Shown here in pieces: positions 1 through 64,000 of a stretch of 64,000 nucleotides of DNA. The stretch's first letter is position 1. Each line of letters begins with the position of its first letter. Origin of the DNA: Saccostrea echinata (Eukaryota); contig NW_026889771.1 in NCBI RefSeq assembly GCF_033153115.1, positions 7,006,001 through 7,070,000 of the forward strand, in the 5' to 3' direction. Under the pieces are notes generated by a model that worked only from the letters and a program-made list of their open reading frames with translations, did no database searches and was not told where the DNA came from. Position numbers and translations under genes: made by a program.

Positions 1-1630
1 AACATTCTTGCTACCCGTTCTTTGTATTAATTGATGGAACCTGCAAGTCAATCATCGCTTCTCCCAGCAGCATGAAGTATGATCTACATATTCGATGTAG
101 TCTTGAGTAACTTCCTCAACGAATGATACAGAACACGTCTTATCCAAAGTAAGGTCTGCTGTGATGGACATTTTAGGAAATTCCCCATATATTAATGATT
201 CTGAAGGTCAAAGATTATATCTTCTGTCTAATCCACGTGGTATCAATGTTTATCAGCAAGAATTATTTCATTTTGAATTGCAAATCACTTCACATTATTT
301 TTTTTTGTATAACAAGAACATTAAGCCATTTGTTAAAGACATTGTAGAAAACAAATTGCCGCAAACTCCTCTTATGTTAAAAATAAACCTATTGACGGTC
401 CTTAGAGTTTCGTTCTTCTTTAAAGAAGTTGGATCCTGTTATCAAAAGTAATAAGATTTTTTTTCAAATAGTTTTTAGAATCTACACACATAGCTTAATT
501 AAAAATCAAAACAAAATATGGGGGTCAATGTGCTTCGTTTGGCACTACAGAGCATTTAATACGACCTTTCTGCACTGTAATTATGTCTAACACATAAATC
601 AAATTTTTCAAAGTTTTTCCTCTAATATTTTTTATCTAAATAAATCATGGGAACAAAAACAGTCTTTTTTCATCTTGAATAGTCAATTAAAATTTTTGGC
701 AATAAAAAAAAGTTTTAAATTACTTCGATAGTCATTCATTTGACTTTTCTGCACTCAAAAACTGTCATTTATCTGGCATAAAATATTTAAAAAGAAAAAA
801 AATCATTTGAAAGTAATGACATTTTTCTGAATTTAAGCAGAATGGTTAAAATTATATTATATATTTAGAAAATAAAATAAAAAAGGGGGTGGGGTCTGTG
901 ATGTTTATTTTTAGATATTACAAAAAAGTGTTAATTTTAGGCTTAAATTGGACTATTTTTTCCCCAGGACTTTCACAATATATTTGCTATATTTGTCAGA
1001 TATGATGATAGAATTCATGACAGTTAATTTAATATATAATTTTGGAACAGCATAAAATATTTCACCTCACTAAATAACTCTTTGTGCAGATTGCATGTAA
1101 AAATAGGAATCCAAACTTAACGATGCTGTAAATACTTTGAAAGAGAAAAATTGTCTTCTAAAAAAATCTTCCGCCACAAAATATAGTTCCTCGCTTAATG
1201 TTTTCGGTATGGAATTTAATCATGGGGTTTTAATTGAATATACCTTAATAAGCATTGTAGAATCCAAATTCATTGTAAGAACTAAAACATTATGTAGAAT
1301 TTTTAAATAGAGATCAAGACAAAAATCTGCTCAAAAGCTGAGGAGCTAACCTCTTTAAAGGAAACAGTTTTTGCTAACACAGTCAAAATTGATACCAGAA
1401 AATGATTACCACTCATTACTTAAATTTTATCAGAATGTTGTATTTTTTCGTCCTGAGGCTGGAATAATTGTAAACAGATTGCTTACATGCCATCAACACA
1501 CTACTGATGTCAATGATGTAAAAATTGACATGAATAATTATCGTATCATTATTGTATCATTGTAAAGAATCCAATGAAGTTTTTTATCTTGGTGAACACG
1601 TCATGAATTACATTGATAAAATTAGAATTT
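1..1630 (+). pseudogene. Decayed paralogous copy of the first half of GPCR coding exon 2 (pre-7TM region), interrupted by a TTAA element
   Basis: 24-170 is near-identical to 11334-11480 (TGTATTAATTGATGGAACCTGCAAGTCAATCATC...). ORFs 161..451 and 1371..1565 align to the 11383 ORF (LLSNPRGINVYQQELFHFE vs LLANPREIKVYQQRLFHFE; SKLIPEND in both). It carries frameshifts and small indels, and homology stops before TM1. Confidence 0.9.
424..1354. mobile_element. Non-autonomous DNA transposon, Kolobok-like (TTAA TSD, AG...CT termini)
   Basis: TTAA at 420-423 and 1355-1358. Imperfect TIRs: AGAAGTTGGATCCT vs reverse complement AGAGGTTAGCTCCT (11/14). Removing it restores colinearity with intact GPCR exon 2. 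Confidence 0.8.
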
Positions 1631-1799
1631 TATCATTGTAATCCATGACAATGATTACAATTGATCATTGTAATGATTCAATTACAATCAAATGTAATTT
1701 TATTGTAATTTAATTAACAATTATATTAATTTTAATATGATACTACAGTATCACAGTCTGTTATGTTGAGTTCTTTATTTACGGTCCCTCGTGTTTTGA

Positions 1800-2280
1800 A
1801 TCATTATGCCATTTTACCATCATCAACATAGGTCTTTAAAAATATTTCAGAATGAAGAGGCTGATCAGATGAGAATAGGTTATTTTTGTTCGAAAATCGT
1901 CATTTGCAGGATTGTTGTAATAAAAAAAAAACCCTGATGAATATTTGCTATACAATTTGAACATTTTGCATGCAACTTATTATTTTATTGTGGACAGACA
2001 TTATTTCAGAATGTCTTCTTTAAAGATTTACAGCTATTAAACATTCTATTGTCTGTTTGTTGAAAATGGTTTGTTGATTTAAATTAAAGGTACCTGTATG
2101 TAAAATAAACATTTCAAATATCAATCTAGATATTAACAAAAAATGCTTTAGTAGGTATTCAAAGATTTTTAAAATTTTCAACAACAGTTTAGTTAGCATT
2201 ACAATCATATATTTTTATCAACATGTTTTTGCTTTGTATATTCTATTGCATTCGTAATATTGTAATGATTTGAAAGATTA
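1800..2280 (+). pseudogene. Highly decayed GPCR TM5-ICL3-TM6 remnant plus shared downstream flank
   Basis: ACCATCATCAACATAGGTCTT...GATCAGA...GGTTATTTTTG resembles 12598-12670. The following ~350 bp resembles 13560-13760 and 15965-16205. Confidence 0.6.
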
Positions 2281-2892
2281 AAATAAATAGATTAAATGAT
2301 TGTTCAATTGATTGTATGTTTCTTAAAGTTCCATATGAGAATGTTTTACATTCTAATTTTTATTTTACATTATGTTTACTAGATATCCAATAATTGCTTT
2401 TATCATTAAATTTATTTTTCAATTTGACAAATAATAATTAATAGCATTTGTGTAGTAAACTAGTGATTAAGGAGAGTTGTGTGTTTTTCAATTAATCTAT
2501 GGTTTCTTCGCGAATTTGGTCGCGAAATTGCCGCAAATATTAGTAATATTAGTAGTCACAGTTAAATTTGAAATGATGGAGAACCTTGTTAAAAGTACTA
2601 TATCTCATAAAATTACAGACCGGAAAAAGTCTATGAATATGGAGAAAAATAAATTTCTTATTTTACGCATGCTGAACAAATTGAATTAGTATCCATGGTT
2701 TCAAGTTCCAAGAAGTGGTATGTCGGTAGACCAAGGATTTTGATACAATCTGCGAAATAGATAATTAGAACATATTCCTAAAGGCTCAGTCACACCTTAC
2801 AGGATAGCGTTAACGGACGACAAACGGATGAGAAAGGATGGCAGAACGATACATTGATGAAAGTCATCCTTGCCACTTTTAGAGGCTCTTGC

Positions 2893-3347
2893 AAACAAAC
2901 ATTCTGAGAGTTTTGCATAAGCAATACTAGTCTCCTACCAGCAAGTGTATTCTGGTTCCCCTTGAAAATTAAAATGGCCATAATTCTTTTTTAAAAATTG
3001 TTAAAGTGGAACTTGATCTATAATTTATTAAGGTAGATTCACATAACAAAAATCAGCTCAATATCTGCAAGACTTAAGAAAAAATGCGAAAACACCAATT
3101 GGGAAATCTGGTTCCCCTTAAAGATTTAAAAATGCAATAATTCTGTCAAAAATCATCGAAGCGATCTGTAACTCATCAAGGTTTACTGACATACTAAATG
3201 TCAGCTTAATATCTGCAAGCGTTTACAAAAAAAGCGGAAAACTAAGTAGGACAGACCGACAGACAGATGGAGGGACAGACAGACAAACAGAAGGACAGAC
3301 AAGAAGGAAACCTTTAGTCCCCTCCAGTTTCACCGGTAGGAGACTTT
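2893..3347 (+). mobile_element. Helentron-associated (HINE/CvA-like) non-autonomous element
   Basis: Sub-terminal inverted repeat AGTCTCCTACC / GGTAGGAGACT, two internal ~150-bp repeats (TCTGGTTCCCCTT...ATATCTGCAAG), a (GACA)n tract and a terminal hairpin. Confidence 0.65.
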
Positions 3348-3769
3348 TAACACATGGAGCGCATAAAATGGATAAAAACGGTACGATTAACATGCAGATA
3401 TGTACCGAACAAACAACAGTCAACTAATAGACCGTTTCAGCGACGAATGAGTATCGCGTAAACGATGCGCAGCGCATGAGAAGCTGACAAAACGGTTTTC
3501 GAACATTAGACTTACGGTCCTGCTGTCGGTGTCCCGTTTAACCGTTTCTCGACTGTAAATTGCCCAGTTATTATTCATGCCAAACAAACATCAAGCAGAA
3601 TGGTCAAGTACAGAAGAAGAGCATAAGTTCCGTACAAAACACATTTCTACCGTGCATAGTCTAGCGGTGTCCGTAGGGAGGGAGAGAATAGGATAGGTCT
3701 CATTTAAGGATGAATTTTATATCATATAAAAGTTTTTTTAAAAATATTTTCTAAGATCTTATTAATGAA

Positions 3770-4700
3770 ATATGTGAAGATAACGAACAGTATTCGAGCT
3801 CAAAAGTCCATTAAACATTACGAAATGGGAGCAGAGCAAACACGGACCTCTAAGACATCAGAGGTGGGATCAGGTGCCATGGAAGAGTGAGCATCCCCTG
3901 CCGACCGGTCACAACCGCCGTGTGCTCCTTGTCATGATCGGGAAATAACGGAAAAATCCGTCGACAATTCAGTGTGTAAATAATGGCATAACAATTAGTA
4001 TGAAAAAAGTCAGTCAGCATTTGACTTAATGATAGATTTATTTGCTGACAAGGTCATTGTATCGACCATAGAACTTACGAAATGATGACTTTAAACGAGA
4101 CTGCTGATATTCTTGTTTCATCAACTTGTTTGTCAATAACTTACCATGTTTTAGAAATTGTTCATACGTAGAGCATGCTCTGGCGTATCGAATCAACTAA
4201 GAGATATAAACTCCGTATCCAGGTGATAAGGGTATATTGCTGCATAAGTAAGGGAAGTTGACGATTGAAAAGTTAAAGTCACCACGTTTATCATAAAGCT
4301 TTGTTGTTAGATTACCATTAACGTATTTTTCTAATAAAATATCCAAATATGAAACAGATGTGTCAGACTCTGTGGTATCTTTTATCTCAAGCTCAGCGGG
4401 ATATATCGTGTCGACATAAGAATGGAAATAACCATTGTTAATTGACAATACGTCGTTGATATATCTAAATGTCGAGTTGAAGGCCACAGCAAGTGTTTTC
4501 TTCTTTTCTCGTAAAAGATTTTGAACAAATTAAGCTTCATATGAATATAAAAATAGGTCTGCTAATAACGGGGCGCAATTGGTACCCATGGGAATTCCAA
4601 TAGATTATTGGAATATCTGGTCTCCAAAAACCACATAGATATTGTCAATCAGAAACTCAAGCATCTTTTTGATGTCAACTTCAGAGTACTTGTATGTACA
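3770..4700 (-). mobile_element. 5'-truncated Penelope-like retroelement (Naiad-like RT C-terminal half plus 3' end)
   Basis: Minus-strand translation gives MLEFLIDNIYVVFG..GIPMGTNCAPLLADLF..FRYINDVLSINN..SYLDIL..LYDKRGDFNFSIVNFP..SNIPLSPGYGVYIS, with in-frame stops. A GC-rich 3' motif lies at 3840-3930. Confidence 0.85.
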
Positions 4701-5087
4701 AGGGGGGGGGGGGTTCATATGCATGCAATACATGAATATCATGCACAAATATACATTTAATCAAAATTAAATGCAAGCTATTGAACAAATACTTCATATG
4801 AAGTACAACATACGTCAAAAAATCAATTTGGATGAAACCTGATTTTCATTTTTTCGCATGGCTTTTAAACCTTTTCATTTCGATAAGGATGCTGTTTGTT
4901 ATCATCACCTTTTTCATTTTATTGCACTCAGAAGTCTTATAGAGGGTTAGGTTCCTTGACTTGACTCATGACATATCTATAGCTGTAACTTAATTGTAAG
5001 TACTTACATGTATTTAATATAATATATTAATATTTGCTGTGTTTTTCATCCTAACAAACTATGAAATTGATTTGAATGCCATTTTTG

Positions 5088-6311
5088 TGTATACTCACAC
5101 GTGGAAATATACATGGAGAAACTCGAGCTAAAGAGACGTCACAATGAGGCTACAAAGAGTTAATAAGAATATTAATAACGATATAGGGCAGCGAGAAATT
5201 CAAATATTGAGTATTTTTGGTGCTTTCAAACATGTAGATTGTAAATATAAGGAATGTTTTTAAGTTTATTGTGAATTATTGGTGCTAGCGCGATTCATGA
5301 AATAGGCCTACGTTACAAGTCGAACTCAAATGTGACTCGTTAGAAATGTTAATTATACCATTTAAGAGTTTAACTTGATGTGGTATAATCTCAAATCTAA
5401 GCAGTTTTAATGCTTGAATCGTGAATATGCAGCTAATGACATGCAGTTTTCAATACCACTTCATCTTTACGGCTTTAACTGTTTTGTTCACAGTTCATTC
5501 ACCTTTATGTTTTTCCCCTTTTTTATTTGTTAATTTATTTTTGTTTTGTTATGTTTGTTTTTCTTTAAATCTTACTTCTAACTTGAAAAACATTCCATTA
5601 TTGTTAGCAAAACCAAGTCTAAATATTCCTCTTGTCTATAAAGCTTATCATCCTTTAATTTAGGAGATCCTCTTACTTATCGCTTTCTCATTTCATATAT
5701 TGTTGCTGTGGACAATAAAATGATTCAAGTCATTATTTGGCATATCATGTTTCTGAAGCCAAATTTAGGCAGACAGTTGCTGGCACAATATGTCCGAAAA
5801 AGGATAAAAGTTGGGGATTTTGCTGCTGCTGTTGAAGATTTAGTTTATTAAAACTAAGATGGAATGGAAACAAAATGGAAATGAATGTAGTTTTTTCAAG
5901 AAACTCAGTAAGAGAATGCAGGATTTTGATGACATATTCAAGAATAAAATTTAGAAAAAAAGAGATAATTTTGATATGATCGAAACAAACGAAGCAAAAT
6001 GCGAAAAGATAAGATATTAAGTGTCCTGTATACTCACGCGTGGAAATATACACGGAGAAACTCGAGCTAAAGAGACGTCACAATGAGGCTACAAAGAGTT
6101 AATAAAAATATAACGATATAGGGCAGCGAGAAATTCAAATATTGAGTATATTTTTGGTGCTTTTAAACATATAAAATGTAAATATAAGGAATGTTTTTAA
6201 GTAAAGTGTGAATTATTGGTGTGTAAATCATACAGACATGCACGTAAGCACGTAAGCAAATCTTTCATGAAGTGCTAGCGCGCTTCGTGAAATAGGGCTA
6301 GGTGACAAGTC
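5088..6311 (+). repeat. Direct duplication (5088-5321 and 6027-6311) upstream of the GPCR gene
   Basis: Both copies share TGTATACTCAC..GGAGAAACTCGAGCTAAAGAGACGTCACAATGAGGCTACAAAGAGTTAATAA... with high identity. Confidence 0.9.
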
Positions 6312-6329
6312 TGTGTGATTTACACACCA
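6217..6329. mobile_element. Short palindromic (foldback) element
   Basis: Arms TGGTGTGTAAATCATACAGAC / GTCTGTGTGATTTACACACCA with an inner palindrome TTTCATGAAGTGCTAGCGCGCTTCGTGAAA. Confidence 0.7.
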
Positions 6330-6645
6330 TATTCACACAAAACTAAAAAAGAATCATCTGTTATGTCACTTAAAAAATTAGGAAGACAGAGAGAGAAAAA
6401 GAGAGACCTATTACACTTATCTATGGTAGAAACTACGAGGCGAACATCCCCTCCTGAGAAAGTTGTTCAATCCGATTAGAAAATATATTTAAGCATTATA
6501 ATTTAAGTATTACGAAATATAAATCCATACATTATCTCTTTTCCGTGCTATTTAATAATTCTTTGAAAGATTACAAAAGCTGAAAAATTCAAATTCCTGA
6601 GCATTCATATGACTATCTTGATTGAAACCTTAGCTTCATTAGACG

Positions 6646-6850
6646 GTAAGTTTTTTCACATAGTGTCTAATCGGAGGTATACTTAGATTAATTTAATTAG
6701 GTTTTGAATGTATCTGATCCTTTTAAAAATGATTTTCAGATTTGAAAGTAGTGCTAACTTTGGTCAAATCTAGTTGGTAGTTTAAATTTGTAAACTTTGT
6801 TTCTATGAATTCAAAAGGTTTATTGACATTACAATCTTCCTGACTTTCAG
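6646..6850 (+). other. Putative 5'-UTR intron of the GPCR gene
   Basis: Donor ACG|GTAAGT at 6646 and pyrimidine-rich acceptor CTTCCTGACTTTCAG| ending at 6850, 37 nt before the ATG at 6888. Confidence 0.5.
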
Positions 6851-6887
6851 ATTATTCAAAGACATTATTCTGAGTAAAGAGGACATT

Positions 6888-9098
6888 ATGTATCCATTGA
6901 TTTCAAAACTGATTTTTATGTTTTTACTTCCTATTATTTGCACATCTTCAAAGTTAAATCTTACAAGACTCATGGGTATATACATTAATGCTTGTGGAGA
7001 ACACGGTGTTTGTAAAGACTGGCCGGGATTGACAGGATACCAGAGGAATTCAATACAGTCACGGTGCCCACCGTGTTCTTGTGAGGATAACTGTGTTCGT
7101 GAGAAAACATGTTGTCCTGACAAATTTTTCAAAGGAAAATTGACACGATTCCATGATGCAGTTTTTCAACGCTCGCCCTTTAGTAAAACATATTCAGTAC
7201 TCCCAAAATATCATGTTGTTGATTCTTGTCCTGAGTTTGCAGAAAAGCCTGATAGATGCCAAAACCCCTCTAACCATTTTAAAGACAGAATTTTTGTTAC
7301 CTCGCTTACGAGTAATTATACATACTACAACATCCATTGTGCTTTATGTAACGACGAAAAGGAATCAGACACTGTGGAGTGGGACATATCTATTGACCTG
7401 AATGCCAATTTCATCAATTTCATAGAAACTCATGAAGAGATGCAAAAAATGATAAAAGAATGGAACAGTTTTGTTATATTTTTTCCTTCACCGAGACTTA
7501 AAGACATTGTTTTCCCTACCTATTTAGAAGATAATCAATATTTTACGGAACCTTGTCATAATGACGAGGATCTACAGAAAGCATGTTCTTCTTCCTATGT
7601 GAATAAGATTAGACTTTATAAAAACGTGTTTTGTTACTTGTGCAAACTGAAAAACATTAGAAGATTTCAGCAATCTATCAATACTTGTCCCAAATCCGTT
7701 ACAAACAAAATTCAAAAATTGTGTAAAGATAATCCTGTGTCAGATATGACATATCCATATCGAAATTTTTATTGTTTTCTTTGCAATATTCCGTCAGTAA
7801 ATGATATCGGAAATCATCACGAAAACTCATCAGATCACTCAACGAAATATGTTTTTCTTGATTTTTCCAGTAATGTATACGAAACTGTTAAAGATCGGGG
7901 TTTGACTTTAAGTGGACGACGTTTAATTTTCTACAACAATGTGTTGAAAGATTTATCAATTATCAACAAGATCTTTAATTCAGAAACAATGACGGACCAA
8001 ATAATCAATCCTGCGTACCCATCTAGATATAAAACAGATCAGTTGAAACCTTTTCTATTTCAAATGGCTTCTGTCTATCCACATCGCATCTGTAACCAAG
8101 ATATCTTGCCAAATATCTTACAAAACACCACCATTAGAAACTGCGATTGTTCCTTTTCATGTTTGTTCAAAAGTCCATGTAGCTGTTGTTTAGATACAGC
8201 GTTAAAACATCCTACTGAGTGCGTCAGTAACGCAAGGGCGATCTTTTCCAAAGAAAAGCCTGTGTCCAAATATAATGAAGTATTAAAATTACAAGTTGTG
8301 AATGTTTGTTATGAAGAGAGAATAAATATAGAGAACAATGTCTTACACCAAAAGATTAAGCAACTTTGTGAGGGAGAATTGAATGACTTTGACTTTCCTG
8401 TATTATCAAACAAAGTTACATTCAGAAACATATTTTGTTTCCTTTGCAACACTAATTATACGTTTGAAAACGATTCTCTTTCTTCAGATCCATATACAAT
8501 TTTGGATATCAACATTATTTGTGATAGTATATTACAGTTTGATTTTTTCTTATACTTTAGCCAAGTTCTTGCGCATGCCTTCAAGAACAAATGTGATATT
8601 GTATACAATGTCAATGATGTAGTCTTATGTCATCTAGATAAAGTGAAGATTATAGAAACTAAAAATGAATGCACAACTACAGACAAACGATTTTGCGTTG
8701 GTCAGGATAAAAATTTGGCGTATGAAAATAAAAATCAACAGTTTTTCCTCTCTGCAAGCAGATATAAAAATAAATATTGCCAGCTGTGCAATTTGTCTTA
8801 TACCTTGAAAGCATTTGACAAAATACTTTTCTGTAAGGAATCTAATATCCAGCACGTTATGTACAGGAATGCATGTTTATCATTGCCAAATGAAAAATAC
8901 GATGATTTTCTTCATCCTTATAGAAACATATTTTGTTCTTATTGTATGGAAGAATATAATGAATCATATCAATTTCTCGCTTCGAAAGACTGCAAACCTG
9001 TCTTAGGAACTAATCCACCACCGAAAGACCACTTGATGAGAGATTTATTTGTTCCGGTGATGACGCTGAAAGCTTCTAGATTTCAAGTTAGGTTAAAG
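6888..9098 (+). CDS. Class B (Methuselah-like/adhesion-like) GPCR, coding exon 1: signal peptide and Cys-rich ectodomain (737 codons)
   Basis: 746-aa ORF with a hydrophobic N-terminus, somatomedin-B-like CSCEDNC..CCPD and CDCSFSC..CCLD, and six (Y/F)xNxxCxxC motifs. Phase-0 donor AAG|GTAAGT at 9099. Confidence 0.88.
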
Positions 9099-10949
9099 GT
9101 AAGTATTAAACCAGGCAATAAGCTTTAAATCATTACATTTTTTGATGTTTTGGAGAGTGCTGGATACATTAAGCCCTATAATCGGCCCTGTAAAATCAGC
9201 ACACGATTTCATTACTATTATCTGTTGATTATCGGGGGTTTCATCTCTGTGTAGGTAAGTTAGTAACTATTATTTTCCAATAACGTTCACCTTTTGTTTG
9301 TACAATTCAAATTCAATCGATTTTTTCTGATTTTGTTTTCAACAAAGCCGAGTCTAAATAGGTATATATGTGAAACTTCGCGGAAAGAACAATAGAACTA
9401 GATTTTCTTATTTAAAAGTGGGAAATAACACAACGAATGTGCAGCGCAGATATTTCCTCAAATTTTAATAAAAATTAACTTGTGGTCGGAAATGCTAAAT
9501 TTTTTGGATAGACTTTATATCTTCTCCACAACTGTAGACATTTTCTATATGAAAGTTTTAATTGTTTAAATTAAATTTTACAACTGAAATGTCACAAATA
9601 CCGATCCTGCTGATATTTTAAAAGCTAACCACTTCTATAATTTTTAATTATTATGATTTTTAGTTTTTTAATTATTGACAGCTCTTTATTATTATAATTT
9701 TTTTTTGGAAATCACATGCTTGAATTTTCAATTACAAACGTACTCAGTACGTAAATAGTGATTGTTCAGCCACTCAATTAACATTTTTATACCTTTAAAA
9801 ATTGATTCCTATATAAATCTGTACTAAAAAAGTCTAACATTTCCAATGTTTTACTGAGCGGTCATAAAAAAAATCGATGTTTGACCGCAGAGTGAGATAT
9901 TGGATCTTTATTGAGACAATAAAATTTGACACGTTTGACCTCTTTGACAATGACCTTTCCTGAATGACTTTTTTCATGGTCATTACATATCCTTTGATCG
10001 TAATCAACCCAGTAGACAAGAATGATCTTAAGTTACTTCATAATTTCATAATGAAATTATGTTGATGACAAAAATTCTACGATGCACATCTAGTGACCTT
10101 GATCTTGTTTAGATGACCATGATTGCAACAGAGTTGTACATTCTGGTCTCAAGCAACCTTTGTGCTTAGTAAAATCTTCTTATGTTTATATCCACTTTAA
10201 ATTTATGGCCAAGGCAAACATTTTATATTTCTAAAACTGATGCCCATAGCCTTGTCCAAATTACCCTTGGTTAGAGTCAAGACATAGTTTCAAATTACGA
10301 ACAACCTTTGTTTCAAGTATAAGCTCGTTATGTTTCTCAAGTTCAAAGTTCTGGTTAAAACAATAATTCAATACCTTTGTACACTTTGATCTTCATCTTG
10401 TCCAAAATAAGTCCATAAAATTGATAAAACACCTGTAAAATGAAAAAAAAGCCCCAATCATTATGAAAAAATAAGCTGCACATCATTAAAATGTGTAATT
10501 GAAAAGTCTTTTGGATCATGTCCGCACGAAATTATGTCTACAAGCAGACGGATTTGATGATTCTATGATTCCCCCTCAATTTTGTTTGCGGGAGTATATT
10601 TAAATAATAACGAAGTATTCGGTGTTTGTTCATTGCATTTTGTTTGTTTGGTTGTGTTTGTTTGTTTTTATGGTTATGTTTTGTGTTTCATTGATCTTTT
10701 TTAAGTATAGGCTGAAAAAACATAGTTGCAAATTTAATAAGAAGAAGGACATTTCAATAAAGGGTGTATTTTATTATGATAGTCCAAAGTTAAAAGTATT
10801 TTGAGGAGCAGCCTAGGCCTTTACCACGGGAAAAGTTATTACCCTAGTAACTTTGATGGGATGAAATTTTGGTGTTTTATGGTACTGGGAGTCCCACGAA
10901 TTCATGTCTATAAAACGTTGAAATTTCACACTACAGTATCATCAATAAC

Positions 10950-11140
10950 TCTACATGCTCTGGGTACGATCATTTCCTTAACTGAGGCAGGCTACTGACA
11001 GATAAGTTGATGTTACAGATATTTCAACAACCTCGCTTAAAATCCGGATTTAGTAAAATTCATGGTCGTTATAATGAATTTGTTAGCAAATATAACATAT
11101 CATTGGGTCATATTTTGACTGGCAGATTTCAAACCAATAA
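10950..11140 (+). mobile_element. Penelope-like RT thumb fragment in the GPCR intron
   Basis: Translates to CSGYDHFLN*GRLLTDKLMLQIFQQPRLKSGFSKIHGRYNEFVSKYNISLGHIL, homologous to the minus strand of about 4000-4190. Confidence 0.7.
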
Positions 11141-11304
11141 AATCATTTATAATTTTAATGCTTACGATTTTGGAAGACGCATGTACCTTCTTGCATTTGC
11201 AACGGGATATATGAATATTTGCTATTAACCACCTTCTTTTGTCTGTCTGAATACAGTAATTAACACTTCACATACTAACCAATTACATTTTTAAATTTTT
11301 GTAG

Positions 11305-12876
11305 TCTTCAGAATATGCTTGCTTCCCGGGCCGTGTATTAATTGATGGAACCTGCAAGTCAATCATCACTTCCCCCAGCAGCATGAAGTATGATCTACAT
11401 ATTCGATGTAGTCTTAGAGTATCTTCCTCAACGAACGATATAGAACACGTCTTATCCAAAGTGAGGTCTGCTGTTATGGAAATTTTATCAAATTCCACCT
11501 ACATTTATTATTGTCAGCTTCAAAGATTGCATCTTCTAGCTAATCCACGTGAAATAAAGGTTTATCAGCAAAGGCTATTTCACTTTGAAACGCAAATTAC
11601 GCTTCATTATTTTTTGTTATGTACTAGGAAAATTAAGCCATTTGTTAGAGACACTATAGAAAACAACCTGTTGCAAACTCCTCATATATTGAAGATAAAC
11701 CATACTCTTGATGGCTCTGTTAAAATCTCGTTTGCCTTAAAAGGAATCAGTTTTTGCAATATAAGTAGAACACTAAAAAAGTCGAAATTGATACCAGAAA
11801 ATGACAACCACTTGTTTAAAAATTATTATGAATTGGTTGTTTTCCAACGCCCTGCTGATGGTATAATTGTTAGCAGATTACTAATATGCCTTCAACGCAT
11901 TATTAATGCCGATGATGTGAACTTTGACAGTGATAATTACCGTATCATTGTCAAAGACTCCAATGAATTTTTTTATCTAGGAGAATACATCATGGATTAC
12001 AATGATAAAATTAGAGTCTGCGTCAAATTTCAATCTGCCCCTTTCGTGGCGAAAGATGTTTCTGAGATACTAGAAACCTTGACAAATATCCTCAATGCTA
12101 TCAGTATATTGTCTGTTGTCCTCCTATTAGCCATTTATTTGAAATTCCCTGCTTTGCGCACACTTCCAGGAATGAATATAATGAGTGCATCGTTTTCTCT
12201 CATGTGCATGCAGCTTACATATACGATAGCCAACATACTACATAAAGAAACCCTGTCCTGTCAAATAGCTGGAGTTTTGTTGCATTACTTTTGGTTGTGT
12301 CTGTGTTGTTGCTTATTTATTTGCTGCTTACATATGTTTATTACTTTTAGGAGTAATTACGTAAGTAATTCTACGTATGGTAGCGAAGTTAAAAGGCTTT
12401 TGAAGAAGTATATTTTGTTTACCTATCTGTTTCCGTTTATCGTTGTGTCCATTAACGTATTGTTGTCCTACTATATAGATGGTAGCATTGGTTATGGTAC
12501 CAGGGTGTGTTTTGTTGAACGGTTTTTCCAAAACATCGTCACGTTTATAGCTCCTCTTCTTTTGACTTGCTTTTGCAATGTTTTTATGTTCATTCTCACC
12601 ATCATTAATATAGATTTTGACAAAAATATTCAAAAGTCAAGGGAAAACAGATCAGAACTGGTTATTTTTGCCAAACTCTTTTGTTTGACGGGATCAGTCT
12701 GGATATTGCAGGTTATAGATAGTTTCTTGCAAATTTCATTTTTCTCCTTTCTAGTGACCATTTTGACTTCTTCACAAGGCATTTTCATTTTCTTGAGTTT
12801 TTCCTCCTCTTCATATATCAAGGAATTCTTCAAATCTAATAAAAAGGTTCCAGACAGAAAGCAACAACACAAATAG
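11305..12876 (+). CDS. Class B (Methuselah-like) GPCR, coding exon 2: juxtamembrane region and 7TM; spliced protein about 1260 aa
   Basis: Acceptor TTTTTGTAG| ends at 11304, in phase 0 and in frame with ORF 11383. Seven hydrophobic segments with class B3 hallmarks: LRTLPG before TM2, C..AG.LLHYFWL, GYG..CF, P......N, KLF.LTG..W, SQGIFIF. Confidence 0.92.
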   Translation, partial: SSEYACFPGRVLIDGTCKSIITSPSSMKYDLHIRCSLRVSSSTNDIEHVLSKVRSAVMEILSNSTYIYYCQLQRLHLLANPREIKVYQQRLFHFETQITLHYFLLCTRKIKPFVRDTIENNLLQTPHILKINHTLDGSVKISFALKGISFCNISRTLKKSKLIPENDNHLFKNYYELVVFQRPADGIIVSRLLICLQRIINADDVNFDSDNYRIIVKDSNEFFYLGEYIMDYNDKIRVCVKFQSAPFVAKDVSEILETLTNILNAISILSVVLLLAIYLKFPALRTLPGMNIMSASFSLMCMQLTYTIANILHKETLSCQIAGVLLHYFWLCLCCCLFICCLHMFITFRSNYVSNSTYGSEVKRLLKKYILFTYLFPFIVVSINVLLSYYIDGSIGYGTRVCFVERFFQNIVTFIAPLLLTCFCNVFMFILTIINIDFDKNIQKSRENRSELVIFAKLFCLTGSVWILQVIDSFLQISFFSFLVTILTSSQGIFIFLSFSSSSYIKEFFKSNKKVPDRKQQHK

Positions 12877-12984
12877 TTGTTTAAAATACAACCAAAAGAA
12901 AAAAAATAAATGACTTTTCAAAAAAAAAATCTTCTTTTGCGACATGTATTTCTGATATACAAATATATTCCATATAATAACAGG

Positions 12985-13900
12985 ATTTTGTGTACGACTC
13001 TTCTATTTATCATTTTTGTAAAATTCCCTGCCTTGTGCACACTTCTAGAAATGAATTTGATGAGTACAACGTTTTCTCTTATATGCATGCAGCTTACATA
13101 TACAATAGCCAACATACTACATAAAGAGACCCTGTCCTGTCAAATAGCTGGGGTTTTATTACATTACATTTGGTTGTGATTGTGTTGTTGCCTCTTTATT
13201 TTTGTTGTTGTTGTTTACATTTGTAAATAACACCCACTGGTGCCATTGTTGTTAATTCTCTATCCATGATATGATTAAACATTAAGCTCTCTGTGAAGCA
13301 TGGGTATTTTTTTACAGTGCCTCTGTAAATGTAATGTTATCATGTTATGTCTATCATCATCAATATAGATCTTTACACAAATCTTACTAAATCAAGAGAG
13401 ATCGGGTCAGAATTGGTTAATTTTTTAAGGCTGTTTATCTACCAATCGTCTCTTACAGGATTGTTGTTGCGAAAACTCAGTTGTACAATGGCTATACTTT
13501 GAACATTTGCAGGCATTCCCTTTTAGTGTACATGTATTTATATATACATTACTTCCAAGTATTTTATTGTCATTTTGTTAAAGAGCTTGTTGATATTTGA
13601 AAGATATGTAAAATGAATTTTCAACAAAGTTTTAGTATAAAAATGTTAATAACAGACATCCAAAAATTTCAGCAATTATAGTTTTTCTGCATAAGAGCCT
13701 GTTTGTGCATTGTAATAAATTGCATTCTTAGTATTGTGTTGGAGTATGAAAGAATAATTTTATTTTGTTTATTTGTATATAATACGGAAAGGCAATGCAT
13801 GATTGTGAAGTATTGTTATAAAAGATATCAAATAGATATCAAAAACCCTGTAACCCTGACAAAAACTTAAATAGTTAACAATTTTTATTTCAACTATGTA
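12985..13900 (+). pseudogene. Truncated tandem duplicate of the 7TM region immediately after the GPCR stop codon
   Basis: 13020-13200 is a close copy of 12140-12320 (KFPALCTLLEMN...LHKETLSCQIAGVLLHYIWL then TGA), followed by a decayed TM5-TM6 segment at 13340-13430. Confidence 0.85.
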
Positions 13901-13951
13901 CATAATTTACATATAATTATCTTAAAACTTTTGAATTGTTGCAGGTGACTT

Positions 13952-13954
<3 letters not shown>

Positions 13955-13999
<45 letters not shown>
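13955..13999. repeat. Poly-T run (45 nt)
   Basis: Directly visible. Confidence 0.95.
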
Positions 14000-14000
<1 letters not shown>

Positions 14001-15346
14001 GTGTTTAAAAGATGTATGTATTACCATGTAAAAATTTAAAGGAGTTGTCCACTTAAGTCCCTTTTTTCACCCTTAGTTTACCGGTTAAGTGTTAGCAAAT
14101 GGTATTTTATAAGTTTTTATTGTGTATACCTGAGTGTTTCTATTTAAAATATCGTGTATATATGATGAATAATTTAACATATCCAAAAAATAAGCCAATT
14201 TTTAACACCTATCACACTTAAAAATTCCGGAACATTCCCCCCCCCCCCCCAACCCAACAGACTGCGGTTTCTCAATTACATGAAAATGGGCAAAGACATT
14301 TAAATTAGATACTATAAAAAGAAAATACTTGAAACCGTGAAAGTACACATTGCAGACAAAAATTAAGTAATTTTACAATCAAAATAATAGAACATTGTTT
14401 ATAACTTTGTATCAAAGGTTTTCATATCTTTATTTTTTTCTTTTACATCATATATGATTTATTTACGTTCTTTATTAGGATGGGGGTGTTGCGCTGTTAT
14501 TTATAGGTATTTTCGTACAAAATATTCGTTTTAGTGTGTTTTGGCAAGGTCCATAAAGAGTTAGGAAATAAACAATATTCACCGGAACGAAAATTGCAAG
14601 GTTCAATGAACTACACGATAAAAACAAACAACGGACCTTTAGAGTGAATAAAAAAAAAATATGATTCACAGAGGAAACATTAGCAGAAAGAAACATTGTT
14701 GAACTTTTTCTTGCAAACAATTAAATGTTCAAGCTTTACAATCAATTACAAATAAATTTTTCTATTTACGAATTGTTTGCAATAAACGCTATATAAGAAG
14801 ATGAACGAAACAACTCAAAGCTGACCGATATAAAACTGAGCACGTTTCAACTGCGAATGAGCATTTACTGGAGGCATTTGCCCGTGACGATACAAATCCA
14901 CGTGGCTTGTTGTGATTCTAAGCAGGTCACAATGAGGTTAATCGCATGTAAATGAAGTCTTCGAAGAGATTAAAATTCACAATACTTTTAATTAGAAAGC
15001 ATAGAGAACAAGGTTGTTCAACAAAGATTTTTTCACTGAACCTTTATACATATAATATACATTATATTTCGAACTCGACTCTGAACAAACCTATGTTCGG
15101 TGATTACGAAAGTTTTAAAGTGTGCACCTGTCACTGATTTCTTTTGTTATTCATGAAAATCAAGGGACCCATCTTCAAAACGCAGCTTCTTATGCTGTCT
15201 ATATCTATTGTTTGACATTTTATAAATGTTGACTCAAATAATAAAGATATCAGTTAATAATATAATTTAATTCTTAAGGTTTTTAATATAAGTTCAAAAT
15301 TTGATGAGTAACCAGGGACCACAGATAAGGCTTATTGAGACTTGTT

Positions 15347-15349
<3 letters not shown>

Positions 15350-15428
<79 letters not shown>
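15350..15428. repeat. (TA)n microsatellite
   Basis: Directly visible perfect dinucleotide run. Confidence 0.97.
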
Positions 15429-15430
<2 letters not shown>

Positions 15431-15739
15431 ACTATGATGTGTGTACCATAAGGGAGACGAAAAAGTTAATTAGGAATCAAGATTGAGTTATTTATATTAC
15501 TTTTTAATTTTTAATTTAGCATTCTTTTTTATTAGTCTGTGGCTTTCTTTTGTTCAATGATTTGCTGTTTTTGCATGTAGATAGCGGGTGCCCATGTCCG
15601 TAGGATTATTAATGATAAGATTAAATAAGCATATACATGTATATGTTTACATGTAAAATTGTGACAAAATTTGTTACAGAACCTTTTTTTGGTCCTTTTT
15701 CCAACCTCTTCCTTTATTTTCCTTTTATTGAATGATTTC

Positions 15740-16420
15740 ATGTCATTTCACCATTATAATTATAGGTCTTAATAAACAATTATTATAAAACAAAGAGAGA
15801 ACAGATCAGAATTGTCAAGTACTTTTGTTTATCGAGCGTCACCTTCTGGATTGTTGTAATAAAAACCAAGTGCGCATTTTCTATACGTATGTACATGTAA
15901 TTTGTTCTTATTTTGTTGTGTATAGATATTTTTCAGAATTTCTACTTAAAAGAATGACATGTGCATTTTATTGTCATATTGTTGAAAAGGTTTGTTGGCA
16001 TTTCAATTAAAGGTAATATGTAAAATGAATTTTGACCAATATAAAACGAGGTATAACAACAAAATGCGATCAGTAGGTATACAAAGATTTTTTTTTAAAA
16101 AAATCAACAACAGTCTTGTCAGCATAAGGGTCATATATTTTGATCAACTTATTTTTTTCATTGTACAATCTGTTGTATTGGTATTGTAATAAAGAGGTGA
16201 AAGATGACAGTCGAAAATGCTTGTTTGTATATGATACGCAAAAACAATATACATCACTGTGAAATATTGTTAATTACAAACTTTAAAATTGAGAACTGGT
16301 GCATCTTCGCTAGCCAAGTGTTCGATTCGTTTACAAGGGTATAAGAATCGGACATTTGGCTAGCGAAGATGAAACTGATGTAACACTGTCTAAAACTTAA
16401 ATACTTAACTATAGTTTACT
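15740..16420 (+). pseudogene. Third decayed GPCR TM5-TM6 remnant plus shared downstream flank
   Basis: TTCACCATTATAATTATAGGTCTT...AACAGATCAGAATTG resembles 12596-12660. The downstream flank resembles 13560-13880 and 2040-2280. Confidence 0.6.
16302..16371. mobile_element. 70-bp hairpin MITE
   Basis: 27-bp inverted arms CATCTTCGCTAGCCAAGTGTTCGATTC / GAATCGGACATTTGGCTAGCGAAGATG. Degenerate 9-bp flanking repeat GAACTGGTG / AAACTGATG. Absent from the paralogous flank near 13840. Confidence 0.8.
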
Positions 16421-16623
16421 TCTAAACATCATGACCTTGATTTTCTGAGGCGTTTTGATATTTTGATTTCTTTGATAATTTATTATGGCACTATTTTAGA
16501 AGAAACTCTTTTAAAGTTAAAAAGTTATAATTTTGCAATGAAATAAATAAAGATAAAATGTTTTAATATGCAAAGAGTATTATATATTTCAACAAAAAGA
16601 TTGCTTTTAATGATTTTAGTTAA

Positions 16624-18759
16624 GGGTGAATTCAAAAAAAAATGACCAAACGCATATTTATGAACCCACACTTAAAATACAGGCAATGAAAATAGATTTA
16701 TGTCTTTAGTGTCTAAATACCTGCCAAATATCTTGTTGATATCTCAATTAACAAAAAAATATTGAGCTTTGAATGTGGACTGTAGTAAATTTTGTTTAAT
16801 CAAGTTGTGGTCATTGTTGATGTTTAAAAAAATGTTATACCATGTCAGGAGTGCAACAGAAAAAATGTAGTGTTGCCAAAAAACATTAATCGTAAAATTC
16901 TGAAAGAAAATTAAGACAAAAAAGAATGTTCGAAGTGTAAAACAATAACTGATATACACTTTAAAACTTAAAAATGTAAAATAAATCACAAGCAGCATTA
17001 ATGAGAGTCAAGTATATGTGCATACCCAATAATGTCAGGAGTGCAACATATGATGTTTTACTCCTAAGCATGAAAAAACTATTATCTTTATATGATTTTC
17101 TGATTTTTATTTTGGAAAATAAAGACACAAAGAACATTTTTACCAAATAGATTTATCAATTACAGGATCTGTCTGTGCTTCAGATCTATATTTCTATGGT
17201 CAGGAGTGCAACACATTTTTTTTAAAGATTTAAGTTATGTGACGAAAACACTTCTATTCATGCTTAGAAGTATTCATTAATTAATAATGATCTTTTTGTA
17301 TAATTTAATACTAAATTATTGACAGGTTTTTTTTATTATAATCCTTCCTTTTTCAATTTTATCAATTCAGATGTGTTTTTATCTTTTTTGTGATTTTTTT
17401 AATGAACGTTTAAAGTAAACACACTAAAAATTGTTATAAAATTTAAGTAATTCCTCCTCAACTTTACTGAAACAACAGAACAAGTAATTTTCACTTCACA
17501 ATTCTACTTTAAAGGCTCCAATGCTTTTGGACAGGAGTGCAACAAATATGTTAGAAGTATAAATCATCCAATAAGAATAAAAATAAAGAAAAAATGATGA
17601 GTAGAATTTTTCTGGTGGGTTACTGTGTTTGTCGTCTAAAGGAAAATATGCTATAAAATCTAAATATACATTTAAGCTAGTTTTTTGGCATAAATAGGGA
17701 ATAATTCCAGATAAAATTCGAATTTAAAATACTTTAGTCTGTTTTAATTATGAAGTATTGGACTATAAATATTGCACAATTTCTTTACCACTTGATGTTG
17801 CCAACACCTTAAGATTTTTTGTGTTCTATGGTTTTAATTCTAAATTTTACTGCAGTCAGGAGTGCAACAAAACTGCTTTATAATTATCAGTGCTTTTAAA
17901 CTATCTTTACTAAAAAATAAGTTGAAAAAAATGTTTGATATTATTTGATGTTCATAACACTATGTCTATCAACAAATTACAGAAATTTCATAGTCAATTC
18001 AGGGAATAGTTTTCATCATTTCACATATATTATTAAATACAATTTATATATATTACACTTTGCAAATAATCATGTTTTAAGGTCTTTAAAATATGAAAAA
18101 TCTGCCGTGAACGATGAAAAATATCAAAACGACAAATTGATTTACAAAGTAAGAATGGGTTATTGTGTGTTATAATTTTTAAAACAATGTTAAATAAAAT
18201 ACATATCAGATGTCAGGAGTGCAACACAATAATGTAAAATAGGGTCACTTCAAAATCTTGTATTTTTTGTAAGAGAACTCGTATTTAAAAATTCTTTTTT
18301 GGCTTAGATTTAAAGAACTGACTTGAAAGGACAAAAAAGTGAATTTTGGGGAATGTTATTGCTTCATATTTTTTTCATATTAAAACTTTTCAAACCAGAA
18401 TTGAAAAAGTAATGTATAATAGCAATCAAAAAGCCAATTTTTTGTCACATATACAAGAGAAGATACTCAATCAAGGTCTAGATTTAATCATTTATACCCT
18501 TTTTACAATTTTGAAGCACAAAAAACTATAATTTCTTGTGATTATGTATTTTAGAAAGTCTTTTAAGGTGTAATGATATTTTCTTTTTTACTAGTAAAAA
18601 TTCTGAAACTTTTTAATCCAATTGTCTATTCTATTGCCACTTCAGGATTTTAAACTAGAATGCATGTGCAATATGATGATGTAAGTGAAAAATATGTTAC
18701 AAGTAGTTGAATTTTTCCAAAAAATTTCAGTTTGGTGGTCATTTTTTTTTAATTCACCC
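16624..18759. mobile_element. 2.1-kb non-autonomous Kolobok-like DNA transposon
   Basis: TTAA at 16620-16623 and 18760-18763. About 25-bp TIRs: GGGTGAATTCAAAAAAAAATGACCA / TGGTCATTTTTTTTTAATTCACCC. No credible internal ORF. Six internal CAGGAGTGCAACA motifs. Confidence 0.85.
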
Positions 18760-19230
18760 TTAATGAAAATATAACAAATTGATATCCATATTAATAACAA
18801 CTATGAATTATATTGAAGAAAAAAGATTATTTTCTTTATACACATATAATTTAATTCTGATTACAACGCGGTATTTGATTGGATAAAAAAAATTACTTTA
18901 TATCGTATAAACTGTGTTGCCTATGTCACGTCAAAAACGTATCGATCCGCCTGAATTTAAATTTAAATTTTGTACAATTTGAAGTCATCTTAAAGGCAAT
19001 CATCTACTTTTCTTACACTATATGTATGAAAATTTTAAATTAAGAATTCAATAAAGTCACTTCAAGATGACGGCATTTTAATTATGACGTTAAATACGTC
19101 TCTCCTGTTACGTTTCCATATTATTATAATTTTAAATAGATATTTGAGACATATGAACTCGTTTCATGAAAGTGACACTGTTTTTGGAAAGTGAGGAAGA
19201 TGTAAAAATCGCCTCTTTGAATATGTGGTC

Positions 19231-19715
19231 AGTGAAAACGACTTAATATCTCGTGAAAACGACATATTATCTAAGTCGTTTTCACGAGATAATATGTCGT
19301 TTTTACGAGATAAGTCGTTTTCACGAGATAATATGTCGTTTTCATGAGAAAGTAAGTCGTTTTCACGACAATTCGTCGTTTTTACGAGATAATATCTTTT
19401 TTTCACAACATAATATCTCGTTTTCACGAGATAATATCTGGTGAAAAGGAGAAAACAAGTCGTTTATGTCATTTTCACGAGATGATAAGTCGTTTTCACG
19501 AGATATTTTGTCGTTTTTACGAGATAATATGTCGTTTTCACAACATAATATCTCGTTTTCACGAGATGATAAATCGTTTTCACGACATAATATCTCGTTT
19601 TCACGAGATAGTATCTCGTGAAAAAGAGAAAATAAGTCGTTTTCACTAGATAATATCTTGTTTTCATGACATAATATCTCGTTTTCACGACATAATATGT
19701 CGTCTTCACGAGATA
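19231..19715. repeat. Minisatellite of 19-21-bp units (TCGTTTTCACGAGATAATAT-like) with some inverted units
   Basis: More than 20 units visible. It explains the repetitive ORFs (SRENDIL, KTRYYLV). Confidence 0.92.
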
Positions 19716-19919
19716 AATTTTTCCTGGTACATTTATCTTTAAAAAAAATTACGTGTCCTAAATGTATCACCGTAAATATACGAACAGCTGCCAGAACCTT
19801 CAATGGGAAAGTACACAAAGCGTCCTTATTTCTTAACGAACAGATGATACAATATGTCAATGTGCCAGACTTAACGAGAAGTACGTGAGACGGCAAAAAA
19901 GACAATGTTTAAAAGATAA

Positions 19920-20045
19920 AAACATATCTGCAAGCGTTTAGAAAATAAGTGCGGAAGACCAAGTGGGACAGACTGATATATAGACACGCAGACAGATGAG
20001 GAGGAAACCTACAGTCCCCTCCGGTTTTATGGGCAGGGGACTAAA
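19920..20045 (+). mobile_element. Terminal fragment of the HINE family seen at 2893-3347
   Basis: ATATCTGCAAGCGTTTA...GGACAGAC...GGAAACCT..AGTCCCCTCC matches 3210-3347. Confidence 0.6.
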
Positions 20046-23000
20046 AATAATACATTAAGAGTTAGGGACAAATCAGAACCAAGTTCCGATAATCTCGATC
20101 CTAAATTTTTGTCATATGAGGCGAAGCATATACACAGCTTAAGGGGGAATGCCACACCAAAATTTTATTTTATAGACCTTTAAGACATCCCTGATAATTA
20201 GTGGTTTCAGCATTAAAAGGTCAATATTAGCTCTCAATTATTTAGTAAGAATTTTTTTCCTATTTTTCATAGAAAATGAAAAAAATGTTTTATTTGCTAA
20301 TAAGATGCTTTAGGGTTAAAAATTTGCTGTTAATAAATGCATTCATCCACGTCCTATCAGCATGATCATCATCATCATCATTAAAAACCTAGATGACGTT
20401 TGCGCTCTAGAGCTCGACGCCATGGAAAAACCCTTACCACAAAGAAGGCTTTAGAACCAAACTGTTCTCTACAGTTCTATAAAATTTAGTAATAATGTTG
20501 ATAACTCGGCATTGAGAAAGTTTTTTTTTTGTTTAAAAAATGCGGAATCAACAAGTTCATATTTAAGGGTTTCATCAACAAACAAAAGTAGTACAACTTA
20601 ACATTTAGCATGTTACTGCTCGCCTTTCAATTGTTTTTTTTATTCATTTGGAGTAAACTTCAGTTGAATGAAATGCCCTTTTGCTCCAGAAAAATAGTGT
20701 CCAATGCCTCCTCTGAATTGAAATACCATGTCCATGAGCCATATCTTCACATACAGAATTTACAAAAGAATTTATAGTTAGCTTGTACATTGTATGATAT
20801 GAGATGTTGTTCTTGGTATTTATTGCCATTAAATGATATTAACTATTCTGATTTTGGTATGATAATATCAATTATTTAAATGGGTGCATGATATCATCAA
20901 TTTAATTTGAACATGGTTATCTGGCATAGTTGATCTAAGTGTTCTGTCTAAAAATACAAAGAGATTCAAGGGGGCCTTGACTTGATTTTTCCCACTCTGG
21001 CCTTCAGGCCACAAAAGGGGGTCTTGGACCATGAAATGACCATTTTTGTTCCCATTCATCCTGTTTTTAACCAAAATGGTTTAAACTGGTTCTCATTTCT
21101 AAGAAGAAGCTGAAAATGAGATGATGCACAATGGACAATGGTGACTCAGAAAAGATAACAATAGATCACCTGAGTGACCTAAAAAAAATGTCATTCATAA
21201 TTTAATGCATGCGTTTAATCTAAAACATTAGAAAGTAACACAGACACAAAATGTGGTCATATTCAGCTTAAATAAACCAATGTGGTACTAATAAATAAAC
21301 CAATGTGGTACTGATTTTTGAAACAGTATGACTCTACCAGGCTTGGGTTATATGTAAGGATTTCAAAAGATAAATCCTAATATAAACTTATGCAACAAAG
21401 AAAAAGTCTAAAGCACACAATACAAAAATAACTGATTAAGAAATTGAATTTGAAAATCAAGAATATATTACATGACAATTCTGCTTCCAATGATACATCA
21501 AAATCAGACTCCAATATCGGTCCAATATCTTGTGTCCAAAAAATCCCACTATATGACAATAACATGAAAAAAATTTTATTCGGTATTTACAGACTGTTGC
21601 AATTAGATCACCATGTACATACCAATTTATATCAAAAGTATGTATTGAATGAAAACCATTATTTTGATTTTACATTATAGAGTACAGATTTCAAATGGTG
21701 TTTAAAAAACCAAACTTGGTATACTGAACAAAGAAACTGGCTATTTGAATATAGAGGGAAAAATCCTACTTAAATTAAAAGAAAAAGAACTCAGTTAGTC
21801 ATCTTCATAAATTTTCATTGTTCTTTTAACTTTGATGAAACACTCTAAGAACTACAGAGACATAACAAATGCACAAAAAATGGTACTTCTAGAAAATAAA
21901 TACCTGTATGTGATTGTGACATATATTTACATTTTGTGGTATTCTCTACACAGAATTGTCATACTGGAAATACTTTACAAAGTTGTTCTAAACTGAGGTG
22001 TATAAGACACAAGTTAAATGCAATGGGTAGGCTTATAAAGGTATATGATAAAGTTCACTTGCTAGTTGGAATCAGGGGTGCAAAAACCTTTTTATTTTAG
22101 AATTGATGATAAAGGTATATACAACAGTGTTTCCATACATATTATTGCTTTCCAATTATTCATTCATTCTGAGAAACTTGTGAAAATTACTCTTATCCTA
22201 GAAGTTAGCAGAATTAATCAATGCAAAAGGTTCTACAACAAATAGTGTAAGTACTTTTTGTTCAAACTGCATCTTTGAAAGCAAGGTCCTTGGTCGAAAA
22301 CAAAATACCCAAGACAACACATGGCTATCAAAAAGCAATCAAATTTTCAATTATTTGAATTGGTATTAAAAGATCATCAAAGCAGGATTTAGGAAAACTT
22401 AGAAAATAAATAGGATATAATTTTCCTTTTAAGTTTTTCACAAATTTCATCTTCAATTTATGTCTGTTTTATAAGCAGAAATTTACATTGTCATAAACCA
22501 AACAAAAAATAATACCAATAAATGAAAATAAACACATGATGACACTGCAAGTGCATGTAAAGAAATATTGTTAAAGTATATCATAGTTACAAAAATACTG
22601 ACCCTGTGCTATGTATAAATTGTATAAAAATATAAATCTATAAAAATACTTCACTGCATTTCATGCCATACAATTTTCAAAATTTTGCTTCGTTGTCTTA
22701 AAAAAAGTCCACTGAATGGTTAAACAATATTAATTGATTTGCAGATCATAATGCTCACCTCAGTAACAATTAAAGCACCCTTTCTGGTTCCAAACACTGA
22801 CTTCATAAACACCAATTTAACATAAAAGTTTTTTTGTTATTTGTTTAAAAATGAACCCCTAGCATGACTCCACCCTATATCTGGAGTTATGTTAATAAAA
22901 CTTGAAATGTTGCTACATGGAATTGTTTGGTTCCTAGTTGGAGTTATTATGGGTCTGCTTTAATTTTTACAAGATATTTTTCCTGTTTAAAATGATTCCC

Positions 23001-24438
23001 AACCTACTGAGTCATAATTTGAGCAATCTTAGACCTACACGAAGGAAGTCACAATTCTTGGATAAGTGGCGCCAAAGAAGATATCTAATGATGCCCTCTA
23101 ATCTTCAACATTTCTTACTTGTTTCCCTTGGAAAAGGTCTATAAGCTTCGTAGTAAGCTTGATTAAAATTCTGTTGAAGAAATTCAACAAAAAAAATATT
23201 TCAGTAATAAACACATACACACATATACATGTATAAGCCAGAGAAACTCTGATCAGAAAAGCTTATTTTACCCATCAACTTCAGACTTAAAAAATAACAT
23301 TCAGTATATTGCATAGCTTTAAGGTTTTACTCAGCAGTCAGTTTGAGGTATTGTTTTATGCAATACTTTGTAAAATATTAATGTAAGAAAGAAAATTCTA
23401 CATTTTTGTTGATAGCTGAAAAAGACCACATGATAACTACAGATGAAAATATTGAATGACCACTAAACTCTATCATGCAACAACAAAAATTAATGACACA
23501 TGCTGTTATAGACCCCTGCAAAATGAGGGTATATATATGGATGATTTTTATGGAATAAATAGCACCTTGAAAAAAATGTTCCACACATTATGCCTCTTTT
23601 AATACAACCATTAAATAATGCAGTCCTTTTCTATGGTCCACAACAATAACAAAATACTAGTACTATTAAAACAACAATCAAACACAAAGTCAAGTAAAGA
23701 AAAATCTTTTGGCAGCTGTGTTTAAGCTATTTGGCCATCTAGTTCTGTAAGAAACAGGAGGAGATACAACCTTAAATGTAAATATTTCAACCTGCAACAG
23801 TTTTGCTGTTGTTATAATGTACTTCTAAAAAAAATATATCTGAAAAAACAGGAAAAAATGCACAATCAAGTTGTTGTTGTAAATTAAAAAGATATTTTCT
23901 CCTTCATGTTCCTACATTTAAAGCACTAGGGAAAAAATATATCAATATACATACTAAAAAAAAGACAGACTGGCCCAGTAGTCATGTCCTTTGTTCAGAT
24001 TGTTTTTGTGTGCATAAATGGCGATTCAATGGTCATCAGTTCTTCTATCAATGGCTTTGATCTATAAATAACTTTCGTAAAATTGTGCTTTAACTGGTCT
24101 GAACTTTGAATTAGTTTTAATAACTTTTGCATTACTCTCCATCTAAATCATTTGAAAGATTGCTTTAAAGCTTCAGAAAACCTGTTGTAATATTTTTTTT
24201 AAATTAAAAAATACCATTTTCTATTTCATTCTTGGAAAATATACATTATAAAAATACACTACATCAGAATAATCATGATTTATAAATAGACTTAACATTT
24301 ATCAGAGAGTATCTATAATGTTTAACGTTTTATTCTATCGGTGTATATCTTTCTAATGAAAAAAATTTTTTGGCACAGCCTACATGTATCTAGGTAAAAA
24401 ACATAAAGAATAAATAATTCTTCTCATTAAGACATCTT

Positions 24439-25451
24439 CTACTCATAGATGATGACTTCACCATCGGAAGAATCTGAGTCTTCCTCCACCTCACTTTCAC
24501 TACTAGAGGTGTCCTGGTTTTCTCTGATTGGCAGCAGAATTTTCTCTGGGAGATCTTCATGTTCATCCTTCTTCTCCTCTTCAACTTTCTCTTCCTTCGG
24601 CGGTGGGACATTGACATATTTGTGTGTTGTAAGGAAGGTACTCTCCTCCTTTGAGACTGTCTCATCTTTTGTGCTGGAGGGTGATGGTTCTGGAACATCC
24701 TCAGTATCTGTCCCCTGCTCTGGGATGGACAAAGACAATTTCTGGTCACATCTTTTCAAACTGTCTACACGGGACATTTTGTGCTCTTGACCAGCTCTTT
24801 GAATGGCAATGGTGGCTTGCATGTCAATCATGGCATATTCAATGGAAGTAGACTTCTGCATTTTAAGGGACTTTTGGGAAGATTTTCTGCTTTTACGAGT
24901 GGGCTTGTCACGAAGGTCAATCTCAGCATAATTTAACTGACGTTCTAGTTGCTCTGCTGGAAGAGAAAGTGACTGTGAAAATGGGGGTGATGAAGGTGGC
25001 GTCAGGTCAATGTTCATGTATGACATTTTGTGAGAACCAGTTCTTTCTGAAAATTTTGAGTGCATACTCTCTGAACGAGAAAACTTTGGTAAATTGGGAG
25101 AATCTCTTTCCCTACTGAAAGAGCTGAACTGGGACACTTGATCAAAAGTAAACACACTGGAATTCACCGAGGGAGAATGGGGAGTTTGTGAGGGACTAGA
25201 ACTGAGACTTTCATTAAGTGGTCGCTTCCTCTCCAAAACTATGTAGCAATTGCCTGCTCTTGGTCTCATATAAGTGTAGGCTGGACTATTCCGTAATGCA
25301 CTCTCACTGCTAACACTGTCAGAATAGGAAGACAGTGAAATTTCATCATCAGAGGGGCTGTCATGGTCTAACTCTACAACTACTGCTGTGGATCTAGATT
25401 CCTGGTCCTCCACAGTGCTGCTAACAGATGCAGGTGATCCTTCCTTCACTG
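24439..25451 (-). CDS. DOK7: Dok-7-like terminal exon 8 (Ser-rich, tandem pTyr motif, acidic tail)
   Basis: Acceptor TTGTAG| at 25452, phase 1. Open to TAG at 24439. Contains LNYAEIDL and IEYAMIDMQAT. Confidence 0.85.
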
Positions 25452-28400
25452 CTACAATTAGAATTCATTAATATAAATAGATATTCATCAACATTTAATA
25501 TATCTCAAGACTTCCAAATACATTGAATAAAACATTATTACAATAGAACACAATATCAAATTGAAATTTTAAAAAGAAGGGACTTATGGATAAAATGACA
25601 TACCTTGTCTTGGCACCCATACCGATTCTTCTGCTTCTTCTCCAGGTTTAACATCATCTTGGTCACTGGGAGCAATCAGAGCATAGCTGTGCTCTGATCT
25701 GAATGAGGAAACACTCTTATTATCTAAAGTATTATCATCTTTCCAGACTTCCTCTTTCCCAAGAGAAGGGGCACTTTCCAAAACGGGGGACAATGCAGAA
25801 GATGGGTAGCTCTTTTGCTTTGGAGGTATAAATGGTGGTAATGAAGCTACATACTTTGCGATGGCTGCTGCTTCCTCATAGGGTGAAAAAGCCTTTTTGG
25901 GACACATATTCAACTTAAAATCATCAGATTTCAATGAATTAGTTTTTTCAGAATCTGTGTCCCCATAGTAGTCCTTCACCTTTGAATATTTCATGAGGTC
26001 AATTAATTTTTCATCATCTGTTTTGCTAGAGGTCTGACACAGTGGCATTTTATAAGAAGGCTCATCCACTCTTAAAACTGTAAAAATTCCCATCTCCTGT
26101 GTTTTGCGAAATTTTTGAAAAGATTTTGGAGACAAACACTTTCCCTCTGATTTATTTTTTGATGCTGATTCCTCTGAATCTGTCTGTCCATCACAAGGTC
26201 CTGTGTACCCAGTTCTATTAGTAGAACTGGATTCACAACTTTCTGTGTCCTTTGTCTGTGCTGACTGCTTTGGTCCAATCAAGTGACTGTGTTCATCAGT
26301 GGTCCCATTGGAGTAAAATGAATCTTGTGAAGTTTGATGAAAATTGTCTTTGGAAGCATTCAAGTTCATTTCCATAAAACTAGACCTGTTTGGAAAGCTA
26401 GAGGATCGTCTTCTTTCCATTATTTCAGTCTGACTTTGACCACCACTGCTACTGTTTGTAGAAGCTACACTTGATGTTGAAATGTCCTTCCCATTTGTAT
26501 TATCTCTGCTGACATAAATGTTGGATAGGGTTTTGTCTAGGCAACTTTCACTTGAACTTGAGTTCAAAAGATTTTCTTGACTCTGAGACATGCTTTTCCT
26601 GTTCCCTGAATTTCTACGTATCAATCTTGTTAGAAATCCGGGACTTTTTCCTGAATTTTCAGTACTTTTTTCACTATTTATAGATTGCACTGATGTTGCA
26701 CTGGCACTTTTATGAACATCCTGAGAACTTGTTAGATTATTGTGTTTCTGAAAGTTGATCAAGTTTGGGAAAGGCAAAGAAGACTTCCCCTTCAAGATTT
26801 CTTTGGTATTTTCATCAGATGTATTTTGTTTTGATGGTTCTTCTTCAGAATTGCGTCTGGAGATTTTTGGTGAAGCCGAGGAGTCGTCACCCTCAACGAC
26901 AGAGTCTCTAATTGCTGGGGTATTGCTTACAAAACTTTTCAGGGACTGTAGGTTTTCGAGCACAGATTTCTTTGGACTAGTGAGATGATGCATAAGTAAG
27001 TAGTTTTCCTCTCTGACTGGTGTATTTGGAGTGTCAGTTAAACTGAGTGAATGCTGAAACACTGGTCTGGAGAATAGATTTTCAGAGATAGAGGAAGCAC
27101 TGCTGGATCTTGTGTACACTTTTTGAGGAGAGGATTTACAAGATTCTACCTCATCTTTGGATTTCATTGTCACCCTTTCATCTTCGAACATTCCACTCAT
27201 ATCCATATACCCACAAGTGTCATCAGGGTTTAGATTTTCCTTCCCAGCTGCAGAAGGAGATCGTTTAGGCAGCCTCACTTTCAGTGGCCCATCCTTATAA
27301 TCAGACAGCTCTGATGAACTTCCTCTTGGTGTATGCAGTCCCACTTCAGATCGTCTTCTGCTGCTTGGTGATGAATCAACTCCAGCCATTAAGAAGTAAT
27401 TTTGCTCTCTTTTTGGATTCATTACTGGGTTAATGCCTTGTCGTGGACTTGAATATTGTGAGGAATACTTGTTTCTTTTAGTCAGATGAGCTCTGTGCCT
27501 GCCTGGAGGAACAGGAGGTGGACAAAGGGGTCTACTCTTACTCAGAAGAGCTGGTCCTTTAGGAGGCAGTGCTGGTGGTTGTAAAGAAGCTTCTATGGCA
27601 GCATAGTCATTTGCGTAAATGCACTCTGTGTTTGCATAGTTTGATTCAGGGAGATCAATAGAAATTTTATGAGATTCTCTATCAGTCCTTTTCCCATAAC
27701 CCATCTTAGCTTTGGTGCTCGTGAGATCTTTAGGAGATTTTGATTCACTGTCATAACTTCTCTGGGAGATGATACTGCAGGTGTCATCATCTGACTGATT
27801 CCTAACATACACATGACATTTATCCACCTGTACACCTCCATCATACTTGTCCAAGTTGACATAAGGAAGAGGAGCAGACATTTTGGAATGAGAGGGTATT
27901 TTGCGTAACCTTGACACCAGATTGGGACTCAACAACACACTGTCTGAATAACCTGAAATACTACCCTGTGAACTTATGGTAGAGTATCGATCATTTCGGG
28001 GACTGAGTGTGGCACGGCGGTAATTTTTGGACTTTTTCCTAGGTAAAGGTGGTGGTTTTTCTTTCAGGACATCCTGGTTTTTCCCTGAAGGCTTTTCTTT
28101 TACACCCTGGAATAAAATACATGTAATGTTAAAAGTATTTAAAAATTAAAATTCTTTCTGAATGCTGTGACAATGCATCGATATCTTTTGTCTGAAGGTT
28201 CAATAACTTTGATAATTTAAATATCAATTTCTTATAAATATGAAATATATAATTTGACATCAATGGTGCAAGTCCAAACAATTTATTCATATTGCATATT
28301 AAGCAGAAAAGTTATAGTTGTCATTTGTAGATTCAGTTTATGACTTGTGACTTAGCCTAAACTACACTTCATTTTAAAAAGGCAATATAATAAGAATACA

Positions 28401-31400
28401 AACAGTTAATATTTTAATGGTACAAGGAAAGTGCTTATGCAAGTAGCTACTTTTGAAATCAAACATGTTACTTGCTAATTTTTTTTAAACTTCTGCCACA
28501 TGCAGTTTCTTTTAATTCTGCTTACCTTCATGATTTCTTCTAACAGGCTTATCTCCCTTTGTAGCTCTTGCTCTGACTTTTGAAGATTTTCAAGCTCTAG
28601 CCTCCTACAACTCTCCGACTCCTCCTCAATTCTAGATGGCACTGAGGTAACAGACAATGACTTGCTGTCCTCACGATTACAGCTATAAACACCATAGCCA
28701 CAAAGGGAGGGAGCACTGGCCGACACTTTCACCATCTGTCCCAGAGTGGACATAGAATTGTCCCCCGAGGATATACTCATCTGAGAATCGGAACTCGGTC
28801 CACTAGCAGAGCTCATACAGGCCTCAGTCTCAATCCACTGTTCAATTCTGTTGTCTACACATTCTTTGCTGAGTTTATGAGACAAAATATTTGAGACATT
28901 TTTAACTTCCTGAGAGTTTGGAGATAAGAAATGGGCTGGCTGTTGAAAATGTTTGGTATTAAGATATAGACTACAATTATCCACTTTCCTTACACGGCTA
29001 GGAGGTACATCATACAGCAAGTATTTAAAGTATTTTCTTTTCTCTGATTCTAGTTCATTTTTGTATTTCAGGAGCTTTTCATTGTAAGCAGATGCATGGG
29101 AAAAATCAGTAAAACTCAGAGAGTGGCGCTTGGATCTCTTATCATCCAGGTAGGATTGTTCTCCAGCAGTTGTCCAGCTTTGGAAGTCTCTGAACTGGTT
29201 GTTGTCATTAAAAGAACTGCTGACGGGCTCCAAATGGTAGTCACACAGTTGAGATCCTACAGAGAGCAAAATAAGACTAATCTTAGGGAAAAAACCTTTT
29301 ACTTGAATAAATTATTCTCCAAGTCATACGAAGCTATTCAGCATGACACTGGCAATTTAAAGTTATGTAACTAAAAACATCAGTGTTAAATCTGTGATTT
29401 TTAAAACATATATTGAATTCTTTTATAATAAACTTTTTAACTTCAAGAAAATCATAAAATTATGTGAACAATTTACGAAAAAAATTTGTTTCAATATTAG
29501 CCCACAATATAAATAAAATGTACTTTTCACCAACAATTACCAAAGGCAACGAATAATTTCTAACACCTACTTCTTTTAATGGATTTCCTACAGCTGGCAG
29601 TCTTTCCCTGGCTCGCTAGGCTGACAATTTCATTAATCAATTCAGCTTGTTCTGAGGAGATAGCATGAACTCCTGCCCCTTTAACAAATTTAAAAAAAAA
29701 TACAATTTGTCTTATCTCTGAAAAAAAATGATGTTGATAAATATACATGACGAAAGCTTTAAAATGCTTTAATTTGAGGCCAATAAAATACATCATTACA
29801 GTTAACATGTCAACTCATTTGGTGTACATCAATCCAAAAATAATATAAACCTAAGTATGTGGTACATGCACGTATGTATAATGGATTAATGCTACATGAT
29901 TGAAGAAATACAAATTTTTCCCAACCTTTTCCACAGTTAGATCCTCCTTCAAATATGAACTTTTTTTCTACCACGCCAAATCTTCGTAAATCTGAGATCT
30001 GCCAGGCAGCCAAGACTTTTGGAGGGATTCCGTTCGTCAGGCAGAACTTCTGACCATGAATGTGCATTCGGAGAAAGTCCAAAGGGAGCTTACTGTTGTT
30101 GGGGACATTAGTAACTTGTACTTTAAACTGGTCCTCTACAAAATCAAAGCAAAATATATAGAAATTTCTTATGAATTTTTCTCCATCCCTTGAGCAATGA
30201 GAACATTTACAGCAAACAAAAAACAAAACAAAAAAAAAACAATGCTTATATCAAATGTTGAAGGATGAAAGTCATCATCATATAAAGAATTCTTTTAAAG
30301 ACAGCTTCCCTACAAAGTATAAGACTTGCCTTGTTACTGTCATAAAATTATTAAGGACAGCTCCAGCTTTATATATATATATATGACTGTGTGCTACCTC
30401 AATGCACTAGATTTAATATGGCATGGTACAACCAATAAATCTGCACTTTTTATACGATAATGTAATTGAGGATGTTTTTCAATTCATAAAACAAATTTAG
30501 CTGTGCACTTTTTTGATTCTAATGATATGTCATACTTTTAAGAAGGAAAAGCACTTAATTTTATTTCGATATAAACAGCTCCAGTATGCCATTTCTAATC
30601 TTTCTCACAAGACACATCCTGTTATTTTTGTGAATGAATCTCCAGTTCTATTTGCTTTTTAAGATTTCTTCCCTGTGACTCTGCACTTATAGAAGAGTAC
30701 AGAAGACACAACATCACAAGGTCATTTGCTATTGTGTGAACAGTTAATCTGTCAACTTTCTGTTGTGTTTCCTGTGAGCAATACTTCTAAGAGCAACAAG
30801 AGACATCTTTAGAAACACTTGACATCTTGTATATTTCAATACTGCTTTTTGAAAATAAACTGTCAAATTCAGCATATGCTGTAACAAGTACTCATACATA
30901 TAAAATGTCCTAAAAGATATATTTTGAATTATAAAAAAATGAGTATTTTACTTTAAATTAATTCATAACAGAAATTCCAAACTTTTGATACCTTCCCCAA
31001 GACTTCTTCTGATCTTGATCTCGAACTGTATCAGGTTATCCCTGTTTTCAAAAGAAAAGAGTGTGATTTGTTTCTGACAGATGATGGCTAAGACATTGGC
31101 CTCCTTGTCGTAGCTGAACCCTGTCTCCACACCAAAAAACCCTTCCAGATTAAAGTTCGTTTTGGGCTGTCGCTTGTGGACATCCTTAACATCCACCTTA
31201 TATAGCTGTACATTGAGCTGATCTGAAAAACATAATCAACATTTGGTCACAGATTTAGTGATTTGTGTGTGTCGAGTCACGTCTTTTGTGTGTACAAACA
31301 TCATGTTTCTTTGTTTTTGTGTCTGAAAGTTATCCTGTTTGTGTTTGAGATGAAAATTTATTGTTTTTAAAGATAAAAAACAACTTAAGTGGGAGAAAGA

Positions 31401-34400
31401 AATCATGAATCAGTTAATGTTCAACATAGCGGTTTTTTTTTCCTTTGAGTGATTTTGGATGATTCAGGCCCTCTAATTAAACCATCAAAACATAAGCTAG
31501 GTGAGGTAAGCCAAATACAAAAAGCTAATTTTCCTCTACAAGAAGTCTTTGGCATCTTACATGTATATGATCTATAAATGGATCTAAATTCCATTTCTAG
31601 TTCATATTAAGTGATTATTATAATACATCTTTCAGCCAGGACTTGCATAAAACTTTTCAACTTTATCTTGATGAATCATAATAAAACTTTTAATACAAGA
31701 CAAACACAAAGATCTCCCCTTCATGTATAAAACTAATGTAGAATTTAAAATTTATTTAGGAATTTGAAAAATTCTTCATGTAGCATTAATTTTACCCTCT
31801 TGGGTTGAGAAACAAAAATTGCTATCCAGATGTATTTCAGAGTGCACTTCATGCATGTTCATTCATGTGTGGAAAAACAATTAGATAATTGCTGTTTTCC
31901 CATAATCACTTAGCAAAAGATAAACCATCTTAACACAGGCTATTAGCCCGCTTGACCTCCTGCATGTCCCATTAGTCTTTGAACATCAAAAGCAGAATTC
32001 AACCAACAAAACTCTTCTTGCATATCAATTAAAGGAAGCCAAAACCAGCAGATTATCTTCATCTCCTATTAGAATGAATACTCTTAATGTGACTCATAAG
32101 CTTTTTTAAATGAAGATAGATAAAAAACTTAATCAAGGGAAAGATCTAGCTACAAAAATCATGACCCACTTAAACTTGGTCAGAAAATCTGCCTTCAAAA
32201 AGATGGGATGCTCTCTAAAATATTAAAACTTGGGAACATCTGGAAAACTTAAAAAAGTATTCTGTAACTAGTCTGTGTGGTTTAATTGGCCTAAAACTCA
32301 GGGCTCAGTGAAATAGATCTGAGTGCCTGTTGATGCTTTAGAAGCAGTTGTCTAGCACAGCAAGCCACCCTTGTACACCTATTTTTTCTCTCCCTCGGTT
32401 CTGGTTTGTGGCTCTTTCAACACAAGGTATTGTACCAGAGCTCATTTCTTTGTTGTTAACATAAACATCTCCAATGAAGAAGTTTAAAGGTTTTAACAGT
32501 TCATTTCTTTACACCGTACCTGGCTGTTTTCTTTTTGAAGAACTCTGTGATAAATCACTACAATTATTGTCAAGACTGGAGCATATGTAAACTCGGGTAG
32601 AGCAAACCATAACTTAGGATGACATGCAACGACATAAAAAAAAAAATCAAATGCAATGTTTCTGCAAGACTTAAATGCAGCGATATGAACAGCTCAGATG
32701 AATAATAAAAAGAACATTTATGCAGATCTTCAATAAAACTGGCACATTCACACACAATGAAAAACCTGTATAGCATTCCCATGGTGTAGGATTTCAATGG
32801 GGTATACAGATTTTAATCAATTTTTTTTCTTTCTTTTCAACTGCTTCAAGTTTTCACTTAAAACGAACCCACTGCTCATAGAGCTCAGAGCAAAAAAAAA
32901 CTTATCTAACAACTGTATGCTGAATGATTTTAAATAAACCTGGCAATGTATTGTTCAATTACTTCAATAACATATTAATTTGAAGTAATCAAGTACAAAG
33001 TACTGGGGTGTATAGCTCTGACATTTAAAATGTACAGGTTATGTGTGCAAATAGTGAAATCCATGTATGATTTTTTTTGTTTTTCATAATTTGAACTTCT
33101 AGTCTATTTCTCTTAACAGAGGACATTTTTTTTCTGATTTCAAGCAGGAACATTGAATATATATCCTGGACTAGGGGCCTTAAACATTTTTAAATAAAAA
33201 CCAGAAGTGCAGTATGTTAAAAGAGGTGACAATTTGGTGTACTTTACAGAGTACACAAAACAGTATATGGGCTGATCTTCTGCCAGACAAAAACACTGTC
33301 AATAACAGACCTTCGCTTCTTATCAACAGACATCTTAATCAGCCATTCTTCTGGCAATCATGATATTGTATACAGATACCAAACCTATTTACAAAAGCTA
33401 AAATATCAGTGAGTAAGCTGCATTAGATTATTAAATGGAATGGCTATCAGAAATTATATGAAAGATAGCTGGCCACATTGTCTTTCCTGAATCATGTTTG
33501 TGCTGAATCAATGTATATAGTTTTTTTTTTCCATGAACCAATCAAAAAATATAAATTGAATAGTCAAATAAAAAATCTGATTAAATGGTAAATACATTCC
33601 TTTTAACATGCATGCATTAAATACATACTTAAAAATTGTAAAGTATTTCAGATAATGAAATTGTGAACATTGAGAGGTTATAATTGTGCAGTTTTTGAAT
33701 AGTCAATATTAATTGTGCAATAAGGTGCACTGTGTAACTTTTATGTTGTGTACATTAATAACAGCTAGATATATTAAGTGCACTGGATAATCATGCGCTT
33801 TGTTGATGTAACCTTGACATTTTAACAATGAACTTTTTGAAATTTTTATCAGATATAAGGTTTATCATATATATATATTTCAAATTCTTAAAATTGCTGA
33901 AATAATAGAATGTCTACTTAATTAGAAAAAAAAATGAAATAGATGTTTTGACATATGACATATATTTAGCATGTTTATAACTGATAAAGGTATCACAGAG
34001 CTCCTATTGTCTGGTAAAGATTAAACATCAGCCTAATTTATGTATGTTCAACAGCCCCTATCCATCATTTGATACATTACATATGTATAGATCATAAAAA
34101 AAAAATATGCACACACATTCCTTTACATCTATAGCAAAATGCAGGCAGAAATTGTATCTTAAATCAAAGACAAAATAATAATATAAAAAGAACGGAATCC
34201 TGCTCAGGGCAGAATCTGTGTTAAATAAATTCACTTTTGACAAGATTATTGCATTCTGCAGTATAAAGAAAAATAATTGCATATTTGAGCCATGATATCA
34301 TTGCATACAAGACAAGATGGGAAAAAATAGCATCCATTTAGCATGACAGGCATTCCAAAGTGTTCAGATTTATAACAAAACATTGCTCATCTGTTCCATG

Positions 34401-37400
34401 CTAATACAAAACAAATGATTTCCGAGACAGGAAATGCCTTATACAAATTACATGAGTTCCTTCATTTCCAAGGCATTCACTTTACAAATAGCACAAAAGA
34501 CATCAAAAAGAAAGATGGTGCAAAAATAAGACAACAGCAAATTTTTTAACACTTAAGGCACACAATATATGTTGTTTATAATGATACTTTAATCTCCTAA
34601 AACTGACCAAAGGTATTACTATATTTGCCCCAAAAAATACCCAGAACACTTGAAAAATTGAGAAATGGGCACCAATTAGGTCCAAATTTCATAATGAGCG
34701 TTTGTGCTAAAGAAAAAGTATATACTGAACATGATATATATAACTGTTTTTTCATAATAATTTTATTATCAAAACCATTTCATTTTAGAGTAAATTGAAT
34801 AAAACAAGAATTAAGTTTGATATTTATTGATGATATTAAAACTTAAAGTGAATAAAAACCACACTCACAAAAATTGTCGTTTTTTTGGAAACTTTTTCAT
34901 TCAATACTATACACTACTGCAGCACAGCAGTTTAACTGCAAGAGACTTTGTAATATATCTTTTCTTTCGACAGATTTTGACATTAATTATTTGATAAAGG
35001 ATTCCCAGACCTCATAATGCAATAATGAATTCCAGACAGAAGAAAAACCCTCACACCATTTTTATACTTTTCTTCTGGGCCGCATCATTCTGATGAAGCC
35101 CAGGTAAATTTGACATTAAATACTTCATTAATCACCTTGTATACGCCAATAACATCAATAAATACTAAACTTTTTTGCATCTTAAATTTTCCAAGTTTCA
35201 GAATTTCACAACCCCACCCAAGCTATTAATCCTTAGCATTTAATAAAATCTTTCGGAATTCATACAGAATGTGCATCACGTTTTTTTTAAAGACAATCTA
35301 TTTTAGCAATACATGCCCTCCCTCCTGAAAGATCTACTATTTTGACACCCTTTTTTTCAGTCGTAAATGTTTTCTAGATCTATACACCCAAACAAAAATT
35401 CTTGACTTGGTATTTCAGAATCTTGCCATTCTGACAATCTGCCTCACACTAACTTCAGTTACATATAGGTCACATCATTTTCATTATCTTCAAAATGAAC
35501 TACAAGATAAATAGAAGCAGCTTCTACAAGGCAAAGTTCATCTTTCTAACTGGTTTTTTGACTACTGGGGGTCTCCGTGTATCAGAATCACTGAACATTT
35601 GCTGGTGTATCAGCAGGAACCAAGAGATAATCAGTGTGTGAATATTACAAAAAATAACAAACATTCTCATCATTAGTTCATTCATATAGAAATAATATGA
35701 AACATCCTACTAGGCTCCTAGTGCACAGGACACTTTACTATCAAAATGCATGCCGTGATTAAACATGCTGCATTTGTGAATACATTTCCACTGGATAGTA
35801 TACACACTATGCCATTAATACTAAGTTCAATCTTTTTTGTTTTTGCAATTTAAAACTGTTTGACTTCATATACCGGTATTTTGCTCCAATTTTGTCCATG
35901 TCTTATGAGTACAATAGTGCATGAGCATAACAATTCAGCATTTTGACATGGTTGATTTGACTATCAACTTTTTTTTATATATAATGATTGATCACTCTGT
36001 GATTTATATATAACCTACCATTTAGATCTAAGAACAGGCCAGATTAAATTGTGTGCCACCTTGGAATAGAAATCAATATACATGTATGGCCTATGAAGAT
36101 CTGTTAATCCAACTAACTCACCCTTGTCCATTTCATTTTATCTATTAAAGCTATATATGGTGTATCTAAGCTTAAAAAAATAAAAATATGAGATTGAGTG
36201 TAGATGAACATGATATTTGTTATCTATGTTCAAATTAAAATTTTCACTGATTTTGAACTTGAATAACCACACGTTTCTATTGTTAAATTGACTTTAAACT
36301 GTGTCTGATCTTTAAATGCGGAGTCAGTAAATAAATCGGTTATTGTTTTAAATTTCTAATATCTATGAAACACGATTGATTTAAATTGTGTAATTTACAG
36401 GAAAGTCCTATCTTTATACAAAGTAATAAAACAAATAGAAAGATTCTTTTTAATTTTAGCTAGTCTCAATAGTCTGAACTTATCAAAAATACACCATATA
36501 TGACTTTAATTATGGTGTCAAACTATCAATGTCTTAGATGTTTGAAATTCACTAAACATGATAAATTTGGAAATTTTGACCAAAAAAGTGATTTGACAAT
36601 TTACAACAGTTTTCGAAAATATTTTGGGAACTGATGTGTGAAGAAATTTACAAATAAAATGTTGATAATGGGATAGGATGGTTCATAACCCCTTTCTGTA
36701 TTCAACAGTTAATTCTTTAAATGAAATGGAAATGCACTTCACTTAACCTTCCTCATCAAAGTGAATTTATTATTCCATTAAAAAAAATGACAAATTAATG
36801 TTTGATCTTTGAAATCCAGGCAGTCAAACTTAGCTGGCATGCAGCATTTATCCCAAAATCAGCAGATATTTTCAGCTTTCTTATGTATATAAACATGCAA
36901 TTATTTAACCACAGAACCACCCAAATTTATCAAGCATATTACACTCATTCAGGATATACAGGTATATATATATAATTATAATATGCAGTTTTCTAAAATT
37001 CAGATTTTTTTAGATTTGTTGACAAAGTTGATCAATTTAAAAACATTTCATGAATTTTATCTCAGCAAACATCTTAGTAAAAATTCATCAATCAAACTTT
37101 TTTCATGAAAAAGTGATTGCCTGCGTTCATGATGATTCAATAAAAATCAAATCTACTGAAGTCATTTTTCTAGGGAAAAAGGAAACTTTTGTGGTTTAAG
37201 AGCTGGTAAAATCAAACTGAAGCATGACAATCCGTGTGCTTCAAAATTCTGATTTCTACCTTTTTGAAACAACACTTTTATCCCTTTCTTGCAATATTCA
37301 CTACTGAAACTACAAAGAAATTGAAAGCATTTTCTTGTGTATCATCCTCCCAACCAAAAATATTCTCTTGTATACATAAAAAGTGGATAAGGGGAATCAT

Positions 37401-38735
37401 TTCAAACAAGATTGTGAAACAGCTGTTCCTGTTGTTTGTGGCATAATTAGATCAGGGGCTCTGTGCGATACCAAGTCCTAGACTTGTGTCGAAATTTGAA
37501 GACTTCCAGTTCCTGCTTTTCTTCAAAATGTTTGCAAACAAAAAGTGTTAACCCAGATTAACCAGCAGTCTTTGGTAAGACCTTTTTTTCTCAAAGATGC
37601 AGAATATTTCCGGCAAAAAGGCAGTATTTTTCAACCAATTACAAAGAATGCTGAAGAAAACCCTATCCTCTCAGACTTTTTTTTTAAACATTTGAAGGAA
37701 ATCTTTTAATTTGCCTTAATTCCCATACAAGATTTTCATTATTTCTGCAACTGAAAAGTCTGTTACAATTTCCGCAATCAGCTCCTAACACACTCGAGAC
37801 AGGACACTCTGTCTGTTACTGATAAAGTTTAATGACCAATACCAAGTAGCAGAATTAATTTTTTTTTTGTTTTTAACAAGATACAACTTATGAAGGAATT
37901 TCCTGTTTCTTTCATATTAAGCATTATTATTTGTCTCTTTTCAAGAGAAAACAAAACATGGGTTCTGTCACATTACCATGCTGTTATACACCCAATATTA
38001 AATATATTTAGCTTACAAATTAAAAAAAAAAACAGAGAAAAGAAAAATAATGAACTTAAAAAAACTTTTTAAATAGACATAAAATAAAACCACGAATACT
38101 GATCCCTTCCGACCCGATCCCTTCTGCATTTATGGACAAGTGACAGATAAAGTTTTTGGAAGTCATGAGTTTTGTTTACTCATTCCACATGTTATGAATT
38201 ATAACTGTGTTGGGTTAGTATAACCCAGTCTCTGTTTCCTGAATCAACATGACTAAAAGATTATCTTTTTCAGGAGTGTGTCAAAAATCAATGTGTTTCC
38301 GTGGCATCTAAAACCTCCAACTGAGTTCCAAAACTTCCGATTACAAGGGACAAACTCAAAGGATGAAACACCTTTACAAACATTGCTTTTAAAGAAACTG
38401 CGAATGCGATTTTGAGAATTTTATGCCATAGACAATTAAACAAATGGTTGAAAACAAGACATTTTGTTAATAAAAGATATACGCCATTTCCCTGATAAAC
38501 TATACGGTGTTGACATAACCCCTTTTTAAAAACATAACAAAAAGTTTACTCACCAGCTACGGGAGAAGGTTTTCTTAACACACACCAGCGCCTTTTCCAC
38601 TAAAAGAACATACACTTTCATTAACGAAACACAATCTAAAAATTCGCAAAATAAAACTATGACAGCAATGTTTACCTTTTTTCCATCCCGATATTTCACT
38701 CTGCCCTCTGTCACAATACAGCTTACATCCGACAT
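24439..38735 (-). CDS. DOK7: Dok-7-like PH-PTB docking protein, 8 coding exons, 1633 aa: 38735-38676, 38599-38554, 31222-30992, 30135-29926, 29678-29571, 29256-28526, 28106-25604, 25451-24439
   Basis: Spliced N-terminus MSDVSCIVTEGRVKYRDGKK|WKRRWCVLRKPSPVA|DQLNVQLYK..KIRRSLGE|EDQF..PPKVLAAWQISDLRRFGVVEKKFIFEGGSNCGK|GAGV matches the Dok-7 PH and IRS-type PTB signature (EGQVKLRDGKKWKSRWLVLRKPSPVAD; WKLSDLRRYG; FIFEGGTRCG). All seven introns are GT-AG and phase-compatible; total 4902 nt. The exon 5 donor is the least certain boundary. Confidence 0.88.
25604..28106 (-). CDS. DOK7: Dok-7-like exon 7 (2503 nt, disordered Ser/Pro-rich region with YxN and YxxM motifs)
   Basis: Acceptor TTCCAG| at 28107 and donor CAAG|GTATGT at 25603. 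Contains the 784-aa ORF. Confidence 0.87.
28526..29256 (-). CDS. DOK7: Dok-7-like exon 6 (ends in a predicted coiled coil)
   Basis: Acceptor CTCTCTGTAG| at 29257 and donor AAG|GTAAG at 28525. Lies within the 264-aa ORF. Confidence 0.85.
29571..31222 (-). CDS. DOK7: Dok-7-like exons 3-5 (PH C-terminal part and PTB): 31222-30992, 30135-29926, 29678-29571
   Basis: Canonical splice sites, all phase 1. PTB motif WQISDLRRFG..FIFEGG. Confidence 0.88.
38554..38735 (-). CDS. DOK7: Dok-7-like exons 1-2 (38735-38676, 38599-38554) separated by a 76-nt intron
   Basis: ATG in CCAACATG context; donor AAG|GTAAA, acceptor TTTTAG|TGG, donor CTG|GTGAGT. Encodes EGRVKYRDGKK|WKRRWCVLRKPSPVA. Confidence 0.9.
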
Positions 38736-39278
38736 GTTGGTCCCATTCTTACAATGCCGCAGTGAATGGTATGCACTGATTTAATTGGGCACCTCAAAAC
38801 AGTAGCAGCCGAAGGGGATAGGCTCAAAACTCAATTTCGTGCGGTTAACCAAACCCAAGTCCGCTCCAACAAATACACTCATCCCAGTTTTAATTTTAGG
38901 TCACCTGAGTCACTTGCTTTGAACACCCTAGATTTTTTATTGTCGATTATTCTATAAGTATAGAGATATTTTATAATTATTTGTCGTTTTTAGAAATTTG
39001 TTGATATAAATATAAATTATGCTGTTTTTTTATGGCAACTAAACACACCTATAAATACTTTTTGTGTCTGTGCTTTTATATCAATGTATACTGCTTTTTT
39101 GTTACAAGAATATGCTACTTCTTTTTCATTAAATGACGATGGGTCCTGAGTTGTCATATCATTAAATTAAAAATTTTAAAAATTCTAAGCTACTTTTTAT
39201 TTAATTGACATTAAATTAACTTTGTTAATTCGTATAATTTTTATGGACGGATACAAGTTTGTGAGGGGATCCAAATAA

Positions 39279-39417
39279 NNNNNNNNNNNNNNNNNNNNNN
39301 NNNNNNNNNNNNNNNNNNNNNNNNNNNNNNNNNNNNNNNNNNNNNNNNNNNNNNNNNNNNNNNNNNNNNNNNNNNNNNNNNNNNNNNNNNNNNNNNNNNN
39401 NNNNNNNNNNNNNNNNN
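39279..39417. other. Assembly gap (139 N)
   Basis: N run. Confidence 0.99.
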
Positions 39418-39629
39418 GACGAAGACTGGAAAGCTATTCATTACAATTTCCATTGTTTCAAGTTGTGAGATAAGGGTGACGTCTGCTAGGATCCAATGTG
39501 ATCCCTCAAAATCCAAAGTCATATCTCAGGTACTATCCCCAGTACCCCTAAGTTTTATATTGATCAAGATCAAGATGCAGACCTCGTCAGAGAGAGAGAG
39601 AGAGAGAGGACTATATAGTAATTTATAAA

Positions 39630-40900
39630 AGAACCATAGATCAGAAATTAAAACGAGATGTAACATGTATATTGTCTAGACCCAATATGTTCAAATCATT
39701 CAAATCATAAGGACTTCCATAGAGCATAGAATATGTATTGAAAAGGATTCTTTAGAGCAATCTTTTCTCGCCAAAAAAAGACATCAATTAATCAGTTTAT
39801 ACGAGTTAACGCCACAAACATGTAGTCCAGATTCAGCTTTGCTCAAAGCATATAGCCTCTTGGGCTAGAAGCAGTCACAGATTTACATGAAAATACATGT
39901 ACACGTTCTTTTACAGAGCATCGATCAAGCCTTGGATTCAAATTATTCATCGTATGCAGATCAAAAACCGTATATATGCAATTATTTACATGCATTGCCT
40001 TTCTCTGAATTTGGGATGACTAGACTAGAAGGCATCTCATTACAAATTCATAGAGAGAGAGAGAGCAACTTGATTCAGGCGAACGTTAAGAGCCATGGAT
40101 TCTTGCTTAAAAGTATAAAATCGGTAACCGGATAAAAGTACATGTATGGTGTTCCTAAATCTCAAAAGGATCTTGAAAATTTTGATGATATATATTTCTG
40201 TGCTCCAGAAAACACGCATGATCTAAGATTTGCAATATCTGATAGATTTCTATTTAAAGACATACTGATGGATCAGAGCAATATATTTATGTCCCTCTAT
40301 TGTCCTGTCAGAAGTGAACAACATCACTTGGAGGATTTTTTTTCAATGTTTGATGTTCCCAACTATGTCGACCAGCACCAATGGATACATCTTCCATTGA
40401 AAACCTTTGCAATTACACAGATCGACAAGGAATGTTTACTCATTTAACGCACCTGATCTCATGTCTGATGTTGTTTGCTCTGCTCCCAATTTGTCAGTAT
40501 TATTCCAATGGATTTTTGATCTTGATTATTGTTTGTTTTCTTCATATTTCATTCAGAAATTTATTATCATTCTACATTTATATTACATGTACACTGTTAA
40601 CTGTGTAAATTTATACATTCGTTACTTGATTTGGTGTAGGACATTCTATGAAAATGGAACATCAGGCAAGACAGATGTCGAATACATACAAAGGGGTTTT
40701 GAAACAAACCCCTATGCCCTCCAGCTGCATTTTAGCTACATTGTACATAATATGCATTTTTCTTACGTATTTCTTGAAAGATAAGGTGCTTTGTTTGATG
40801 TTAAAGAGCTCGTGAGACTGATGTAAAATATGTCCTGGATGATGGATAAAATTATGCGATTAACGCCTCTTCTGTCTTTGTGATTGGCGATTGTATTCTA
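39630..40900 (+). pseudogene. Decayed coding-like region of unknown family
   Basis: Consecutive + strand ORFs (39887, 40142, 40407) that read like a globular protein and appear to continue across one in-frame stop and one frameshift (..HGFLLKSIKSVTG*..YGVPKSQKDLENFDDIYFCAPE..FNAPDLMSDVVCSAPNLSVLFQWIFDLD). No family recognised. Confidence 0.4.
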
Positions 40901-41441
40901 CAGTCTTTTTAGAAAAAAAAATATATTTTAGTTATATCTACCAAGGAGGTACAGATGGGAAATGTGCAATTTACCACAAGATACTCGTGAAAATGCAAGA
41001 TTTGTAACATTTACAATGATCTGAAACTGGGTTAAAATATTTAATTGGTAGAAAACCATTTGTAAGAATAGCAGCATATACTATTATACATGTATAATGT
41101 GGCTTGAATACACAGGGTACCAGGGATGATGCCTCTGCACAGTCAATCTTAATGGCAAACCTGTTACTCTAGGTATTCAAGACACCCATTCAAAATACAT
41201 TTTAAAATAATAGGAAAAATAATATAAAGAAGTACATTACATATGATTGTGTACTTAATGCAAAATATATCTTTTTGAAATGTGTTACAGGTATTTTACA
41301 TGAATTTTCTAGTAGAAAATACATACACTGTACATACCCATATACATGTACATATATACAAACACAGTTATACATATGCATACATACACACATTACAATG
41401 CACATACAAGCACACGTATACATTTATATATAAAAGTAAAT

Positions 41442-42184
41442 AAACAATTAAGCAAATTCAAAGAATTGTGGTCCCCCACTTTCTGTGACTTGGTGGATGG
41501 GATGCCATTATTTATAGCATATTGTATCTGTCTTGTTTGTGTGTCCTGTTTTTTCTGTGCATTATACAAAAAAGATATAAATTATTGAAATAATAACAGT
41601 TATGGCAAAGATTATATCTTCTCAAAACTGCATCAAACTTCAAGATCAAGGTCATGATCATATCATAATACAATCCGAAAGGTCTTGTCATAAGTAAGGC
41701 ACATGTGAAAAAAAACAACCAGAAACACTTTAACACGTCAAGTGCTGCACTTGTCAAATATGAACGGCATATCGTATGTCATTCAAAAGAAATCACCAAA
41801 GTTAAAATTTTTGAAAATTATGTTACACATGAAGGTCAAAGGTTAAAAATCACAGCATGATCGGAGACAACTTGTCTCAGATAATGCACATGTCCATTAT
41901 GAAAGCCCTATCTAATCACAATCAAAAGTTTTAAGCAAAGATAAAAATTTTGAAAAATAGGTCAAATTTCGAGGTCACGGGGTCAAAAATCATAGTATAT
42001 TTGGAAAAGTCTTGTCAGGTAATGTACATATATGTAATATGAAAACCCTATCTCTTCTCATTCAAATTTTATGACCAAAGTTGAAGTTTTTGTGACAGAC
42101 AGACTAACAGATGGACAGACTGGCATACAGACGAATGAGATTCAACGTCCCCTCGCCTTCGCGAAATTTAATAAGGGGACAATA
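41442..42184 (+). mobile_element. Helentron-associated (HINE) element, family A
   Basis: Unique head, ~140-bp tandem units, a (GACA)n tract and terminal hairpin GTCCCC...GGGGAC. Reverse-complement homolog of 42309-44816. Confidence 0.75.
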
Positions 42185-42308
42185 ATATTAATAGCAGCAT
42201 ACTGTTGTATGGTGTAGAAAAGGTAGCTTGAATACAGAGGGTACCAGAGGACGATGTCTCTGCATAGTCAATCTTACTGGCAAACCCGTACTCATACATG
42301 TATTTGTT

Positions 42309-43508
42309 AATTGTCTCCGTTTTCGCAAACGCAAGGGGACATTAAATCTCATTCGTCTGTCTGTCAGTCTGTCCATCTTTCAGTCTGTCTAGCTGTCCGT
42401 CGATCTGTCAGTCTGTCTATCACAAAAACTTTAACCTTGGTCATAACTTTTGAATGAGAAGAGACAGGGGTTTCATGTTTCACATGTACATTACCTGTGA
42501 CAAGACCTTTCCAAATATACTACGAATTTTGACCCAGTGACCTTGACCTTGAATTTTGACATACTTTTCAAAAATTTTAACATTACTGTCAGTCACAAAA
42601 ACTTCAACCTTGGTCATAACTTTTGAATGAGAAAAGATAGGGCTTTCATATTATATAATTATGTATATTACCTGTGACAAGACTTTTCCAAATGTACTAT
42701 GATTTTTGACCCCTTGACCTTGAAGTTTGACCTACTTTAAAAAAAAACAAGATGTGTTTGTGAAACACTGATGCCCCCGTATGGCAAATTACAGCAAACG
42801 TTAAACTTTCTCAAATGCAAATCAAATATGTTGGTACCCAAAGTAAGGTCTTGTCTCGAGGAATATACCTGTGAAATATGATATCCCTAGCAGAAACCAT
42901 TGAATAGATATGGAAAAAGTTAAAGTTTTTCAAAAGTAAGTCAAACATCAAGGTTAAGGTCAAATAGTCAAAATTTATGGTGTCTAAGGAAAGGCTTCTC
43001 ACAAGAAATATACAGGTGAAATATGAAAGCTGAAGCACCAATAGTTCAAAAGTTATGACCAAGGATTAATTTTTTCAAAAGTAGGTCAAACTCCAAGGTC
43101 AATGGATTACAATTGTTGGTATCAAAAGGAAGGTCTTGTCACAAGGATTACATATCTGAAGTATGAAAGCCCTAGCACCAACGGTTCACAAGTTATGGCC
43201 AAGGTTAAAGTTTTCCAAAAGTAGGTCCAACTCCAAGGTCAAGGTCAAAAGTTAAAGTTGTTGGTATCCAAAGGAAGGTCTTGTCACAAGGATAACTTAT
43301 GTGAAGTATGATAGCCCTAGCACCAACGGTTTAATAGTTATGGCCAAGGTTAAAGTTTTTCAAAAGTAGGTCAAACTCCAAGGTCAATGTCAAAGGGTAA
43401 AAGTTATTGGTATCCAAAGGAAGGTCTTGTCACAAGGATTACATATGTGAAGTATGAAAGCCTTAGCATCAACCGTTCAAAAGTTATGGCCAATGTTAAA
43501 GTTTTTTC

Positions 43509-43539
<31 letters not shown>

Positions 43540-44816
43540 AAGGGTCAAAGTTGTTGGTATCCAATGGAAGGTCTTGTCACAAGGATTCCACTTGTGAAGT
43601 ATGAAAGCCCTAGCACCTATTGTACGGCCAAGGTTAAAGTTGGGTAAAATTTTGCAAAACTGGGTCAAACTCCAAGTTCAAGGTCAAAAGGTCAAGTATG
43701 GTGATACCCAAAGAAAGGTCTTGTCACAAGGAATACACGTGTGAAAGCCATGGCTCCCACCAATCAAAAGTTATGGGCAATGTTAAAGTTTTTGCGGACA
43801 AACAGACAGACAAGCAGACAGACGGACGGACAGGGCAAAAACTATATATCCCCGAATCTTCGATACGGGGGCATAAAAAACATAAACATCTTTACTTATA
43901 ACTTTTGATTGTGAAGAGATAAAACTTTCATATACATGTGTATTACCTGTGACACGACCTTTCCAAGCTTCTTAAGGTTTTTTACCCCCTTGACTCCTTG
44001 ACCTTGAAGTTTGACCTACTTTATGAAATTTATATATTTGCTTATAACTTTTCATTGAGAATAGCCAGTGAGAAGATGTTTCTCAGAATGCTATGATTTT
44101 TGAACCTTTGGCCTTGACCTTCATGTTTGACCGAATTTTCAAACATTTTAATTTTGGTGATTTCTTTTGAATGACACAAGAGAGGGCTTGCATATTTGAC
44201 AAGTGCATTACCTGTGTCAAAATGGGAATGTTCTATGATATTTGACCCCGTGACCTTGACCTTCAAGTTTGACATATTTTTTCAATCATTTCATCAGCGT
44301 TGCTAACTTTTGAAGGAGCGAAGATAGGGCATTCATATTTGACATATGCATTACCTGTGACAAGCATTTCCAAATGTACTACGATTTTTAATCCCATGAC
44401 CTTGAATTTTGACCTACTTTTCAAAAATTTTAACACTGCTAATAACTTTTGATTTAGAGAAGATATGGCATTTACATTTGACCTGTGCATTACCTGTTTC
44501 AAGGCCTTTCTGATTGTATTGTATTGTATTGGTTTTTGATATTTTTTTCTCATGTGCCTTACTTGTGACAAGACCTTTCTGATTTTATTATGATATTTGA
44601 CCTCATGACTATGATCTTGAAGTTTGATGTAGTTTTGAGAAGCTATATTCTTTGCCATAACTGTTATTAATTCAATAATTTATTTATATTTTGAATAATG
44701 CACAGACAAGACAGTACACACAAACAAGACAGTACACAATATGCCATAAATAATGGCATCCCATCCACTAGGACAAACAAAGCGGGGGATCACAATTCAT
44801 CGAATTTTCTTATTTT
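42309..44816 (-). mobile_element. HINE family A, inverted copy interrupted by a nested family B element
   Basis: 44610-44815 is a diverged reverse complement of 41445-41655 (ATAAATAATGGCATCCCATCCAC). Its (GTCT)n and hairpin end is at 42309-42420. Confidence 0.75.
42746..43878 (+). mobile_element. HINE family B (nested), with ~145-bp tandem satellite units
   Basis: Starts AACAAGATGTGTTTGTGAAACACTGATGCCCCCG. Unit marker CAAAAGTA(A/G)GTC recurs at 42931, 43076, 43216, 43361 and 43508. Ends with (GACA)n and CCCGAATCTTCGATACGGGGGCATAA. Inserted in an A run with no TSD. Confidence 0.85.
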
Positions 44817-47800
44817 ACCCAATATATATTTACAATTACTTGAATTAGGACAAATACAATTTGTCGTTTTTTTTAAATCACGATAATTTTTTCATAAAGA
44901 TTCACACCTTTCTCAATTTATTGTAACAAGACATTTGAAACATTTGTAATCATTTTTACATGCATGGGTAAGACATTTATGACACTGAAATAAGAACATG
45001 ACAACTTACTTACAACCAATAATTTCAAAGATGTGCAACTGTAATTTAAAAATCCATATTTTCAAGTTCTGTTGTAATTTTCGATGTATTTTTAAAGGAG
45101 TAAGTCAAAACTAGTAAATTTAATTGTTTTGCTTCAGTTGTCAAACTTAATTAGTGTGCACTTCTGCATTTTTGTCTTTCACCGAGGACTTTTTATTATC
45201 ATCACATTGATCATCATTTGAAAGTAGTGAGAGGTCAAAGACTGTGTGAAACTTAAAGTAAGACTTTCCATAGCTTTTAGCTCACCAGACTCTAACCAGA
45301 CGGTCCAGACCAAGGTCAAGGTAGGCATAAAGCTAACGCCCTCACTTCACAGCCATTATCTGGTATGTTATAATCATATACATGTATGTAATTCTCATAG
45401 TCTGAAATAAAATTCAACTGATCGAAGTCTTTCCCTCACTTATGAATATCCTCCAGTTTTTAAATAAAAGGCCCGTAGAAAGCGATTTCCTTTTTTTTTG
45501 GGGGGGGGGGGGGGAGGTGCACAGCCTAAATTCTTTGACAAGCAATGAAATAAAAACAGAAACAAAAAAAAAACAACAACAAAACAAAACAAAACAAAAC
45601 CTAAAAAAACAAAAAACAAAACAAACAAACAAAACAAAACAAATCAGAGGTCAAATCAAATGTGGAGGGTGCACAACCGTTCTGGCAAAATTATTGAGGG
45701 GCCACCACTGTAAATTAGCTTTTCTATATGTAGTAGAGTATATACATGTACTAGCAAAATTATTTGGGCACCCCCGTCCCCCATTGGCCTGAACAGCAAA
45801 TTATAAATCCTCAGCTAAACTCTAAATTTTACTGTATTATGCATTTTCTAAAAAAGGAAGTTGTTATTAAACAGTAATTAATTAATAGTAACTTCCATTG
45901 GTATAGCTACTAAATGTATGTATGCTTGTATGCCAAAGAATTCACATTATTTTAAAAAATAATAACAAAAATAAGAAATCGAATAAATACAAAATTCTTT
46001 GAGGAAAGAACATATTTCAATAAATTTGTTTCATTATTCAATTTTTTTTTCTATTAACTCCACACTGCACATTCTGAGGCTCAACGCTCCTAATTATTCT
46101 CCATTTCTGTAGAGCTTCCTGTGGCTTCTCTCCTTTGGACCCGCTTTGTGGAGTGGGGTGAGGTGCAGTCAAAAAAGCATCCACATTATTTTTGCCTGGT
46201 TACACCACTGACTTCCTTTTGTATGAATAGAGTAGAGCATTGAATTGATTATTCGAATGCACTCCCTTCTATAGTATTTTATTAGAAGTTTTAAAAAAAT
46301 ATTTTTCCTCTTGACAGCTTTTAGCTGAAAAAGTGTTTTAAAAAATGATAAGGCTAGTGCAAAGTTAATAAGTTTACTCTTTTGCTCAGTTAAGTTTAAA
46401 TTGTTTCTAAATGAATGACATTTATCATTTATAAGTTTAGAACTTAAGATTAAATCAGGCACAGATTCTTCTTTTACTTAAAACCAGAAGTTCTTACTGC
46501 CTCCATCTCTAATTTTTAAAAGTATGGAATAAATATAAATGTGATTATGAGTTTTACTTTCGTTTGTAATTGACCTTGTCTCACTATTTCATGACAGGGC
46601 CAAGTAAGGGGCGGGGGGAGGGGGGCTGATATTATGCAGGCCCGTTGGAAACTATTTCAGTTAGGAGACACAAAAAATCTATAGCAGAAATTCGTTGACA
46701 AGCAAATTCAGATCATTACGTGTTATTATTTTTGAGGGAGCATTGTTTTCTATTGTATAGCATACTAGCTATAATATACTGGCAGAATTACTAGTATTGG
46801 GGGAGGGATCCTGAGTCGTACGGGTGACGTCTGTATCAAAATACATACATGTATTTTCCTTCTAATACATGTATAATGCTACAAAAAATACAAGTCATAA
46901 GAGGTCTTCATTAACAACATCAAAATCCTTTCTCTGTACTAGGAATGCTTCATTCTGGACTAGGAAGGCTTCCCACATATGAATGTGACAAATTTCTCCC
47001 TTTGTATTGCACACACACGGAGAGAAAGATTGTTCTGATCGCAAGAGCGATAACTCTACAATGTTTGTGCGTGCCAATTTTTCCTTATAGATAAAATGTC
47101 TTAGAGGAAAACAATTAAGGGTTAATTTATCGAGTGTTTCACCAATTGTGCAGCAAGTAATGTTTTTACTTTTAATGAAGTAAAAAAACAGACAGTGTAA
47201 AAATCATTAAAAGTACTTCCCCCCCCAAAAAACAGCCTTCATGAAGATTAATTAGAAGTACATCGTACTTCAAATACATTATACGTATAATGACGATGGG
47301 GAGTTATCATTTACATGTATAATTGATGCTGTATTTAACAGACCTCAATTCAACTACTAGTATAAACATTTATTCTAAAATTCAAAATTTTTAACATATA
47401 ACATGGCATCTATCTCGCCTGTATGCGAATAAGATGCTTTTATCTTGGATGCGCAATTTTTTGGCGCAGTTATCTCTCCTTGTTTCAGCACGAGTTATCT
47501 AACTTTCAATTGTATAACGTAAGCGCTCGTGCTGCAAACTCTCTCTTTGCCGGTTACACGCTAGTTGCAAGGTTGGTGTTAATAAACAATAACGGCTAAG
47601 TGTAGATTTTTAAAATAGCTGCACCACACAGGGTCAAAGTTGAATACAATATATTTCCATTTCTATTTGTTTTCCCTGTGATAACTCTTTGAAAGTTAGG
47701 AGAGTTGATTTCTTGATCATTCCACCGGAATGCAAATTTCGCCAAGCGAAAGGTCAGGAGCTAAGAAGGCCTAATATGCATATAATTCTCGTGCGTCTGT

Positions 47801-47987
47801 CTTTGTGTCTGACTCCAAGGAGGCCTATATGCATGTAATTCTCGTGCGGCTGTCTTTGTGTTTGACGTCAGTGGGCGGGGACTATTGAAATTGACATGTG
47901 AGGCCTCGTGTAATTTAAATCTTATTAGTCTACTTTTTTAAAATCTAAATTTACAATTTTATTTCACAATGAAATGGAAATAATGTA

Positions 47988-48100
47988 TAAGGAATCACTG
48001 TCTTGTTAGTAGAGTATGCCAGGGACATCAACGATAGTTGGAAACGTGGGATAATTTATGATGCCCTGGCATACTCTACTAACTAGACAGTGATTCCTTA
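47988..48100. mobile_element. 113-bp palindromic element (Crypton-like terminal hairpin or MITE)
   Basis: Arms TAAGGAATCACTGTCTTGTTAGTAGAGTATGCCAGGG / CCCTGGCATACTCTACTAACTAGACAGTGATTCCTTA (one mismatch in 37). Confidence 0.75.
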
Positions 48101-48478
48101 AGTAAATATTGTGACAGTGCAAACAAAACTATGTTTATTTTCTTCCTTGACTTCTGCACCTGTCCTCCCAGAGTCATGGATGTGTGAATATTATTGTTGC
48201 ATCGCAAGTTTTTATTATTTGACCTGGACCTCTGCATCTCCCAGGGTCAAGGTCACCTGATATGTTGTATGTGGAGATGTTGTATGTTGATGTTGTACTG
48301 AAATGTTGTTGTTGAGCTTGTGTTGCTGGGATTGCCCGTTGCTTTGGAGGCCCTAAATAATGTGTTGTTATATAATTCAGCCGTGCCCAAAAGCGCCAAA
48401 TAAATATAAAACCCATTAAAGTTTGTGTTTGATTTATTGCGCCTGTCTAAGATAAATGAAAGATAATGAAAACTGAAT

Positions 48479-49456
48479 AAACAAGATGCTGATGCCCCCG
48501 TATGGCAAATCATAACAAAGGTTAAACTTTCTCAAATGCAAGTCAAATAGGTTGGTACCCAAAGTAAGGTTTTGTCTCGAGGAATATACCTGTGAAATAT
48601 GAAAACCCTAGCAGCAACCATTGAATAGATATGGAAAAGGTTAAATTTTTAAAAGTAAGTCAAACATCAAGGTCAAGTTCAAATGGTCAAAATTAATGGT
48701 GCCCAAGGAAAGGCCTTCCCACAAGAAATACGTATGTGAAATATGAAAGCCATAGCACCAACCCTTTAAAAGTTATGGCCAACGTTAAAGTCTTTCAAAA
48801 GTAGGTCAAATTCCAAGATCAATGGGTCAAAGTTGTTGGTATCCAAAGGAAGGTCTTGTCACAAGGATACATATGTGAAGTATGAAAGCCCTAGCACCAA
48901 TTATTCAAAAGTTAAGGCCAAGGTTAATGTTTTGCAAAAGTAGGTCAAACTCCAAGGTAAAGGGCAAGGGTCAAAGTTGTTGGTATCCGAAGGAAGCTCT
49001 TGTCACAAAGGATTACACATGTGAAGTATGAAAGCTCTTGAACCAACGGTTCAAAAGTTAAGGCCAAGGTTAACGTTTTTTCAAAAGTAGGTCAAACGTC
49101 AAAGTCAAAAGGGTCAAAGTTGTTGGTATCCGAAGAAAGGTCCTGTCACAAGGTATATACATACGAAGTTTGAAAGCCCTAGCACCAACTATTCAAAAGT
49201 TATAGCCAAGGTTAAAGTCTGAAAAAATTTAGCAAAAGTGGGTCAAACTCCAAGGCCAAGGTCAAATTTTATGGTACCCAAAGAAAGGTCTTGCGCAAGG
49301 AATATGTTATATGAAAGCCATAGCTCCAACCAATCAAAAGTTATGGGTAAGGTTAAAGTTTTTGCGGACAAACAGACAGATAGACAGACAGACAGACATA
49401 CGGACGGACAGGGCAAAAACTATATGTCCCCGAATCTTCGATTACGGGGGCATAAT
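48479..49456 (+). mobile_element. HINE family B copy
   Basis: Same head (CTGATGCCCCCGTATGGCAAAT), ~145-bp units, (GACA)n and terminal hairpin as 42746-43878. Confidence 0.85.
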
Positions 49457-62232: not shown

Positions 62233-62525
62233 ACCGTCACGGTAGCTCAATTGGTAGAGCGCTCACTCCGTGATCGGAAGGTCGTGTGTTCGAATCATGG
62301 CGGCGACTGACCTAAGTCAATAAAAAATAGGTAGCAACTGTTCCAGCGCCAAGGGCTCGGAAATTTGAAGTGAAAGTTGCGAGTCATTCGGGTGAGACCT
62401 TAAAAACCGAAGCCCCGTGTCACGGCAGGCGTTGGCACGATAAAGACCCCCAACTACTCAAGGACCGGGAATGCCGAATAAAGGTCTAAATTTGAAGCCC
62501 TTCACCTGTATATGGTGACGTCTCT
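62233..62525 (+). mobile_element. Second copy of the same SINE, 3'-truncated
   Basis: Colinear with 61701-61993. Confidence 0.88.
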
Positions 62526-62529
62526 AAAC

Positions 62530-63183
62530 TATGCACTTGATTTGTTTGCTTAATACCCAGGAGCAGAGAAGAAGATCTTCAAAGAATGAAGGCATTTTCA
62601 ATAAATAATCAAATAGAGTCCCCCTTACCAGAACCCCTGACGCCGGGGCCACAAATTTTACAATTTTGGAAGAAGCACCCTTGCTAATTATTACCATGTA
62701 CTTAGTTTTCTGCTTTGAATACAGGGGGAGGGAAGAAGATTTTAAAAATATTTATGCATTTTCACTGTATGATTGTAGAGCCCAATCCTTACTCCAGAAA
62801 CCCTGACCCTGGGGCCATGAATTTCATAATTTTGGTAGAGTTCTCAATGCTAGTTATTACAATCATAGCAACAGTTCAACTGTTTGATGTCCAGGAGTAA
62901 AGGAGAAGACTTTTGAAGATTTAAACTAATTTTGAAGGTTTTGGCCCCACCCATCAGGCCTCAGGGGAGAAGACACCATAAAATTCAGAATTGTTGTTCC
63001 TCTTCACCTATAGATGCCATATGCCAAAATTGGTTGAAATTGATTGAGCGGTTCCAGAGAAGAAGCTAACAGTGTTCAAATCTTAACGGACTACGCACAA
63101 CGCACACCCGCACGACGCACGCCGACGGACAAAAACAGATAGCAATACATTAGGTCACCTGAGTGATTCAGGTGACCTTAAAA
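62530..63183 (+). mobile_element. Cg170-like ~166-bp satellite units within a CvA/Helitron-N-type element end
   Basis: Units marked by GAAGAAGAT and CCCTGAC..GGGGCCA, followed by a GACG-type tract and terminal palindrome AGGTCACCTGA-GTGAT-TCAGGTGACCT (63152-63178). Related end fragments occur near 21165 and 38897. Confidence 0.75.
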
Positions 63184-64000
63184 AGACTTATACCTGTGTA
63201 TTGTGATATGTATCATTTTACGCCATTTATGTTATTTTTTTAGTTGGACCCAAGAAAAGTGATTTTCATTATCAACTTATGTTTTAATTATCGTGTATCA
63301 AAGCTCATTAAATTTTTAAAAATTTTAAAACAAGCAGTCATAAAAGCACGTAAAGTTAAACTTACATACGTACATGAGAAAAAATATTTTAATAAGTATT
63401 CTGCTAATCTTCGACATAAGTCCTGACAGCCCTTGTTTCTAGTAATCTGCTCATCAATCTTTGGGTGTCGACAAATATTGTCAGTTGAGCCGATAAACCA
63501 TTTTAAATTGACTATGGTGAACTAAATAAATATAAACTCTGCAAAGAAGGATAATTAATTCAATTATGTTTTATAGCTATATTAACATCAAGGAGCATTT
63601 TTTTTTTTACATAATTGCACAAGTGTGTTCTATTTTTACTTTTCTTATAAGAAACTAGTATTAAATTTGGAAAAATGGAAGTCATATGTTAATGTTTATT
63701 CAACATAACCTAATAATTTATTCATCTTAAAACCACAGACCATGAAATTACACAACAGACTGTTAAAAGAGACATTTTACTCTGTATAAGAAAAGAACCC
63801 AGAGCATAGAAATACTGCAGGAAAGGTAATTATACTGTTTGAAAACAAAAACGATTTATTGTTTTTCCATCTACAACTGTTTATTTTAAATCATTTCAAG
63901 GCATGCCACTTTAGTAATTTACAATTTCCTACATTTTTTCATAGAATAATAATTCAATTCTATAATATTCTTTATAATCTATATCTGTTTAAGTTATTAA

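What the first reader, a model, noticed from the sequence alone, without database searches (positions are those of the whole stretch)
24781..24936. Dok-7 PH-PTB head joined to an FRS2/Gab-type tandem SHP2-binding motif
Seen: the last exon encodes LNYAEIDL...IEYAMIDMQATIAIQRA, with the two tyrosines about 31 residues apart. Established: this pattern matches the C-terminal bis-tyrosine SHP2-activation motif of FRS2 (LNYIQVDL..LYAVIDIERTAAM) and Gab/DOS. Vertebrate Dok-7 (~500 aa) signals mainly through Crk YxxP sites. Inference: this 1633-aa protein may be a composite or ancestral RTK scaffold that couples a Dok-7-type receptor-binding module directly to SHP2/MAPK output.
Basis: partly seen in the sequence, partly recalled or inferred. 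Interest (0 to 1): 0.78.

Follow-up and report, generated by a model that had tools for sequence, protein, structure and literature searches.

The report
Oyster Dok-7 with Gab1-like SHP2-docking tail
An oyster gene encodes a giant relative of the muscle-synapse adaptor Dok-7, and its tail ends in a deeply conserved pair of tyrosine motifs that most resembles the site where the adaptor Gab1 docks and switches on the phosphatase SHP2.

Summary
Window 24781-24936 (minus strand) encodes LNYAEIDL, 23 residues, then IEYAMIDMQATIAIQRAGQEH. The tyrosines are 31 residues apart, in the last of 8 exons of a 1633-codon gene.

Spliced contigs from four public runs join exons 3 to 8 through canonical introns. 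The head is Dok-7-type: PDB Dok-7 E 3.4e-38, next best Dok-5 at 2e-3, and no IRS-1 chain.

In 65 aligned sequences the only invariant columns are the two tyrosines and one aspartate. Named carriers are molluscs, annelids, a brachiopod, a nemertean and an electric-eel Dok-7. A profile of this module searched against the whole PDB returns one hit: the Gab1 617-684 fragment solved bound to the SHP2 tandem SH2 domains (E 0.0065). The same genome encodes a SHP2 orthologue.

The protein is not a composite. The pair looks ancestral to the Dok-7 family and is still present in a fish Dok-7, so the contrast with "vertebrate Dok-7" is too sharp.

Phosphorylation, SHP2 binding and MAPK output are inferred, not shown. 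I found no paper describing this. The scan had not noted it on other DNA. It is a new variant of a known kind.

The parts
38676..38735 (-). Exon 1. Start codon at 38733-38735. Encodes MSDVSCIVTEGRVKYRDGKK, the start of the Dok-7-type PH domain.
   Evidence: Sequence with donor AAG|gtaaac. tblastn block aa 1-20 of P0018, 90% identity. Not covered by read laying.
38554..38599 (-). Exon 2 (WKRRWCVLRKPSPVA), after a 76-base first intron (38600-38675).
   Evidence: Acceptor ttttag| and donor G|gtgagt read. tblastn block. Not covered by read laying.
30992..31222 (-). Exon 3, the rest of the PH domain.
   Evidence: tblastn block aa 35-112, 96% identity. The loose end of contigs at 30137 reads the same 30 letters as window 30994-31023. 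The upper boundary is inferred from frame and AG only.
29926..30135 (-). Exon 4, first part of the PTB domain (…WQISDLRRFGVVEKKFIFEGGSNCGKG).
   Evidence: PDB phmmer: Dok-7 3ml4 E 1.6e-11. Pfam IRS-type PTB E 0.0014. Joint 29677->29925 (cut +1) seen in 4 of 4 runs. Upper end.
29571..29678 (-). Exon 5, end of the PTB domain.
   Evidence: Joints 29255->29570 (3 of 4 runs) and 29677->29925 (4 of 4 runs), both CT..AC on the + strand. tblastn block.
28526..29256 (-). Exon 6, start of the tail. Holds the invariant YDVPP (29000-29014), a Crk-SH2-type site.
   Evidence: Joints. tblastn 93% identity. Y300 of P0018 is invariant in 8 of 8 mollusc orthologues. Coordinates. YDVPP is printed as a Crk site of p130Cas.
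25604..28106 (-). Exon 7, the long tail exon. Holds PLPYVNL (27852-27872), IYAN (27609-27620), three YxxM sites NYFLM (27387-27401), GYMDM (27198-27212) and NYLLM (26991-27005), and the proline-rich PPALPPKGPALL (27543-27578).
   Evidence: Joints 25451->25604 and 28105->28525. 13 homologues found. The tyrosines listed are invariant in 8 of 8 orthologues. Coordinates.
24439..25451 (-). Exon 8, the last exon, with the stop codon at 24439-24441.
   Evidence: ORF. Joint in X1, X2 and X3. Homologues. It is the only match to the module profile in the whole own genome.
24913..24936 (-). First tyrosine motif, LNYAEIDL (Tyr codon 24928-24930). Proposed ligand of the SHP2 N-SH2 domain.
   Evidence: In 65 sequences: Y 65, L/I/V at -2 in 64, N at -1 in 61, A at +1 in 58, I/L/V/M at +3 in 65, D at +4 in 64, L at +5 in 51. 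It fits the printed PTPN11_N matrix pY-phi-x-phi-[D/E]-phi.
24844..24912 (-). Basic, serine-rich linker of 23 residues between the motifs.
   Evidence: Tyr-Tyr spacing in 65 sequences: minimum 21, median 29, maximum 59, and 23-37 in 59 of 65.
24751..24843 (-). Second tyrosine motif, IEYAMIDM (Tyr codon 24835-24837), with its conserved 25-residue extension …QATIAIQRAGQEHKMSRVDSLKR. Proposed ligand of the SHP2 C-SH2 domain.
   Evidence: In 65 sequences: Y 65, I/T/V at -2 in 64, A/S/T at +1 in 65, I at +3 in 64, D at +4 in 65, A at +7 in 62, T at +8 in 63, A at +10 in 60, H at +18 in 59, R at +22 in 60. It aligns to Gab1 pY659 and the residues after it.
24598..24621 (-). KYVNVPPP, a Grb2-SH2-type Y-x-N site near the C-terminus.
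   Evidence: It aligns with YVNIP of the eel Dok-7. GRB2 matrix pY-[V/E]-N is printed. The site is present in the oysters and Pinctada but not in all orthologues.

Best explanation
The finding is the C-terminal output module of the oyster orthologue of Dok-7. Dok-7 is a PH-PTB adaptor that binds an activated receptor tyrosine kinase. Here the head is followed by about 1400 residues of tail. The tail carries conserved docking tyrosines: YDVPP for Crk, YVNL/YVNV for Grb2 and three YxxM for PI3K p85. It ends in two tyrosine motifs about 30 residues apart.

Most likely mechanism: after the kinase phosphorylates both tyrosines, the first motif (L-N-pY-A-E-I-D-L) binds the N-SH2 domain of the SHP2 orthologue and the second ([I/T/V]-E-pY-A-x-I-D-M…) binds its C-SH2 domain. 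This is how the Gab1 pY627/pY659 motif works. Binding would recruit the phosphatase to the receptor complex and hold it open.

Shown: one spliced gene, a Dok-7-type head, extreme conservation of the pair, significant similarity to the solved Gab1-SHP2 ligand, and a SHP2 gene in the same genome.

Inferred: phosphorylation, SHP2 binding, and whether the outcome is MAPK activation (as for Gab1 and FRS2) or a brake on the receptor (as SHP2 acts on MuSK).
For: Gene and transcript:
- Intron-skipping contigs with GT..AG ends give four clean joints, seen in 3, 3, 3 and 4 of 4 runs. The e4-e3 joint is supported by a loose end.
- The exon ends sum to 1633 codons in 8 blocks.

Head:
- P0018 against the PDB gives Dok-7 3ml4 at E 3.4e-38 over residues 7-199. 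Dok-5 is next at 2e-3 and FRS3 at 0.11. No IRS-1 chain appears at E<=1.
- The window's own PTB exon gives Dok-7 at 1.6e-11.

Conservation:
- 4 of 4 word-search hits carry both motifs, as do all 9 longer mollusc proteins.
- The tail profile finds 115 proteins at E<=1e-3.
- In 65 aligned exon-8-type sequences the invariant columns are Y174, Y205 and D209 only.

SHP2 fit:
- The -2/+1/+3/+5 hydrophobic pattern and the acidic +4 match the printed N-SH2 requirements.
- The median spacing is 29 and the window's is 31. Gab1's is 32 (Y627/Y659).
- The profile against 177,635 PDB sequences at E<=10 returns one hit, Gab1 617-684, at E 0.0065, aligned across both tyrosines. That chain is the bis-phosphorylated ligand in the complex with SHP2 1-222.

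Partner:
- A gene with two SH2 exons and a PTP exon lies at G000:C54, about 42.912-42.925 Mb.
- Its exons hit PTPN11 at 2.5e-39 and 5e-38, better than SHP-1 at about 1e-29 and 1e-26.
- It keeps the Gly-Val of the N-SH2 helix that explains the -2 preference.

Vertebrate link:
- The eel Dok-7 (P0126) is hit by the profile at 3.7e-4 and by pairwise BLASTP at 1e-11 across both motifs.
- P0126 matches the Dok-7 structure at 5.6e-29.
Against: - No phosphorylation, binding or activity data exist for any member.
- The Gab1 match is short and borderline (E 0.0065). It could reflect convergence on the same SH2 domains, or shared composition of two short motifs.
- The printed matrix pY-phi-x-phi-[D/E]-phi is shared by SHB, SHD, SHE, SHF and MIST SH2 domains, so sequence alone does not single out SHP2.
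- Conservation runs about 25 residues past the second tyrosine. That is more than an SH2 contact is known to need, even though Gab1 was modelled to +13. The module may do something further or different.
- Heterobranch gastropods have a changed second motif, with His or Phe at +5.
- No single contig runs from the PTB exon to exon 8. X1 has a 36-base hole in exon 6 that is bridged only by contigs of other runs.
- X1-X3 are labelled RNA only by a guess.
Confidence: 0.6

Rival explanations
1. The two phosphotyrosines dock other SH2 proteins rather than SHP2. Candidates are a Shb-family adaptor, PLC-gamma, RasGAP, SHIP or Csk. They could also recruit two different partners, one per site.
For: The peptide-array matrices printed give the same pY-phi-x-phi-[D/E]-phi preference for SHB, SHD, SHE, SHF and MIST as for PTPN11_N. 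The FRS2 Y436 and IRS-1 Y1179 peptides also bound PLC-gamma C-SH2, RasGAP N-SH2 and Shb-family domains there.
Against: - The pair, with its constrained spacing (23-37 residues in 59 of 65 sequences), suits a tandem-SH2 reader.
- The hydrophobic -2 residue, kept in 64 of 65 sequences at both sites, is described as a peculiarity of SHP2.
- The only PDB match is the SHP2-bound Gab1 ligand.
Confidence: 0.2
2. The module is not a phosphotyrosine switch. It is a folded or helix-forming peptide that binds a partner or the protein's own head without phosphorylation, and the tyrosines are structural.
For: Conservation extends to +25 after the second tyrosine, with near-invariant A, T, A, H and R positions. 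That is unusual for a plain SH2 site.
Against: - The only invariant residues in 65 sequences are the two tyrosines and the +4 aspartate.
- Both sites repeat the same SH2-type pattern.
- The linker between them varies freely in sequence and length, from 21 to 59 residues, as expected for two linear motifs and not for a domain.
Confidence: 0.1
3. The protein is an IRS/chico-type insulin-receptor substrate, as UniRef names the Owenia orthologue. The pair would then be the IRS-type SHP2 site, not a Dok-7 feature.
For: - PH plus IRS-type PTB head with weak Pfam hits.
- Three invariant YxxM sites.
- UniRef name 'Protein chico' for P0076.
- The Atlas feature search puts an 'Insulin receptor substrate 2' cluster first for two module queries, at scores of 0.82 and 0.78. 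That is lead level only.
Against: - P0018 and P0076 hit the Dok-7 structure at 3.4e-38 and 6.1e-39. No IRS-1 chain is hit at E<=1 for P0018 or E<=0.01 for P0076.
- The N-terminal sequence and the 76-base first intron follow Dok-7.
- The tail module is shared with an eel protein that matches the Dok-7 structure itself.
Confidence: 0.03
4. The model is a mis-join or a lineage-specific fusion: exon 8 belongs to a neighbouring gene.
For: No single contig spans from the PTB exon to exon 8. NCBI's Pinctada model P0008 lacks the head.
Against: - Overlapping spliced contigs chain exons 3 to 8 in frame.
- Fifteen stored full-length proteins carry both a head and the pair. Thirteen are flagged by the regex, and P0076 and P0135 were read. 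They cover bivalves, gastropods, a cephalopod and an annelid.
- The exon lengths sum to an open 1633-codon frame.
Confidence: 0.02

Closest known systems
Gab1 bisphosphoryl tyrosine-based activation motif (pY627/pY659), solved with SHP2 1-222 in PDB 9qcd
   Same: Both have two tyrosines about 30 residues apart (32 in Gab1, 31 here) at the C-terminal end of a PH-domain docking protein. The first lies in a x-Y-phi-x-phi-D-L context. The second lies in (I/V)-(E/D)-Y-(A/V)-x-(I/V)-D followed by x-x-x-T-x-A. This is the only PDB sequence matched by the module profile (E 0.0065). Gab1 pY627 is assigned to the N-SH2 domain and pY659 to the C-SH2 domain.
   Different: The head is a Dok-7-type PH-PTB, not the Gab PH alone. 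The extension after the second tyrosine is longer and much more conserved here. Homology by descent is not shown. Binding is untested.
Vertebrate Dok-7 (MuSK adaptor; PH-PTB structure 3ml4)
   Same: The PH-PTB head aligns over about 190 residues (E 3.4e-38). There is a Crk-type Y-D-(V/I)-P site in the tail (the eel has HYDIP). The eel Dok-7 carries the same C-terminal pair.
   Different: The oyster protein is 1633 aa, with a tail about 1400 residues long carrying YxxM and YxN sites. The mammalian protein is recalled as about 500 aa and described as signalling through Crk sites (passage on Dok7 Y406 and Hallock 2010). Whether mammals keep the terminal module was not tested here.
FRS2 (SNT-1) C-terminal SHP2 sites
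   Same: The printed FRS2 Y436 peptide RQLNpYIQVDLE and the window's ERQLNYAEIDLR share R-Q-L-N-Y-x-x-(I/V)-D-L. Both are PTB-headed, membrane-proximal receptor substrates that also carry Grb2 YxN sites.
   Different: FRS2 has a myristoylated PTB without a PH domain. Its PTB is a weak match to this head (E 0.28-0.34).
IRS-1 / chico
   Same: PH plus IRS-type PTB head, multiple YxxM sites, and a tandem SHP2 site. The printed IRS-1 peptides are NGLNpYIDLDLV and LSApYASISFQK, and the tandem site binds the tandem SH2 domains at nanomolar affinity.
   Different: The head does not match IRS-1 structures. IRS-1 spacing is 50 residues by the printed numbering (1179/1229). Its second site lacks the I-D-M-x-A-T pattern.
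PD-1 ITIM-ITSM pair
   Same: The first site fits (I/V/L)xYxx(I/V/L). The second has T, I or V at -2. ITIM goes to the N-SH2 domain and ITSM to the C-SH2 domain, giving full SHP2 activation.
   Different: PD-1 is a transmembrane receptor tail and not an adaptor. No sequence match to it appeared even at E<=10.

Membership tests
Dok-7 family | N-terminal PH-PTB unit closest to Dok-7 rather than to Dok1-6, FRS2/3 or IRS | tested here: met
   P0018: 3ml4 at E 3.4e-38, against Dok-5 at 2e-3, FRS3 at 0.11, Dok-1 at 0.8, and no IRS-1 chain. Window PTB exon: Dok-7 at 1.6e-11 against Dok-5 at 1.8e-3. This is a similarity ranking, not a tree.
Dok-7 family | Phylogenetic placement of the PTB with Dok-7 | not tested
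No tree was built.
Dok-7 family | Tail tyrosines in Y-x-x-P context for the Crk/CrkL SH2 domain | tested here: met
   YD(V/I)PP is invariant in 8 of 8 mollusc orthologues and present in 20 of 28 long proteins listed. The eel has EYQVP and HYDIP. Binding was not tested.
Dok-7 family | PTB arginines that hold the receptor's phosphotyrosine (role recalled, not checked in print) | tested here: inconclusive
   The Arg-Arg of DLRRYG is kept as DLRRFG. The Arg of GGTRCG aligns to Asn in the window and P0018. It is Arg in Mizuhopecten, Solemya and Owenia, Lys in Haliotis and Ser in Argopecten.
Dok-7 family | Binds and activates MuSK by dimerisation | not testable with these tools
   No partner kinase was sought in the genome.
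Dok-7 family | Tail homology with a vertebrate Dok-7 | tested here: met
   Eel 'Docking protein 7' P0126: profile E 3.7e-4 and BLASTP 1e-11 over 119 residues including both motifs. P0126 matches 3ml4 at 5.6e-29. This is one vertebrate only.
SHP2-activating bis-tyrosine motif (BTAM: Gab1, IRS-1, FRS2, PD-1) | Two tyrosines, each with hydrophobic residues at -2, +1, +3 and +5 as the SHP2 SH2 domains require | tested here: met
   Residue counts in 65 sequences against the printed requirements.
SHP2-activating bis-tyrosine motif (BTAM: Gab1, IRS-1, FRS2, PD-1) | Spacing that lets one chain reach both SH2 pockets | tested here: met
   31 residues in the window. Median 29, range 21-59. Gab1 is 32. 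IRS-1 is 50 by printed numbering.
SHP2-activating bis-tyrosine motif (BTAM: Gab1, IRS-1, FRS2, PD-1) | Sequence similarity to an experimentally defined BTAM | tested here: met
   The sole PDB hit of the profile is 9qcd_C, Gab1 617-684, at E 0.0065.
SHP2-activating bis-tyrosine motif (BTAM: Gab1, IRS-1, FRS2, PD-1) | A SHP2-type tandem-SH2 phosphatase in the same organism | tested here: met
   G000:C54 has SH2, SH2 and PTP exons on one strand within 12 kb. PTPN11 is the best hit at 2.5e-39 and 5e-38.
SHP2-activating bis-tyrosine motif (BTAM: Gab1, IRS-1, FRS2, PD-1) | Both tyrosines phosphorylated; bis-phosphopeptide binds and activates SHP2 | not testable with these tools
   This needs biochemistry. 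It is the defining functional feature and remains open.
IRS / chico | PH-PTB head of the IRS type | tested here: not met
   No IRS-1 chain is matched by P0018 at E<=1 or by P0076 at E<=0.01. Pfam IRS-PTB scores 21.6 bits, under the 22-bit cut-off, in P0018. That model also covers Dok and FRS2 PTBs.

The most novel reading that the evidence does not exclude
The C-terminal tyrosine pair is the ancestral output module of the whole Dok-7 family. It is related by descent to the Gab1 SHP2-activation motif, kept from lophotrochozoans to teleost fish, and lost from (or not recognised in) the mammalian protein. SHP2 is known only as an indirect brake on MuSK signalling at the neuromuscular junction. 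On this reading it was originally docked straight onto Dok-7 and still is in fish. Ancestral Dok-7 would then have been a Gab/IRS-class multi-output scaffold (Crk, Grb2, PI3K, SHP2) and not a dedicated kinase activator.
Probability: 0.3. Interest if true: 0.75.

Novelty: new variant of a known kind. Interest (0 to 1): 0.6.

Why it matters
Dok-7 is studied almost only as the small mammalian activator of MuSK, and its loss causes congenital myasthenia. SHP2 is known to restrain MuSK signalling (review passages). No direct Dok-7-SHP2 link appeared in the papers I could search.

A pair of SHP2-type tyrosines is conserved more strictly than anything else in the tail, from molluscs and annelids to a fish Dok-7. 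That suggests a direct link and a much broader ancestral role for Dok-7.

The idea can be tested at once with a phosphopeptide and recombinant SH2 domains. It also gives a reason to re-examine the 3' end of vertebrate DOK7 genes.

It adds a fourth docking-protein family (after Gab, FRS2 and IRS) with this motif. That bears on whether the motif is ancient or was invented repeatedly.

Tried and rejected
- **Pfam on the exon ORFs.** No family for exon 8 and only a sub-threshold PTB hit for exon 4. Pfam on whole orthologues gave only weak PH and IRS-PTB hits.
- **Contigs behind P0001 and P0002.** I used read laying instead.
- **Atlas searches.** These gave leads only: 'Insulin receptor substrate 2' at 0.82 and 0.78, and chordate 'Dok-7' clusters of 625-698 aa by structure at TM 0.47-0.53 on a poor model. 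I draw no conclusion from them.
- **Taxon names.** Organism names were found for 14 of the 30 proteins looked up. The other 16 are unnamed Logan, ENA or JGI fragments, so the range outside Lophotrochozoa and one fish is unknown. I cannot say whether ecdysozoans, cnidarians or other deuterostomes have the module.
- **Second copy in the own genome.** The search found only the window's own exon 8.
- **Rows left out of alignment A2.** Seven long proteins were left out: P0054, P0061, P0076, P0109, P0116, P0122 and P0125. All have the second motif. P0116 shows no first motif by my pattern. Four fragments were also left out. P0103 has both tyrosines. P0105 starts after the first motif. P0124 and P0127 match only upstream of the pair.
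- **Hypotheses rejected.** The mis-join and IRS/chico readings were considered and rejected, as set out under the rivals.
- **Literature.** Searches were Dok-7+invertebrate (18 papers), dok-7+mollus (2), Dok-7+SHP2 (19), Dok7+PTPN11 (22), dok7+musk+ortholog+invertebrate (9) and dok-7+gab1+frs2 (0). I saw the listings of these. I read passages of PMC5043372, PMC12445529, PMC8006230, PMC5666864, PMC13599456 and PMC11190576. None describes an invertebrate Dok-7 tail or a Dok-7 SHP2 motif. PMC2964755 and PMC2917201 are not held. The supplementary tables of PMC5043372, which used the Dok7 peptide in BLAST searches, might bear on invertebrate Dok-7.
- **Joined model.** The spliced model was searched exon by exon. 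I made no joined protein of the window's exons and used natural orthologue proteins from the databases instead.
Full report
**What is at the coordinates.** The gene lies on the minus strand. Window 24781-24936 translates to LNYAEIDLRDKPTRKSRKSSQKSLKMQKSTSIEYAMIDMQATIAIQRAGQEH. This sits inside ORF 24439..25449. The two tyrosines are residues 174 and 205 of that ORF, 31 apart.

In the near-identical orthologue P0018, an 8-residue pattern of the SHP2 N-SH2 type occurs exactly twice, at these two places. Shuffles of the same composition give 0.019 matches on average. A pair 20-60 residues apart was never seen in 20,000 shuffles.

**One gene, one transcript.**
- The upstream ORF 25584..27938 ends in a strong donor (caag|gtatgt). 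Exon 8 begins after tgtag|, in phase.
- I laid the contigs of four public runs on window 24400-30300. X1, X2 and X3 are at least 99% alike to the window. X8 is a relative and is recorded as RNA.
- The contigs skip 25452-25603 in X1, X2 and X3. X8 has a variant joint there, with 20 other letters between the sides.
- They also skip the next three introns: X1, X3 and X8 for the first, X1, X2 and X8 for the second, and all four runs for the third. All these introns have GT..AG ends on the minus strand.
- One X1 contig (4153 letters) carries exon 8, exon 7 and most of exon 6.
- Another X1 contig (816 letters) carries the rest of exon 6, exons 5 and 4, and 367 further letters. Its first 30 loose letters equal window 30994-31023, the end of exon 3.
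- The 36-base hole in exon 6 in X1 is bridged by an X2 contig and an X8 contig. No single contig spans everything.
- tblastn of the NCBI model for Saccostrea cucullata (P0018, 1632 aa) gives eight blocks at 82-97% identity.
- With the ends read, the exons sum to 4899 coding bases, or 1633 codons. I worked exon by exon and did not build a joined protein of the window.

**The head is Dok-7.**
- Exon 1 (MSDVSCIVTEGRVKYRDGKK) and exon 2 (WKRRWCVLRKPSPVA) are separated by a 76-base intron.
- P0018 matches the solved mouse Dok-7 PH-PTB (3ml4) at E 3.4e-38 over residues 7-199. The next hits are Dok-5 at 2e-3, FRS3 at 0.11, FRS2 at 0.28 and Dok-1 at 0.8. No IRS-1 chain appears up to E 1.
- The window's PTB exon alone gives Dok-7 at 1.6e-11.
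- Pfam sees only a sub-threshold IRS-type PTB and PH.
- This is a ranking by similarity and not a phylogeny, which I could not build.

**The tail and its tyrosines.**
- Word searches found close relatives of exons 7 and 8.
- With the Pinctada protein P0008 as query, they found full-length orthologues of 1562-1650 aa in Saccostrea, Mizuhopecten, Pecten, Ylistrum, Argopecten, Solemya and Haliotis.
- In eight full-length mollusc proteins, 12 of the 50 tyrosines of P0018 are invariant. They include YD(V/I)PP, PLPYVNL, IYAN, three YxxM and the C-terminal pair.
- By the printed SH2 matrices and peptides, these are Crk-, Grb2-, PI3K- and SHP2-type sites. The protein therefore looks like a Gab/IRS-class multi-site scaffold carrying a Dok-7 head.

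**How far the pair reaches.**
- A profile of the whole tail (1037 positions) was searched against 1.84 billion representatives. It gave 115 proteins at E<=1e-3, 92 at E<=1e-10 and 57 at E<=1e-30.
- I looked up 30 of them, and 14 carry organism names.
- Further bivalves: Potamilus, Dreissena.
- Gastropods: Nucella, Babylonia, Bulinus, Plakobranchus, Biomphalaria, Lottia.
- Cephalopod: Argonauta.
- Annelids: Owenia, Helobdella.
- Brachiopod: Lingula.
- Nemertean: Tubulanus.
- Vertebrate: electric eel, 'Docking protein 7'.
- The Owenia protein (2123 aa) has the Dok-7 head (E 6.1e-39) and the pair.
- The eel protein matches the Dok-7 structure in two pieces (E 5.6e-29). It aligns with the window's exon 8 at BLASTP 1e-11 across a YxN site and both motifs.
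- I aligned 65 exon-8-type sequences. The 11 rows left out are listed under Tried and rejected.
- The only invariant columns of the 964 are the two tyrosines and the aspartate at +4 of the second.
- First site: [L/I/V] at -2 in 64 of 65, N at -1 in 61, A at +1 in 58, E at +2 in 52, I at +3 in 55, D at +4 in 64, L at +5 in 51.
- Second site: [I/T/V] at -2 in 64, A/S/T at +1 in 65, I at +3 in 64, D at +4 in 65. It is followed by M-V-A-T-x-A-A-x-(R/K)-x-G-(K/R)-E-H-A-x-x-R-E-D.
- Spacing: minimum 21, median 29, maximum 59.

**What the pair resembles.**
- The same 65-sequence profile was searched against all 177,635 distinct PDB sequences with E up to 10. It returns a single chain: 9qcd_C, Gab1, 69 residues, E 0.0065, aligned over both tyrosines and the linker.
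- Passages of PMC12809435 identify 9qcd as human Gab1 617-684, phosphorylated on Tyr627 and Tyr659, bound to SHP2 1-222. Gab1 residues 624-634 and 653-672 are modelled.
- The review PMC12905495 (passages) gives these two tyrosines as the founding example of the bisphosphoryl tyrosine-based activation motif. It explains that binding of both SH2 domains holds SHP2 open.
- A preprint (10.1101/2022.06.29.498118, passage) lists Gab1 pY627 and IRS-1 pY1172 as N-SH2 ligands, and Gab1 pY659 and IRS-1 pY1229 as C-SH2 ligands.
- PMC3514216 (passages) prints FRS2 Y436 as RQLNpYIQVDLE, a PTPN11 N-SH2 binder. The window has ERQLNYAEIDLR. The same paper prints the N-SH2 matrix pY-phi-x-phi-[D/E]-phi.
- Another preprint (10.1101/2020.08.28.271809, passages) states that hydrophobic residues at +1, +3 and +5, and unusually at -2, are required. 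It also states that Leu at +5 is found in IRS-1, Gab1 and Gab2.
- Both motifs here meet these requirements. PD-1, SIRP-type and other tandem ITIM chains did not match the profile, so the likeness is specific to the Gab1 kind.

**The partner exists.**
- In the same genome, two SH2 matches and a phosphatase match lie on one strand within 12 kb at G000:C54, about 42.912-42.925 Mb.
- ORFs there hit PTPN11 at 2.5e-39 and 5e-38, ahead of SHP-1.
- The first SH2 exon keeps the Gly-Val that links to the -2 preference.

**Reading.** The most likely function is a phosphorylation-dependent, bivalent docking and activation site for the SHP2 orthologue, at the end of a Dok-7 scaffold.

- First, this is not a composite. 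The architecture is shared across Lophotrochozoa, and the module is also in a fish Dok-7, so it is probably ancestral to the family.
- Second, 'vertebrate Dok-7 lacks it' is not generally true. The short mammalian protein is my recollection and was not examined here.

The output is open. Gab1 and FRS2 use SHP2 to promote Ras-MAPK signalling, whereas at the vertebrate neuromuscular junction SHP2 dephosphorylates MuSK (PMC13599456 passages).

**What speaks against, or stays unexplained.**
- There are no binding or phosphorylation data.
- The Gab1 E-value is borderline, and convergence would give the same picture.
- The N-SH2 matrix is shared with Shb-family SH2 domains.
- Conservation runs to +25 after the second tyrosine, which SH2 binding alone does not explain.
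- Heterobranch snails changed the +5 residue of the second site.
- The Arg of the mouse GGTRCG loop aligns to Asn in this oyster.

**Novelty.** Databases hold these proteins as 'uncharacterized', 'protein Dok-7', 'Protein chico' or worse. Six literature searches and the passages I read gave no description of an invertebrate Dok-7 tail or of a SHP2-type motif in any Dok-7.

All the parts are of known kinds. The combination and its depth of conservation are new as far as I could see, so I class it as a new variant of a known kind, with interest 0.6.

Noticed in passing
window 29000-29014, 27852-27872, 27609-27620, 27387-27401, 27198-27212, 26991-27005, 24598-24621 (minus strand): Besides the pair, the tail holds YDVPP (Crk type), PLPYVNL and KYVNVPPP (Grb2 type), IYAN and three YxxM (PI3K p85 type). 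All but KYVNVPPP are invariant in 8 of 8 mollusc orthologues. The protein is built like a Gab/IRS scaffold.
   Followed up: partly
window 24751-24819 (minus strand): Conservation continues about 25 residues past the second tyrosine (A+7, T+8, A+10, H+18 and R+22 in at least 59 of 65 sequences). That is more than an SH2 contact is expected to need. It may be a helix or a second binding site.
   Followed up: partly
window about 29936-29938 (minus strand), exon 4: The arginine of the mouse Dok-7 GGTRCG loop aligns to Asn in this oyster and in Saccostrea cucullata. It is Arg in scallop, Solemya and Owenia, Lys in Haliotis and Ser in Argopecten. I recall this Arg as a phosphotyrosine contact of the PTB, but I could not check it in print.
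   Followed up: no
P0126 (electric eel 'Docking protein 7', 448 aa): This record matches the Dok-7 structure only at residues 5-44 and 183-223. The model or isoform therefore lacks the middle of the PH-PTB unit, yet it carries the full C-terminal pair and a YVNIP site.
   Followed up: partly
P0076 (Owenia fusiformis, 2123 aa): The annelid orthologue has 18 YxxM sites, including a run of near-identical SPNY(I/F)AMEP repeats, and three (R/K)YVNIP sites. This is a strong expansion of PI3K- and Grb2-type sites.
   Followed up: no
P0047, P0048, P0061 (Tubulanus): Some relatives have the first motif twice (NYAEIDL plus NYADMDL or NYAEMDL; NYAELDL plus NYADIDL), giving three tyrosines.
   Followed up: no
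database names of P0076, P0054, P0049 and cluster mates: Orthologues are named 'Protein chico', 'mediator of RNA polymerase II transcription subunit 1' and 'serine/arginine repetitive matrix protein 1' by their sources. These names do not fit the Dok-7 head or the tail.
   Followed up: partly
G000:C54:42912683-42924799 (minus strand); loci L001, L002: The SHP2/corkscrew orthologue of this oyster: two SH2 exons and the first phosphatase exons. Only these exons were read.
   Followed up: partly
G000, many contigs (C75, C48, C58, C17, C22 and others): The phosphatase family search gave 162 matches, with dense clusters of repeated tyrosine-phosphatase exons on several contigs. This suggests a large tandem expansion in this genome.
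   Followed up: no
window 25453-25629, run X8: The relative's contig joins exons 7 and 8 at a slightly different place, with 20 other letters between. This is probably sequence divergence at the exon 7 end rather than alternative splicing.
   Followed up: no
window about 39.3 kb and 58.9-59.1 kb: Runs of N (seen as X in ORF translations). They were left as they are. The first lies just upstream of exon 1, so the promoter region is incomplete.
   Followed up: no
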